DNA of 64,000 nucleotides from positions 1 to 64,000 of IMG/VR virus record IMGVR_UViG_3300031753_000004; one strand, written 5' to 3'. This stretch comes from a virus. How positions within the stretch are numbered: position 1 is the stretch's first letter; every line of letters begins with the position of its first letter. Positions 1 through 64,000 of the stretch are shown here, piece by piece. The notes under the pieces were generated by a model, which was not told the DNA's origin, did not search any database, and saw only the letters and a program-made list of their open reading frames with translations. A program made the translations under genes and the position numbers.

Positions 1-9104: not shown

Positions 9105-10268
9105 TTACGCTTGTACGGTCCCCGCTTCTTCCTGCTCGCTGCTAGCTTCTTGGCCATGTGGCACCGTTGGACTGAGGAGCTGTAGCGCGTCGTAGTCAGG
9201 TCCTCGCCACTCGGGGGCCTCGGCGTACTGGCGGCTGTTGTGCTTGTTCCCTATCGCGCTCACCGTCCCGACGTGCTGAACCAGGCTAGGAGAGTGAACC
9301 CACTCGGTGTACTCTGCTTTCTTCATGGCCTCAGATACCGCCCCGTCCAGGTTGTGGAATCTCTGCGAGCTGGCAGACATCGGCCGCTCCACCATGTGCT
9401 GATGCTTCAATAACTCGACCACCCCCTTGCGGTCGAAGACGAGACCTAGCGCCCCGCGCCCGCACTGATTGCTGGCGTACCATCCCTTATCGGGCCTGCC
9501 GTCGCGCCCGGCCAATGATTGATTCTGCCGGACGGTGTAGAGGTTCCAGTATCCCTTCTCTGGGAACTGGCAGCGGTCGAGGTACTGCCGCAGGTTCCGG
9601 TACAGCAGGATGTCATCCTGGAAGATGGCGTAGCGGTTGCAGACCGGCTCCCGGATGAACAACTCATAGAGCGCCAGTATCCAGTTGCCGTAGGCACGGA
9701 TTTGCAGGTTGCGGGTCGTGACCTCCAGCCCGAACCGCGCGGCAGCAGCTTCGGCAGTCACATGGCTAGCACCGTCAATGAATAGCCTTGGCTGGTTGAA
9801 CCCTGCCGCCCTGAGAGAGTCAAGCGTCTGATCCAAGAGGCCGTCGATGCGCTCGGGCACGGTGGTCACGCCGTAGGTCCAACTGACAGTCCTCATGTCC
9901 TTGGTCTCGTACTTGTCGCAGGTAGCGCAGCAGGGCCGCATGTCTACCCGCTTGCCAACGGTACACTCCCCGAACACCTCGCACTTCATCAGCTTCTCGC
10001 GGACGTTGCCCCGGCAGGTAGAGCAGTTGACAGTCTCGCCGGTGTACTCACCGAGGTGGACGCATGGCTGGCTACGGTCTTGAATGGGAACTGGACTTCT
10101 GCGATTCACTGGTGGCTTAGGCGTTCCATCCCAACGTGCTCGATACCTTTCGCTTAGTTCTGGTGAGCAGTTTACTCCGTGGCATAGCTCCCACAGACGG
10201 CCGACCATCGGCACGCCACCTCTTTGGCATTCTGCATTTGGAGCATCACAGTGGCAATGTTCTATCAT
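9105..10268 (-). CDS. Cys-rich N-terminal domain fused to a glycosyltransferase-like domain
   Basis: CVHLG...CSTC...CEVFGEC...CCATC followed by GVTTVPER, IFQDD, HSPSLVQHVG. Confidence 0.7.
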   Translation of the reverse strand: MIEHCHCDAPNAECQRGGVPMVGRLWELCHGVNCSPELSERYRARWDGTPKPPVNRRSPVPIQDRSQPCVHLGEYTGETVNCSTCRGNVREKLMKCEVFGECTVGKRVDMRPCCATCDKYETKDMRTVSWTYGVTTVPERIDGLLDQTLDSLRAAGFNQPRLFIDGASHVTAEAAAARFGLEVTTRNLQIRAYGNWILALYELFIREPVCNRYAIFQDDILLYRNLRQYLDRCQFPEKGYWNLYTVRQNQSLAGRDGRPDKGWYASNQCGRGALGLVFDRKGVVELLKHQHMVERPMSASSQRFHNLDGAVSEAMKKAEYTEWVHSPSLVQHVGTVSAIGNKHNSRQYAEAPEWRGPDYDALQLLSPTVPHGQEASSEQEEAGTVQA

Positions 10269-11398
10269 TCGGTCACTATGAGTTTGAATTGGCTTATCGG
10301 GTCTGTGTCAGTCGGGCAAGGCATATCGAAGAACTGGATGCTCTGTATTGGGTTGCAGAACAGAATGCTGCTTGTCTCTCTGGAAATCGATCTATCTGAA
10401 GCGCTCGCGGAGACATTACACGCCAAGTCCATCGTTATCGTGATCGTGCAACCGCAGGCAGTCATCGTCCCTGTCCAGAGTTGTGTCGAAGGGTCCCAAG
10501 TGATCGACCCTGTTTCCCCGTCGATACAGTCACACGCTGGAAAGCCGAAGCTCTCCTTGACGGCAGTCACGTTTAGATCGAGCGGGAAAAGCTCTCCAGG
10601 ACAGCAAGCTAGTATGCACTCGTCCGTTACGACTACCGTCACTGTTCCGCTGCAACACCCGGTTAGCGTGACAGGCGGGAAGGTCAGCGAGAAGTGGCTG
10701 CCAGCCCCAGTGCCTCCGCTCTCTCCGCAGGTACAACTGTCTGGAAATACTGTCTTAGTCTCGTCGCCGCAAGTCAGCGTCAGATAGTAGCCCATGCAAG
10801 ATGCGTCTGCCCCCGTCCCGGCATCCCCGCCCCCGGTGATAGTTACCTTGAAAGCCGTAGTAGTAGCCGATACCTGTTGACAGTGCTGCGTAAGTTGAAA
10901 CGGGGAGCAGGATACGGTAGTGGTTCCGAGGTTGGTTATCGAGTACCTGTCTGACGAGACTGAGAAGATACAACTAGCCTGGGAGAAGTCGAGAAACACC
11001 GCTACCGTGTCGCCGCATGGGGACAGACCTTGACCGTACATCCCCTGCCGTGTCTCGTCCCAATTAAGAGCGATACTGAACCCGTCGATGCAAAGGCAAG
11101 GACCAACAGATAAGGTCTCAGCGGCAAAGACAGCCGTCATCGTGCCCGGCTTTCCCAAGCTGGGACAGCAGGCTCGGCAGTTAATAGATATGCCTACAGT
11201 TCCGCAAGTGGTGCTATCAGTCCCAGACCAAGAACCCGAGCCGGCGCCACCTGATGTAAGTTTTATCACCTGCCCGTCCAAGCACTCGCAGCCGTCGTAC
11301 GAGCTGAGATAGGCGCAAAGCTCTGGAGCCACATGCCCGCAGCAGGAGTCTCCACTCCCACCGCAGCAAGGCAGACAGGCTCCGCTTATGGTGTTCAA
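10265..11398 (-). CDS. Cys-rich putative tail-end/fibre protein
   Basis: 377 aa with repeated CC...CxC(L/I)DG units; lies downstream of tape measure module. Confidence 0.6.
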   Translation of the reverse strand: MNTISGACLPCCGGSGDSCCGHVAPELCAYLSSYDGCECLDGQVIKLTSGGAGSGSWSGTDSTTCGTVGISINCRACCPSLGKPGTMTAVFAAETLSVGPCLCIDGFSIALNWDETRQGMYGQGLSPCGDTVAVFLDFSQASCIFSVSSDRYSITNLGTTTVSCSPFQLTQHCQQVSATTTAFKVTITGGGDAGTGADASCMGYYLTLTCGDETKTVFPDSCTCGESGGTGAGSHFSLTFPPVTLTGCCSGTVTVVVTDECILACCPGELFPLDLNVTAVKESFGFPACDCIDGETGSITWDPSTQLWTGTMTACGCTITITMDLACNVSASASDRSISRETSSILFCNPIQSIQFFDMPCPTDTDPISQFKLIVTE

Positions 11399-11895
11399 GT
11401 GATGCTCGCCAACCTACCGTCATGGTGGAAAGTGAAAGTCTTCTGGGTGAATACGCAGGTAGCCGGGTTGAAGCTGGTGAGTACCGCTTGGACTATCGGC
11501 CCGGTTCCTGTCCCAGTGCCAGGCGTGCTCTGAGGCACCCCCGCCACCACGAACTGGTTCCACTTGTCTTTAACCACCGGCACGTAGATGCTTCCGGTCA
11601 CCGAGTCCACATCCAAGTTGCAGACGTTTCTCGTCCTGTTCCCTACCTGGCTCAGTTGCTTGGTGGCGTTGTCTATCCGATAGATGTTGCAGTCGGCCGC
11701 ACCGACGGTACTCCCAACTCTTGCGGGTATCCCGCCGCTCGGTGTCAAGGCGACATAGATATCAGGCGTGAACTGGTCGCTGTCATCTGGCTCGGGACGG
11801 TTGCGGGTATTGCGGGGCTGGCTCTTAAACCAGTCCACCATCTCACGCAGCAGCCCCAGGTCGTCCTCGGAGAGTCCGTATATCTGCTCTGCCAT
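11395..11895 (-). CDS. putative tail protein
   Basis: Position in tail operon, translational coupling. Confidence 0.6.
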   Translation of the reverse strand: MAEQIYGLSEDDLGLLREMVDWFKSQPRNTRNRPEPDDSDQFTPDIYVALTPSGGIPARVGSTVGAADCNIYRIDNATKQLSQVGNRTRNVCNLDVDSVTGSIYVPVVKDKWNQFVVAGVPQSTPGTGTGTGPIVQAVLTSFNPATCVFTQKTFTFHHDGRLASIT

Positions 11896-11898
11896 GAG

Positions 11899-12381
11899 TC
11901 ACGATGGTAGGAGGTAGAGGGAGAAGCGGGCATCGCCGGAGAGAGAACGGATATACATACCGCCCGAACTGGTTGGCTGGAATCGGCACGACTCACCCGT
12001 AGCGATCGTAATACAGGCCATCTTCTCAAACCCAATCTCCAGCACCTTCGCCAGCGCCTCGCGCTTCTGCCTCTCCGTGGGATAGACCATGAAGGTTTTG
12101 AGCCCTTCCAGGTTCTTGACTATGAGCAGACTCGGCTCCTTGACCCAGCTGGACTCCGGCACTAGGGGCATCCACTCCTCCGTGGCCACCAGACTGCGAA
12201 CGTATGCCTGCTCGATGGAATCCACTTCCCTGAAGTACCGGGTATCTACGCTGGTGGGTTGCTCCCTCGGGAGCTGGTAGTAGACGGTCTCCACCACGCC
12301 TATGCGGGCCTTGAACGCCGTCGGCGGTGGCTGCTCTCTGGGCTGTCTGGGTGCCGGTGATGGGACTGGTTGACTGGACAT
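11899..12381 (-). CDS. hypothetical protein (tail region)
   Basis: AAGGAG RBS, 160 aa. Confidence 0.65.
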   Translation of the reverse strand: MSSQPVPSPAPRQPREQPPPTAFKARIGVVETVYYQLPREQPTSVDTRYFREVDSIEQAYVRSLVATEEWMPLVPESSWVKEPSLLIVKNLEGLKTFMVYPTERQKREALAKVLEIGFEKMACITIATGESCRFQPTSSGGMYIRSLSGDARFSLYLLPS

Positions 12382-12412
12382 TGCTGCTCCTTAGCCTAGA
12401 ACCGACTCCCCC

Positions 12413-12850
12413 CTACTTGTCGAAAGCCTCCACTAGCAGGTTGCACGGTGCCACATCTGCCTTGGCTGCCAGTACGGTCACTACCCTGTCTGCCGATCCT
12501 GTTCCCGTACCCGGTATCAACTCTCGGTTGATGAAGCGGGAGAGGCGGACCACCGTGCTCTCCCCAGGCAGCAACTCCAGGAACGGGTAGAACACCGCAG
12601 CGTCTTGGTCGTAGATGCCGATCATCACGAAGTTCGTCTGGTCGTAGTTCTCCATCCGTGCCCAGCCTCCCAGCGTGGCAAGGTTGGCGAGGGTGATGAC
12701 CGTTATATTCGTGGCGATGACCACCATGCCAGGCGTGGGACCGCTTGTGCCGAGGAAGTCGGCGGCGAAGGCGTTGGGCCTCGTAGGGCCGTAGCTTATG
12801 TTACCCTTGTTGATTGTCAGGCTCACCCGTACCTGTATCTCTGCCGCCAT
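12413..12850 (-). CDS. putative tail protein
   Basis: Start moved to MAAEIQ with GAGG upstream. Confidence 0.65.
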   Translation of the reverse strand: MAAEIQVRVSLTINKGNISYGPTRPNAFAADFLGTSGPTPGMVVIATNITVITLANLATLGGWARMENYDQTNFVMIGIYDQDAAVFYPFLELLPGESTVVRLSRFINRELIPGTGTGSADRVVTVLAAKADVAPCNLLVEAFDK

Positions 12851-12860
12851 GTCTGCCTCA

Positions 12861-13829
12861 CTAAAATTGGACGGGAATCCCCAATTGCAACAGATCCCCA
12901 TCCTGGTAGTACTGGACGGGTATCTTGCCTGGACCGCCTGCGAACGGGGAAGTACCGACTGGGTTGCCGAGATCGGCCGGGAGACCGTCACCGTTCAACA
13001 CGACGTTGGCCGGGTTGCCGTTGAAGTCCACGAAGCGGATGAAGTCCTTTGGGTCCTGCGAATCTGCGTCATCATCGGCCTCGTAGCCTCCATAGTTTTC
13101 GTCGGCTAGATCAGTAATCCACTGCCCGCGCAGAACCTTAGTGCCCTCGTCCAACAGTTCCCGGTCGAACCCGTCCGCCTTGAGATCGAAGGTGAAATTT
13201 CGCTCGTAGTAGACGAAGCACGTCCCGTAGAACTTCCGCTCCCAACTGAAGTCGCTGAGCTTTATGCACCTAGCATCCAGACCCCAAAGCGGGTAGGCGT
13301 TGACGGTGTCCCGCAGACCCTCGCAGGTGGCCAGGTCGAGGTTGGGCACGTTCTGACTTATCTTGATCTGCCCCCGGTTCTTGTCGAACTCAGCCTTGGG
13401 TCCGTGAAATAGCTCGAAGGCCGAGTTCGTGATCGGGTTGCCGTCCTTGTCGTATACCACCTCTTCCTGGTAACGAACCGAGCTGCCGCTGACTCTCTGC
13501 GGGGTCAGGAGCGGGTCGGATATCTCCTGCTCGGGGCAGAACTTCCACCACGGTTGCGTCGTGAATGTGTTCGTCACCTCGAACTGGGTGTTGCGCTCAT
13601 CATCCACCGCTGGGACTACTTCCATGTCGAACTTGCAGAAAGCGTAGATGTCGATGTCCTGCGCGTAGAACCAGAAGTTTCCGGGGATGGGCAAGCCAGG
13701 AGTCTGCATGACGTTGGCCGGGCCGTCGAAGGTATCGCACTGCACTTTCTGCGTGAGCTTGTAGGTGCGGTGGCCTATCTCGCTCCGAGTAGCGGACCAC
13801 TTCGCCGGGCCTAGAAGTATGCAGGTCAC
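12861..13829 (-). CDS. putative distal tail/hub protein
   Basis: First gene after tape measure, GTGA coupling. Confidence 0.6.
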   Translation of the reverse strand: MTCILLGPAKWSATRSEIGHRTYKLTQKVQCDTFDGPANVMQTPGLPIPGNFWFYAQDIDIYAFCKFDMEVVPAVDDERNTQFEVTNTFTTQPWWKFCPEQEISDPLLTPQRVSGSSVRYQEEVVYDKDGNPITNSAFELFHGPKAEFDKNRGQIKISQNVPNLDLATCEGLRDTVNAYPLWGLDARCIKLSDFSWERKFYGTCFVYYERNFTFDLKADGFDRELLDEGTKVLRGQWITDLADENYGGYEADDDADSQDPKDFIRFVDFNGNPANVVLNGDGLPADLGNPVGTSPFAGGPGKIPVQYYQDGDLLQLGIPVQF

Positions 13830-15862
13830 GCGATGCTCCCGCTCAGGTTGGCAGTGGCTAGAACTATGCTGGGACCACCGCCCTTGTTTGCTGCCATAGC
13901 TGTGTTGGTGGCGATCTTGTTGAGGACTGCTACCTGAGTCTCCGAGGCATCCTCTATCGCCTCTGCTGCTGGGTCCTTCTGCCCTCCAGCACTTTGGGTC
14001 TCGGTCTTCTTGGCCGGGGCGTTGAAACTAGCCGCATACTCTTGGATATGGGTAAGCGCCTCGCTGGAGCCGAACAGGGCGGCGTCTACCTTCTTCATGC
14101 CTTCATGGACACCCTTGCCGAATGCCCCCCCGAGGATGCCACCAGTATCGCTCCACTTCTTCTCGCCCTCCTTCTTCTCCTTCTCGCTTGGCACTACGCC
14201 ACCACCTTTGCCTAACTCCTCCTCCTTTCGCTTGCGGAACGCATCGAAGCTTTCTCTCAGCTCTCCACCCAGGTCGGCGTACTGCTTCTTGAGCTGCTTG
14301 GTGTACTCGCTTTCTCCTTCTCCACCCATTCTCTTCATCGTGTTCTCAAACGCATCACTGAAAGCTATAGCTACCCTAGTGCCGATGTCCTGCCATTCCC
14401 CCTCTCCACCGAAGAGTATTTTGATATTGTTCCAAGTCGCTAACGCGCCGGCGTAGAGTGCAGCCCAGTATCCAACGACAAAGGACCAGTATTTATTCCA
14501 AGCGGTTGTCATCAAATCAATAACTTGCGAGGTCCATATGCCTATCTGCGTCCAGGCTACCTGTGCCGTCAACTTGAGGTTCTTGAAGCCGAACTCGATG
14601 GCCCATAGTGCCAGTAGTACATCCGACTTGATCTTGGACCAATTGACCGAGGCGGAGAGTCCTATGCTGTCCCATGTCTCCTTCGCTGTCGTCTTGATGG
14701 CCTCCCACACGTCCTTCAGCCAATCCCAGAATGCGGAGGCAGCTTCCTTGATGGCAACCCATGCAGCCGATCCCACCTGCCCTATCTCATCCGCTATTGG
14801 AGCGAACCACTCCCAGAACTCGCCAGCCTTCTCCTTCACGTAGTCCCAAGCGGCTAACCCCACTTCCTTTATCTTGTTCCAGACTGCTGTCATCCCCCCT
14901 AGGCGGTTGACTAGTAGAGCTATCGCTCCCACCGCTACTCCGATCACGGCTCCCCAACCACTGAAGGCCATGAGCACAGGAGTAATAACCGTCTTGACTA
15001 TAGCCAGCGTCGGCCCGAGCCCGTGGAGACCTAGGAGTAGAGCTGGGAGGCCAAGAGTCACTACCTTCGTTACCTTGTCCAGCGAGCCGAACCAGTCCAC
15101 CGCCATCTTGAGTCCGGTGACTACCGGGTTGAAGACCGTCGCCACGGCACCACCAAGATCGATGAAGAGTGCGTGGAAAGAGTGTTTTAGGTGCTCGATC
15201 TTGCCGACGCTGCTCTCTGTCTCTGCCTCAGCCACCTTCAGCCCACTGGCGATGAGGTGTTGCGCCTTGGCCACCAGCTCCGACTCGTCCTTGATCCCAC
15301 GGAGTCCAGGTATTCTCCTCAGCAATTGGACATTACCCTGCTCCAGCGCTGCCGTTACCCGGATGTAGGTGCGAGACAGCTCCTCATTTCCCTTGGCTAG
15401 CCCGATGGCGTTCTTCACTACCCTCTCCGCTGCGTCTCCGCTGAAGCCCATCACCTCGGCCTGCTCCAGCATGGACCGGGTAGCCCCCTTGGTGACTAGG
15501 CTGTGCTCGGCCACCTCCTTGCCGAACTCCTTGTAGCGGGCTAGCAGTGGCTCTACTGCGTGGCCGTTAGACTCTATGGCAGCGGTCAGCCGTATGGTGC
15601 TCTTCTCGAACTCTCCAAAGGCTCCGAACGCCTCCTTGAACCACTCGCCAGCCCCAAGCAACTCCAGCGCTCCGAGAGCGGAGTGAGCGAACCCCTTCAG
15701 GCTGTTGGAGTGCCCATCGATTTGATGGGCCGCCTCCTCCACTTGGTGGGCAGAATGCTGCGTCTCGGTCACGGCGTCGGTGAGCATCTTCTGATACTCA
15801 GACCCGTCGCCGAGGAGCCGGACCACGATGGCCTCAAGTTCTGTCTCTGCCCCGCCAGCCAT
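13826..15862 (-). CDS. tail tape measure protein
   Basis: N-terminal LEAIVVRLLGDGSEY; Ala/Gly-rich helical body with periodic Trp; follows chaperone genes. Confidence 0.9.
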   Translation of the reverse strand: MAGGAETELEAIVVRLLGDGSEYQKMLTDAVTETQHSAHQVEEAAHQIDGHSNSLKGFAHSALGALELLGAGEWFKEAFGAFGEFEKSTIRLTAAIESNGHAVEPLLARYKEFGKEVAEHSLVTKGATRSMLEQAEVMGFSGDAAERVVKNAIGLAKGNEELSRTYIRVTAALEQGNVQLLRRIPGLRGIKDESELVAKAQHLIASGLKVAEAETESSVGKIEHLKHSFHALFIDLGGAVATVFNPVVTGLKMAVDWFGSLDKVTKVVTLGLPALLLGLHGLGPTLAIVKTVITPVLMAFSGWGAVIGVAVGAIALLVNRLGGMTAVWNKIKEVGLAAWDYVKEKAGEFWEWFAPIADEIGQVGSAAWVAIKEAASAFWDWLKDVWEAIKTTAKETWDSIGLSASVNWSKIKSDVLLALWAIEFGFKNLKLTAQVAWTQIGIWTSQVIDLMTTAWNKYWSFVVGYWAALYAGALATWNNIKILFGGEGEWQDIGTRVAIAFSDAFENTMKRMGGEGESEYTKQLKKQYADLGGELRESFDAFRKRKEEELGKGGGVVPSEKEKKEGEKKWSDTGGILGGAFGKGVHEGMKKVDAALFGSSEALTHIQEYAASFNAPAKKTETQSAGGQKDPAAEAIEDASETQVAVLNKIATNTAMAANKGGGPSIVLATANLSGSIA

Positions 15863-15994
15863 GTCGGTTACCCTTGCCAACGGTTAGCAAGAAGCGGACA
15901 ATAACGGTGCCTTAAACCCCTTTGCCGCGCTGCGGGGGTTCGGACGACAAGCCGGCTCCCAAGGCGCGGCGCCTTGTCGAAAGGAGCAGAAATC

Positions 15995-16297
15995 ATGTCC
16001 GCAGTTCCACTCGGCACAAAACTGCATCCCGACGGACTTTTATCCCGCCTGGCAACGGGGATAGTGCTGGCGGTAGTCCTGGTAGCTCTGGGTCTGACGC
16101 TGTGCCTTCCCATCGCTCCGTTCATGATCGCGTTTGCGGTGCTGGCCATTCCGATAAGCCTCTTTCACTACTCCCGCCACGGCGATTGCCCGAGGTGCGG
16201 CAATAAAGTCTCGGTGAGAAAACGGAAGGGTGGAGTAACCTGTCGGGAATGCAAGACTAGGCTCCTGATTGTGAAGAATAGACTGTTAGCTACGTGA
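15995..16297 (+). CDS. counter-oriented membrane protein with C-terminal zinc ribbon (moron-like)
   Basis: AAGGAG RBS before ATG 15995; two hydrophobic segments then CPRC...CREC. Confidence 0.75.
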   Translation: MSAVPLGTKLHPDGLLSRLATGIVLAVVLVALGLTLCLPIAPFMIAFAVLAIPISLFHYSRHGDCPRCGNKVSVRKRKGGVTCRECKTRLLIVKNRLLAT

Positions 16298-16576
16298 TGG
16301 TTCATCGCCATTTCCCGGAGGTTCATACCCTACTGCTGGCAGCCACTTCATCTTGGCCCACAGGTCTGCCTCTTGTAACGTCTTCGGCTTCCTACGGGAC
16401 CTAGCCGCCGACCCGTACTGGCTACTCAACCTCTCCGCCTCCTGCCTCAGCCACTCGATCCAAACCATGTATTGCCGGTGGGTCAGAGGGCCGGGCCAGC
16501 CCAATAGGTCGTTCAGGCTCTTCCTCAGCTCGTGCGCTAGGCGGAGGTGTCCACCGTAGCGCTCGACGAGTTTTTT
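16286..16576 (-). CDS. C-terminal part of frameshifted tail assembly chaperone (gpGT-like)
   Basis: -1 frame after slippery site is open (KLVERYGGHLRLAHELRKSLNDLLGWPGP...) and joins ORF 16286..16504. Confidence 0.85.
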   Translation of the reverse strand, partial: KKLVERYGGHLRLAHELRKSLNDLLGWPGPLTHRQYMVWIEWLRQEAERLSSQYGSAARSRRKPKTLQEADLWAKMKWLPAVGYEPPGNGDEPSRS

Positions 16577-17019
16577 ACCCCGTCCTCGACCGTGCCGTTG
16601 TCGGCTATCTCGTTCCGCTTCTTTTGCAGCTCCCCTATCTGCCTACTGAGCGAGGTGACGGTGACCTGCTCCTCCAGCCCGCCCATTTCCTTCGCTCGCT
16701 TGGCAAGTGGCTTCACCACCCGGCTAGGCCACTTGCTGCGCAGATCCTCTAGCGATACCTGCACCTGCTTCCCCGCTGCCTCGAACACGCAATAGGAGAG
16801 GAGCAAGGAGTCGGCCTCATGGATGTTGTCCGGCACTCCCAGCGGCTTGGTGTTGGCGTCTAACTTGACTCCCTTGGTCATGGTGTTGCGGTAGGCTATG
16901 ACGCCGGCTTCGGTAGGCTCGCGGAGTATGTACTCACGCCGTTGGTGGGTGAACTTGAACTCCTGCGGGGCAAGATCGTCGAAGTTCATGTATCCGTCTG
17001 TGACTACTGCTTCTGCCAT
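16537..17019 (-). CDS. tail assembly chaperone (gpG-like)
   Basis: Between tail tube and tape measure; ends just after slippery site. Confidence 0.85.
   Translation of the reverse strand: MAEAVVTDGYMNFDDLAPQEFKFTHQRREYILREPTEAGVIAYRNTMTKGVKLDANTKPLGVPDNIHEADSLLLSYCVFEAAGKQVQVSLEDLRSKWPSRVVKPLAKRAKEMGGLEEQVTVTSLSRQIGELQKKRNEIADNGTVEDGVKNSSSATVDTSA
16570..16576 (-). promoter_or_regulatory. -1 ribosomal frameshift slippery heptamer A AAA AAC
   Basis: Minus-strand GTA AAA AAC in frame near the chaperone 3' end. Confidence 0.85.
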
Positions 17020-17052
17020 TGCTGCTCCTTAGAAATGATTCCCCCCTTATCA

Positions 17053-17544
17053 CTACGTGCCGGCTGCCGACGTGTAGAGCGGCCCGGCCTCGACGTTGTT
17101 TGCAGGATCCCAGTTTGTCGGGACTACGGTGATGGTCAAGAGTGGCATCTCCCCTTCCTTGTGCTCCGCCGGCTCCGCCTTCTGCAAGTACCCGTAGAAC
17201 GCCACGGTGTCGTTGGTCGGGAAGTGGACGGTGACCGAGTCCTCGTGGTTAATCATCGTGACCAGATTGGTCGCGCTGTTGAAGGCGTCCGGATCGTAGG
17301 CGGCCGTCACCTTGATCGGGGTCAAGGTCTTTAGCTTCCTTGCCCGCATGGTGCGCCAGAGGATGTTGAGCATGGTCGTGTTGTTGATCGGCTCACCGCC
17401 GTCTATTCCGGGTGGCTGGGTCGTCACCTCCCAGAACTGGATAGCCGCGTTTGCGGCAAAGGCGATGGTCGTCGGGAACCCGTCCGGCATCTTCCCACTG
17501 GCAGGGCTAGGCAGGGACCGGGCAGTGATGGTTGGTGCTGCCAT
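17053..17544 (-). CDS. major tail tube protein
   Basis: PPGIDGGEPINNTTM...TPIKVTAAYDP...VHFP...FYGYL; strong RBS; synteny. Confidence 0.85.
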   Translation of the reverse strand: MAAPTITARSLPSPASGKMPDGFPTTIAFAANAAIQFWEVTTQPPGIDGGEPINNTTMLNILWRTMRARKLKTLTPIKVTAAYDPDAFNSATNLVTMINHEDSVTVHFPTNDTVAFYGYLQKAEPAEHKEGEMPLLTITVVPTNWDPANNVEAGPLYTSAAGT

Positions 17545-17566
17545 TCTTCTCTCCTCTGTTCCTCGG

Positions 17567-18013
17567 TTACGATACCTCTCTCAGCGCTACAGTTCCGTTT
17601 AGCGTGAACAAGAATCTCTTGGTTCCGGGCTGCCTCCCCAGCGGTATCACGTTGCCCTTGAGACAGCAGTTGTATATGAGGTAAGTGCTGGCATCTATTA
17701 CCACGGTGGCGACGTGTACGTGCTTGGCCAGCTGGTCGGCTATGGACCGGATCTTCTTGAACCCGATCTTTGAGTCCGTCGCCCTCACCCGCACCTGGAA
17801 TCCCTCGTGCTCCATGTACTCACCGTCCAGCATCGACCGAGCGTCTATGTTCCCAAGTTCGTTGTAGACCGTGATCGTGTCGTCCGGGCTCGAAGGCTCC
17901 GCGTCTGCCTGTACCTGCCACGGAGCACCGCTGCCGGTGGCTACACCCTGGCCAAGAGCTATGAGCAGCCGGGCAATGATATCGGCCGGGGAGTGTAGTA
18001 GCAGTCCTGCCAT
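17567..18013 (-). CDS. tail terminator/minor capsid-type neck protein
   Basis: EPSSPDDTITVY...EHEGFQVRVRA...FTLN; directly upstream of tail tube. Confidence 0.75.
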   Translation of the reverse strand: MAGLLLHSPADIIARLLIALGQGVATGSGAPWQVQADAEPSSPDDTITVYNELGNIDARSMLDGEYMEHEGFQVRVRATDSKIGFKKIRSIADQLAKHVHVATVVIDASTYLIYNCCLKGNVIPLGRQPGTKRFLFTLNGTVALREVS

Positions 18014-18015
18014 CT

Positions 18016-18234
18016 CTAGTCTTCTCGTAGGTCAAGCATAGTGCGAGTGCTTTTCTTAACCCTCAAGTCGTCTGGTCGCTCCTGATTATGCTTCCGTCTT
18101 AATGCTTCCAACTCATTCCTATCTTCCTCTCGCATAGCACTCTCCATGCGGGTGAAATCATGAAGAAATACCAGGAGCCAAGTACTGATAGACCCTGCTA
18201 TGAACCACACTAGATCCTTGAGTATCGGGTCCAT
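18016..18234 (-). CDS. small membrane protein
   Basis: MDPILKDLVWFIAGSISTWLLVFL hydrophobic N-terminus. Confidence 0.55.
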   Translation of the reverse strand: MDPILKDLVWFIAGSISTWLLVFLHDFTRMESAMREEDRNELEALRRKHNQERPDDLRVKKSTRTMLDLRED

Positions 18235-18236
18235 CT

Positions 18237-18683
18237 CTACTGTCCCTGCGGCGGCATGCGCGTGGGGTTGGTGGTCACGCTCCAGTTGCAGTAGCCAACC
18301 TTGCCGCCCACGGTGGTTACTATCACCTGGAATAGATACGTGCGCCCTCCCCGTATCGTGATCCCCGCCGGTACGTCCCAACGGAAGTTGAACCCCGTCC
18401 TGTCGCCCCCATAGGCCGGATCGTTCGTGCTGGTCTGGAGCGTATCGAACATCGTGGCAGCCGGGGTGAGAACCGGAGCCGGCACATCTACCAGTTGGTT
18501 CGGGATGTCGTTCGTGCTGGCAATGCTCAACACCATCGTCGCCACATCCGCCTTCTTAAGTGCATACCCCTCGCCCGGATTGCCTGCTGTGCCTGTGCCG
18601 TCTCGGGAGGTGATGCGCCCGTAGAGGGTACAGCTTCCCCCTTGGTCGCAGCTACCAGACACGACAAAGCTCTTGCTCGCCAT
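18237..18683 (-). CDS. putative virion structural protein
   Basis: Beta-rich ORF in structural operon. Confidence 0.55.
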   Translation of the reverse strand: MASKSFVVSGSCDQGGSCTLYGRITSRDGTGTAGNPGEGYALKKADVATMVLSIASTNDIPNQLVDVPAPVLTPAATMFDTLQTSTNDPAYGGDRTGFNFRWDVPAGITIRGGRTYLFQVIVTTVGGKVGYCNWSVTTNPTRMPPQGQ

Positions 18684-18686
18684 CCA

Positions 18687-19052
18687 CTACCCCAAGACGT
18701 TGCCCTGCTGTATCCCTGGAGAGAATACCCACCCCCGTGACAGACCCGGCTCGTACACCCAGCCCGACCGCAGCCCAGGCGAGAAGATGGTTCCGGAGTA
18801 GAGCCCCGGAGCGTAGGCGTAGCCCGTCTGCAATCCGGGCTCATAAACCGATCCCTGTATCAGCCCCGGAGCGTACACAGAACCGTCCTGTATGCCCGGT
18901 GAGAAGATGTCCCCATCCTTAAGCCCTGGAAAGTGGACGTACCCGCCGAACAGCCTCGGCACGCTGGGCTGGACTACCGACAGGCCGTCCGGCGTCACCC
19001 ACACGTCGGTGATTACTAAGTCCTGCCCAGAAGACGCCCAGTTGACGATCAT
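18687..19052 (-). CDS. protein with about 8 tandem 10-aa repeats (V/I-Y/F-x-PG-L/I-x-x-G)
   Basis: DIFSPGIQDG SVYAPGLIQG SVYEPGLQTG YAYAPGLYSG TIFSPGLRSG WVYEPGLSRG WVFSPGIQQG. Confidence 0.75.
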   Translation of the reverse strand: MIVNWASSGQDLVITDVWVTPDGLSVVQPSVPRLFGGYVHFPGLKDGDIFSPGIQDGSVYAPGLIQGSVYEPGLQTGYAYAPGLYSGTIFSPGLRSGWVYEPGLSRGWVFSPGIQQGNVLG

Positions 19053-19055
19053 GAT

Positions 19056-19403
19056 TTAGTAGTCCGGTCCAAGCCCACGGGCTCTGATCTCAAGCTCAGT
19101 AAACGGCTCTAGATCCAACTGTTTGCCTATCAGTTCGTGACTCGTCCCTCCGTGGTACATGATCTTGCCTTTCGTTACCGTGAAATGGCAGCAGCTTCTC
19201 TTGGCCTGCGGGCTGTACCCCTTCATGCTTGGATCATTGCATGTCTCATTAATCGACGGCCTGAACGTGGGGCTCTCTACGTTTCCGTCGAATGTCCAGT
19301 TGTGTTGTGGCAACTGGTTCTTAGTCGGGATAATGTGCTCTCGGCCACAACCCTTGCACTTAACCAACCAGCCGGCCTTGCATTCCACAGTTAGTATGCT
19401 CAC
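19056..19403 (-). CDS. DUF6527-like small Zn-binding protein
   Basis: CKGCGREH...WTFDGNVESPTFRPSI...CHFTVTKGKI...HELIG; GTGA coupling. Confidence 0.7.
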   Translation of the reverse strand: MSILTVECKAGWLVKCKGCGREHIIPTKNQLPQHNWTFDGNVESPTFRPSINETCNDPSMKGYSPQAKRSCCHFTVTKGKIMYHGGTSHELIGKQLDLEPFTELEIRARGLGPDY

Positions 19404-21229
19404 GACTGTGTCACCATCGTTATCCACTTGTCGGCGGCTCCCGAGGCGGTGAAGTGAAAAGTCACCACTCCGGCGTTCAGGTCGTTGGCTGTGAGGTTTA
19501 TAACGTAGGTTCCTCCGCCTACTTCCGTCGGGGCATTGTCGGCAGCGGCATACGCCCCTCCGTCCTTTGACCTAGTTACTGTTATCGCAAGCAGCGGTAT
19601 GCCGACCCCGCGAGCGTCCACCATCACGAACTCGAAGTTAGGCAGTGCCACATTCTTCTGAGGATGTACCCCCTTCACCGTCACATAGCCGTTGGCATCC
19701 AGCAGGGGCTCATCGGCCGACTCTATGGAGTACCTAGAGGTGCTGTCCACGGCTATAACCCACGGGCGGTCTACCGTGGCTACCTTGGTGGCGTTGACGT
19801 AGCCTATGATGTTTCTCGCTTGACCGATTCCTGCTCCCTGCCATATCCGTATGCGAGTGAACCGGTAGTAGCTGTCCGGCCCGCTCTCGCTGGCAGCTAG
19901 GGTGATGGTGCTGGTCCCACCCGCCTGCGCCAGCCCGTTGTGCATGGACTGTGAGTCGAGGGCGCTTATCTTCGGGTATCCACCTACGTCCGGGGTGGCG
20001 ATGCCAGCCCCGAGCCACGCTACCGTATCGACCTGAACTGGTCGGATGAGGAACACCGAGGTATTGTCCGGAGCCGTTGGCCATGCTGGGTAGATGGTGG
20101 CGATCTTCGTGCTGCCAACGTAGCCGACGCACACCCCTGCCTCTGGAGCTCCAGTTCCGGAGATGATCTGTATGCTGTAGTTGACGTAGAAGTTGTCTGA
20201 GGCCGATGCCCCCGCATCCAGCTTTATCGTCGTGGTACTGTTGCCCGTAGCCTGCGCCGTGTTCACCCGCATGATCTCACGGGTATCCACGACCGGGACT
20301 CCGGCCGTGTTGGTAGCTGCCACGTTCGTACCAGCCCATTGCGTGACGTTTGCAGTGACTACTCCTGCTAGAGAGGCGATGATGCTGTCCGTCTCTCCTT
20401 CGACCTCTGCTATGTCACCGGCTATGGTTGTTACCGGAGCGCCCAAGGTGGTGATTATGGTTCCTGCCCGAATGTAGGCATCCCCGGTCTGAACTGTGTT
20501 ACCGTCCAAGTTCTTGATCGTCGTCCCGGTCAAGTCAACAGTAGTAGTAGGGGCATTGATGTGTGCCCAATCTACGCCGACGTACCCCGCTGCTCCAGCA
20601 GAGGCCGTGCCGAGTATCTTGCCGAGGTCTATTCGACCGCTGGCATCAACCGATAAGGCGGCCGTGGCATTGCCCACAAATGCCCCCACGGTCACTCCGG
20701 CTCCGCAGGTCACGGTCTGGGTCTTGATCGTATTCACATCCACCTGCTGGGTAGTTGCGATCGTGGTTCCGGTCAGCCCCACCGTGGTGGTGGGAGCGTT
20801 CACATGGCTCCAGTCTATCCCAACGTATCCTGCTACCCCTGCCGATAGAGTGCCGAGAGTGTACTTCAGGTCTACCAGCGGGATGCCATTGACGTTGGGA
20901 GCCACGACCGCATGAGCGTTCCACTGCTCTACATCGGCATTTGTCTCGTTGAACCAGTGCCTAGGGATGATGGAGATGCCAGCCGTCGAACTCTTGCCGT
21001 GGAGGGTCACGCATGAGTAGTTGTTCTCTCCAGCAGCGAACGTGGCCTTATACAGCCCCTTGCAGTTGGTACTGTCTATCTCGGTCACATTTGGGGCAGC
21101 CGGGGTGAACTCCGTACCGTCTCCGACCCCTCGGATAGTGTGGTTGGCACCGTCTCCGGTCTTGCCAACATTATTCACGGCGTCCCAGGCCAAGTAGCAC
21201 ACAGTTACCGCCGTATTCTTGTAGGGCAC
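19400..21229 (-). CDS. large virion structural protein with internal domain duplications
   Basis: Two GxAGYVG(I/V)DW-H(V/I)NAPTTTV repeats and two AQA...TI-L-A...D-(F/Y)Y...G-G...GYV--TK(I/V)AT domains. Confidence 0.7.
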   Translation of the reverse strand: MPYKNTAVTVCYLAWDAVNNVGKTGDGANHTIRGVGDGTEFTPAAPNVTEIDSTNCKGLYKATFAAGENNYSCVTLHGKSSTAGISIIPRHWFNETNADVEQWNAHAVVAPNVNGIPLVDLKYTLGTLSAGVAGYVGIDWSHVNAPTTTVGLTGTTIATTQQVDVNTIKTQTVTCGAGVTVGAFVGNATAALSVDASGRIDLGKILGTASAGAAGYVGVDWAHINAPTTTVDLTGTTIKNLDGNTVQTGDAYIRAGTIITTLGAPVTTIAGDIAEVEGETDSIIASLAGVVTANVTQWAGTNVAATNTAGVPVVDTREIMRVNTAQATGNSTTTIKLDAGASASDNFYVNYSIQIISGTGAPEAGVCVGYVGSTKIATIYPAWPTAPDNTSVFLIRPVQVDTVAWLGAGIATPDVGGYPKISALDSQSMHNGLAQAGGTSTITLAASESGPDSYYRFTRIRIWQGAGIGQARNIIGYVNATKVATVDRPWVIAVDSTSRYSIESADEPLLDANGYVTVKGVHPQKNVALPNFEFVMVDARGVGIPLLAITVTRSKDGGAYAAADNAPTEVGGGTYVINLTANDLNAGVVTFHFTASGAADKWITMVTQS

Positions 21230-21230
21230 A

Positions 21231-22211
21231 TCACCACTCGTTGTCGGCGCATAGCTGGTAGATCGGCACGATGACTCCGCTGGAAACCGGGTTGTAGAGG
21301 ATAACGATCAAACCTGATACTCCTACACCACCATTCAGGCTTCCGTTGCCTCCGCCACCACCACCGGCTCCGTAACTGCCTCCAGCCCCACCCGCACTAA
21401 CGGCGTTTGCTCCACCACCACCACCACCACCAGAGCCAAGTATCGTTCCGGAGGCAACAGCTCCAGTTGGCGCAGAGGTAGTAGTTAATTCAGTTCCGCT
21501 GCCACCACCAGCTCCAACTCCACCACCAGTTCCTCCAATCGCGTTGTCTCCAGTCCCGCCAGTCTGGGACAACGTGCTGCTCGCTCCTGCACCGCTAGGT
21601 CCGGCTGCCCCACCACCACCACCGCCACCACCAGCACCCGGCCCGTTACTTCCAGTGCCACCGTTGAAAGCGTTCGCGCTTGGCGTGCAGCTTGCGGCAG
21701 CTCCTCCAGCTCCGCCAGCACCACCGGCAGCACCAGTTGCACCAGCAACGCCAGCCTTGGCAACCACTATGTTGGTAGAACTCGTGTTTGTTATCTTGGT
21801 GTCCGTGGCAATTCCAAACCCAATCGTGACCGTTCCTCCAGCTGCGCCCAAAGTAGCATTGGTGAGTTTGGCAAACGCCCCTCCACCTCCACCTCCTCCA
21901 GGGCTGCCCGTACCAGATTGTCCTTTACCTCCTCCAGCACCGCCTCCAACAGCCTCAACAATGTTGTCGGCATTGTTCCAGTCACTTGGCAAGACGAAGC
22001 TGGTCCCAGTGATGATGGCGAATATATTGGAAAAGGCGTGGTGCCTCGGCACCGAGAGGATGATGCGTATGACCTCATCGTCACTGAACTGTCTCAGGTA
22101 GTCCAGCTTCTTGAGGTCACGAGCCCCAAGCTGCCGTCTCTGGAAGCGCAGTTCCTTCGGGTCTCGGAGTTGCCTCAGATACTCCAGTTTCTTCCGCTCG
22201 TAGCAGTGCAA
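21231..22211 (-). CDS. glycine-rich virion protein (start uncertain)
   Basis: IVEAVGGGAGGG...GGGGGGG...GGSYGAGGGGG...SGLIVILY; N-terminal KKL(E/D)YLRQ duplication. Confidence 0.75.
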   Translation of the reverse strand: MHCYERKKLEYLRQLRDPKELRFQRRQLGARDLKKLDYLRQFSDDEVIRIILSVPRHHAFSNIFAIITGTSFVLPSDWNNADNIVEAVGGGAGGGKGQSGTGSPGGGGGGGAFAKLTNATLGAAGGTVTIGFGIATDTKITNTSSTNIVVAKAGVAGATGAAGGAGGAGGAAASCTPSANAFNGGTGSNGPGAGGGGGGGGAAGPSGAGASSTLSQTGGTGDNAIGGTGGGVGAGGGSGTELTTTSAPTGAVASGTILGSGGGGGGGANAVSAGGAGGSYGAGGGGGGNGSLNGGVGVSGLIVILYNPVSSGVIVPIYQLCADNEW

Positions 22212-22214
22212 GTC

Positions 22215-22616
22215 TCACTCCAGCCTGGTGAACGCGCTGGCGCGTAAATTTCCGAACTCGATTGGCGTTCGCTGCTGGCTTTCTCGTTGAAGCCGTAAAC
22301 CGCACAACAGCAATGCCTGCCCTAGAGTCTTCCCCGCCCTTAGCGCCGTGGTTAGGATCTTGCTGAAGGTGCCATCATTCGACATCTCCCGCATAGGCTT
22401 CTCTAAGAACTTGCTGCTGCCGTGCGGACCCCAGTAGACCCCGAGTCCACTCTTTCTCGGCATCCCCTCCCACTTCATCTCCATGTTCTCGTGGACGAAG
22501 ATGGCGTACGCAGCGGTGAAGCCAACGGTCACGCTCACATCACTGTCCTTGCGAGCCTGCGCCGCCTTTGCTCGCAGCTTGCTGACCAGACTTTGCAGTC
22601 TCTGGATCTCGGCCAT
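22215..22616 (-). CDS. HK97 gp10-like neck protein
   Basis: VGFTAAYAIFVHE...KFLEKP...TPIEFGNLRAS. Confidence 0.8.
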   Translation of the reverse strand: MAEIQRLQSLVSKLRAKAAQARKDSDVSVTVGFTAAYAIFVHENMEMKWEGMPRKSGLGVYWGPHGSSKFLEKPMREMSNDGTFSKILTTALRAGKTLGQALLLCGLRLQRESQQRTPIEFGNLRASAFTRLE

Positions 22617-23035
22617 TACGTGTACGCCTGCGCCTTAGTTCCTCGATACCTCTTCAGTTGCACCGTCCGCCGTATGACGCGCATCTTCACGTCTGGGGTG
22701 TTGTAGTAACTCACCACCTCCATAAGCTCCGGCTCCTTGCTCAGAGTTGAGGAGCCTGTACCCAGCCAGTCCGAGAGCTTGCCGAGCCACATGAGGCTTC
22801 CTGAGAGTATCGTCAGTCCCACCACTACCTCGGCGTCGATGTTCACCACGTCTCCGTCTCTGGTCGTGATCTCCTTCTTGACGTATTTCCACCTGACGGG
22901 TATCTGCTGGGGTGGTCCCACCTCCGGCTCCCCATAGGCGTTGGTAAGGACTATGCCCTCGGCTATGAGCACCGGGAGCAGTACCGCCGTCTGGCCTCCG
23001 GGGACGGATAGGTCATGGACTTCTGGGGCTGGCAT
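22616..23035 (-). CDS. head closure protein (putative)
   Basis: NAYGEP...IPVRW...DGDVV..DAEV; synteny. Confidence 0.65.
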   Translation of the reverse strand: MPAPEVHDLSVPGGQTAVLLPVLIAEGIVLTNAYGEPEVGPPQQIPVRWKYVKKEITTRDGDVVNIDAEVVVGLTILSGSLMWLGKLSDWLGTGSSTLSKEPELMEVVSYYNTPDVKMRVIRRTVQLKRYRGTKAQAYT

Positions 23036-23581
23036 TCATTGAGTCTCTACGTCGTGGTCTTTCCACAGGTCGGCGTACACTTCCCCGTTCTTGATCCGAT
23101 ACAACGTCCTTACAGAAATCCCGACCTCCCTGGACACGCGAGTTACCGACTCGCCACCGGTTAATCGTCTCCTAAGTTCTCTGGCGGCCTCGTCGGAGAT
23201 TGTTCTCACCAGCCTTGACCGTACTATACCGTCCCTTGCAAAATCTATAGTCATGTTGTCTCGGTGTGTGCCCCAAGAGATGTTGCTCAGCGAGCTATCC
23301 CACCTACCGCCAGGACCATGCCTTGTTTCCATTCCCTTTGGACGCGGTCCAACGAATGCTTCTAGGACTAAGGTGTGGACATACTTCGTAATTTCTGGAA
23401 GTTTGCCCCTCCCAAGAGTCACAGCCGGATACCCGTTCTTTGCGCGAGGATGAAGAAGTCGTGGGAACGGCAACCATCCAACAGTTCGACGCCCTGGACG
23501 CCAACTTCGTACTCTCCCTATGTTAGACACGTCGTAGCCCTCGAATCCGACAACCGGCCTCCACTGCTCAGTCACTGACAT
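23036..23581 (-). CDS. NUMOD4-HNH homing endonuclease with C-terminal HTH
   Basis: EQWRPVVGFEGYDVSNIGRVRS; YVHTLVLEAFVGPRP..ETRH...NISWGT..N. Confidence 0.92.
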   Translation of the reverse strand: MSVTEQWRPVVGFEGYDVSNIGRVRSWRPGRRTVGWLPFPRLLHPRAKNGYPAVTLGRGKLPEITKYVHTLVLEAFVGPRPKGMETRHGPGGRWDSSLSNISWGTHRDNMTIDFARDGIVRSRLVRTISDEAARELRRRLTGGESVTRVSREVGISVRTLYRIKNGEVYADLWKDHDVETQ

Positions 23582-23585
23582 GCCA

Positions 23586-24014
23586 CTAGCTCCTTTGGTC
23601 GTATGGCGTTTGTTGGCTAGGCGGGCGCCCTAACCAAATGCCCTGACATACCTTCCTCTTGTCGTCGGCAAACAGCGCTTGCAGGCATCCGCTGGTATCT
23701 AGCCGCATCGCCTTCATGCCGTACTTGCTGCCCTCAAGGTACATATCCGTCTTGCCCTGAAACTGCGCCGACGCCCCCTGTGTGGTCTTGCTCTGGTACG
23801 CCTGATCGGTCATCACGTAGTCGTGCGCCGCTAGGTTCCGCTCGATCAACTCCAGCCGGCTGGCCAACATGGTGATGCCACGAACGTTCTGAGCCTGCGC
23901 TACCAAGTCGTCCACCGTGGCAGAGGCGCTATCGCAATGCTGTTGAAGATCGGTCACGCCGTCGTAGTCGCCGGCAAGGAGCGTCTGGACTTGCCCCGGA
24001 GTTGTGCGGCTCAT
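23586..24014 (-). CDS. head-tail connector protein (putative)
   Basis: LELIERNLAAH...SKYGMKAMRLDTSGCL; synteny. Confidence 0.7.
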   Translation of the reverse strand: MSRTTPGQVQTLLAGDYDGVTDLQQHCDSASATVDDLVAQAQNVRGITMLASRLELIERNLAAHDYVMTDQAYQSKTTQGASAQFQGKTDMYLEGSKYGMKAMRLDTSGCLQALFADDKRKVCQGIWLGRPPSQQTPYDQRS

Positions 24015-24032
24015 GGTCGTCCCTTTGGAAAG

Positions 24033-24131
24033 AAATGAGCGGGGTGGCGTCGGAGCAGCATGAGGGGGGATCTAAGCCCCAGTGCGGCCCTTCCGTCTGG
24101 ACCAGCAACAGCCAGACCACCCCGCTCGTTT
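24033..24131. ncRNA. candidate structured intergenic RNA (multibranch, 11-bp perfect closing stem)
   Basis: GAGCGGGGTGG (24037-24047) pairs with CCACCCCGCTC (24117-24127); internal stems TCTGG/CCAGA, CGGA/TCCG, GGGG/CCCC. Confidence 0.45.
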
Positions 24132-24133
24132 GT

Positions 24134-24391
24134 CTACGGCTTCTTCTTGGCCCCTCCCGCCGGAGGAGTCACCGGAGCGGCCGGCGTGTTGGCGGCAATG
24201 TCTGCCGCGAGAGCGGCCTGCGACGTTTGCAGCGCCGTTACAATCGCTGCTAGTTTTGTCGGGTTCGTCCCAGCGGCGGCGAGTTGAGCGGCCAAGTTGT
24301 TGATGAACTGGACGGCGGACCCTTCGACAGTGACATTTTGGGCCACCTGAGCGGACAGGGCGGCAAGGGGATCAGTCGGAGGTGCTGACAT
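24134..24391 (-). CDS. Ala-rich hypothetical protein
   Basis: AAGGAG RBS; 85 aa. Confidence 0.7.
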   Translation of the reverse strand: MSAPPTDPLAALSAQVAQNVTVEGSAVQFINNLAAQLAAAGTNPTKLAAIVTALQTSQAALAADIAANTPAAPVTPPAGGAKKKP

Positions 24392-24403
24392 AGTTCGTGC
24401 TCC

Positions 24404-25273
24404 TTACTTGGGTTGGTTGGCTTTAACGGATGCTTCCAGGGCGTCACCAGACGCCCTGAGTTGGTTCGTGGCATCAACAAGCGCCTGCGGATCATTGTTT
24501 GGGTCGTTGATAGATGTCGCTATGGCGGCGATCGCCCTAGACTGCTGGTTGAGCAACCGGATGATGTAGTTGAGATTGCTGCTTACGGAGCCGAAGCCCG
24601 GGGAAATAGAAGCTCTCGCCTTTCGGTATGCTGTTAGCCTGGAATATGCCCCCGCCTGCGCCTCTTTGCCGCCACCCGGTTTTGCGTCGGCTCCCCAAAC
24701 GTCGGTAGACGTGCCGATCGCCGTTTCGATCGAGGCATAACCAGTAGGGGCCAGCGTGAACGGTTTCGATAGTACCCCACGGAAATCGAAAGGCCCCGCC
24801 GTCTGTTCTTCCTCAAACCATTTAGGAAGAGCGAAATTAGCGACAGGAACGCCGTCGATCTCGTACCCAGTCCCCTCAAGCATGTCGCCGATTTCATGCG
24901 GCCAGATGGCGCGTCCAGAGAGGTATGGGCCTTCGGCAAGGTCTGTTACGTAGGGGTTGATGAGCGATTCACCAACTTCGTGGCTGAGGACTTCCGGCCA
25001 CGCAATGCCAGAGGTTTTCGCGAAAACGTAGCTAACCGTTGCACCCTGCGCGTCTCGGGTGTGATAGCCTTCCGCACCAGCCTGGTCTGAGTTGTCCAGT
25101 ATGAAGACAATCTCGTATCCCGGCGTGACCTTTGTGTCCTTCCACAACTTTGCCGGAATGTTCCAGGTGGGCGCAATGTCCCGCGCCACCTGCGTCTGGA
25201 CGGCATTGGCGGCAGCCTGGAAGTCCGTTTCGCTCACCACCGTCGATTGGTTGACTAGCAACACCTGTCGCAT
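24404..25273 (-). CDS. putative zincin-like metallopeptidase
   Basis: GAEGYH, VLSHEVGESLINP, HEIGDMLE, VANFALPKWF. Confidence 0.6.
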   Translation of the reverse strand: MRQVLLVNQSTVVSETDFQAAANAVQTQVARDIAPTWNIPAKLWKDTKVTPGYEIVFILDNSDQAGAEGYHTRDAQGATVSYVFAKTSGIAWPEVLSHEVGESLINPYVTDLAEGPYLSGRAIWPHEIGDMLEGTGYEIDGVPVANFALPKWFEEEQTAGPFDFRGVLSKPFTLAPTGYASIETAIGTSTDVWGADAKPGGGKEAQAGAYSRLTAYRKARASISPGFGSVSSNLNYIIRLLNQQSRAIAAIATSINDPNNDPQALVDATNQLRASGDALEASVKANQPK

Positions 25274-25390
25274 CAGTCTCGTGCCTTCCAGGGGTTGTGC
25301 CTACCGTCATCAACCCAGACCCACGCTAGGAATCCAAGGATGATGACGGCGACAGCTACTATGATGGCTGCCTCAATGTGAGCACCGTTA

Positions 25391-25954
25391 TCATGGGCCG
25401 GTCGGTGCAGCGGCAGAGCCGGCCGGAGCCGCTGCACCGATCCCACCTACAAGGCTGCCGATCAATGGCAGTAGCAGGGGAATCGCCGCCGCCATTGCCG
25501 GGTTGCTGGCGAGTAGCGGAGCCAGAGCAGCAGGCAGGCCGCCGAGGAACGATTGCACCTGCGAGGTCGGCACGCTGGATAGTGCTTGCTTGATCGGGGC
25601 AAGGGCGCTTCCAGTGCCGCCGGATACGCCACCCGAGGAGACGAAGATCGGCCACAGCGGAAAGCCGCCCGCCCACTGCGGATCGATCAGTCCAGCCGGG
25701 TGGTTGCCGGCAATGACGAAACCGTAGTACTCTTTGAACGAAACCGAGGTCTCAAGGTTGATATCCTTGTAGGCCATTGTTGTCTTGTCGAATGGAGTAC
25801 CGCCTGGCACGGGTCCAAGGCGTAGATTCTCGGCGCAGGCGAGAACCGCAGCAATCAACTGACCGAGCAGGTCAACGACGGTCGATTGGAAGTCGTTCCC
25901 GCTAGGCACTGCCACGGGCGGAGTAGCGGGAGGGGCTGATACGGGTGAAGACAT
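25391..25954 (-). CDS. hypothetical protein with hydrophobic C-terminus
   Basis: ORF coupled to upstream gene. Confidence 0.6.
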   Translation of the reverse strand: MSSPVSAPPATPPVAVPSGNDFQSTVVDLLGQLIAAVLACAENLRLGPVPGGTPFDKTTMAYKDINLETSVSFKEYYGFVIAGNHPAGLIDPQWAGGFPLWPIFVSSGGVSGGTGSALAPIKQALSSVPTSQVQSFLGGLPAALAPLLASNPAMAAAIPLLLPLIGSLVGGIGAAAPAGSAAAPTGP

Positions 25955-26232
25955 TAGTTCGGTGCTCCTAGTTCGGGTTCTTGATTAGTAGCTGACGCTT
26001 CGGTTTCCTCCTCTTCGTCTAGCGGAGGAAACCAGTTCTCAGGGTTCATTGCATAGAAGAATTTGGAGACTAGAACGCACGGCCAGAATGCGATCGTGAA
26101 CACGGTTATGGCCGTCCATCCCCAGTTCCACTTCGTAAGGCTACTTCCCGGCCTACCGAGGTGGGATATCCACGAGCAGGCCATCAGGCCGGCGCAGAAG
26201 ACGTATGCCAATACCCAACCCCACCAAGGCAT
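25954..26232 (-). CDS. two-TM membrane protein
   Basis: Two hydrophobic segments, acidic tail. Confidence 0.7.
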   Translation of the reverse strand: MPWWGWVLAYVFCAGLMACSWISHLGRPGSSLTKWNWGWTAITVFTIAFWPCVLVSKFFYAMNPENWFPPLDEEEETEASATNQEPELGAPN

Positions 26233-26235
26233 TAC

Positions 26236-27003
26236 TCACCTCACGTGATAGATCGCATTGGTCCAACTTGTCTTCCACTTTGAATAACTCATGTACCCGA
26301 CGGGCGCAGCGGTGGAACCGGCACTCGGCGGTGCTCCGCCAGCCGGTGGCATCATGCCGGGAGGCGCTCCCCCGGCCGGCGGAGAAGCCTGCGGCGGCGC
26401 CCCCACGGACGGCGGAGCAGATGGAGGCGCTCCCACCGCAGGCGGTACTACGATAGGCGGTGCTGGGTGGAGGATGATCGGCGACTGCGGCACCTGAAAC
26501 ACCGGGGGCGCTCCAATGGCCGGCGGTACGTACGGTGCCGGGGCGATGGGCGTCGGGACGTAGGGCGGTGCTCCCATCGATGGCGGTACGTAAGGAGGCG
26601 GTCCCACAGCAGGCGGAACGTAGGGAGGAGCACCAATAGCAGGAGGCACGTAAGGGGGAGCGCCAATAGCAGGCGGTACATAGGGCGGTGGTCCTTCAGC
26701 CGGAGGGTAGTACGGCGGAGCCCACGGCCCGGCGCCGGGTTGCCCTTGGATGTACGGGGCGACGTAGGGGGCAGGCGCTACTTGAGGAGCCGGCTGCTGG
26801 ATGATAATTGGCTGCGGTGCGGGTGCAGGCGGTGGAGGTTGATACGGGGCAACCGGGGCAGGAGCCGGCTGTGTGCCCCCTGCCTCCAGCCTCTCCAGCC
26901 TCCGTTCCACGCTGTTGCGCCAGGGCAGGATGCAGACTCGGTGGTAAGTCGGTGGCGCTTGCGCCGGTTGGCACAGTGCCATCAGTAGGATCAGGCTGTT
27001 CAT
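26236..27003 (-). CDS. secreted proline-rich protein with PPYVPPA(I/V)GA 10-aa repeats
   Basis: Signal-like MNSLILLMALCQ; 30-bp degenerate tandem repeats. Confidence 0.8.
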   Translation of the reverse strand: MNSLILLMALCQPAQAPPTYHRVCILPWRNSVERRLERLEAGGTQPAPAPVAPYQPPPPAPAPQPIIIQQPAPQVAPAPYVAPYIQGQPGAGPWAPPYYPPAEGPPPYVPPAIGAPPYVPPAIGAPPYVPPAVGPPPYVPPSMGAPPYVPTPIAPAPYVPPAIGAPPVFQVPQSPIILHPAPPIVVPPAVGAPPSAPPSVGAPPQASPPAGGAPPGMMPPAGGAPPSAGSTAAPVGYMSYSKWKTSWTNAIYHVR

Positions 27004-27890
27004 CTTCTCACCTCATTTTTGGCTCTTCGTTCGTCTTCATATGGGTTGTCCGGCAGTTCAGGATTCATTCCGTCGAACAAGTAGTAGGTTCTTATCTTCC
27101 CGTCTGGCATTTTCTCTGCTCGAACAGGAGAGCGTTTGTATCCCCACTTCGGGAACTTCTCCAAGTCGGCCTTTGTGTTCTGTGTTACAGCAGCGGTGTG
27201 CTCGTCCGTGAATCGATGCGGATGCCCGTCTTTCTCGTAATTGTGCTTTAAGATCGCGTCGGCATAGATGCCGTTGGGCATGTACCACCATTGCCAGGAC
27301 GCGAGGCCGTGCCATCCAGAGCAGCCGCTTCGGTAGTAATCATGGAAGCCAGTCGCGCCATACTTGCACGTCGCTCCGAAGGCACGGCATTCCTTCGCTG
27401 CGAGCAGCCAGACCCACCGTTCAACTAGCTGGCGCTTCCGCTCTTCGTTCTCATTCAGCGGTTGATGCCAGTCCTCTCTCTCTGCCGTCCGCCTGTCTTC
27501 CATGTGGGGAACGACAGCCACGGCATGGACAACCAACGTCGTGCGCCCGTCTTTCTCGAGAATGTACTCCGTCCTGATCCCGGCATCGGCGTACCCAGGC
27601 GAGCCATGCTTAATGGCTAGGTCTATTTGCTCCCGGTCACTTTCGTGGATGGGGTCAGGGAAAGGCACTTTTTTGATCGGCTCGCACGTCATCTCTACCT
27701 TGTGCTTCCCGTCCTTGGACTGGAGGATGATCTTCTTGCCTGGCTTGATCTCGACCGGACCTGAGACGCCATCTTTGTCCAGCTTGTGAACTTCCGGCTC
27801 TTGTCGAGCGGCCATAAGAATGAGAATCTGCAACCCAACTCCGGGCGCGCCGATCAAAGCAAATAGTAGAACAATCAGCCACTTCATCAC
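27000..27890 (-). CDS. membrane-anchored hypothetical protein
   Basis: Hydrophobic N-terminus, soluble 260-aa domain. Confidence 0.7.
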   Translation of the reverse strand: MMKWLIVLLFALIGAPGVGLQILILMAARQEPEVHKLDKDGVSGPVEIKPGKKIILQSKDGKHKVEMTCEPIKKVPFPDPIHESDREQIDLAIKHGSPGYADAGIRTEYILEKDGRTTLVVHAVAVVPHMEDRRTAEREDWHQPLNENEERKRQLVERWVWLLAAKECRAFGATCKYGATGFHDYYRSGCSGWHGLASWQWWYMPNGIYADAILKHNYEKDGHPHRFTDEHTAAVTQNTKADLEKFPKWGYKRSPVRAEKMPDGKIRTYYLFDGMNPELPDNPYEDERRAKNEVRR

Positions 27891-27929
27891 GTCAACCTTC
27901 TTTCTGCCTCTTCAGTCCGTGACTCGGAT

Positions 27930-28244
27930 CTATCTCCTGTGTCCGCCCCACCCGATGCTTAACCCAACTCCGGGGCTGTAACCGTATGGGTAGGTGTAGC
28001 CGGGGTAGTAGTACGGGGCTGGTGCCGGGACGACCGGGGCAACCGGAGCAACGTATGGAGTCGTCGGGTACGGGTAGTAGTAGGGGTAAGGGTTGTAATA
28101 GCCGTAATACGGCTGGGCATAGTAGGGGCGGTATCCCCATCCTCCGCCCACTCCAAGGCTGAAGCCTCCACGCCAATGGTCACGGTCATCCACCTTCGTC
28201 GTGCAAGGCACCGAGAGGGCGATCAGCAGAGCTAGTGCGTTCAT
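27930..28244 (-). CDS. secreted Tyr/Pro-rich low-complexity protein
   Basis: MNALALLIALSVPC; YYPY repeats. Confidence 0.7.
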   Translation of the reverse strand: MNALALLIALSVPCTTKVDDRDHWRGGFSLGVGGGWGYRPYYAQPYYGYYNPYPYYYPYPTTPYVAPVAPVVPAPAPYYYPGYTYPYGYSPGVGLSIGWGGHRR

Positions 28245-28588
28245 GTCTTCACCGTTACTTGGGCCGTGGCTGGGACGTTGCTCAAGGCAGCCGTCTTGTG
28301 TAACGTCCGTGACTTGGTGTAGTTCACGATAGTCCAGGCAGAAGCCGCCACCGCTATGGCTGCCACGACAAGGTTAGTGATGGCACCGTAGAGGGTAGAG
28401 GCGTCGGCCGGCTTCACTATCCCGGTCGAGAGCATGATGCTCATACCCACCTTGAGGAACGTCAGCCAGGTCTCGCTCGGTATGCCAGTCTTGGCACCGA
28501 TCCAGGTCTGCACGTCGGCAGGGGTCTCTACCACGGTTGGCGTCGGATCGGTCGCCACTATCGTCCCTCCAGTTGCCTCTGCACCCAT
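28241..28588 (-). CDS. holin-like two-TM protein
   Basis: GIPSETW...two TM segments...YTKSRTLHK. Confidence 0.5.
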   Translation of the reverse strand: MGAEATGGTIVATDPTPTVVETPADVQTWIGAKTGIPSETWLTFLKVGMSIMLSTGIVKPADASTLYGAITNLVVAAIAVAASAWTIVNYTKSRTLHKTAALSNVPATAQVTVKT

Positions 28589-29190
28589 GCGGGCGGAGGC
28601 CAGCTTACCGGGGGCTTCATGCCTCCAGCCGATGGGCCGGAAGGAGGCGCGCCACCAGCGGCCGGCGGAGTCACCGGCGGATTAGTTCCCGGTCCCGGAG
28701 CCGGAGGGTTAGGATTCACCACCGGAGGCGGAACGACAGGCGGCGTCGGCTTCATAGTCGGTGGCCCGACCAGTATCGTCAGCGGGAACATATCACTCGG
28801 CACGGTCAGGACGGTGCCCGTATCTCCGTGGGTCATGTTGATACCGGCTGGCGGCGGCCACGTGGCGTGCTGCTTACGAGCCTGTTCCAGCCACTTCTTG
28901 CCATCGCAGCACTGGCAGTCCTTACAGGTGCATCCCGGCCCGCATGGACAGTCGGGGCAGCACTGGCCTACCTCCCTGCTCTCCCTCACCGCCGGCACAG
29001 GCTTATCCGGGCTAGTGTCAATTCTCGGCGCATGCGGAACGTAGTACCTCGGCGGTTGCTGCGCCCTGGTGCAACTCACGAGGTACAGGAAGCACGCCAC
29101 GACGAACCCGGCTGTCAAGAAGCTCCACCACGGACTCCACTTGCGGTTCATACTCTTCTCCTGCCCCGTATAGGGGCGGTTAGTGTTCAC
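28558..29190 (-). CDS. membrane-anchored Cys-cluster/Pro-rich protein
   Basis: TM segment, CCPDCPCGPGCTCKDCQCC, Pro-rich tail. Confidence 0.7.
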   Translation of the reverse strand: MNTNRPYTGQEKSMNRKWSPWWSFLTAGFVVACFLYLVSCTRAQQPPRYYVPHAPRIDTSPDKPVPAVRESREVGQCCPDCPCGPGCTCKDCQCCDGKKWLEQARKQHATWPPPAGINMTHGDTGTVLTVPSDMFPLTILVGPPTMKPTPPVVPPPVVNPNPPAPGPGTNPPVTPPAAGGAPPSGPSAGGMKPPVSWPPPAWVQRQLEGR

Positions 29191-29468
29191 GTCACGACAA
29201 TCTGCCCGGTGGTCTCAGCGTTGTGCCCGTCGTGGAATGTCCACGTTCCCGGAGGCACTCCCGTCAAGTCGAAGCTCACGCCGTCATCGGGAGCTATGTC
29301 CTGCCCGTTGGCATCGGCGTTAATCAGGCTGTCCGGAGATCCGTCATCCCAGACCACCGAATGCACGACGGCGTCGTTGTTCTCCACACCGAGCGGTGTA
29401 GAGGCCCTCACCGGCGTTGACTTCGGAGAGATGCTCCCCTCGGAAGTGAACTCGATCACCTTTGCCAT
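29187..29468 (-). CDS. cupredoxin-like beta protein (putative)
   Basis: AAGGAG RBS; NNDAVVHSV...PGTWTFHD...TGQIVVT. Confidence 0.5.
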   Translation of the reverse strand: MAKVIEFTSEGSISPKSTPVRASTPLGVENNDAVVHSVVWDDGSPDSLINADANGQDIAPDDGVSFDLTGVPPGTWTFHDGHNAETTGQIVVT

Positions 29469-29518
29469 GTCTGGATCTCCTTGAATACCCCGCACGGGGG
29501 CGGTTAGCGTTCTTCACT

Positions 29519-30517
29519 TCAGGTAGGGCACTGCTGCTGCGGAGGGTTGCTGTACCCTCTCTGCGGCTGCACCCGTATCATTCGCTGCCGTGGCTGCGTC
29601 TGCTGGTACTTCTGAAACGGGTCAGGACTTGGCTGGGTAGGAGCAGGACCAGGACCGCCGTTCCCAAGATCGAAATTGTTGCCACGATACAGGTCAATGT
29701 TTCCACTATCGCCGTATCGGTAGTATCCATCCCCGTACTCCTGACTGGGCGGTAGTTGCTGCTGCTGATGCTCATATATCCACTGATTGATCTGCGGCTG
29801 GTTAGGTGGAGTGGTCTGCGGTTGATAGAGCTGTGCCTGTAGCTGCTGTCCGCTATTCCAGCCGCACCGTTGAAGGAAGCCTTGAATGGCTCGCACCGAG
29901 CAGTAGATGCCGGGACCGCCGCGAGGATCTTCCTGCTTCGCTAATCGCGGAGGCCCTGCATAAGCGGAACACACGCCGATAAGCTGTCCGGTGTCGAGGT
30001 CAAGTAAATTTCCGCCTGATCGCCCGTGCCACGGAGGTTCCCGAGTGAAAGTAATGGATGGGTCGGAGGCGACCCCCCGACCCATCGGCACTGACGACCC
30101 AAGGAGCGTGGCTCGGCGAGTAGTCACGGGGAGACGCATTTCGTCATACCCCACAGACACTATGTTTCGGCCTGGAACATATCCAGGAGGAGCGACAGGG
30201 CACACGTAGGGAAATGGCCCCTGAACCTCTATTAGTGCGATGTCCAGTTTCTTGTCTTGGTAGACCAGGCGTTTCCAAGCCCGTTGATTTGTGCCCACAG
30301 GCCAACCCTGCGGGACCGGGAAATCCACCTTGAGCGGGGCACTGGTATTGTGCCCATCGAAGCCATGTGCGCATCCGAGAAGGTAGCTGTGCTGGGCGTC
30401 GGTGTAGATGACGGTGGCGGAACACCCCAAGCCGGGTAGGCGCACAACGGCGTCTATCGGCCCGGCCATCGCCACTGACGCGAATAGGAGACTCAGGATT
30501 GCGGCTGTGTAGCGCAT
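29519..30517 (-). CDS. secreted trypsin-like serine protease
   Basis: Signal peptide MRYTAAILSLLFASVAMA; CSATVI, LGCAH, DIALI, GRSGG catalytic triad motifs; Gln/Pro tail ending CPT-TGA. Confidence 0.88.
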   Translation of the reverse strand: MRYTAAILSLLFASVAMAGPIDAVVRLPGLGCSATVIYTDAQHSYLLGCAHGFDGHNTSAPLKVDFPVPQGWPVGTNQRAWKRLVYQDKKLDIALIEVQGPFPYVCPVAPPGYVPGRNIVSVGYDEMRLPVTTRRATLLGSSVPMGRGVASDPSITFTREPPWHGRSGGNLLDLDTGQLIGVCSAYAGPPRLAKQEDPRGGPGIYCSVRAIQGFLQRCGWNSGQQLQAQLYQPQTTPPNQPQINQWIYEHQQQQLPPSQEYGDGYYRYGDSGNIDLYRGNNFDLGNGGPGPAPTQPSPDPFQKYQQTQPRQRMIRVQPQRGYSNPPQQQCPT

Positions 30518-30726
30518 TCGTCCGCTTTCTCCTTCAGGTGAATCCAGAGCATGCCAACCATTGCCGAACTTCCCGCGAAGAAGTAGCCGAGCATCGCTAC
30601 CGCGAACCCTCTCCACCATCCGGGCGTCATGTCCTCGCAAACTTCCATTACCCAGCAGCCGACGCCCATCAGGGCCAGTCCACCGTAAGCCATCGACCAA
30701 AACAGAATTCCGATTGCGAGCAGCAC
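30493..30726 (-). CDS. small membrane protein
   Basis: GTG start overlapping upstream TAG; two TM segments. Confidence 0.55.
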   Translation of the reverse strand: MLLAIGILFWSMAYGGLALMGVGCWVMEVCEDMTPGWWRGFAVAMLGYFFAGSSAMVGMLWIHLKEKADECATQPQS

Positions 30727-30914
30727 TAGTCGTCCTGGTTGAAGTACACGACAGAAAACGCACAAAGAACCGAGAACAGAACCATTCCCATGAAGAAAAA
30801 GAACTGCCCCCAAGCCGTGTCAGTTCCGCCGACTTTGCTTTGCCCATAACCCACAAGGCCAAAGACAAGGGCCGCGCTTCCGATCAGGCTGGCGAATGTG
30901 TAAAGCGTATTCAT
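30726..30914 (-). CDS. small two-TM membrane protein
   Basis: 62 aa, hydrophobic, coupled to neighbours. Confidence 0.65.
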   Translation of the reverse strand: MNTLYTFASLIGSAALVFGLVGYGQSKVGGTDTAWGQFFFFMGMVLFSVLCAFSVVYFNQDD

Positions 30915-31888
30915 TAGCCAAATACTTCCTTTACCTGTCTAACAAGTTCATCCCCGTTTGCCTTGGTGGGGATGAGCATTCCACCTTCGCCGATTTCGTT
31001 CCATGCGTAGTTCAGGACGAGCCCGATATTGGGACTGCCGGCAATGAACTTCTTGGCGGCGAGCAACAGTTCTCGGTACTTCTCCGGCGTAACGGCGTCG
31101 AAGTAACCCTCCGGAGGAATGTCGAGCGGGCGCCTGTCAAAACCGGCGCACACGACAGGCACGTACTTCGCCCCGGTCGCAGCAAAGCTGTCCCAATACG
31201 GCGGAATCGTAGTGAGTAGGCTGCCGTAGTCGATAGCCACCGTCTCTGTCGGAAGATGCCCGACGCTGGCGTAATCGCCGCACACGAAATCAAAGCCATC
31301 TGCCAGCGCCTGGGGAACGTCGGCTGGATTGGACAGCGTGCCACCCAGAAGCAAGTCGTTGCCCAGCCCAGCCCGATCTCTGAGCACCTGCAAAAATACC
31401 TTGGCGTTAGCGCCTAACTGAGAATGAAAGTCAGCCGCCGAATCGATAATCAGCACAGGCTTGCCGCCAACACGCAAGTACTGCGGATCGGCAAAGTAGC
31501 TTGCCCAGAGGTCGCAAGTGGTGCTCCAGACGCCTGGGTCTGTAATGATGTAGTTCGGACTACAGACATAGTTGAGGCAGAACTTGAGGCGCGACTTGTT
31601 CGGAGCGGTCAGGAAGAAATTCAGCCCGTTGTTGCTGTTCGCAATGGTGCCGGGGAAGTGTTCGACGCGCGGAGTGGCGTACCAGTCGTACGCGAGGAAG
31701 TCGAGTCCGGCGTCTGCGGCTTGGCCTATCTGCGCGGCCATAATCGCCAGCAGGTCATCGAACCAGCCGACGAGGGGCTCTCGCAATGGAAACTTGAGCC
31801 GCCAGTCTGTGGCACCGTTGAAGTAGTGGGGCGCTCCGAACGCCCGCCACCACCCGCTGAAGTACCAGGCTCCTACCAATGGCCTCAC
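30914..31888 (-). CDS. GH99-like/WbsX-family glycoside hydrolase domain protein
   Basis: GAWYFSGW, REPLVGW, GLDFLAYDWY, YFADPQYLRVGGKPV, GFDRRP, YAWNEIGEGG. Confidence 0.85.
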   Translation of the reverse strand: MRPLVGAWYFSGWWRAFGAPHYFNGATDWRLKFPLREPLVGWFDDLLAIMAAQIGQAADAGLDFLAYDWYATPRVEHFPGTIANSNNGLNFFLTAPNKSRLKFCLNYVCSPNYIITDPGVWSTTCDLWASYFADPQYLRVGGKPVLIIDSAADFHSQLGANAKVFLQVLRDRAGLGNDLLLGGTLSNPADVPQALADGFDFVCGDYASVGHLPTETVAIDYGSLLTTIPPYWDSFAATGAKYVPVVCAGFDRRPLDIPPEGYFDAVTPEKYRELLLAAKKFIAGSPNIGLVLNYAWNEIGEGGMLIPTKANGDELVRQVKEVFG

Positions 31889-32757
31889 TGAAACAACTCC
31901 ATGATGTCGTTTAGGCACTTGGTCTGTGTGCCCTGTGCCTTTTCCGGAAGCACTTGCGGCAGGTTCCTGCCCGGCCCTTGGTCCCAGCTCTCCACTACGA
32001 CATGCTCCGGCATTCCGATGAGATCGCGAATCTGTTTCGCGTTGGCGATAGTTTTGTCGCACCAGTCCTGGCTGTCTGTAGCTGGTCCACCCGGCCACAT
32101 GATGACGCCGCAAGGGATGCTGCGAGCGATGCAATTTGACCGGAGCAAAGGCAGGTCTCGGGCCAGCGCTCCGGCGTAGATCGCGCCGGCCAACTCCGAG
32201 AAGTCGATATCCAGGTGGCAGAAGTCGGGCTTAGCGCCTGCTTGAATGAGTCCGTCAAGCGCCTGCGCGTGCTGAGCCGCCGTCAGCGACGGGTAGGAAA
32301 ATGTTAAGCCTACCTGAGTCGCTGGTCGGAACGCCTTGACTGCCTTAACGTAGTCGGCAGTCCTCCCCACGGTAGCGTTGATGTCCAGACCCGACTGGAG
32401 GCCGTCGAATATCGGGCTGTCCATCGAGACAAAGTCGAGCGTTCCGCCGGTACTTTCGACGTGAGAGATCATGGCCTGCGTATCCATGACAGCTTGCACC
32501 TGGTTGGCCATGTACTGCGGCTTCACGACACCAGCATTTACCGCTAGCTTGATTGACCAATCCTTCAGCTTGGCCACCGCTCCGACCGCCGCCAGAACGG
32601 ACCAGGCATTCTTCGCACCCTGCGCCCAGTTCTCCAGCTCCGGCGTCTCCAGCATGATGATGCTCGTGGCGTTCCTCGAGCGCGGCCACTGCACCGGGTA
32701 GGCAAAGAGGTCTGAGACGTTCGCGTTCAAGTTAGGACAGAGCCAAACGGCCTTCAC
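31885..32757 (-). CDS. putative glycoside hydrolase-like TIM-barrel protein
   Basis: FVSMDSP, DFCHLD, VVVESW; weak pattern. Confidence 0.45.
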   Translation of the reverse strand: MKAVWLCPNLNANVSDLFAYPVQWPRSRNATSIIMLETPELENWAQGAKNAWSVLAAVGAVAKLKDWSIKLAVNAGVVKPQYMANQVQAVMDTQAMISHVESTGGTLDFVSMDSPIFDGLQSGLDINATVGRTADYVKAVKAFRPATQVGLTFSYPSLTAAQHAQALDGLIQAGAKPDFCHLDIDFSELAGAIYAGALARDLPLLRSNCIARSIPCGVIMWPGGPATDSQDWCDKTIANAKQIRDLIGMPEHVVVESWDQGPGRNLPQVLPEKAQGTQTKCLNDIMELFQ

Positions 32758-32875
32758 TTCTTGGTTCCCTTCCTGACTTTTTTCTTCACCTTCTTTGGTC
32801 GAGGCTTGCTCGTATCGCGCCTCACCCTCATATCAGTCTTGTGGCTGAACACAAAGTCTCCGGTAAACATCATGA

Positions 32876-33175
32876 CTACTCACCGACTATAGGTGACTGT
32901 GGCCATCCGAAGTGGCCGGTCAGCAGGCCCAGCAGGAAACCGATGAAGAGGAACATGGCGGCTGGTATCCACGGGAACGCTTTCCATAGCCTCTCCATCC
33001 CTCTGCTAATGCTCGCTTCGTTCCCCCACTTGCGTATCAGCCACCCATCTATCCACCCGATCAGGGCCACGAACAGGAGCAGTGCGGGTATCAGGCATAC
33101 GGCAGCCGCCAGACCTATCGAGGTCGGGGTTATGGCTATCACTTCTCCCACGGCGGATACCTCTCCCCGCCCCAC
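32876..33175 (-). CDS. membrane protein (start uncertain)
   Basis: Two TM segments, GLLTGHFGWPQ. Confidence 0.6.
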   Translation of the reverse strand: MGRGEVSAVGEVIAITPTSIGLAAAVCLIPALLLFVALIGWIDGWLIRKWGNEASISRGMERLWKAFPWIPAAMFLFIGFLLGLLTGHFGWPQSPIVGE

Positions 33176-33459
33176 TGATCTCCATTCCTCTCGTAGTACC
33201 CTCCGAACTTAGGGCAGTTGTCGTACCAGCAGGCATAAAGCGCCCCGTCTCGGTAGAGGTAGTAGCAGTGCTTGGACTGCTTGACCCACTTCAAGGACGG
33301 CTGGTACTGCACCTGTTGGTACTGGTAGCTCTGCATCTGGGGCATGTAGCCCATGCCACCACCGAAGCCGCCCATGCCCATCGAGGACGCACCGCCCCCG
33401 CCGCAAGAGCCGCCGCCTCACCCACTGACCGTCATCGCTAGTAACAGGATCGAGTACAT
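33139..33459 (-). CDS. secreted Gly/Met-rich protein with in-frame TGA at codon 14 (candidate selenoprotein)
   Basis: TAGGAG RBS, MYSILLLAMTVSG-TGA-GGGSCGGGG continuing in frame into ORF 33139..33381. Confidence 0.65.
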
Positions 33460-33492
33460 TGTTGCTGCTCCTAAACAGAGAAACCTAGCGCG

Positions 33493-33717
33493 TCAAAGCA
33501 GGCTGGCAAGGAACTTGATCGCGAAGATGGCCACCACCACGGCCACACAGATCCAGAAGATGCGAATAACCCAAGGCGGAATGGTATAGCCCAGTACACC
33601 GAGGATGATGTACATGATGGCGATAATGCCACAAATGATTATCAGAGCGACGATCCATTGAATGAGACCCCAGGTCGCTATTGGTCCAACCGCCTGCGCT
33701 AGCATGAGAGCCGACAT
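33493..33717 (-). CDS. two-TM membrane protein (holin-like)
   Basis: Two very hydrophobic segments. Confidence 0.7.
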   Translation of the reverse strand: MSALMLAQAVGPIATWGLIQWIVALIIICGIIAIMYIILGVLGYTIPPWVIRIFWICVAVVVAIFAIKFLASLL

Positions 33718-33724
33718 GGTTCAC

Positions 33725-34072
33725 CTACTTCTTGTAGACCTGGAGAGCAATGGTCAGTGCGCTGAAGATTATCATCAGTACCGCCGCATACGCTGCCAAC
33801 CTACTCTTGACCTCCGCTACCGATGTGGCCAGTGCCACATGAGACTTCAGCAGCTCCTCGTACCTCTTGTCCGCGATCCCGGCCACCCTATCCGTCTCTC
33901 TCCTTTGCAGCTCCAGTGCCTTGTCGTTGCTGTCCAGCCTCAGTTCAATACGTTCCCGAATAGCCTCATCTCGGTGCTCCAAGTACTCCCTTACCGATAC
34001 CAGCGAATCGTTCTGGCTTTGGCGAATCCTTCCTGGCTTCCTGTTGACCATACCTATCGTGCTGCACTGCAC
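33725..34072 (-). CDS. coiled-coil protein with C-terminal TM
   Basis: VSVREYLE...C-terminal hydrophobic anchor. Confidence 0.65.
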   Translation of the reverse strand: MQCSTIGMVNRKPGRIRQSQNDSLVSVREYLEHRDEAIRERIELRLDSNDKALELQRRETDRVAGIADKRYEELLKSHVALATSVAEVKSRLAAYAAVLMIIFSALTIALQVYKK

Positions 34073-34081
34073 AAATCTTGG

Positions 34082-34483
34082 CTAAGCCTTCCGGTAAAAC
34101 GCTGCCCACGCAACTAGGGTTCCCACTATCAAGGTGCCCACGGCAATCATCAACCCCACCAACCACTGCTGACCTGCTGTCCTTGCCTCCATACTCGCCA
34201 CCCTCGACTCCAACTTCTGCGCCGTGCCGAAAGCCAAGTCAACCTTTTCCGTGAGTGACTTCTGCTGCTCCCTCCAGGTGTCTTGGCTGACGTACTTCTC
34301 GAAATTCTGCTGTGCCCGCGCGTGCTCGTGATTTAGCTCGTTCAGTCGCCTCTCGTACTCCGAAGCCTGAAGGCGCTTCGCGTTTTCAGAGGACTCGAGC
34401 GCCTCCCGGAGAATCTTGACATCGGCCTCCAGGTCCTTGAACTCACGTAGACCTACGTGGTCTCTGGCGCTGTCGTTGGGCAC
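34082..34483 (-). CDS. coiled-coil protein with C-terminal TM
   Basis: VGLREF...EYERRLNELNHEH...C-terminal anchor. Confidence 0.7.
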   Translation of the reverse strand: MPNDSARDHVGLREFKDLEADVKILREALESSENAKRLQASEYERRLNELNHEHARAQQNFEKYVSQDTWREQQKSLTEKVDLAFGTAQKLESRVASMEARTAGQQWLVGLMIAVGTLIVGTLVAWAAFYRKA

Positions 34484-34516
34484 GGCCGGGCTCCGCTGTC
34501 CAGTCGATCAGTAGAA

Positions 34517-34588
34517 TGGCTCGGCTGGGATTTGCACCCAGGTTCTCCAGGTTATGGGCCTGGCGAGATACTGCTTCTCCACCGAGCT
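34517..34588 (-). tRNA. tRNA-Met(CAT), initiator (fMet)-like, no encoded CCA
   Basis: AGCTCGG TG GAGA-AGCAGTA-TCTC G CCAGG-CCCATAA-CCTGG AGAAC CTGGG-TGCAAAT-CCCAG CCGAGCC A: full cloverleaf, 1:72 mismatch, A11:U24. Confidence 0.88.
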
Positions 34589-34609
34589 GTCACTAAGAAG
34601 GGGGCTGGT

Positions 34610-35068
34610 CTACGCAGCCGGGCTAGGTTGCCTCGCTGTTTTCAGGATGCGGAGGATATCGTCCTTCTTGCTGGCCCCCTTCAGGTCGATCTCCTCTTCC
34701 TCTGCATGGGCGATGAGTTGCGGAATGTTCATCTTCTCCAGCGGATAGGGCTCGGGCGCGCTCTGGAACTGCTGCCCCTGCCCCTCGTGTACCCGCTCGA
34801 ACTTGCGGCTGCCGGCTCCGTGGTTGTGCCGCTGCTCCATGTCAACGTCCGACTGGATCAAGTCCCCGTCGTAGTCCGGCGGGTCGAGTGGAGTACGGGC
34901 TCGATAGACGTGGTTAGTACCTCGCACGGGCTTGCCCGCTATGTCCACCGTCTGCTCGCAGTTGGGACATTCGCACCCATCCGGCCCCTTGCCGAAGTGG
35001 AGACCTATGAGTACCCGAAAGAGCCCGCCCTGCTCCGCCTGCTTCTTCGATTTGTACGCCGTAGCCAT
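34610..35068 (-). CDS. protein with C-terminal Rho-N/HeH-like domain
   Basis: LEKMNIPQLIAHAEEEEIDLKGASKKDDILRIL. Confidence 0.7.
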   Translation of the reverse strand: MATAYKSKKQAEQGGLFRVLIGLHFGKGPDGCECPNCEQTVDIAGKPVRGTNHVYRARTPLDPPDYDGDLIQSDVDMEQRHNHGAGSRKFERVHEGQGQQFQSAPEPYPLEKMNIPQLIAHAEEEEIDLKGASKKDDILRILKTARQPSPAA

Positions 35069-35081
35069 CTGCTGCTCCTGT

Positions 35082-35306
35082 CTAGCTGGACTTTGCCAAC
35101 TGGGTCTCAGTGGCACTGAAAGAGTGCTTGCCGTCTATGCTCATGCACCTGTACTTGCTGTTGACCGATGCCGTCGCGATGCTGTCCACGTAGCACTTGG
35201 CCCCGGTCTGTGTATTGCCGCCGCCGTGGTTGTAGGTCAGCGCGGCATAATCGGGGTGATTGGTGTCGATCACCTTGAGTATGTCGCTAGGTTTGAACAG
35301 AGCCAT
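35082..35306 (-). CDS. small SH3-like hypothetical protein
   Basis: FKPSD...CMSIDGKHSFSATETQL; paralog of next gene. Confidence 0.7.
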   Translation of the reverse strand: MALFKPSDILKVIDTNHPDYAALTYNHGGGNTQTGAKCYVDSIATASVNSKYRCMSIDGKHSFSATETQLAKSS

Positions 35307-35319
35307 CGGCCTACCCCAT

Positions 35320-35652
35320 CTACTTCTTCGGGAACCCCGGATTGGCCGGCTTGGGTGGCTCCTTCGCCTTGGCCGGCTTGTTCATCTGTCCCGCCCGAGA
35401 CGGACCAGTCGCCGGCGTCACCTTCGGTATTGCGGTCAGTTGCCCCTCGGTGGCGTTGAAAGAATGCTTTCCGTCTGGGCTGATACAGGAGTAGACCAGC
35501 TCGCCGTCTACTTCCCGGCTGTACTCGACCGTGCAGTCTCCCGCCAGCGGAGCGGTGTTTAGCTCCTCATGGAGTGGATGCTCCTTGTCGGTCAGCTTCA
35601 CCGCATCCCCGTTCTTGAACGCCGGTGTCTTTGCGGCCTTATCGTCTGCCAT
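35320..35652 (-). CDS. small SH3-like hypothetical protein
   Basis: FKNGD...CISPDGKHSFNATEGQL; AAGGAG RBS. Confidence 0.7.
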   Translation of the reverse strand: MADDKAAKTPAFKNGDAVKLTDKEHPLHEELNTAPLAGDCTVEYSREVDGELVYSCISPDGKHSFNATEGQLTAIPKVTPATGPSRAGQMNKPAKAKEPPKPANPGFPKK

Positions 35653-35711
35653 CTGTGGGTCTCCTTATTCGGCAAGCGTGGAAACACTTCATATGAACGT
35701 ATCAGTATGTG

Positions 35712-36992
35712 TTAGGCCGTGGTTGCATGCAAAATCCCGGTTCTGCTGCTGTAGTCGCTCCTCAGACGCGGCACCTGAATGCAAAGGCACTTAAAGCACA
35801 GCTCCAGTCCGCCCTTCTGCTCCCACTGGACCGTGGTGATGTCCATGCCGTTGATGGCCTGTGCCACCTCGGATGTCATCTGCACGATCACGAAGGTGTA
35901 GAGGTGCGCTGGGATGGCGACACCCGCCCAGGTTGCCGCCACACCCAGCATGCGGTCAAGGCGACGAACGTCCAAAATGTCCGGATTCTTGAGGAGCATC
36001 GTACGCAGGGTCTCGCCGGGGTTGTTTCCGCCGGAGACCGCGTAGACCCGGTTCATGTACTGCGTCCAGTCCGTCGAGTGATAGAGGACGAACGGACCAT
36101 AGAACCCCTGGAGGTAAATCTGGTCGAGGGCCGCCAGCACTTCGTTGTGGGTCGTGTCCGGCACCCAGCCGCCCGTTACGGGAGAGGTAATGTTGGTCTT
36201 GGTCAAACGCTGCGGGAAGTTGGTGTAGCCGTAGACCGTGCTGGTGCCTGTGTGCGTGCCAGGCCCGGCGGTCTGCGTGGCGTAGGTGACGCCGGTCACG
36301 TTGCCGATGAGCGTGTCCTCGATCATCTCACCTACCCGGCGGCCAGCAGCTTCACCCATGACCGTGTCAAGCGGGGTGTTGCTGTTCCGGGACACCATCA
36401 GCTCGCGGGAGCTGTAGCCGAAGTCCGAGTGGGTAATCGGCAGGGGCAGCGAACGGAGGATGAAGAGTGGTGTATCGTTCCGGCCAGCGGTGCGAGCGTC
36501 CATGTCCACCACGGCCTCGCCGGGGTCGGACATGGCCTGGTATTCGAGGGTCATCTTGCCCATCGCGTTGAACCCGCCGAAGCTGGAGGCTTCAAGCAGG
36601 TCGTTCCATGCCTTCAGGCGCTGGCGGGCGGATCTCACCACCTGGCGGTCGAGCTGTATCCAGTCCTCCTTCCGCAGAGTGGTGGCGTTAGTCACCATCG
36701 GAAGGTTGTAGCCCTGGTTCCGCAGGTCGTTCGTTAGGTAGCGGCGGAGTAGGGGACGGCGCTCGCCACCAGTGCTGTCGTTCCTGGTGAACCCGCCCTT
36801 CAGGTCGGTGATGGCCACGCATGATCGCCCCCGGTCGTCGAGGAAGGGGCGTCGGAGCCTCGACCAGTTACGGTCAGGCATACTCCCGCCCTGCGGCAAC
36901 TGGTTGAAGACGCTGGACTGGTTCTGGTTCCAGGTTGGACCGTAGTGGTCAACCATCTTCGGGTTGGCGACGAATCCGTCGAGCAGGGGCAT
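35712..36992 (-). CDS. major capsid protein (HK97 fold, Linocin_M18/encapsulin-like family)
   Basis: Start moved to MPLLDG with GGAGG; TLRKEDWIQLDRQVVRSARQRL, LPLPITHSDF..SSREL, GYTNFPQR, GFYGPFVLY, QVPRLRSD. Confidence 0.9.
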   Translation of the reverse strand: MPLLDGFVANPKMVDHYGPTWNQNQSSVFNQLPQGGSMPDRNWSRLRRPFLDDRGRSCVAITDLKGGFTRNDSTGGERRPLLRRYLTNDLRNQGYNLPMVTNATTLRKEDWIQLDRQVVRSARQRLKAWNDLLEASSFGGFNAMGKMTLEYQAMSDPGEAVVDMDARTAGRNDTPLFILRSLPLPITHSDFGYSSRELMVSRNSNTPLDTVMGEAAGRRVGEMIEDTLIGNVTGVTYATQTAGPGTHTGTSTVYGYTNFPQRLTKTNITSPVTGGWVPDTTHNEVLAALDQIYLQGFYGPFVLYHSTDWTQYMNRVYAVSGGNNPGETLRTMLLKNPDILDVRRLDRMLGVAATWAGVAIPAHLYTFVIVQMTSEVAQAINGMDITTVQWEQKGGLELCFKCLCIQVPRLRSDYSSRTGILHATTA

Positions 36993-37063
36993 CTCTGTTT
37001 CCTCCCTCTCCTGTGTTCCGTTGAGTAAAAGCCTCTTACACGAGTCCCTCTTCCGAGAGGGGG

Positions 37064-37543
37064 TTACAGTTTCTTCACCCAGGTCAAGTTGCTCCCCGCC
37101 ACCTGAGTCAGCACCTCCAGGCAGATAGCCCAAGGCTGTCCAGGCGTGGTACTGGCAGGGACAAGGATGCCTGTCTCTGCATCCTGCATGAGCACATCAC
37201 CTATGGCATAGGTGTTGCCCGTGCCGGCCACCTCGCCGAGCAGACAGTTGAGTTCGTCACCCGGTATGGGGTGGTAGAGGAAGCACCGGGCACCGCTGAC
37301 GTAGGCCGTGGTCATCGAGAGACCTTGCAGGAGATCCTCCCGCAAGACCGCACTGCCCTTGTTGAGACCGTCCGTGGCGCTGTTGGCCGCGATCCAGCTC
37401 CAGCGGCCGGAGCCAGACGACAGAGCGATGGTCGGGTCGATCTCCATAATGGTGCCTGGAGAGGACGTATCGAGGATCGTCCCCTCCTCGTAGTTCCCTC
37501 GGGCGTCGGCCGGGAACACAACGATTCGATTACCCCTTGCCAT
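37064..37543 (-). CDS. capsid decoration/cement protein
   Basis: Between protease and MCP; LREDLLQG...YVSG...PGDELN. Confidence 0.75.
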   Translation of the reverse strand: MARGNRIVVFPADARGNYEEGTILDTSSPGTIMEIDPTIALSSGSGRWSWIAANSATDGLNKGSAVLREDLLQGLSMTTAYVSGARCFLYHPIPGDELNCLLGEVAGTGNTYAIGDVLMQDAETGILVPASTTPGQPWAICLEVLTQVAGSNLTWVKKL

Positions 37544-37603
37544 TAGTTAGACTCCTCTTCTCTGTTCCGTATGGATAAGTCCCGAGCCTCACGGCAAGGG
37601 GGT

Positions 37604-38359
37604 TTACATCGCCTCTTTCTCAGGCTCGTGCTCCTCGTCCTCACCGCCCACGTCTTGACCAGCCGTGTCCTTGCCCGACTTGTTGCGGATGGACCGCCGA
37701 TAGATGCCGCCCGTGTGCTCGGCCGTCAGCGGGAGCACGTCGGCAGACTCGTTCTCAGTCAGGCCGTAGGAACCGGGACCACCCGCAGCCAGGCCGTAGT
37801 TGGCGACCGGATAGCTCTCGTCGAGGTAGTCTTCATTGGCCGTGGGGATCAGGCTCACAAGCAGGCGCAGCTCGCTGAGGTCCTTCTGCATGAATTGGTT
37901 GCCGATGGCTTGGCGGTCCTCGGGACGGACGTTAGTGATGAGCCTGGTGACGAGTTTGATCTTCTGCTCACGCACGGCTCGCAGGTTCTCCCTCGCCGCC
38001 TCCTTCACCGGGGCCGGTACGTTGGGGTCGTTGAACCAGGCGTTCATCACCGCGCGGGAGTTGCCCTTCGGCCCGTCCTTTTTCTCGATCTTGACCCCTT
38101 GCTCGTCGTACTCGTCCTCAATCTCCTTGTGCTTCTTGCCCTCGTCATCCACGGCTTGCCCCTGCTCGGGCTTCTCCTCGGTCATGACGTTGGTCTTAGC
38201 ATTGCCCACCGGAGCCTTGGCGATTTCCCCGAGCAGGCGCTTGAGTTCGTCGTCGCTCATCCGGTTGTAGGCGAGCTTGTCCTGCTCGCACGCGCAGTTG
38301 GCGGTCAGGAGCCGGAGCGCCTGCCCTCTGCTGTATCCGACTGTTCCGAAGTTAGGCAT
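37604..38359 (-). CDS. nested in-frame scaffold protein (internal start MPNFG)
   Basis: GGAACAGGAGACCACC-ATG, a strong internal RBS resembling those of other structural genes. Confidence 0.55.
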   Translation of the reverse strand: MPNFGTVGYSRGQALRLLTANCACEQDKLAYNRMSDDELKRLLGEIAKAPVGNAKTNVMTEEKPEQGQAVDDEGKKHKEIEDEYDEQGVKIEKKDGPKGNSRAVMNAWFNDPNVPAPVKEAARENLRAVREQKIKLVTRLITNVRPEDRQAIGNQFMQKDLSELRLLVSLIPTANEDYLDESYPVANYGLAAGGPGSYGLTENESADVLPLTAEHTGGIYRRSIRNKSGKDTAGQDVGGEDEEHEPEKEAM

Positions 38360-40039
38360 GGTGGTCTCCTGTTCCTGATTTCCGATCATCGACGCTTGAT
38401 GCAGACTCGCCGCCTTCCGGTGAAGCGCTGCCGCGTTATCGTGTTGGTCCGCTGTATTGGGGTCTTTGTTCTTGCGTGCATCCGTGGCCGCGTCCTCATG
38501 GGCCTCGGCCGCCTTGGTGTGGAAGCTGGCCGCCTTCTTGCTATTGCCTTCCTTGCTATGGTCCACTGCTGCCAGCGCCGGCTCGCGCGCCGGGGGATGC
38601 TCTGCCATGAGCGATGCACCAGCGGCTTGCTTGCTGGCGTCGTGCGCCGGTGGCACTGGGGGCGGATTGAACTGACTAGGCGGTCCCATAGGTATCCCCT
38701 GTGGTGCTTGGTTGTGTGCGCTCAAAGTGCTGATGTCCCCACCACTGCCACCGCCCAGTGTTGCTCCGGAGCTACCACCTCCAGCCCCACCAGCGAAGTT
38801 GTCCTCCAGAGCATCCTTTGCTTTGCCGCCCTTGAGCGCGGTTTCGTTCATCTTGTTCCACTCGTCGTTCGTGAGGTCGGTCTCATGGTGGGTCTCGGCA
38901 GGAGGCTTGGGATTGCCTGGGACGTACTGTTGATCTAGTGCCAGAGGCTTCTCGGGGTGCTCATCTCCGTACCAGCCTCCGTAGCCATCCTTCGCGGCCT
39001 CATGCACGTCGCCCTTTCCTGTTCCGGCCCCGTGTTCCATGTACTGCCCCGTCTCTGGGTGCTGAGGGTTGCCGTACTTGCCGGCGTTGACGCTGAACCA
39101 ATCCATGAAGCGCTCGAGGAGAGTCTTGGGCATGGCATTAACGGCAGGACTATGGGCTTTTGCAGCAGCCATGTGAAGTTCCGCCGCCTTGGTGTGTAAT
39201 GCTGCCGCCGCCGGGTAGCCCATCTCGGTTTCCCTAGCCGCTGCTGCCGTATGGAGCTTGGCCGTGTCCTCGTGGGCTGCTTTAGCAGACCCATGCTGCT
39301 GCTTATCCGAAGCCATCAGCGCGTGAGTTGATGAGCGAGCGGTGTATTCGGCATCGACGTTCGTCTTGGCTTTGTCTAGCTTGTGGCTATCTGCCTCCAT
39401 CGTTGCTTGATGGGCATGTTTGGTAGCCGTACTAGGACGAGGCCCAGACCCAGGACCACCGTTCACCATCACCCCGCAACCCTGCTCGTTGGAACAAGCG
39501 CCCTTCTGGTCGGGAAGTATGGCGATGTGATCGGGGCGGTAGTTGCGCGCCGTGAACTCATAGGGGGTGCCGTTGTGAGTGGTGCCTTCCGGCACCGCTT
39601 CGTTGTCTGTGAAGAGCCCGGTCGATAGTTCAATGGGCTTGTTCTTGAGCAGGCGCGGCAGAATTGGCTCAACGCCGCGATTCACCAGCTTGTTGTCTAC
39701 CTGTCGCGTCTTCTCTTCATCGAACCAGCCTTCGCTGAGCATCTTCCCGTTGATGTGCGTCTTCCGGTTAAAGCCGATGCCCCAGTTCTGGATGATGCCG
39801 GGGTCGCGCGCGGAGACATGCCTACCCTGAGAATCGGTAGGATGCCACACCACCAAGGGCATGTAATCCCATGCCTTGTAGCTGTTGCGAGTCTCGCGCT
39901 CTGGGTAGAACAGCGGCCCCTGGCTGCCGTGTAGCACGCCGTTCAGCGGCAGAAGAGACATGGGGGCGACAAGGAAGCTGCGGCCGTTCAGAGTTTCACG
40001 CCGTACCTTGCCAGCCAGGTTGACCGAGAAAATCTCCAT
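37604..40039 (-). CDS. DUF2213-family prohead protease fused to inserted modules and scaffold
   Basis: VLHG..LFYP, PLVVWHP, IELSTGLF, RNYRPDHIAILPDQKGACS..GCG. Confidence 0.85.
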   Translation of the reverse strand: MEIFSVNLAGKVRRETLNGRSFLVAPMSLLPLNGVLHGSQGPLFYPERETRNSYKAWDYMPLVVWHPTDSQGRHVSARDPGIIQNWGIGFNRKTHINGKMLSEGWFDEEKTRQVDNKLVNRGVEPILPRLLKNKPIELSTGLFTDNEAVPEGTTHNGTPYEFTARNYRPDHIAILPDQKGACSNEQGCGVMVNGGPGSGPRPSTATKHAHQATMEADSHKLDKAKTNVDAEYTARSSTHALMASDKQQHGSAKAAHEDTAKLHTAAAARETEMGYPAAAALHTKAAELHMAAAKAHSPAVNAMPKTLLERFMDWFSVNAGKYGNPQHPETGQYMEHGAGTGKGDVHEAAKDGYGGWYGDEHPEKPLALDQQYVPGNPKPPAETHHETDLTNDEWNKMNETALKGGKAKDALEDNFAGGAGGGSSGATLGGGSGGDISTLSAHNQAPQGIPMGPPSQFNPPPVPPAHDASKQAAGASLMAEHPPAREPALAAVDHSKEGNSKKAASFHTKAAEAHEDAATDARKNKDPNTADQHDNAAALHRKAASLHQASMIGNQEQETTMPNFGTVGYSRGQALRLLTANCACEQDKLAYNRMSDDELKRLLGEIAKAPVGNAKTNVMTEEKPEQGQAVDDEGKKHKEIEDEYDEQGVKIEKKDGPKGNSRAVMNAWFNDPNVPAPVKEAARENLRAVREQKIKLVTRLITNVRPEDRQAIGNQFMQKDLSELRLLVSLIPTANEDYLDESYPVANYGLAAGGPGSYGLTENESADVLPLTAEHTGGIYRRSIRNKSGKDTAGQDVGGEDEEHEPEKEAM

Positions 40040-40123
40040 CTGCTATGAAACGTAACCGTGCATTGGGCACGGTGACATAGCAACGCCCAAAGTATTTACG
40101 GGGGTTAAGACGAGAGAAGTGAG

Positions 40124-40375
40124 CTACTCGACCGCCTTGACATGCTGGTAGTAGGTGAACCCATCAATGATTACCACTGCGATGGTCTCACCGTTGGGAC
40201 GTAGCTTGCGCCTGATACTGGAGAGGTGTGGGCGAATGTTGATTAGTCGGCCCATGTCGTCTGGTAGGCAGGCGTGGAGGTCGGCCTTGGTGTGGAGACG
40301 GCCGTCTCTGAGGAGTTGGAGCATCAGTCTTTCTGTAGGCGTGAATCCGTTCGCGCTAATCGGTCGGCTCCTCAT
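40124..40375 (-). CDS. stand-alone winged-helix DNA-binding protein (OmpR C-terminal-like)
   Basis: FTPTERLMLQLL...LINIRPHLSSIRRKL. Confidence 0.65.
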   Translation of the reverse strand: MRSRPISANGFTPTERLMLQLLRDGRLHTKADLHACLPDDMGRLINIRPHLSSIRRKLRPNGETIAVVIIDGFTYYQHVKAVE

Positions 40376-40667
40376 CCGGCACTTGCGAGTAGTGCAAGTC
40401 GTCATGATGGAAAAGCGGCTGACGTTTAGCAGCCCTCTCCTCCAGTACACGGATCTTTGCTTCGGTCCCAGGGATAGCTCTCACCGGCCACGTAGGGACC
40501 GTGCTCATCTCCCCGCCGTAGTCGTTGCATCGTTCGCCTTTGCATGACTTGGCGACTCGTGGATACAGCACGCGAATCTCAACGCGCCGGTAGCAGCGCC
40601 AGCACAGGCCGCGTGACTCGGTTCCGGGTAGTCTCCGGCAGTGGCGGCAGTAGGGGATGGTGTTCAT
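40356..40667 (-). CDS. small Zn-binding hypothetical protein
   Basis: CRHC...RGLCWRCY...PGTEAKIRVLEERA...LFHHDD. Confidence 0.7.
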   Translation of the reverse strand: MNTIPYCRHCRRLPGTESRGLCWRCYRRVEIRVLYPRVAKSCKGERCNDYGGEMSTVPTWPVRAIPGTEAKIRVLEERAAKRQPLFHHDDLHYSQVPDEEPTD

Positions 40668-43600
40668 AGGATTCCCTCCGGCGCATCGCTGGCCTCGAAG
40701 TCATCTAGACTCTTGGCTCCAGACTTCTCGGCAGCTTCCTCAATGTCTTCCTTGGTTCGCTTTTGATCTGAGTCGTCTTCGCCCACGTTGGCCGGCAAAA
40801 ATGCGCATCTACAGTTCACGTGCGCCGGGATCATTCCGTGAGCATCATCGATGCTTAGCACAACCCCTTCCATCGGCGAACATTCTTCGCAATTATGGAC
40901 AAGCACACCATTAGCGTAAAACTCCTCTTCATCTTCCACCTGGATGTTGTAGACTGGAAGTGGAATACCAAGCAGTGAATGACCTATTACATCGCTTTCA
41001 GTCAAGAGAGCATAACAATGCCGTTTGAGTTCACGTGCCCCACTTGCAGCACAAGTTTTTATCGACGCACTAAGGGACTCTATCGTGGAGTGAAGAAGCG
41101 CTATTGCTCGTTCGCGTGTTCCCTCAAAGGCAGGAGGGAGGGTGGCTTTAAGTTCGTCTGCGACCAGTGCGGCAAGACATTCAAGAGTCATACTGCGACT
41201 CAAAAGGCCTCCTGCTCTCGCCGGTTCTGTTCCCATCGGTGCTATTCGCTGGCCCGCCGCAATGGTGCCGAACATCCTTGCCCGATTTGTGGGAAGAAGA
41301 TCCATCGGTGGGCTAGTTCTATCGTCAAAGGCGATCGGCGCTTCTGCTCCAGATCTTGTTACGAGTCCTCTAGGCAAAACGAGGTCGCTAAGGTCTGCCT
41401 CGGCTGCGGTAAGTCCTTCACTGTCAATGGCTCTACTTCCGACCGATACGCATATTGTTCGGTCAAGTGCCGGGTCAAAACCAAGGGAGGCGAATACAGA
41501 CGGTGCCGGTCCTGCGGAAAGCGAATCCTTTTGGGCGGCTGTGATAAACGCCGTGGCAATATGAGGAAACATTGCTCCGAAGAGTGTCGCCGTCCTCCAG
41601 TTATCCAGAAGTGCGTCACCTGCGGCACTGAATTTAGGAGAGTTCCATCCAACACCAAGAGGCGCTTTTGCTCGTTCGCTTGCTACCGTCGCTCGCGCCA
41701 TGAAACCTCTCTTGAGCGAATGGTACGGCTCGCACTTGACAGGCTCGGCATCGCTTACATCCAAGAGGCACGAGTCGGCCGGTTCTCTGTGGACTTCTTG
41801 CTCCCACACACGATGGTCGCTATTGAGGCCGACGGCACCTACTGGCATCGAAACACCGAGAGGGACGCCAGGAAGAATACGTGCCTCTCCCGCTTGGGAT
41901 GGCGCGTCTACCGAATCACCGAAGCGGAAGTTAATAATGCCAAGGATGTCGGCAAGCTCATTTCCGACCGTCTGCAATGTCTGTTCTAACCGAAGTTTCC
42001 CGGCCGCTGTCCATCCTTGTTCCGAAGTCCAGAACGGGTGATTGGCGGTCGATGTGTTCCTGCCGACCGCTGTGAGTACGGTCGTCATCGGTCCTTCGTA
42101 GTCTCTCACGAACGTCTTGAGAACCGCACGCCAGCCGCCTCTTGTCCTCACTTTCATGCCGACCAGTATGTCTTGGATCGGCACTTCGCCTTCCTCCGTC
42201 TCGACCAGAGTCCACGCTGGAAAACACACATGGTCGTCCCCTGCCGTGCTCCACTCGACCGCTACGCCGACCTCTTGCACTCCCAGGTCTTCCATTGCGT
42301 CAAGCTGCCCTTCGGCGTGGGCTCGGATAATCTCCGTGCGTGCAACCGCTTCCGCCCTCACCTCCGAAAATCCAACCTCGTCCTCCAGGTCGCCAGCAAT
42401 CTCCAAGGGATGCTTTCCTTGCACTAATCCATCTGTGAGGGCTCTGCTGCACTTATTCGACATATCCTCCGTCACGTTCTTCAGCTCATCGAACGTGCGG
42501 TCAGCCAGAAGCCGCACTTTCTCAATCGACTCCGGCTGCGCGAAAGACGACCGCAGGAACTCTTCGCGCGTGCCCCGGTAGAAGTCGCTCACCGACTGTT
42601 GCGCCTCAGCCGTGAATAGCTCGGGATGCTCCTTGCCCAGCTTGGACATTCGCACATCGTCAAACGCTCTGCCGGCGCCTTTGGCGAAGCCTTCTTGGAT
42701 GTATCGCTTCCAGCGCTCCTCTTCGGTTTCGTTGCTGATGAGGGAGAACGTCTGCCGCTTGAGCCACGCCTGGAATGCCTTCACCTTGTCGGTGGGATCG
42801 TGGAACATCCAGCGGGTGTTGACTACCAGCGAGTATGTTCCTTCGACGTGGCGGAAGGGAACCTCAACGGTTCTGAACTCTCTGGCGTTGGTAGTCAACA
42901 TCGGCTTCGGATGCTTCTCGTACAAGTCGTGCGCCAGGTCAATAGCCTGCATCACCCCGCCCGTCTCGTCCAATGCCGCCGACAAGAGAGCGTAGTACCA
43001 ATCGTTGAACCCGTGCGCCTCGAGCGCCATAGCCACGGTCGCAGCGTTCTCTTGCTCCGAGTTGTGGATGAGGTATCGCTTGACACCACCGCTCACCTTG
43101 CCGGCCGCCTCTTTGACGAGCCCGGTAGCAGCACGGATTGTGGCCAGCGGATCGCGGGCCGTCGAATACGCCAGATATCCCACCGAGGCCACAGGCAGAG
43201 TCCCGGTCACTAGCGCGGGCAGATGGGCCGCATGGACGCCTGCTATGGCGCTGAACTTAAACGCCTCGAATGTGCCGAGGTCGATCTTGCTGAGCACCCC
43301 TCGGAGTTGCTTGGCCTGCTCTGGAGTATGGCCACGCTCTCGCGCTGTCCTCTCGGCGAGCGCCTGCGTGGACGTGAAGACTGCGAACGCGGCAGAGATC
43401 CCCATCTTGCCGGCGTAGGCTAGCGGGCCGTAGGTGGCATTCACCGCGTGGGGTAAGTGATCTGGCAGGCTTGATACCGCTTTACCAATGCCGTCTGCTG
43501 CGTAGGACTTGGCAAGGTGCTCGATATGGGCAGCGCCGGTGCCTACTGCCTTCAGGCCGGTAAGCATGCCGGAGAAGGAGATCCTACCTTCGCCTTCAAG

Positions 43601-44545
43601 AGAACCGAACTCGCCGCCTTCGCCCCATCTGCCGTGTTCGTCGCGGGGCTGGTCTGGGCTCCAATTCCGAATGACTTGATCCCTGATTGGCATTCCTGTT
43701 CCGCTGCCACCTATCCAATGCTTGAAGGCCGACATGGTGACGGCCTTCATCCCGTCGAACCCGGTCCAGCCCTCCGAGTAGTTATCGTGATAGGCTTTCT
43801 TGGCGTCCTTCGCATTCGTGAAGCCGACCATGCACTTGTGCTCGTCGAACGTACCGTCCTGCCGCTTCTGGTCGATGATGAACACGACCTCGCTCTCTGG
43901 GTGCGGACCTAGAAACACGTCCACATGGTCACCGTCCGCCTCGCTCTCAGTCCTCTTGATGTAGCCGTAGTGGTGGGCCATTCGCTGGACGTAGCTCTTG
44001 CCCCGGCGAAGGTTGCCGGCCGCTACCTCTATGGTGATCGGAAGCCCCTGGACCGTGACATGGCCCTTGCGGTAGTTGCCCGCCTCTTTCTGCTCGGGTG
44101 ATGGGTCGGGGTCGGCCTCACTTGCTGCCGCCTCAATCGCCGCTCGTAGATCGCGGTTTACCGTAAACGGCTCTCGCTCCTTCAGCCCGAAGGCGTCCTC
44201 GTCCACCAAAAGCTTGACGATCCTACCCTTGAGGAGCGCAAACTGCCGCTTGATCTTGGCACAGAACGCCCGGCGCATCGTCACAGTTTTTGTCGGATCA
44301 AGGCGCGATGCCTTGACGCTCGGCTTCTTCTTGGCCTTTTTGTTGGCGCGGAGTTTCAGCTTGTTTGTGGCGATGCGGTTCGGTTTGCGCTTGGGGAGCT
44401 TCTTGCCCTTTGGAGTGTGCTCCTCCCAGCGCTTGGCCATAGCGGGATCGTTGGCGTGCATCCATGCGCGCTGTTTTTCAGATACAAACGGGTTCACCGT
44501 CAGGGCGTTGGCCGTCGGTCGGCGCTTCTTGGGTCGGACTTTCAT
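40664..44545 (-). CDS. MuF/SPP1 gp7-family minor head protein, modular, with InPase domain and an intein
   Basis: DPTKT..MRR, YIQEGFAKG, RAEAVARTEIIRAHAEGQL, WSTAGDDHV|C..C, IPAHVNCRCAF; start at MKVRPKK. Confidence 0.9.
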   Translation of the reverse strand: MKVRPKKRRPTANALTVNPFVSEKQRAWMHANDPAMAKRWEEHTPKGKKLPKRKPNRIATNKLKLRANKKAKKKPSVKASRLDPTKTVTMRRAFCAKIKRQFALLKGRIVKLLVDEDAFGLKEREPFTVNRDLRAAIEAAASEADPDPSPEQKEAGNYRKGHVTVQGLPITIEVAAGNLRRGKSYVQRMAHHYGYIKRTESEADGDHVDVFLGPHPESEVVFIIDQKRQDGTFDEHKCMVGFTNAKDAKKAYHDNYSEGWTGFDGMKAVTMSAFKHWIGGSGTGMPIRDQVIRNWSPDQPRDEHGRWGEGGEFGSLEGEGRISFSGMLTGLKAVGTGAAHIEHLAKSYAADGIGKAVSSLPDHLPHAVNATYGPLAYAGKMGISAAFAVFTSTQALAERTARERGHTPEQAKQLRGVLSKIDLGTFEAFKFSAIAGVHAAHLPALVTGTLPVASVGYLAYSTARDPLATIRAATGLVKEAAGKVSGGVKRYLIHNSEQENAATVAMALEAHGFNDWYYALLSAALDETGGVMQAIDLAHDLYEKHPKPMLTTNAREFRTVEVPFRHVEGTYSLVVNTRWMFHDPTDKVKAFQAWLKRQTFSLISNETEEERWKRYIQEGFAKGAGRAFDDVRMSKLGKEHPELFTAEAQQSVSDFYRGTREEFLRSSFAQPESIEKVRLLADRTFDELKNVTEDMSNKCSRALTDGLVQGKHPLEIAGDLEDEVGFSEVRAEAVARTEIIRAHAEGQLDAMEDLGVQEVGVAVEWSTAGDDHVCFPAWTLVETEEGEVPIQDILVGMKVRTRGGWRAVLKTFVRDYEGPMTTVLTAVGRNTSTANHPFWTSEQGWTAAGKLRLEQTLQTVGNELADILGIINFRFGDSVDAPSQAGEARILPGVPLGVSMPVGAVGLNSDHRVWEQEVHREPADSCLLDVSDAEPVKCEPYHSLKRGFMARATVASERAKAPLGVGWNSPKFSAAGDALLDNWRTATLFGAMFPHIATAFITAAQKDSLSAGPAPSVFASLGFDPALDRTICVSVGSRAIDSEGLTAAEADLSDLVLPRGLVTRSGAEAPIAFDDRTSPPMDLLPTNRARMFGTIAAGQRIAPMGTEPARAGGLLSRSMTLECLAALVADELKATLPPAFEGTRERAIALLHSTIESLSASIKTCAASGARELKRHCYALLTESDVIGHSLLGIPLPVYNIQVEDEEEFYANGVLVHNCEECSPMEGVVLSIDDAHGMIPAHVNCRCAFLPANVGEDDSDQKRTKEDIEEAAEKSGAKSLDDFEASDAPEGIL
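40892..42226 (-). mobile_element. intein (445 aa) in the MuF V-C-x-x-C motif
   Basis: Block A CFPAWTLV, block B TSTANHPFW, block F PVYNIQVE, block G YANGVLVHN followed by extein Cys. Confidence 0.93.
41018..41989 (+). CDS. zinc-finger-repeat DUF559/Vsr-like endonuclease nested antisense within the intein
   Basis: Six CxxC...(F/Y/H)CSxxC units, then ETSLE...QEARVGRFSVDFLL...IEADGTYWH...RD.RKN..L...GWRVYRITE; AAGAGAG before ATG. Confidence 0.9.
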   Translation: MPFEFTCPTCSTSFYRRTKGLYRGVKKRYCSFACSLKGRREGGFKFVCDQCGKTFKSHTATQKASCSRRFCSHRCYSLARRNGAEHPCPICGKKIHRWASSIVKGDRRFCSRSCYESSRQNEVAKVCLGCGKSFTVNGSTSDRYAYCSVKCRVKTKGGEYRRCRSCGKRILLGGCDKRRGNMRKHCSEECRRPPVIQKCVTCGTEFRRVPSNTKRRFCSFACYRRSRHETSLERMVRLALDRLGIAYIQEARVGRFSVDFLLPHTMVAIEADGTYWHRNTERDARKNTCLSRLGWRVYRITEAEVNNAKDVGKLISDRLQCLF

Positions 44546-44669
44546 TTCTTGTCCTTGAGCAGGTCCCGTATCTGCCGCAGATAGGCGGAGATGTTGCACA
44601 GAACCAAGAATGACAACACGGCCAGGGTCGCCTTTGCCCACTCATCAAGCAGGTTTTCGTATGCTCCAA

Positions 44670-45023
44670 TCATCGTTGTCTGCTCCTCAGCAACTCCTCA
44701 ATATCGCCAAGATCATCTTTGAGCCACTGTTTGACGCCTCGGAACGCCTCAAGCGCCTCCGGGCTGTTGACCGTCACCCAGCGCAGTTCGCTCCGTCTCC
44801 AGTCTGGCTTGTCCTTACCGAGAAAGAACTGGCCCTCTACCCGCCTCCGCAGATCCATGCTGTCAAGAATGTACTCCAGCTTGACATCCTTTTTATGGAG
44901 ATTGCACACTCCCTCCAGCATCAGGTAGTAGGGACGCTCCTTGTTGGGGTCCAGAGGGCGAGCGTGGTACACCCTCAGCTGGACATTCCACTCGGCCGGC
45001 TTGGGGCAGAAGAAGCATTTCAT
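44670..45023 (-). CDS. hypothetical protein
   Basis: MKCFFC...VCNLH. Confidence 0.6.
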   Translation of the reverse strand: MKCFFCPKPAEWNVQLRVYHARPLDPNKERPYYLMLEGVCNLHKKDVKLEYILDSMDLRRRVEGQFFLGKDKPDWRRSELRWVTVNSPEALEAFRGVKQWLKDDLGDIEELLRSRQR

Positions 45024-45028
45024 TTCTC

Positions 45029-45430
45029 TTAGTCCTTGTCTTTGACGCGAGCCATTGCCCACGGTGCCGACGTGTCTTGCTCCCAGTGGTCGTCTCTCCG
45101 CCAGTAGAAGCGACTACTCTTGCTGTAGTAAGCGGCCACCACGCCACGGGTAGGGCTGTACTGGTAGTATAGGTCTTCGCCCATGTGCCGCCAGGTGAAA
45201 TCGTTGGTCGGCAAAAGGTAGCGGGGCTGCTCGCCACCATACCCAAAACGAAGCGCTCCAGGTCCAAGCGGAGCCAAGCGAACACCGTTTCTCTGGTCTT
45301 GTTCGGCGTAGGTCCATCCTCCACCCGCGTAGGGAGATTGCGAAGCCTCCGGGCAGCACGGCCTTGGCTGCTGAGCAGGGGAGATGCTAAGACACAGGGT
45401 CGTCAAAACTATCCCAATGGCCGCTCTCAT
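45029..45430 (-). CDS. secreted hypothetical protein
   Basis: GGAGG RBS, signal peptide MRAAIGIVLTTLCLSISPA. Confidence 0.7.
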   Translation of the reverse strand: MRAAIGIVLTTLCLSISPAQQPRPCCPEASQSPYAGGGWTYAEQDQRNGVRLAPLGPGALRFGYGGEQPRYLLPTNDFTWRHMGEDLYYQYSPTRGVVAAYYSKSSRFYWRRDDHWEQDTSAPWAMARVKDKD

Positions 45431-45446
45431 TTGTGTGACCTCCGCT

Positions 45447-45665
45447 TCATGGTCCCCTGAATCCTCTCTTGGCTGCCTCGGCCACGGTCTCAGGCTTCTT
45501 AGGAGTGCAAACCACCTGCCACCTGTATCCCTCGCCCTTCGCTAGCACACTGACGGAGACGCTATCGGCCAGGTCTCCCAGCGCATGCTGAACGTGCTGG
45601 GCTACATCAGCCGCCCTGCCATCAGCGCCAGATTCTACGATGATCGTTGCCTCGATGATTTTCAT
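45447..45665 (-). CDS. hypothetical protein
   Basis: Directly after portal. Confidence 0.6.
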   Translation of the reverse strand: MKIIEATIIVESGADGRAADVAQHVQHALGDLADSVSVSVLAKGEGYRWQVVCTPKKPETVAEAAKRGFRGP

Positions 45666-45670
45666 AGGAA

Positions 45671-47650
45671 CTACTCCAGCTTAGGTTTCGCTCCCGGCTT
45701 AGGTGGCGGCTGACCAGGCTTTGGCATTCCCCCGCCTGGCGGCGCTATGATCGGCGGTGCCGGCGGAGGCTTAGGCGTTGCCGGATGCCCTAGCTCTCCA
45801 GGCGGAGGCATGGTCATGGTATCCTCGGCGTCCTTGGCCGCATCGGTGATGGCATCCGCCTCTTCCTCATCGTAACCTGCTTCTCTGGTCCACATGTCCT
45901 TAACGGGCAGTACAGATTCCGCATTTGTGGAGACGTAAGCGCCGATCGCCTGCATGCGCTGGAGGAATATACCAGCCCGGTCCTTGTCGCTCAAGCTATC
46001 GAGGTCGGGCCATTCGATCGAATACCCCTCGGGCTCCGGCAGCACGCCCATGCTGATGAGCCGGTCCACGAACGGCACAATGATGCGCGGCGTAATGTAC
46101 CCACGCTGCCGCTCGCGCAGGCGGTCGTTCCAGCTACTGTCGTCCTGGGACGATGCCAACTCCCCGCGTTCGCTTCCCTTAAACACCCGAATGGGTATGC
46201 CCAACTGAATGCAAATGGCCTCAATCTGAATGTTGATATGCGGTGTCGGGTCGGGGACCGTCGGGGCAATCGTCTTGGCCGACATGCCCGAGAGAACCAG
46301 AAACCGCTGGAGGCCGTTCTGGTAATTCTCGATCATGTCCTGGAGGTTTTGCTTGGGGATATTGACATCCCCGCCAAGCTCAGGGTGAGTCTCCAGGCTT
46401 ATGCCCGTGACGCAGGCTTTCCAGTATCCCTCAGCGGCACCACCACGGATCTTGCGTATGTCTAGTAGCGCGTTGAGCACTGGGCGCATTCGCGGAACGC
46501 CAAAGATCTCACTTGACCCGAGATTATCTGCGAGATGGATAACCCTCGACCAGTGAACGCGCACCGTAGCCAGAGGTAGTCCGATGCCACTGTGCTGCTC
46601 ACGAGGGTCATTGAGAGTAATGCGGTAAATAACCGGCATACCGAAGCGGGGATTGCGTGCATTGGCTTCATACTGCACCACCTGGACCAAGGATTCATCG
46701 AATGCACGCAGGTAGATGAGTTTCCGCTCTTGACCGGCCGGCTTCTCGCTTGGATACTCCGAAGGCCCGAACTGGACTCCGGTGTACTGCGCGTCGGTCC
46801 CCTGCATGCCAAGCTGATCGGAGAAGTCGCTGCCGAGGTCTGCGGCCGAGGTCTTGAAGAGGTTGACCGTCGGCTCCACGTCGGCAACCGCCGTGCCCTG
46901 GTCGTCGTCTTCCTTGGGCTTCCGGCGTCTTGGCCGGTTGGGATTGGTGAGTCCGTTTACGGCGAGCCACGCCTCGTCCGGGTTCATGTCAACGAACAGC
47001 TCGCCCTTGCGATTGGTGGTTATCTCCGGGCTGGGGATGGAGCGGCAGAGGTGCTTGATGTGAGAGTCTACGTTGGCGTTGCCCGTAAGTCTCGGAGATA
47101 GAGCAGAAACACCGTCTGCCGGTTGATCGAAGGCAAGACCATCGTCGATACCGATAAGTAGAACACCATAATGCCCAAGTCCAGAAAGAATGTCAGCCCG
47201 TCGAAGATGCTCCCAGACCGGCGAGCCCTCTTCATCCTGATACCACGACTGCGCCCCTCGGAGTGTCTTGCTGAGTCCATCCCACCCCTCCTCGAATGGA
47301 GTTATCTTTTCTGGATCTTCATCCTCATACACCAGCGGCGTAACCTGCCAACTCTCTTTGGGCAGGCATTGCACCACGCGGCAGGCGATTGGCTCGCGGT
47401 CGTATAGTCTGCGGTAGTAGTCCGGGTCGATGAGCGTGGTGCCTATCCCCGTCTCCATATCGGGGTAGCCGCACTCATCGTCTATGTTCCGGCGCGGATC
47501 GAAGAAGCGGCGGAACACCTCCCGGTTGAGGAGCGTGATTTGCTCGGATTGGTTGGCGACGATATTGGCCGTGAGCGGGTCCATGAGGCCCGCGTATAGG
47601 CCGTGTCCGTTGTGGCCGTTGGTGGATAGTCTAGTTCGGCTTACCATCAC
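45671..47650 (-). CDS. portal protein (DUF1073 family)
   Basis: LYDREPIACRVV, GLGHYGVLLIG, NPRFGMP, RVHWSRVIH, GIPIRVFKGSERGELASSQD, IEWPDL. Confidence 0.92.
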   Translation of the reverse strand: MMVSRTRLSTNGHNGHGLYAGLMDPLTANIVANQSEQITLLNREVFRRFFDPRRNIDDECGYPDMETGIGTTLIDPDYYRRLYDREPIACRVVQCLPKESWQVTPLVYEDEDPEKITPFEEGWDGLSKTLRGAQSWYQDEEGSPVWEHLRRADILSGLGHYGVLLIGIDDGLAFDQPADGVSALSPRLTGNANVDSHIKHLCRSIPSPEITTNRKGELFVDMNPDEAWLAVNGLTNPNRPRRRKPKEDDDQGTAVADVEPTVNLFKTSAADLGSDFSDQLGMQGTDAQYTGVQFGPSEYPSEKPAGQERKLIYLRAFDESLVQVVQYEANARNPRFGMPVIYRITLNDPREQHSGIGLPLATVRVHWSRVIHLADNLGSSEIFGVPRMRPVLNALLDIRKIRGGAAEGYWKACVTGISLETHPELGGDVNIPKQNLQDMIENYQNGLQRFLVLSGMSAKTIAPTVPDPTPHINIQIEAICIQLGIPIRVFKGSERGELASSQDDSSWNDRLRERQRGYITPRIIVPFVDRLISMGVLPEPEGYSIEWPDLDSLSDKDRAGIFLQRMQAIGAYVSTNAESVLPVKDMWTREAGYDEEEADAITDAAKDAEDTMTMPPPGELGHPATPKPPPAPPIIAPPGGGMPKPGQPPPKPGAKPKLE

Positions 47651-47677
47651 CTCTTTCGCTTCCTAGATCCCCTCTTG

Positions 47678-47941
47678 CTACTTTTTCTCCACCCACCGTT
47701 CCAGCTCGCATGTGATCCGCATTATCTCAACCGCTATGGACTCTGGGCACTCTTCCCTCGAAATTCTCTCGATAAGCACTTGTAGGCAAGCAGCAGCGCC
47801 AGTATAGAAAGGCCCCTCCGATACCTTACGAATCAGCGGTCTGATCAAGAAGTTAAACCGGCCGACTGTCTGATCTAACTTCTCTGTCAGCGCCGTATTA
47901 TGCGGATCGTTCTTCATGCGCTCCAGTACATCCACTGCCAT
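47678..47941 (-). CDS. hypothetical protein
   Basis: GGAG RBS before MAVDV. Confidence 0.55.
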   Translation of the reverse strand: MAVDVLERMKNDPHNTALTEKLDQTVGRFNFLIRPLIRKVSEGPFYTGAAACLQVLIERISREECPESIAVEIMRITCELERWVEKK

Positions 47942-48413
47942 CGCCAATCTCCTTAATCTTCGCCTCGCACTCCGCCACATCGTCGTCCAGGAACTTCAGC
48001 CTCTCCCGTAGTGCCGTTGGGTCAACATCCGCAGGCACGGACGGCCCGAACGGTTGCCCATTGTCGTCCACCGGCTGCACCCTATGCTGAAGCGGCGCGC
48101 CACGGCCGTACTGGTTCTCATCGATCCACTTCACCATATTCAATATCCGCTCCGCCTCGGCTCTCACCGTGATTTTCCGCAGCCGCCAGTACCACGTAGT
48201 GATGCGCCTCAACTCCGCCTCGTCGGTCGGTGGCGGCCACTCAGGGCCTTCATACCTACGGTCGCTGTAGGTCCAGCCATCGGGGAACAAGAGCCGGCCC
48301 TCGAATGGAACCGGGTCGCCGTGCTCCTCGCAGAACTTGAGGAAGTAAGCGCGCCAGTCCAGGTTGATGGTCAGGATGGGCAACACTGGTTTGTCGGGAC
48401 GGATATCAGGCAT
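47898..48413 (-). CDS. hypothetical protein
   Basis: 171-aa ORF from MPDIRP. Confidence 0.65.
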   Translation of the reverse strand: MPDIRPDKPVLPILTINLDWRAYFLKFCEEHGDPVPFEGRLLFPDGWTYSDRRYEGPEWPPPTDEAELRRITTWYWRLRKITVRAEAERILNMVKWIDENQYGRGAPLQHRVQPVDDNGQPFGPSVPADVDPTALRERLKFLDDDVAECEAKIKEIGDGSGCTGAHEERSA

Positions 48414-48627
48414 CTTCTTTCGGCTGTATCTCGAACTGGTGCGAAACTTCATACACCGTCTTGCGCAACCTCAGCACTTCCAAAATTCTTACCCCCCACC
48501 GCTTGGGCAGTATCCAGCTACGCACATACTTAACCCGACCCGGCTCAATAGGCTTGTTGATATAGTCCAAGACGCGCTTGTCCTCAATCTCATTGAGCCT
48601 CTTAACAAATCGTTCTTCTAGACTCAT
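48406..48627 (-). CDS. hypothetical protein
   Basis: Coupled ORF. Confidence 0.55.
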   Translation of the reverse strand: MSLEERFVKRLNEIEDKRVLDYINKPIEPGRVKYVRSWILPKRWGVRILEVLRLRKTVYEVSHQFEIQPKEDA

Positions 48628-49040
48628 TTCTTGGAACTCCGGTGTTTCCGCCTCCCAAAGTACATGGCCAGAACATTTGCGGGGCCGACAATATCTCCAG
48701 AGGTCATGTGCTGGATGGTCGGCGTACTGTCATAGTTATCCGCATTAAAGGTGACTATGCCATCAGCTATTGCCGTCTCAATGATGTTACGAACCATCTG
48801 CTCTATCGACACGTCGCCGGCCTCTAGCTCTTTCGCGTAGCGTGCCTGCCTTTCTTGGTACTCAGCGTATTCTCGCACCTCACGCGCCTCATCGGACTCC
48901 ATCATAGATCCCCTTTCGCATTTCCAATTGCTCGTATAGTCCTCCGCCTCCAGCATCGGGTCGCACAACCGTCCGTGGTGGTCGATCATGTTTCTCTCAC
49001 TGGCCACATCCCTCGTCTTGGACGCTGTGAAAGTTGCCAT
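48624..49040 (-). CDS. hypothetical protein
   Basis: Coupled ORF. Confidence 0.6.
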   Translation of the reverse strand: MATFTASKTRDVASERNMIDHHGRLCDPMLEAEDYTSNWKCERGSMMESDEAREVREYAEYQERQARYAKELEAGDVSIEQMVRNIIETAIADGIVTFNADNYDSTPTIQHMTSGDIVGPANVLAMYFGRRKHRSSKK

Positions 49041-49191
49041 CGCTTTCCTTCTTGTAGCGCCCTTTCATCCACATGCCATCGATCACCTTTTCGATAATCC
49101 AGACATCCCCCTCGTTCAAGGTTCTGACGGTATCCTCACCGACTTCTGCCCCATCCAAGGGACCACCAACGTATTCAGCCATAACCGTCTC

Positions 49192-50127
49192 TCACAGAAG
49201 CGGCGGGCGGTCACGCCAGGATTCTGGCTTATGATCTGCCGCGTCCGGCGTGAACGTAGGCAGGTCAACTACGAAGCTACTTCCGCAGTTCGGCACTGGC
49301 TCCAGCAGGTTGTAGTGGTACAGCCCACCACCGATATCCACCATCTCGCACCTGCACAGAACCCTGGTCTTGTCTTCCCGCTCAACCCAGATGTTTCCTT
49401 TGACTTTCTTAGGCTGATCTGGACGATCAAGACTAGGAAAACCAGTGGGCCAATCACAACAGACAACCGCTTCGCCTGGATCGGTCATCTCCTGCTCTGC
49501 TAGTGGCACCCGCTTAACGACTGAGCCTACAATGCCCGACGGCCAGGACCTCTTGGACAGACAGGCACCACAGGTAACATGGCTAGGTATCGTGGTGGTT
49601 GCCTGGTTCGCTAAATCGGCCCCACACAGCGCTATGAAAGGTCGCTCGGCGTAGTGGACTAGCTCATCAGGTTCTGACTCGTCGCACACCTCCATCTTGC
49701 CGATGACAGACTCCCAAGCTTCATCGAATGATGGCGGAAGATCGGGGAGCCCCACGCTGATGAACGGTCCTGCGATAATCGCTTCGCCTGGATCGGTCAT
49801 CTCTTGGCGCTCCAGAAGCCTCTTAGCTCCCGCGTCTATATCAAAGCAATGGAACTTAACCATCGCTAGAGAGAACGTCTTGTCGGTTGACAGCATCACC
49901 ACAGCGAACGTCCCGGTTGCTTCCTCTCTAGTCAACTCAAGCCTGAAGAAACCATTCTGGTCTCCTACTGGCTTGTTGCGAGCTGGAGCCCACCGATCTT
50001 TGCCGCGAATGATCCAGGCCAGCGCCTCTCCCAAATACGGCTCCCTCTTCCAGCCTGTTTCTGGACTAATCTTGAAAAACTCACAGTACACCGATTGCCC
50101 GACTGCACCTTGCTTAAGATGGATCAT
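49192..50127 (-). CDS. mosaic protein with a virion-like N-terminal domain and two QEMTDPGEA repeats
   Basis: GGAG RBS; internal 24-bp perfect repeat. Confidence 0.7.
   Translation of the reverse strand: MIHLKQGAVGQSVYCEFFKISPETGWKREPYLGEALAWIIRGKDRWAPARNKPVGDQNGFFRLELTREEATGTFAVVMLSTDKTFSLAMVKFHCFDIDAGAKRLLERQEMTDPGEAIIAGPFISVGLPDLPPSFDEAWESVIGKMEVCDESEPDELVHYAERPFIALCGADLANQATTTIPSHVTCGACLSKRSWPSGIVGSVVKRVPLAEQEMTDPGEAVVCCDWPTGFPSLDRPDQPKKVKGNIWVEREDKTRVLCRCEMVDIGGGLYHYNLLEPVPNCGSSFVVDLPTFTPDAADHKPESWRDRPPLL
49468..49803 (+). repeat. 24-bp perfect direct repeat CGCTTCGCCTGGATCGGTCATCTC (49468-49491, 49780-49803)
   Basis: Read directly from sequence. Confidence 0.9.
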
Positions 50128-50131
50128 CTCC

Positions 50132-50398
50132 CTACCTCCTGCTCACCTCGAACGGACACAGATTCCTCTCCACTTCGTCAATCTTCTCATACGTCTCAGC
50201 GCGCCAGGCATCGACCGTAGGATAATCCGGTGGATAGTCGTGGGTGATCGCCCCGCACAGGACGCATTTGAACGTCCGATGCACTTCGTTGGGCTTCCGA
50301 TACCAGATGTGGTCCTTGCGGTCGGGGCGCTTTGTTCTGGGAGTCTGGTAGCCCATGTTGCCTCCGGCGATGAGGACGATTTGAGCGTTGTCGGGCAT
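50132..50398 (-). CDS. small hypothetical protein (CxxC)
   Basis: HIW...FKCVLCG. Confidence 0.55.
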   Translation of the reverse strand: MPDNAQIVLIAGGNMGYQTPRTKRPDRKDHIWYRKPNEVHRTFKCVLCGAITHDYPPDYPTVDAWRAETYEKIDEVERNLCPFEVSRR

Positions 50399-50409
50399 GG
50401 TTAGATCCC

Positions 50410-50610
50410 CTACCTGATAGGCACAGTTTCTCCAGCAACTATGTGAAAGCACTCGTCCCAATAGCCGCTAGAGTCTATGTCCATGCTGTTGCGTTTAGCC
50501 AGATCCTTGACGCCCGCTCGCGCCTCCTCCAGGGTATCGAACTGCTCAAAGCCGTTTGAATGATCGCCATCGCTGCATGAACCAAAGTCATGGTAGAGGA
50601 AATACTTCAT
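50410..50610 (-). CDS. small hypothetical protein
   Basis: ATGA coupling to terL stop. Confidence 0.6.
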   Translation of the reverse strand: MKYFLYHDFGSCSDGDHSNGFEQFDTLEEARAGVKDLAKRNSMDIDSSGYWDECFHIVAGETVPIR

Positions 50611-52190
50611 ATGGCCGCTCCAGCATAAGACACGATGGGCTTGTGGTTCATGGCGAAGCAAGCCAAAACCAAACTGTCAGCTTCGTCAGGCGATGCGCCA
50701 ATCAACTCCACCAGCGTCTTCTGCTTCGTCTCCTCCTGACCTGGCTTCCTGTGCTTCGGAGGCAGCATGATCCGCCCATTCTCGTCGTACTGCTTCAGGA
50801 TCTTCGATAGCTGATGCCGGAGCCGCTTGTAGACTTCCCCTCGATGCGGCCCGGGGATCGCAAAGCCGTGGCCATGCGTCGGGTCCAAGAGAAGCGATAG
50901 TTCATGAAACATCTGCGCCCTGCGGTTCACGTAGGCGTAGCGCTCCTCACGCACCTCACGCTTTTCCGGAAACAGCGTCTTGGCTCGTTTCACTTCCACG
51001 CTGATGGCTTCCCCGAAGGCCACCGTACGGACATTGTAGCCATGAAGCCGCATAGTGTCGGCGTGCTGCTTGCCGCCGCCCCCGCGATCTATCGCCACGT
51101 CCTCCGGCTTCACTCGGTGGCTCTGGATGAACGCTTTGAGAAACTTGACGACATCGGTAGTATCCGGAGTCAGATGGCTCTCCAGTTCGATTATGCCCCG
51201 ACCGTCTACGGCGCATTGCGATGAGTTGGCGCCACCCTCGCCGGGATCGACGCCTATGGCTTTGGCCACGCGCTTGGTGCGGTCCCGCAGTAGTTGCTCG
51301 TATAACTCATGCGCGCGGTCTAGCCACGCCGGGGGGAACAGATACAACTCCGGCCCCGTGTAGAACTGGGCATTGAGCGAGACGCACTTTTGCTTTTCGT
51401 CGTAGAGGACTAGGTCGCGTTGCAACGTGTGCCATGTTTTTATTCCTGGGATGATAACTTCCCCGGTGGGCTCCAGGCCGGCGGCTATCTGCGCGCGGGC
51501 GTACTTGACGTTTGGGGAGTCCTCGGCGGTGACGCGCAGCATCTTGCGAAAGTACTTGCCGCCTCGCTCGTCCTTGACATCACCGCCATCTATCCCTCGC
51601 CGGAAAAACGATTCGCACTGCCACGCATTGCCGAAGATAAGCAGCCTCTTGGCCCAAGGCACCACGATGGGATAATATCGATCCGGGATACTCGACGCCT
51701 CGTCCGCTACCCACAGCGTTCGTGGCACTCCATCGTTAGCCTCCTCTAGCGTGGGTGGCGCCGCGTGGTGGCCTCCCATCGAGGCTACCGTATCTTCAGA
51801 GGCCACCAGGCCGATGATGTAACTGGTCGAGCAGAGCTTGCCCTTGTAAACCTTGCGGATGTCTTGGTGATTCAACACCAACATGCCGCCTTGATCGACG
51901 GCCAGAGGGATTGTGCTTATCCGGATGAATTTGCTGATCTCTCCCCAGAGAACGCGCAGGTGAGCCTCTTTCGCCGACGTGGTCACTATGCGGCATGGCC
52001 AGCGCGTCAGGAAATACCAGAGAACAATAAACCCCGCCACGAAGTCCTTCCCCGCTTCGTTGGACGCGACCACATACGTCTCTACGTTGTCCTCGACCGA
52101 GTAGACGATGTCTTCCTGGTACGGCGCGAAGACTACGTCTGGCCAGAGGTAGTTCTTCAGCTCCAGGGGATCGTCGGGGAGGCTAAGCAT
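50607..52190 (-). CDS. terL: terminase large subunit
   Basis: Q motif APYQ, Walker A variant SNEAGKDF, Walker B LWVADEAS, IFGN, nuclease IGVDPGEGG, IDRGGGG, SPDEADSL. Confidence 0.92.
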   Translation of the reverse strand: MLSLPDDPLELKNYLWPDVVFAPYQEDIVYSVEDNVETYVVASNEAGKDFVAGFIVLWYFLTRWPCRIVTTSAKEAHLRVLWGEISKFIRISTIPLAVDQGGMLVLNHQDIRKVYKGKLCSTSYIIGLVASEDTVASMGGHHAAPPTLEEANDGVPRTLWVADEASSIPDRYYPIVVPWAKRLLIFGNAWQCESFFRRGIDGGDVKDERGGKYFRKMLRVTAEDSPNVKYARAQIAAGLEPTGEVIIPGIKTWHTLQRDLVLYDEKQKCVSLNAQFYTGPELYLFPPAWLDRAHELYEQLLRDRTKRVAKAIGVDPGEGGANSSQCAVDGRGIIELESHLTPDTTDVVKFLKAFIQSHRVKPEDVAIDRGGGGKQHADTMRLHGYNVRTVAFGEAISVEVKRAKTLFPEKREVREERYAYVNRRAQMFHELSLLLDPTHGHGFAIPGPHRGEVYKRLRHQLSKILKQYDENGRIMLPPKHRKPGQEETKQKTLVELIGASPDEADSLVLACFAMNHKPIVSYAGAAI

Positions 52191-52446
52191 GTGTCGGAAC
52201 TACAACGAATATGTCAACGTCCCCGATCTTCATCTTGTCATTGACCGAAGCAACCTTTGTCATCTGGTCGTATTTAACAACCCTTCTGACTTGCTGCTTT
52301 CCGTCGATGGTGCAAATAAACCTCACGCCCACGTAGAAGTCATCTAGACTGGCCCTTGGCTGGTGCGTCAACCCCGCATACGACGCCAGCGGAGCCGCAC
52401 AGAGCAGCGCTAGGGGCCGTCGGAGGAAGTTTCGTCTGTTGAGCAT
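52183..52446 (-). CDS. Tat-signal protein carrying a virion-like domain
   Basis: MLNRRNFL twin-arginine motif; AAGGAG RBS. Confidence 0.7.
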   Translation of the reverse strand: MLNRRNFLRRPLALLCAAPLASYAGLTHQPRASLDDFYVGVRFICTIDGKQQVRRVVKYDQMTKVASVNDKMKIGDVDIFVVVPTHA

Positions 52447-52568
52447 TCTTCGTGCTCCTTCTCCAGGTATGCTTCATAATTCTCTTGGCATTCGTGGCAG
52501 TCCAACCAGTCATGCTCCCAATTGCCCCACCTTGAGCAAGCCCAACTCGGTACTTGGTTGTCAGGCAT

Positions 52569-52880
52569 TCACGCTCCTTGTTTCACTTGCGGCAGCAGGC
52601 TCTCAAGCTGGGAGATATTGACCAGCAGATCCGGAATCAACTCTTTGGCGATGCCCAGCTTCTCCACAGTACTCGGCATGAGATAGCTGATCGCGCGACC
52701 ACCACTCTTCAAGGCCCAACCACGCTTGCGGCCGGCGTCAGTGATGATCTGCTTCACGTCTCTCGCTATCTGCACAGTCTGTTGAAACAGCCTCTCCACC
52801 TGCTCCTCAATCGTCGGCTGAGGCTCGGCCGGCTTCGGCTCCTCAACCACCGTCGCCGCCGACTTCTCTTGCTCATTCAT
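52569..52880 (-). CDS. hypothetical protein
   Basis: GGAG RBS, 103 aa. Confidence 0.65.
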   Translation of the reverse strand: MNEQEKSAATVVEEPKPAEPQPTIEEQVERLFQQTVQIARDVKQIITDAGRKRGWALKSGGRAISYLMPSTVEKLGIAKELIPDLLVNISQLESLLPQVKQGA

Positions 52881-52902
52881 CGTGTTCTCCCGTCGTTATA
52901 AA

Positions 52903-52949
52903 CCGAGCGGGTACTCCGCAAGCTCTCGGCCCTGCATTTCCCCGCTCGG
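52903..52949 (-). other. stem-loop with internal loop, directly 3' of the tRNA-like RNA
   Basis: CCGAGCGGG/CCCGCTCGG 9-bp stem, inner TGCAGG/CTTGCG. Confidence 0.55.
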
Positions 52950-52961
52950 GACACCAAGAAA

Positions 52962-53084
52962 AAGCGGCTGGCCGGGCTTGAGTACCGGCTCCTTACGTAT
53001 TCATCCTACGTGGTGGTAACTCCCACACTATTCTCGGGGAGGTAAGGTCAACCAGTAGCGTGTCCTTCCACGCCGCAGCCGCTT
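52962..53084 (-). ncRNA. tRNA-like ncRNA with the anticodon arm replaced by a branched domain
   Basis: Acceptor (AA)GCGGCTG/CAGCCGC(TT), D-like arm GCGTG-GAAGGA-CACGC, T-like arm GCCGG-TACTCAAGC-CCGGC, central CCTTAC/GTAAGG helix with CTCCC/GGGAG hairpin. Confidence 0.7.
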
Positions 53085-53087
53085 ATT

Positions 53088-53357
53088 TCATTCCCCCACC
53101 ACCAGCAGATTCACCGTATCCGTCACCAGCCCCGCCGAGGTTATGGTTATCACCGTCCCAACGAAAGTAGCTACCACCGCCGTCCTCTGATCGCAGCCGA
53201 TGAACGCCACCGCTTGCAGTTTGTGAAACGCGAACGGCCCTACCACGCTCACGTCTATGCTGTCTCCGCTGTTGACACCGACCAGGCGTAGGAGCATGGT
53301 CCTCTGCGCCCCGGCACCGTCCAGGTACAGGCTGCTAGCTGTGGTTATCGCTGCCAC
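53088..53357 (-). CDS. small beta-rich hypothetical protein
   Basis: AGGAG RBS, GTG start. Confidence 0.65.
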   Translation of the reverse strand: MAAITTASSLYLDGAGAQRTMLLRLVGVNSGDSIDVSVVGPFAFHKLQAVAFIGCDQRTAVVATFVGTVITITSAGLVTDTVNLLVVGE

Positions 53358-53358
53358 G

Positions 53359-53718
53359 TCATCTCCTGACCATCTCTAGGTCTTTTAGTGGTGGGTAGTT
53401 CTCCGGGTGCTCCTCGTCGTAGTCTTCAGGCTCTGGGTCGCGAACCTCTTCAGGTACTTTCAGTAATTCCTCAAGCGACCACTTGCAGACCGCAAGCTGC
53501 GCCTCGCTGAATCTGCCCCCGTAATCCAGAGCCCAGCTCTCTTCATCAAGGCACGCGCGTACGCATTCGTCTTCCCAGTTCTCATCTTCCCAGACAGCGT
53601 GGCTAGGGCCGTAGTGCAGTACGCTTTCGTCACCGCCTAGCTTTTCGACAGCAGCGTCGTAGATGTCCGCAACCGGCTTCGACCAACCCCAGTGACAGTA
53701 CCAGCAGATCCCCATCAC
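53359..53718 (-). CDS. acidic hypothetical protein
   Basis: MGICWYCHWGW...LHYGPSHAVWEDEN. Confidence 0.7.
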   Translation of the reverse strand: MMGICWYCHWGWSKPVADIYDAAVEKLGGDESVLHYGPSHAVWEDENWEDECVRACLDEESWALDYGGRFSEAQLAVCKWSLEELLKVPEEVRDPEPEDYDEEHPENYPPLKDLEMVRR

Positions 53719-54284
53719 ATCTCCGCATTCTCTTCTGGCTTCGGCAACTGCTTCCCCACCGACTCTATCTTAGCGTCTATCGGGTGCGGCTCGCCACGCT
53801 TACGACCCTTCCGCGCGGCTAGCTCGTCGAAGAGCTTCAGGAGGTCGGCGTTCATGTTCAGATTCTTCACCGGAGCATTCAAGCCCAAGATCTCGCAGCG
53901 CTTGTCGATGCACCACTGGACGCCAGCAAGGAATGCAGGGTTGCCGTCGCGCTGCTCGCGCTTCAGGCTGACCCGAGTATGCTTGTCGGTCTTGCCGCTC
54001 TCCGTCGTTTCCTTCGGCTGCTTGCTCTCAACCCAGGCCTCCCAGTACGTGCGCTCAAGGGCATCGACCTTGGCCAGTTCGCGGGCTTTGTGTTCATCGA
54101 TTTTACAGACAGTCGAGGCAACCCACTGCTTACGAGCCCACGCAAGATCCCGGCTAACTTGGGACTGGTCAACCTCGAAGGCGCGAGCGATTTCCCATTG
54201 TGTCTGACCACGCAGGTATCTCTCCGCCACATTCTTGCGGCGCTCAAGAACCACCATTCTCTCTTGTGGCGTAGGGGGCGGCAT
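53715..54284 (-). CDS. terS: terminase small subunit (HTH-containing)
   Basis: HTH YLRGQTQWEIARAFEVDQSQVSRDL; C-terminal GNPAFL...IDKRCEILGLNAP; position upstream of terL. Confidence 0.7.
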   Translation of the reverse strand: MPPPTPQERMVVLERRKNVAERYLRGQTQWEIARAFEVDQSQVSRDLAWARKQWVASTVCKIDEHKARELAKVDALERTYWEAWVESKQPKETTESGKTDKHTRVSLKREQRDGNPAFLAGVQWCIDKRCEILGLNAPVKNLNMNADLLKLFDELAARKGRKRGEPHPIDAKIESVGKQLPKPEENAEM

Positions 54285-54359
54285 TATGCACCACAAAATA
54301 TGCAGTGGCTCACTTGGCAAGCCTCGGCTCTAGGTGTTTCCACCTGTTACAATACCCTC

Positions 54360-54521
54360 ATGCCTATTTGCCAGCCGGTTCCCCTGGAAGTCTTCTTTGA
54401 AACGCCAGTCGCGTGCGTCAACTGCGCCTGGTGCGGGCTCATCAAGGATGCCGAGTTCCGGCTCGAGCAAGAGGTCCGCTGCCCCAAGTGCGGCAACCCA
54501 GTGGAGCCAATGGCCGGCTGA
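54360..54521 (+). CDS. small counter-oriented zinc-ribbon protein
   Basis: CVNCAWCG...CPKCG; extended -10-like TGTTACAAT just upstream of ATG. Confidence 0.55.
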   Translation: MPICQPVPLEVFFETPVACVNCAWCGLIKDAEFRLEQEVRCPKCGNPVEPMAG

Positions 54522-54554
54522 GGCTACTATGGCGCATCATACCCCATCTACCTC

Positions 54555-64000: not shown

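What the first reader, a model, noticed from the sequence alone, without database searches (positions are those of the whole stretch)
33139..33459. Candidate phage-encoded selenoprotein: in-frame UGA after a signal peptide (U-x4-C)
Seen: a strong RBS (TAGGAG) precedes MYSILLLAMTVSG, then TGA (33420-33418), then the same frame continues GGGSCGGGGASSMGMGG... for 92 codons. The ORF track catches only the downstream part, which has no comparable RBS. A GC/GU hairpin (GCTCTTG-CGG-CGGGGGC) begins 7 nt after the UGA. TGA is an ordinary stop elsewhere in this genome (GTGA/ATGA overlaps), so this is not global recoding. Established: bacterial Sec insertion needs UGA plus an immediately downstream SECIS hairpin and host SelA/B/C/D. 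Inference: the UGA sits where a Cys of a C-x4-C pair is expected, giving a secreted selenoprotein, which would be very unusual for a phage.
Basis: partly seen in the sequence, partly recalled or inferred. Interest (0 to 1): 0.8.

Follow-up and report, generated by a model that had tools for sequence, protein, structure and literature searches.

The report
Probable selenoprotein gene in phages
A small exported-protein gene in this phage and in two related phage lineages keeps an in-frame UGA, a cysteine five codons later and an RNA hairpin of the kind that directs selenocysteine insertion in bacteria, which would be very unusual for a phage; the host and the selenium itself remain untested.

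Summary
On the minus strand, AGGAG and ATG (33459) open a 13-codon hydrophobic leader. TGA (33420-33418) follows, then 92 more in-frame codons.

TGA is the commonest ordinary stop in this complete 72-kb phage (43 of 85 minus-strand ORFs).

Two other phage lineages carry the same architecture, each seen on two contigs: L002/L003 and L025/L026. All three have a hydrophobic leader, TGA, four codons, TGC, a Gly-rich linker and a shared small domain.

All three also have a 7-8 bp hairpin with GU in its loop, 21-25 nt after the UGA. It meets every constraint of the published bacterial SECIS model. The stem covaries.

In L025 no start codon follows the TGA for 56 codons. Paralogs of the domain carry ordinary signal peptides. 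So the TGA must be read through.

Best reading: host SelB-dependent selenocysteine insertion, giving an exported U-x4-C protein (about 0.65).

Not shown: Cys-form homologs (none found), host identity and Sec machinery, raw reads, selenium incorporation.

The parts
33468..33472 (-). Shine-Dalgarno-like AGGAG, 8 nt before the leader ATG
   Evidence: Read.
33421..33459 (-). Leader of 13 codons (MYSILLLAMTVSG), a short uncharged hydrophobic signal-peptide-like segment ending in a lipobox-like V-S-G
   Evidence: Against L002, the 12 aligned codons give 3 identical, 5 synonymous and 4 replacement changes, so it is under protein-level selection.
33418..33420 (-). In-frame TGA, the proposed selenocysteine codon (residue 14)
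   Evidence: The same position is TGA in L002/L003/L008 and in L025/L026.
33403..33405 (-). TGC (Cys19), the conserved partner of the U-x4-C motif
   Evidence: TGC stands at nt 16-18 after the U of UGA in all three lineages.
33382..33400 (-). Conserved hairpin, candidate bacterial SECIS: 8-bp stem (nt 21-28 with nt 32-39), loop GUG (window 33392-33390), 25 nt after the UGA, -10.3 kcal/mol
33298..33417 (-). Gly/Met/Gln/Tyr-rich low-complexity linker (residues 15-54)
   Evidence: Comparable GGF/GGY linkers occur in all relatives.
33142..33297 (-). Small conserved C-terminal domain (W-x-K...YYLY...ACWYD...PPW)
   Evidence: Homologs P0003, P0004, P0006, P0009 and P0010. HMM hits.
33139..33141 (-). 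Terminal TGA stop. It overlaps the GTG start of the next gene (GTGA).
45029..45430 (-). Paralog of the small domain with an ordinary N-terminal signal peptide and no in-frame TGA
   Evidence: hmmsearch E 4e-05 and the printed sequence.
32876..33142 (-). Downstream neighbour, an 88-aa membrane protein. Its homolog lies upstream of the gene in L002.
33493..33717 (-). Upstream neighbour, a 74-aa hydrophobic protein ending in TGA at 33495-33493

Best explanation
The gene at 33459-33139 (minus strand) is one reading frame of 106 codons. Its 14th codon, UGA, is decoded as selenocysteine by the host's SelB/tRNA-Sec machinery. A 7-8 bp hairpin with GU in its apical loop, 21-25 nt downstream, acts as a bacterial SECIS element and directs this.

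The product is a small exported protein. After the short hydrophobic leader it begins with a U-x4-C motif, probably a selenylsulfide-forming or thiol-reactive pair. A flexible Gly-rich tether links this motif to a small domain. That domain also occurs on neighbouring secreted proteins, including a trypsin-like peptidase in a relative.

**Shown**
- The anatomy.
- Its conservation in three lineages.
- Selection on the leader peptide.
- Covariation of the hairpin.
- Compliance with the published SECIS model.
- The need to read through the UGA.

**Inferred**
- That the inserted residue is selenocysteine.
- That the host has Sec machinery.
- Export of the product.
- The redox or envelope-directed role.
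For: 1. **Conserved architecture.** The window, L002/L003/L008 and L025/L026 all show hydrophobic leader, TGA, four codons, TGC, Gly-rich linker and shared domain. Capsid identity to the window is 87% for the L002 lineage and 51% for the L025 lineage. The gene itself is only 41% and 34% identical.

2. **The leader is translated.** Between the window and L002 it has 5 synonymous, 4 replacement and 3 identical codons. In L002 and L025 the leader ATG overlaps the upstream stop as ATGA. The window has AGGAG at 8 nt.

3. **The TGA must be passed.** In L025 the first in-frame ATG, GTG or TTG after the TGA is at codon 57. The 56-codon Gly-rich linker can therefore only be reached from the leader. Three paralogs of the domain carry ordinary signal peptides, so the domain works outside the cytoplasm.

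4. **The hairpin meets all four constraints of the published bacterial SECIS model** (PMC13188914, Fig. 2 legend). These are a loop of 3-9 nt, a stem of 4-16 bp, G in the first two loop positions, 16-37 nt from the UGA, and energy of -7.5 kcal/mol or lower.
   - Window: 8 bp, loop GUG, 25 nt, -10.3 kcal/mol.
   - L002: 7 bp, loop AGUUC, 24 nt, -10.7 kcal/mol.
   - L025: 7 bp, loop AGUUUC, 21 nt, -15.1 kcal/mol.
   - PMC4605307 (passage) describes a 6-8 bp stem with a conserved loop G about 20 nt from the UGA.

5. **Such hairpins are rare.**
   - 65 of 2,028 TGA triplets of this genome meet the model, and 14 of 2,028 do so at -10 or lower.
   - With GU required in the loop, 327 of 40,678 TGA triplets in the 80 related loci qualify. 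Of these, 110 reach -10.3 or lower and 24 reach -15.1 or lower, family genes included.
   - Local dinucleotide shuffles do as well in 32, 7 and 9 of 3,000 trials for the window, L002 and L025.

6. **Covariation.**
   - Window against L002: 7 pairs, one changed on both sides, two on one side, none broken.
   - With 4 random substitutions in the stem, all 7 pairs survive in 1.2-2.4% of trials.
   - With L025 added, in a structure-fitted alignment, 21 of 21 cells pair. Four of 7 pairs changed on both sides. None of 500 shuffles reached the score. Slid controls pair at 67% or less.
   - The peptide encoded by the hairpin is not conserved, and no synonymous change occurs in the 13 codons after the TGA. 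This points to RNA-level selection.

7. **The stop is TGA in all three lineages.** TGA makes up 43/85, 7/17 and 5/19 of ordinary stops in them. The product of these fractions is about 0.05.

8. **No global recoding and no suppressor.** The phages hold only tRNA-Met, no tRNA-Sec above threshold and no selB.
Against: 1. **No Cys-form homolog.** The searches were: a word-based search of 5.8 billion proteins with the read-through protein; the same collection with a five-sequence profile; a full HMMER scan of 1.84 billion representatives; and 80 capsid-related loci. Sec/Cys alternation, the classical criterion (PMC1088965 methods passage), is therefore absent.

2. **The host is unknown.** Its selA/B/C/D could not be examined.

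3. **Small sample.** Only three distinct sequences exist, and two of them are fairly close relatives.

4. **Weak whole-region and model statistics.**
   - The energy of the whole region is not exceptional (z -0.23 to -1.96).
   - With local composition and without the GU demand, 17% and 13% of shuffles meet the model.
   - The GU demand was set after I saw the loops.
   - The covariance model built from two lineages finds L025 exactly at its TGA, but only at 16.5 bits. That is E 0.14 in 123 kb, and E 1.4 at rank 10 of 23 in 1.2 Mb.
   - The alignment used was fitted to the structure.

5. **No Rfam SECIS family matches**. Those families are protein-specific.

6. **My scanner has no successful positive control.** It misses the E. 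coli fdhF SECIS because that stem is interrupted.

7. **The leaders are atypical signal peptides.** They are very short (12-13 residues in two lineages) and carry no positive charge.

8. **U-x4-C is not a known selenoprotein redox motif.** This is from recall.
Confidence: 0.65

Rival explanations
1. SelB-independent leaky read-through. A near-cognate tRNA (tRNA-Trp in most bacteria, from recall) occasionally reads the UGA. A few percent of ribosomes then make the full exported protein and the rest release the 13-residue leader. The hairpin would stimulate or tune this leak.
For: The same anatomy demands that the UGA be passed. Nothing in the data identifies the inserted residue. Phages are known to use UGA read-through (Q-beta A1 protein, recalled).
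Against: A hairpin with GU in a small loop at a fixed distance of 21-25 nt from the UGA is specifically the SelB-binding arrangement. No bacterial read-through stimulator of this form is known to me. The conserved Cys four residues later fits a Sec/Cys pair better than a Trp. The base after the UGA differs between lineages: G, G and C.
Confidence: 0.12
2. The TGA is a true stop. A conserved 12-19 residue hydrophobic mini-ORF is translated and released. The downstream protein starts on its own or by re-initiation, at Met27 in the window. The hairpin would regulate that start.
For: - Gene callers place all database homologs (73-85 aa) after the TGA.
- In the window and L002 the hairpin ends at or over an ATG.
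- Met codons cluster just after the hairpin in four lineages.
- There are no synonymous changes in the 13 codons after the TGA.
Against: - In L025 the next in-frame start codon is 57 codons away. The frame stays open and encodes the same GGF/GGY-type linker in between.
- The position of the hairpin is fixed relative to the UGA, not relative to a start codon.
- All three paralogs of the domain have signal peptides. A leaderless form would sit in the wrong compartment.
- The leader, the linker and the domain share one frame in 3 of 3 lineages.
- TGC stands exactly five codons after the TGA in 3 of 3 lineages.
Confidence: 0.13
3. Ribosome hop or short bypass. Peptidyl-tRNA-Gly detaches at the stop and re-pairs on the Gly codon just after it. 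The result is a protein without a residue at the UGA.
For: L002 reads GGC-UGA-GGC and the window reads GGG-UGA-GGC, which resembles stop-hopping sites (recalled; sequences).
Against: L025 reads CAG-UGA-CAC, which offers no matching landing codon. Known hops of this kind are very inefficient (from recall).
Confidence: 0.03
4. Sequencing error or inactivating nonsense mutation in a lipoprotein gene (TGC or TGT changed to TGA).
For: A single base separates TGA from a Cys codon. The codon sits where a lipobox Cys would be in two lineages.
Against: TGA stands at the same position in three lineages whose gene products are only 34-41% identical. Each lineage is seen on two separate contigs. The leader and the domain remain under selection.
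Confidence: 0.02

Closest known systems
Bacterial selenoprotein genes with an in-ORF SECIS (type case: E. coli fdhF)
   Same: Both have an in-frame UGA followed within the coding region by a stem-loop with G[G/U] in a small apical loop. In fdhF the loop GGUC lies at nt 22-25 after the U of UGA. Here GU lies at nt 29-30 in the window and L002, and at nt 26-27 in L025. All fall inside the 16-37 nt range of the model.
   Different: - It is encoded by a phage that carries no Sec machinery of its own.
- The UGA is codon 14, right after a leader peptide.
- The stem is uninterrupted.
- No Cys-form homologs are known.
- The product is not a recognisable oxidoreductase (no Pfam, NCBIfam or PHROG family).
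New selenoprotein families called from metagenomes by conserved TGA plus SECIS (Sargasso Sea procedure, PMC1088965, passages read)
   Same: [quoted passage not shown]
   Different: That procedure first requires at least two Cys-containing homologs aligned with the TGA. None exists here.
Phage Q-beta A1 read-through protein (recalled, no call)
   Same: A phage uses a leaky UGA to extend a protein.
   Different: In Q-beta the short product is the abundant functional coat protein, and no SECIS-like hairpin is involved. Here the short product would be a 13-residue peptide.
Phages with reassigned stop codons in late genes (recalled, no call)
   Same: An in-frame stop codon lies in a late-region gene.
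   Different: Here a single gene is affected. TGA is the commonest genuine stop. No suppressor tRNA is encoded.
Phage lipoproteins such as outer-membrane spanins and Llp/Cor-type exclusion proteins (recalled, no call)
   Same: It has a short hydrophobic leader ending in V-S-G, then a Cys-like residue and a Gly/Ser tether. It lies among small membrane proteins.
   Different: The +1 position is UGA, not Cys. The L025 lineage ends its leader in P-A-Q, which is not a lipobox. There is no sequence similarity to those families.
Selenoproteins of eukaryotic viruses (glutathione peroxidase of molluscum contagiosum virus; recalled, and mentioned generally in the abstract of PMC8310308)
   Same: A virus relies on the host Sec machinery to decode its own UGA.
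   Different: Those use eukaryotic 3'-UTR SECIS elements and are captured host enzymes. This is a bacterial-type in-ORF element in a protein of no known family.

Membership tests
SelB/SECIS-dependent bacterial selenoprotein gene | In-frame UGA conserved in different sequences | tested here: met
   TGA stands at the same position in 3 of 3 lineages with DNA. Each lineage is seen on two contigs (for the window, the cluster is seen on 2 contigs).
SelB/SECIS-dependent bacterial selenoprotein gene | Coding sequence in one frame on both sides of the UGA | tested here: met
   The leader has 5 synonymous and 4 replacement changes. The downstream coding score is 0.27-0.29, against an in-frame mean of 0.24. 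In L025 there is no start codon for 56 codons.
SelB/SECIS-dependent bacterial selenoprotein gene | Bacterial SECIS consensus: loop 3-9 nt, stem 4-16 bp, G in the first two loop positions, 16-37 nt from the UGA, energy -7.5 kcal/mol or lower (PMC13188914) | tested here: met
   All four constraints are met in 3 of 3 lineages. The stem covaries.
SelB/SECIS-dependent bacterial selenoprotein gene | Cys-containing homologs aligned with the UGA. This is a criterion of prediction pipelines, not of the mechanism. | tested here: not met
   None of five lineages has a Cys form. The only C-x4-C counterpart is in a non-orthologous protein of L023.
SelB/SECIS-dependent bacterial selenoprotein gene | SelA, SelB, SelC and SelD available in the cell that translates the gene | not testable with these tools
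   The phages encode none. The host was not identified, and no bacterial genome handle could be obtained.
SelB/SECIS-dependent bacterial selenoprotein gene | Selenium in the protein | not testable with these tools
   This needs 75Se labelling or mass spectrometry.
Bacterial lipoprotein (lipobox signal peptide) | [LVI][ASTVI][GAS]-C at the end of a hydrophobic leader (pattern recalled) | tested here: inconclusive
   The window and L002 read V-S-G followed by UGA. L025 reads P-A-Q followed by UGA. No Cys stands at +1 in any lineage.
Bacterial lipoprotein (lipobox signal peptide) | Positively charged n-region | tested here: not met
   The three leaders contain no Lys or Arg. The paralogs do have them.
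Phage with TGA reassigned genome-wide | In-frame TGA in many genes, TGA avoided as a stop, and a suppressor tRNA | tested here: not met
   TGA ends 43 of 85, 7 of 17 and 5 of 19 ORFs. There is one candidate only. The phages hold only tRNA-Met.
Cell-wall / choline-binding repeat (Pfam CW_binding_1; resemblance recalled) | Match to the family profile | tested here: not met
   No Pfam hit appeared even at E up to 10 for 8 members. The only trace is a PDB choline-binding protein at E 0.5.

The most novel reading that the evidence does not exclude
In the window and the L002 lineage the selenocysteine takes the place of the invariant lipobox cysteine (V-S-G | U-G-G-G-S). The host's lipoprotein pathway would then attach the diacylglycerol to selenium. 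The result would be a selenoether-anchored 'seleno-lipoprotein', made only when the host has selenium and an active Sec pathway.
Probability: 0.1. Interest if true: 0.95.

Novelty: new variant of a known kind. Interest (0 to 1): 0.82.

Why it matters
If confirmed, this would be a selenoprotein family encoded by bacteriophages. My four full-text searches found no paper describing such a case (search listings only).

It would show three things:
- Phages can hijack the host's SelB/SECIS recoding system.
- Expression of a late, envelope-directed phage protein can be tied to host selenium status.
- Such phages must infect Sec-decoding hosts, which gives a genomic marker for host prediction.

There is also a practical point. 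All five database entries of this family are annotated as truncated 73-85 aa proteins, and the L025 form is apparently not annotated at all. The case shows how recoded phage genes are lost by standard gene calling.

The U-x4-C motif at the start of an exported protein, with no known fold, would be a new context for selenocysteine chemistry.

Tried and rejected
**Reads and expression**
- Public sequencing runs: none was listed, and no RNA holder was listed. Neither the base in raw reads nor expression could be examined.

**Searches that found nothing useful**
- Rfam, at a permissive threshold over 33300-33520: only a chance miRNA hit.
- Pfam, PHROGs and NCBIfam: nothing for the protein or its paralogs.
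- PDB sequence search: nothing below E 0.28.
- ESM Atlas: no usable feature hit. Structural rows were all below the naming bar, and the Atlas model of the 80-aa ORF has pLDDT 0.52.
- INPHARED phages: no DNA or protein match to the gene.

**Collection scans**
- Genome collection, two scans: no relative.
- Metagenome scan: only a second contig of the L002 phage.
- Further IMG/VR scans with the protein, two alignments, the neighbouring membrane protein and a degenerate DNA pattern returned either no relative or only the L002 contig.
- A scan with the L025 protein returned only its own two contigs.
- Only the capsid-based scan opened up the third lineage.

**Host identification failed**
- No relatives are drawn for a virus.
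- A taxon name is not accepted as a centre.
- A planctomycete plasmid locus gave only a record handle.
- The nearest isolated phages are Brevundimonas siphoviruses at 31% capsid identity.
- Atlas neighbours of the GH99-like gene are spread over Bacteroidota, Lentisphaerota and Verrucomicrobiota.

**Alignment and model problems**
- MAFFT misaligned the L025 hairpin, putting its 3' arm on the others' 5' arm. A covariance model was used instead.
- That model is not significant over 1.2 Mb.
- I inspected 12 of its 23 hits. The other hits on that list are Gly-rich coding stretches. Two start with TGA without a leader or a long open coding frame (L014 at 5482, L021 at 11432). One is the C-x4-C tail in L023.

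**Rows dropped or judged as noise**
- P0005 (2,655 aa, match in the Gly-rich part only) was dropped without being read.
- Two regex hits were judged by eye to be noise (L022, L087).

**Readings rejected**
- Genome-wide recoding, +1 frameshift (the +1 frame is not coding-like) and pseudogene.
Full report
**What is in the window**

The window is the first 64 kb of a complete 72,096-bp phage genome with direct terminal repeats. Nearly all genes lie on the minus strand.

At the finding's coordinates the minus strand reads as follows:
- AGGAG at 33472-33468, then an 8-nt spacer.
- ATG at 33459-33457.
- Thirteen codons for a hydrophobic, uncharged peptide ending V-S-G.
- TGA at 33420-33418.
- Ninety-two further codons in the same frame, ending at TGA 33141-33139.

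The mechanical ORF list and the public protein collection hold only the 80-aa part that starts at Met27 (P0002).

**TGA is an ordinary stop here**

TGA ends 43 of the 85 minus-strand ORFs in my greedy non-overlapping set of 110 ORFs of at least 60 aa. In two related phages it ends 7 of 17 and 5 of 19 ORFs.

The phage has one tRNA, tRNA-Met. It has no selB and no tRNA-Sec above threshold. The best tRNA-Sec-like hit scores 19.3 bits against a gathering score of 47.

A codon-usage score puts the 92 codons after the TGA at 0.27-0.29. The in-frame mean is 0.24 and the off-frame mean is -0.16. No other TGA in the genome joins a hairpin to a long coding frame. So there is no genome-wide recoding, and exactly one candidate.

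**Relatives**

The family is tiny.
- A word-based search of 5.8 billion proteins gave the window's own ORF and one homolog, P0003 (49% identity).
- A full HMMER scan of 1.84 billion representatives gave five hits at E of 0.001 or lower. These were P0002, P0003, P0004, P0006 and a 2,655-aa protein matched only in its Gly-rich part. I dropped that last one unread.
- All true homologs are 73-85 aa and start just after the point where the window has its TGA.

DNA could be fetched for the P0004 lineage as L002, an IMG/VR contig. L003, a metagenome contig of different length, is identical in this stretch. Its architecture is the same:
- ATG overlapping the upstream stop as ATGA.
- Twelve leader codons ending T-V-S-G.
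- TGA, then G-S-G-G-C and a Met/Pro/Gln-rich linker.
- The shared domain.

The two phages are related. The capsid is 87% identical, but this gene only 41%.

A scan with the major capsid protein gave 112 related stretches, of which the best 80 were kept. A profile of the small domain and a regular expression found the gene in 3 of these 80 loci. These are L008, which is the L002 contig, and L025 with L026. L025 and L026 are two contigs with no mismatch over 389 nt. Their capsid is 51% identical to the window's.

L025 reads as follows:
- ATG, again overlapping an upstream TGA.
- Nineteen hydrophobic leader codons ending P-A-Q.
- TGA, then H-G-G-G-C.
- A long GGF/GGY linker and the domain.

U-x4-C after a leader is therefore conserved in three lineages.

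**The TGA has to be read through**

Four points support this.

- The leader is under protein-level selection. Between the window and L002 there are 5 synonymous, 4 replacement and 3 identical codons. Its start is either coupled (ATGA) or has a good Shine-Dalgarno sequence.
- In L025 the first in-frame ATG, GTG or TTG after the TGA is at codon 57. The 56 codons in between stay open and encode the same kind of linker as in the relatives.
- The small domain occurs three more times, each time behind an ordinary signal peptide with charged residues. The copies are window 45029-45430, L002 5237-5677, and the N-terminus of the L002 trypsin-like peptidase at 5784-6662. The domain therefore works outside the cytoplasm, and the candidate can only get there with its leader.
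- The stop is TGA in all three lineages. From ordinary stop usage that has a chance of about 0.05.

**The hairpin**

Positions are counted with the U of UGA as 1.

| Lineage | Stem | Loop | Distance from UGA | Energy |
|---|---|---|---|---|
| Window | 8 bp, nt 21-28 with 32-39 | GUG | 25 nt | -10.3 kcal/mol |
| L002 | 7 bp, nt 21-27 with 33-39 | AGUUC | 24 nt | -10.7 kcal/mol |
| L025 | 7 bp, nt 18-24 with 31-37 | AGUUUC | 21 nt | -15.1 kcal/mol |

The published bacterial SECIS model asks for a 3-9 nt loop, a 4-16 bp stem, G in the first two loop positions (mostly followed by G or U), 16-37 nt between UGA and loop, and -7.5 kcal/mol or lower (PMC13188914, Fig. 2 legend, passages read). A second paper describes a 6-8 bp stem with a conserved loop G about 20 nt from the UGA (PMC4605307, passage). 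All three hairpins meet all constraints.

How rare is this?
- 65 of 2,028 TGA triplets of this genome meet the model. Of these, 14 do so at -10 or lower.
- With GU required in the loop, 327 of 40,678 TGA triplets in the 80 related loci meet it. Of these, 110 reach -10.3 or lower and 24 reach -15.1 or lower, family genes included.
- Dinucleotide shuffles of the local 72 nt do as well in 32, 7 and 9 of 3,000 trials.
- Without the GU demand, 17% and 13% of local shuffles meet the model, and 7.4% and 5.2% do so at -10 or lower. A single hairpin is therefore weak evidence in this Gly-codon-rich context. I also added the GU demand only after seeing the loops.

The stronger argument is conservation with change.
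- Window and L002 differ at 6 of the 19 hairpin positions. The four differences in the shared stem all keep pairing: G-U to U-A, G-C to G-U, and G-U to G-C. Random substitutions manage this in 1.2-2.4% of trials.
- L025 has the stem in the opposite polarity, with a C-rich 5' arm.
- A covariance model built from window and L002 alone finds L025 as its best non-training hit. The hit starts exactly at the TGA, and all seven pairs are standard (16.5 bits, E 0.14 in 123 kb).
- On the resulting alignment 21 of 21 cells pair and 4 of 7 pairs changed on both sides. None of 500 shuffles reaches this, and slid partners pair at 67% or less.

Caveats on this argument:
- That alignment is fitted to the structure.
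- There are only three distinct sequences.
- Over the 1.2 Mb of all 80 loci the L025 hit has E 1.4 and ranks 10th of 23.
- MAFFT alone misaligns L025.

The peptide encoded by the hairpin is not conserved (G-G-G-A-S-S, S-V-G-S-S-P-M, C-A-P-S-F-G-G). No synonymous change occurs in the 13 codons after the TGA. This fits selection on the RNA.

As a positive control I ran my scanner on E. coli fdhF. Its in-frame TGA is at codon 140, and the minimum-energy fold shows the known loop GGUC at nt 22-25. My strict scanner allows no bulge and misses it. The scanner is therefore specific but insensitive, and the phage stems are more regular than that classical element.

It also excludes the conserved one.

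**Best explanation**

Host SelB brings Sec-tRNA to the UGA, directed by this hairpin. The gene then yields one exported protein of 106 residues. Its mature end carries U-x4-C on a Gly-rich tether, followed by the small domain.

In two lineages the UGA sits at the +1 position of a lipobox-like V-S-G. In the third it does not, since the leader ends P-A-Q. The conserved element is therefore U-x4-C, not the lipobox.

The gene lies in the late region. It comes after the major capsid gene (31% identical to annotated major capsid proteins) and among small membrane proteins. It lies next to, or a few genes from, a secreted trypsin-like peptidase and Pro-rich secreted proteins in all three phages. I infer a role at the host envelope, perhaps thiol or selenol chemistry on an envelope protein or on the peptidase. 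That part is conjecture.

I put the Sec reading at about 0.65.

**What speaks against it**
- No Cys-form homolog exists in any search. Prediction pipelines normally demand Sec/Cys alternation (PMC1088965, passages).
- The host is unknown, so its Sec genes could not be checked.
- The literature shows only that some Planctomycetes have full Sec sets (PMC4807772, passages; its supplements were not seen).
- The leaders are very short and uncharged.
- No Rfam family matches.

**Rivals**
- Leaky read-through by a near-cognate tRNA (0.12).
- A true stop with a conserved mini-ORF and a separate start (0.13). This is hard to square with L025 and with the exported paralogs.
- Stop-hopping on flanking Gly codons (0.03). 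The L025 context does not allow it.
- Error or pseudogene (0.02).

**Novelty**

Four full-text searches found no paper on phage-encoded selenoproteins or on Sec at a lipobox. The terms were selenoprotein/bacteriophage/SECIS; selenoproteins/phages/viral genomes/selenocysteine; selenocysteine/lipobox; and phage-encoded/selenocysteine/in-frame UGA (search listings only). A 2026 review of prokaryotic selenoproteomes does not contain the words phage, virus or lipoprotein.

The mechanism would be the known bacterial one. The setting (a phage gene, codon 14 behind a leader, no known fold, no Cys form) would be new.

Noticed in passing
L023 5191-6687 (+): A 498-aa secreted protein of a related phage, rich in Pro/Gln/Tyr, Cys and Gly/Trp, ends in G-G-G-C-I-G-G-S-C-S-V-G-G followed by a stop. 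Its last 41 nt score 23.7 bits with the covariance model, with TGC aligned to the TGA. It is a C-x4-C-S-V-G counterpart of L002's U-G-S-G-G-C-S-V-G in a non-orthologous protein.
   Followed up: partly
window 45029-45430 (-): A paralog of the small domain sits just downstream of the portal gene. It has an ordinary signal peptide and no in-frame TGA.
   Followed up: partly
window 28558-29190 (-); L002 6476-7438; L025 17234-17899: Pro-rich secreted proteins are shared by the three phages. The window's copy starts with an L-V-S-C lipobox-like signal that uses a normal Cys codon.
   Followed up: no
window 40664-44641 (-): A 1,325-aa protein combines an inorganic-pyrophosphatase-like domain (E 9e-47), a Mu F-like head morphogenesis domain and a weak intein-splicing hit below the Pfam cut-off.
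   Followed up: no
window 34517-34588 (-); L002 2129-2202: tRNA-Met (CAT) is kept at the head of the same module in the window's phage and in the L002 phage. It is the only tRNA in either phage.
   Followed up: no
window 30914-31897 (-): A GH99/WbsX-like glycoside hydrolase. The Atlas holds a confident model (pTM 0.91), and the nearest clusters are in Bacteroidota, Lentisphaerota and Verrucomicrobiota.
   Followed up: partly
window 33725-34072 and 34082-34483 (-): Two coiled-coil proteins each have a single C-terminal membrane segment. The first is 73% identical in L002. Neither has a family assignment.
   Followed up: no
window 33142-33297 (-) and homologs: The small domain (W-x-K, [WY]-Y-L-Y, [AG]-C-[YW]-Y-D, P-P-W) recalls cell-wall or choline-binding repeats. 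The only trace is a choline-binding protein in the PDB at E 0.5. There is no Pfam hit.
   Followed up: partly
L090 (G000 69984-70058, +; outside the window): A weak tRNA-Sec-like match of 19.3 bits, far below the gathering score of 47 and not called by ARAGORN.
   Followed up: no

What the first reader, a model, noticed from the sequence alone, without database searches (positions are those of the whole stretch)
40892..42226. Intein whose endonuclease is a separate gene on the opposite strand (dual-coding composite mobile element)
Seen: the MuF gene carries a 445-aa intein with canonical splicing motifs (CFPAWTLV, TANHPFW, VYNIQVE, LVHN|C) inserted at the conserved DHV|CEEC site. The central ~330 aa, where a LAGLIDADG or HNH domain normally lies, resemble no domain on the sense strand. 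That segment is the reverse complement of a complete plus-strand gene (41018-41989, 323 aa, own RBS-like AAGAGAG) encoding six CxxC...CSxxC zinc fingers and a DUF559/Vsr-like PD-(D/E)XK nuclease. The two frames are in codon register and both are open for 972 nt. Established: intein homing endonucleases are normally in-frame domains of the intein. Inference: a free-standing endonuclease occupies the intein loop in antisense, its antisense translation is removed by protein splicing, and it may drive homing while being expressed independently of the late MuF transcript. Caveat: in-register antisense frames stay open easily in GC-rich DNA, so openness alone does not prove selection.
Basis: partly seen in the sequence, partly recalled or inferred. 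Interest (0 to 1): 0.92.

Follow-up and report, generated by a model that had tools for sequence, protein, structure and literature searches.

The report
Intein with antisense homing-endonuclease gene
A self-splicing protein insert (intein) in a phage head-assembly gene carries its DNA-cutting "homing" enzyme as a separate gene on the opposite strand, codon against codon; the layout is real and kept by selection, but a 2025 preprint already describes it.

Summary
The minus-strand MuF-family gene (40664-44641) holds a 445-aa class-1 intein (40892-42226). Inside it, on the plus strand and on the same codon triplets, lies an intact 323-aa gene (41018-41989) for six zinc fingers plus an EDxHD/Vsr-like nuclease. 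Its best solved match is I-Bth0305I (3R3P).

For this window alone, chance openness is not negligible: 0.4% by codon model, 4% empirically in this phage. The family settles it. Of 72 non-redundant relatives of the nuclease, 45 have zero in-register antisense stops. These include AT-rich loci where 7-19 stops are expected. 43 of the 45 sit between intein halves.

The nuclease frame is the conserved one. Identity is 44% against 23% over the same codons in 43 of 43 comparisons. In one close pair dN/dS is 0.35 against 1.09.

The kind is already in print. Gosselin, Arsenault and Gogarten (bioRxiv 2025) report full inteins with antisense VSR-like endonucleases in actinophages. They cite antisense LAGLIDADG cases from 1998 onward. 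This scan has also met the same layout on other DNA.

Splicing, expression and homing remain untested. Verdict: a real, well-supported new member of a known kind.

The parts
40664..44641 (-). Host gene: MuF/SPP1-gp7-family head-morphogenesis (minor capsid) protein precursor, 1325 aa. It has an InPase domain (aa 183-310) upstream of the MuF domain.
   Evidence: ORF. Pfam InPase E 8.8e-47 and Phage_Mu_F E 2.2e-9 (aa 731-806). PHROG head-morphogenesis families.
42227..44641 (-). N-extein. It ends ...EWSTAGDDHV.
   Evidence: It aligns to Hardycor1 MuF up to ..TTAGDRRVC306.
40892..42226 (-). Class-1 intein, 445 aa. It has Cys1, TxxH in block B, and a terminal His-Asn followed by Cys+1.
   Evidence: In the 30-intein alignment A2, C1, T60, H63, V443, H444 and N445 are invariant. 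The AF2 model matches solved inteins and BIL domains at Z 16-19, for example 6RIZ (gp41-1 intein) at Z 18.4, rmsd 1.5 over 123 residues.
41912..42226 (-). HINT N-lobe (intein residues 1-105, blocks A and B). Its last 26 or so codons (41912-41989) are also the 3' end of the nuclease gene.
   Evidence: pLDDT 93-97 and beta strands. Hint_2 hit at aa 805-843, below the cut-off.
40967..41911 (-). Intein insert encoded antisense to the nuclease gene (intein residues 106-420). No recognisable domain.
   Evidence: Residues 107-342 have pLDDT below 50. Residues 339-419 are predicted helices at pLDDT 62-85 that match only generic helical hairpins at Z<=8.8. No Pfam hit. Identity to relatives over these codons is 23%, against 44% in the plus frame.
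40892..40966 (-). HINT C-lobe (intein residues 421-445, blocks F and G: VYNIQVEDEEEFYANGVLVHN).
   Evidence: pLDDT about 95. Conserved in A2.
40664..40891 (-). C-extein. It starts CEECSPMEG... and contains HVNCRC.
   Evidence: It aligns to Hardycor1 MuF from C306 on.
41018..41989 (+). Free-standing homing-endonuclease gene, 323 aa plus stop. An in-frame ATG at 40979 would add 13 aa.
   Evidence: Met14 aligns with the Met-Pro start of relatives (nearly invariant in A1). 134 relatives at E<=1e-3 among 1120 candidates. It is a single copy in the 72,096-bp phage record.
41036..41683 (+). Array of six CxxC...C(S)xxC zinc-finger modules, the presumed DNA-recognition part.
   Evidence: Regex. Six hairpin-plus-helix units in the AF2 model, mean pLDDT 85.4. 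Only weak resemblance to polydactyl zinc-finger arrays.
41702..41968 (+). EDxHD/Vsr-like (DUF559, MTES_1575) nuclease domain carrying D272, E283, D285, H290 and D296.
   Evidence: Pfam. phmmer against 3R3P gives E 3.5e-6. Foldseek against 3R3P gives E 3.9e-7, TM(target) 0.82, rmsd 2.2. Vsr 1CW0 gives TM(target) 0.55. The residues are invariant or nearly so in A1.
41004..41010 (+). Shine-Dalgarno-like AAGAGAG, 7 nt before the ATG at 41018. On the minus strand the same bases encode part of the intein's 'LLT'.
   Evidence: Nine relatives carry (A/C)GGAG or AGGA at the same place. The 'LLT/LLS' motif is conserved in the antisense peptide in A2.

Best explanation
This is a composite selfish element. 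A class-1 intein is inserted at the conserved ..DD(H/R)V|C..C site of a phage MuF-family head protein. Its homing-endonuclease slot is filled by a complete, separately translated nuclease gene on the opposite strand, on the same codon triplets.

Shown:
- the anatomy;
- that the nuclease frame is the conserved one;
- that the host frame is kept free of stops across many divergent relatives.

Inferred:
- The 1325-aa precursor is translated straight through the antisense stretch, mostly as a disordered loop.
- The two HINT lobes fold, excise the whole 445 aa and ligate the MuF exteins.
- The plus-strand gene is expressed from its own signals, against the direction of almost every other gene of the phage.
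- Its zinc-finger array recognises the intein-less MuF allele and its EDxHD/Vsr-like domain cuts it. Repair from the intein-bearing copy during co-infection then copies intein and nuclease gene together.

The in-register antisense frame is the one arrangement that costs the nuclease no amino acid. Antisense stops correspond only to TTA, CTA and TCA, and each of these has synonymous alternatives.
For: Anatomy.

Intein:
- C1, TxxH and HN|C are invariant in 30 aligned inteins.
- The HINT lobes have pLDDT 93-97 and match solved inteins at Z 16-19.
- The exteins are contiguous in an intein-less MuF.

Nuclease:
- DUF559 and MTES_1575 score above their Pfam cut-offs.
- 3R3P (I-Bth0305I) is the best match by sequence (E 3.5e-6) and by fold (TM 0.82).
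- The catalytic and zinc ligands are conserved.

Recurrence:
- Of 72 clusters (80% identity) built from 93 IMG/VR loci plus the window, 45 have 0 in-register antisense stops over the whole nuclease ORF. The other two antisense registers have 6-17 and 5-40 stops. The 27 other clusters have 1-30 in-register stops.
- 43 of the 45 have N- and C-HINT profile hits flanking on the minus strand.
- Hosts are MuF-like and portal genes.

Selection:
- Stops expected from each locus's own extein codon usage range from 0.5 to 18.8. In AT-rich loci P(0) falls to 1e-5 to 1e-15. The summed log10 P is -102 over 42 loci.
- Plus-frame identity is 44% against 23% for the minus frame over the same codons, in 43 of 43 comparisons. 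Differences peak at the plus-frame third positions.
- In the one close nested pair, L075/L080, dN/dS is 0.35 in the plus frame and 1.09 in the minus frame.

Expression signals: an SD-like element sits before the Met-Pro start here and in nine relatives. Exact TATAAT lies 6-7 nt before the ATG in four relatives.

Independent description of the kind: the bioRxiv preprint.
Against: - No experiment or read data bears on splicing, on transcription of the plus strand or on cleavage.
- The window's own Hint hits in Pfam are below the gathering cut-offs (19.4 against 35.8 bits; 19.3 against 28.4 bits).
- No sigma-70-like promoter was found on the plus strand upstream of the nuclease gene.
- The window's SD is a weakened AAGAG rather than AGGAG.
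- For this window alone the open antisense frame could be chance (4% of comparable windows in this phage).
So 45 of 72 overstates how common nesting is in the whole family.
- The clusters are related, so the summed P is not a product of independent events.
- The nuclease tree is poorly resolved (10 of 69 inner branches starred). Co-inheritance of intein and nuclease as one unit is therefore not shown.
- dN/dS rests on a single pair.
Confidence: 0.8

Rival explanations
1. The nuclease gene is a silent relic. A free-standing endonuclease gene once landed in a mini-intein and passed a 'filter on arrival' because its antisense frame happened to be open. It is no longer expressed or active, and the intein now behaves as a fixed mini-intein with a long junk loop.
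For: No promoter was detected on the plus strand. The SD here is degraded to AAGAG. In this phage 4% of comparable windows are open by chance. One non-nested relative, L025, also has 0 antisense stops. The preprint notes that some VSR-like cases look vertically inherited.
Against: The ORF is intact over 323 codons, with every invariant or near-invariant catalytic and zinc-ligand residue of the family. The fold is confidently predicted. Plus-frame conservation exceeds minus-frame conservation in 43 of 43 comparisons. dN/dS is 0.35 in the one close nested pair. A filter on arrival cannot explain AT-rich nested loci with 7-19 expected stops.
Confidence: 0.1
2. The antisense nuclease is active but is not the intein's homing enzyme. 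It could act in phage-phage competition by cutting rival genomes elsewhere. Alternatively, its convergent transcription could mainly regulate the late MuF message. In either case the intein merely offers a tolerant landing pad.
For: Free-standing relatives with no intein nearby are common: 20 of the 27 non-nested clusters have no HINT hit. In the tree they interleave with nested ones. The gene is transcribed head-on against the long block of minus-strand genes around it.
Against: The same nuclease family is tied to inteins in four layouts: antisense, same-strand out-of-frame, fused or split, and in-frame. It always occupies the canonical endonuclease slot. Portal-intein nucleases form one clade (SH-aLRT 99), as expected if nuclease and target co-evolve. 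The nearest solved relative is a proven homing enzyme according to the PDB title and Taylor 2011 (listing only).
Confidence: 0.07
3. The host gene is functionally 'fractured'. The two halves would be made as separate proteins and joined by trans-splicing, as in the Dassa 2009 loci, and the continuous frame would be incidental.
For: Vsr-like endonuclease genes sit between split-intein halves in 12 of the fractured-gene loci described by Dassa et al. (passages read). L007 and P0061 among the relatives look like that type.
Against: There is no stop anywhere in 1325 codons. The frame is stop-free in 45 clusters against strong expectation, and that openness would not be maintained if read-through were unnecessary.
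Confidence: 0.02
4. Chance: a spurious long ORF on one strand of GC-rich DNA.
For: The neighbouring gene 37604-40039 has a 443-codon in-register antisense open run.
Against: The plus ORF has family, fold and residue conservation. The minus ORF has intein lobes and MuF exteins on both sides. The recurrence holds across GC 0.30-0.68.
Confidence: 0.01

Closest known systems
'Non-canonical' inteins with an antisense VSR-like homing endonuclease in actinobacteriophages (Gosselin, Arsenault, Gogarten, bioRxiv 10.1101/2025.01.02.630785). I read the abstract, section 15 and passages of sections 3, 8, 12, 14, 19 and 28. I did not see the supplements.
   Same: A full (unsplit) intein with a separate VSR-like endonuclease ORF on the antisense strand in the endonuclease slot. 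Minor capsid (MuF-type) proteins are among the hosts. The sense translation of the slot is unstructured in AlphaFold models. The endonuclease matches 3R3P (EDxHD) and Vsr. The origin is explained as invasion of an intein by a free-standing endonuclease gene.
   Different: Their set is cultured actinophages from PhagesDB, and they call the form rare. The window is an uncultivated 72-kb phage of unknown host. Its nearest nuclease relative is on a contig binned to a Dehalococcoidales MAG.

I found no statement in the text I read about the fixed codon register, the TTA/CTA/TCA depletion, AT-rich cases, portal hosts for the VSR-like type, or a same-strand out-of-frame VSR-like form. Their supplementary table might cover some of this.
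Antisense LAGLIDADG endonuclease ORFs in inteins (Synechocystis DnaX intein; Chloroflexus SpoVR-like protein). Gorbalenya 1998 and Gogarten 2002, as cited in the preprint; I did not read them.
   Same: A contiguous intein whose endonuclease is an ORF on the opposite strand.
   Different: A different nuclease family (LAGLIDADG) in cellular genes. I have not examined those sequences.
'Fractured genes': split inteins with a free-standing Vsr-like or GIY-YIG endonuclease gene between the halves (Dassa et al. 2009, PMC2677866; passages read).
   Same: Phage genes, a mini-intein invaded by a free-standing Vsr-like endonuclease gene, and endonuclease expression signals brought in with the gene.
   Different: There the host gene is broken into two ORFs. 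'Antisense', 'reverse' and 'complementary strand' do not occur in that text, and of the 3 uses of 'opposite' the one shown concerns charges. Here the host frame is continuous and the endonuclease is antisense.
I-Bth0305I, the EDxHD homing endonuclease of a group I intron in recA of Bacillus phage 0305phi8-36 (PDB 3R3P; Taylor 2011, PMC3239194; search listing and abstract start only).
   Same: The catalytic domain by sequence (E 3.5e-6) and by fold (TM 0.82). tblastn also hits that phage's 'mobile intron protein'.
   Different: It is intron-encoded, not intein-associated. The N-terminal DNA-binding part differs: here it is six tandem zinc fingers.
Canonical bifunctional inteins (for example PI-SceI, PI-PfuI) with an in-frame LAGLIDADG or HNH domain.
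   Same: The HINT fold and the position of the endonuclease slot (Z 11-17 to 1JVA, 1DQ3 and 2CW8).
   Different: There is no in-frame endonuclease domain. The nuclease is a separate polypeptide from the other strand.

Membership tests
Intein (class 1, HINT superfamily) | N-terminal nucleophile Cys1 and block B TxxH | tested here: met
   CFPAWTLV... and TANH. C1, T60 and H63 are invariant in 30 aligned inteins.
Intein (class 1, HINT superfamily) | C-terminal His-Asn followed by a Cys/Ser/Thr +1 extein residue | tested here: met
   VLVHN|C. V443, H444 and N445 are invariant.
Intein (class 1, HINT superfamily) | HINT fold formed by the N- and C-terminal lobes | tested here: met
   AF2 lobes at pLDDT 93-97. 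VIA-align gives Z 19.1 to 2LWY, 18.4 to 6RIZ and 17.5 to 2IMZ, with rmsd 1.4-1.6 over 123-127 residues. Pfam Hint_2 and Intein_splicing hits exist but are below the cut-offs.
Intein (class 1, HINT superfamily) | In-frame insert at a conserved host site, with the exteins contiguous in intein-less homologues | tested here: met
   In Hardycor1 MuF the N-extein alignment ends at C306 and the C-extein alignment begins at the same C306.
Intein (class 1, HINT superfamily) | Protein splicing activity | not testable with these tools
   Needs expression of the precursor.
EDxHD / Vsr-like homing endonucleases (I-Bth0305I type). The name 'EDxHD' is taken from the preprint passage and from recall. | Sequence and fold of the catalytic domain | tested here: met
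   3R3P by phmmer at E 3.5e-6. Foldseek at E 3.9e-7, TM(target) 0.82. DUF559 and MTES_1575 are above their Pfam cut-offs.
EDxHD / Vsr-like homing endonucleases (I-Bth0305I type). The name 'EDxHD' is taken from the preprint passage and from recall. | Conserved acidic and His residues of the active site | tested here: met
   D272, E283 and H290 are invariant. D285 and D296 are at least 90% conserved in 23 sequences. All are present in the window's protein. Assigning them to catalytic roles is inference.
EDxHD / Vsr-like homing endonucleases (I-Bth0305I type). The name 'EDxHD' is taken from the preprint passage and from recall. | Site-specific cleavage of the element-free allele (homing) | not testable with these tools
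   Needs an enzyme assay or a phage cross.
Inteins with an antisense-encoded homing endonuclease (Gosselin et al. 2025 'non-canonical' type C) | A contiguous intein ORF with a complete endonuclease ORF on the opposite strand inside the endonuclease slot | tested here: met
   The same holds in 43 related clusters with HINT halves on both sides.
Inteins with an antisense-encoded homing endonuclease (Gosselin et al. 2025 'non-canonical' type C) | The sense translation of the slot has no recognisable fold | tested here: met
   Residues 107-342 have pLDDT below 50. Helices 339-419 find only generic matches at Z<=8.8. No Pfam hit.
Inteins with an antisense-encoded homing endonuclease (Gosselin et al. 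2025 'non-canonical' type C) | Actinobacteriophage origin (the scope of the published set) | not testable with these tools
   The window is an IMG/VR virus record with no host named. Nested relatives lie on contigs labelled Dehalococcoidales, Anaerolineales, Clostridia, Methanothrix (MAG bins), Streptomyces alboflavus and Gordoniibacillus kamchatkensis.
Fractured genes / split inteins (Dassa 2009) | The host gene is broken into two ORFs, each carrying an intein half | tested here: not met
   The frame is a single open one of 1325 codons.
Canonical LAGLIDADG or HNH inteins | An in-frame endonuclease domain between blocks B and F | tested here: not met
   No LAGLIDADG, HNH or other Pfam hit at E<=0.1 in aa 890-1220 of the sense protein.

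The most novel reading that the evidence does not exclude
For this zinc-finger/EDxHD nuclease family, nesting inside a continuous intein may be a main way of life across very different phages rather than a rare accident. It is seen at GC 0.30-0.68, in MuF and portal hosts, and on contigs labelled Chloroflexota, Bacillota and Actinomycetota. The antisense cases always use the single codon register in which antisense stops can be avoided by synonymous codons alone.

The nuclease gene's own expression signals are imprinted on the intein's loop peptide. Examples are an AGGAG that reads as 'LLT' on the other strand, and TATAAT directly before the ATG in some relatives.

The same nuclease also occurs in a same-strand +2-frame nested form (4 clusters) and in an apparently in-frame form (L109). 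I did not find either reported for VSR-like endonucleases in the text I read. Together these would form a series linking free-standing genes to canonical in-frame inteins.
Probability: 0.45. Interest if true: 0.55.

Novelty: new member of a known kind. Interest (0 to 1): 0.4.

Why it matters
It is a clean natural case of about 970 bases that encode two proteins on opposite strands. One reading frame is under ordinary protein-level selection. The other is selected only to stay open, apart from about 25 codons where folded parts of both proteins overlap.

It bears on how inteins acquire endonucleases. The family offers free-standing, split, antisense-nested, out-of-frame-nested and in-frame states of one nuclease side by side.

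It also matters for annotation. Gene callers keep only one strand, so either the head gene or the nuclease goes missing. In Mycobacterium phage Donovan, for example, the annotated gp58 lies on the strand opposite the nuclease match.

Because the architecture is already in a preprint, the value here is confirmation, quantified selection and wider distribution, not discovery.

Tried and rejected
Expression data. The look-up of sequencing runs on window 40600-42600 listed no run and no RNA holder. This is no evidence either way, and read laying was therefore not used.

Promoter.
- The sigma-70 scan of 40500-42500 found one site, on the minus strand only. It found no terminator.
- Reading 40780-41040 by eye gave nothing convincing.
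- An extended -10 pattern search gave nothing on the plus strand upstream of 41018. There were 39 matches window-wide against 55 expected.
- The host, and so the promoter type, is unknown.

Tree of 72 nucleases (quick IQ-TREE). Only 10 of 69 inner branches are starred. The portal-intein group (8 clusters) and the same-strand group (4 clusters) are each one clade. MuF-type nested and free forms interleave: 16 changes, of which only 2 are forced by starred branches. I draw no conclusion on the number of origins or on co-inheritance.

dN/dS. Only three pairs fell between 60% and 99.5% identity, and dS was saturated in two of them. One usable nested pair remained.

Named phages.
- tblastn of the nuclease against 50,697 phage records gave 20 records, all below 60% identity: 17 Mycobacterium, 2 Bacillus 0305phi8-36 and 1 Microcystis MaeS.
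- MaeS has the nuclease annotated on its own strand, apparently free-standing.
- No named phage carried a close copy of this MuF intein. Of 93 records matching the MuF segment, none covered 80% or more of it.

Literature. Seven searches:
- intein + homing endonuclease + opposite strand;
- fractured genes;
- intein + antisense strand;
- inteins + DUF559 (1 irrelevant paper);
- intein + MuF (nothing relevant);
- reverse orientation;
- inteins + phage + portal + actinophage (this one found the preprint).
Kelley 2016 (PMC5050341) has no 'opposite', 'antisense', 'reverse' or 'free-standing' in its text. Supplements of the preprint were not available, so I cannot say which of my extensions its tables already contain.

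Rejected readings: chance ORF, fractured gene and in-frame endonuclease (see the rival explanations and the membership test).

Complex prediction, the protein-atlas search, the search of protein representatives, metagenome contigs and the RNA tools were not used.


Full report
WHAT IS THERE

The window belongs to a complete 72,096-bp uncultivated phage record with direct terminal repeats. Between about 3.3 kb and 62.8 kb the long ORFs taken as genes lie on the minus strand.

The minus ORF 40664-44641 encodes a 1325-aa protein. It has an InPase domain (aa 183-310, E 8.8e-47) and a Phage_Mu_F domain that stops abruptly at aa 806 (E 2.2e-9). PHROG head-morphogenesis families also hit it.

From aa 806 to 1250 (window 40892-42226, 445 aa) runs an insert. 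It begins with Cys, carries TANH, and ends VLVHN followed by Cys. Its Pfam Hint_2 and Intein_splicing hits are below the gathering scores.

The fold evidence is clear. In an AlphaFold model built on 30 aligned inteins, residues 1-105 and 421-445 have pLDDT 93-97. They superpose on solved inteins and BIL domains at Z 16-19, for example the gp41-1 intein 6RIZ at Z 18.4, rmsd 1.5 over 123 residues.

An intein-less MuF exists in Halorubrum phage Hardycor1. It aligns to the N-extein up to ..TTAGDRRVC306 and to the C-extein from the same C306 onwards. The insertion point V|C is therefore exact.

THE OTHER STRAND

The plus ORF 40979-41989 (336 aa) has its family start at the Met-Pro of 41018, which gives 323 aa. 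It encodes six CxxC...C(S)xxC modules and a C-terminal nuclease domain.
- Pfam: MTES_1575 and DUF559 are above their cut-offs.
- Best solved relative by sequence: 3R3P, the catalytic domain of the homing endonuclease I-Bth0305I, at E 3.5e-6.
- By fold: 3R3P at Foldseek E 3.9e-7, TM 0.82; Vsr 1CW0 at TM 0.55.
- D272, E283 and H290 are invariant and D285 and D296 nearly so in 23 relatives. All are present here.
- The gene is a single copy in the phage.

The codons of the two strands coincide exactly. The nuclease gene occupies intein residues 80-403. So its last 25 or so codons (41912-41989) lie opposite well-folded strands of the HINT N-lobe, and the rest lies opposite a stretch that is predicted disordered. 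Residues 107-342 have pLDDT below 50. Residues 339-419 are predicted helices that find only generic matches.

IS THE DOUBLE OPENNESS MORE THAN CHANCE?

For the window alone the answer is only moderately so. From this phage's codon usage, 5.1 TTA/CTA/TCA codons are expected in the nuclease gene, giving P(0)=0.004. But 4.0% of 323-codon windows in the phage's long genes are open in that register, and a neighbouring gene has a 443-codon run.

The family decides the matter. I fetched 93 IMG/VR loci encoding relatives. The second set is the best 80 of 382 confirmed relatives, so it is biased towards the query. I clustered the nucleases at 80% identity into 72 clusters including the window.
- In 45 clusters the in-register antisense frame has no stop across the whole nuclease ORF and runs on into the flanks.
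- The other two antisense registers of the same ORFs have 6-17 and 5-40 stops.
- The remaining 27 clusters have 1-30 in-register stops.

The 45 span GC 0.30 to 0.68. Using each locus's own extein codon usage, the expected number of stops is 0.5-18.8. In AT-rich loci P(0) reaches 1e-5 to 1e-15. The summed log10 P over the 42 loci with enough extein codons is -102 (3 loci were left out). The clusters are related, so this figure is indicative only.

A 'filter on arrival' cannot produce stop-free nuclease genes in AT-rich phages, so the frame is being maintained there.

Profiles of the N- and C-lobes find both halves flanking on the minus strand in 43 of the 45 clusters. L025 has none and L071 has only N hits. 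Thirty of the 43 contributed to the profiles, so for those the match is circular. Pfam independently shows Hint or Intein_splicing in 5 of 6 host ORFs tested, with MuF or portal domains named in 4 of the 6. The flanks read as canonical junctions.

WHICH FRAME IS THE GENE?

Over the same aligned codons, the window's plus frame is 44% identical to the 43 other nested clusters and its minus frame 23%. The plus frame is higher in 43 of 43 comparisons. Differences are most frequent at plus-frame third positions: 0.65, against 0.46 and 0.40. In the only close nested pair (L075/L080), dN/dS is 0.35 for the plus frame and 1.09 for the minus frame.

Expression signals also look selected. Nine relatives have (A/C)GGAG or AGGA 8-11 nt before the ATG. 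The window has AAGAG at the same place. These bases read 'LLT' in the intein, a motif that stands out in the otherwise unconserved loop. Four relatives have an exact TATAAT 6-7 nt before the ATG. In the window itself I found no plus-strand promoter.

HOW IT MOST LIKELY WORKS

Shown: the anatomy, the conservation and the maintained open frame.

Inferred:
- The precursor is translated through the antisense stretch.
- The HINT lobes excise all 445 aa and rejoin the MuF motif ..AGDDHV-CEEC..
- The nuclease is made separately from the plus strand.
- It recognises the intein-less allele with its finger array and cuts it, so that repair copies intein and nuclease gene together.

The in-register antisense frame is the cheapest solution, because TTA, CTA and TCA all have synonyms. 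That fits the fact that every antisense case uses it.

WHAT IS KNOWN

Dassa et al. 2009 described Vsr-like endonuclease genes between split-intein halves, with no mention of antisense ORFs. The bioRxiv preprint of Gosselin, Arsenault and Gogarten (version of 20 Oct 2025) reports, among 784 actinophage inteins, 63 with non-canonical endonucleases. [quoted passage not shown] It reports an HHpred match to 3R3P and unstructured sense translations. It cites antisense LAGLIDADG inteins from Gorbalenya 1998 and Gogarten 2002.

The window is therefore a new member of a described kind. Earlier notes of this scan had met the same layout on other DNA. One of them carried the 'filter on arrival' caution that I addressed above.

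WHAT MAY GO BEYOND THE PREPRINT

This is subject to its unseen supplements.
- The fixed codon register and the quantified depletion.
- AT-rich and portal-gene cases.
- Nested copies on contigs labelled Dehalococcoidales, Anaerolineales, Clostridia and Methanothrix (MAG bins), and in the isolates Streptomyces alboflavus and Gordoniibacillus kamchatkensis: 7 nested of 39 loci classified, out of 55 fetched.
- Four clusters where the same nuclease is nested on the same strand in the +2 frame of an intein.
- One locus (L109) where it appears to be in frame.

VERDICT

The novelty is modest. Splicing, expression and homing are untested.

Noticed in passing
L063:2599-5334, L082:1-1824, L087:2803-5115, L093:2608-5184 (all + strand): The same zinc-finger/EDxHD nuclease gene lies on the SAME strand as an intein-bearing host ORF, in its +2 frame. 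The host frame has 0 stops over the nuclease ORF, and N- and C-HINT hits flank it. The four nucleases form one clade (SH-aLRT 89). In the text I read, the preprint reports same-strand out-of-frame nesting only for an EndoVII-like endonuclease.
   Followed up: partly
L109:2790-4016 (+), Eubacteriales MAG contig: The N-HINT hit, the nuclease-domain match and the C-HINT hit are all in one frame of one long ORF. This looks like a canonical in-frame intein with an EDxHD/Vsr-like domain.
   Followed up: no
L007:4005-6820 (+); protein P0061: An intein N-lobe is fused in frame to the nuclease, which then stops. In L007 the C-lobe follows in a separate overlapping ORF. This resembles the 'fractured gene' or split-intein state of Dassa 2009.
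   Followed up: partly
L054:3809-5836: An N-HINT hit on the minus strand abuts the 3' end of a plus-strand nuclease gene, but the in-register antisense frame has 15 stops and no C-lobe was found. It may be a decayed or split antisense case.
   Followed up: no
L096 (Mycobacterium phage Donovan, NC_023552.1) 2417-3205: The nuclease match is on the strand opposite the annotated gp58 'hypothetical protein'. The locus sits between two methyltransferase CDS pieces (gp60 and gp57). The annotated gene may be the antisense shadow of an unannotated nuclease gene inserted in a methylase gene.
   Followed up: no
L027, L047, L060, L008, just upstream of the nuclease ATG: An exact TATAAT (TGTTATAAT, TGCTATAAT, TGATATAAT, GGATATAAT) ends 6-7 nt before the nuclease start codon. 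This suggests a promoter for a leaderless or near-leaderless mRNA inside the intein coding sequence.
   Followed up: no
window 37571-38938 (+) opposite 37604-40039 (-): A 455-aa plus-strand ORF lies in codon register opposite the 811-aa Ala/Gly/Lys/Glu-rich head protein. Long in-register antisense ORFs arise without any nested gene in this phage, which is a caution for single-locus claims.
   Followed up: partly
window 43712-44095 (-), aa 183-310 of the MuF protein: An inorganic-pyrophosphatase-like (InPase, PF18823, E 8.8e-47) domain sits N-terminal to the MuF domain, as in polyvalent phage and plasmid proteins.
   Followed up: no
window 40970-41212 (-), intein residues 339-419: The part of the antisense-encoded loop opposite the first zinc fingers is predicted as long helices at pLDDT 62-85. 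The window's intein is the longest of the 30 aligned and has extra sequence here. Only generic helical matches were found.
   Followed up: partly
L098 (contig binned to an uncultured Dehalococcoidales MAG, 64,472 bp): This is the closest relative of the window's nuclease in the genome collection (51% identity). It is nested in the same way in a MuF-type gene. That is a weak hint that this phage lineage infects Chloroflexota.
   Followed up: no
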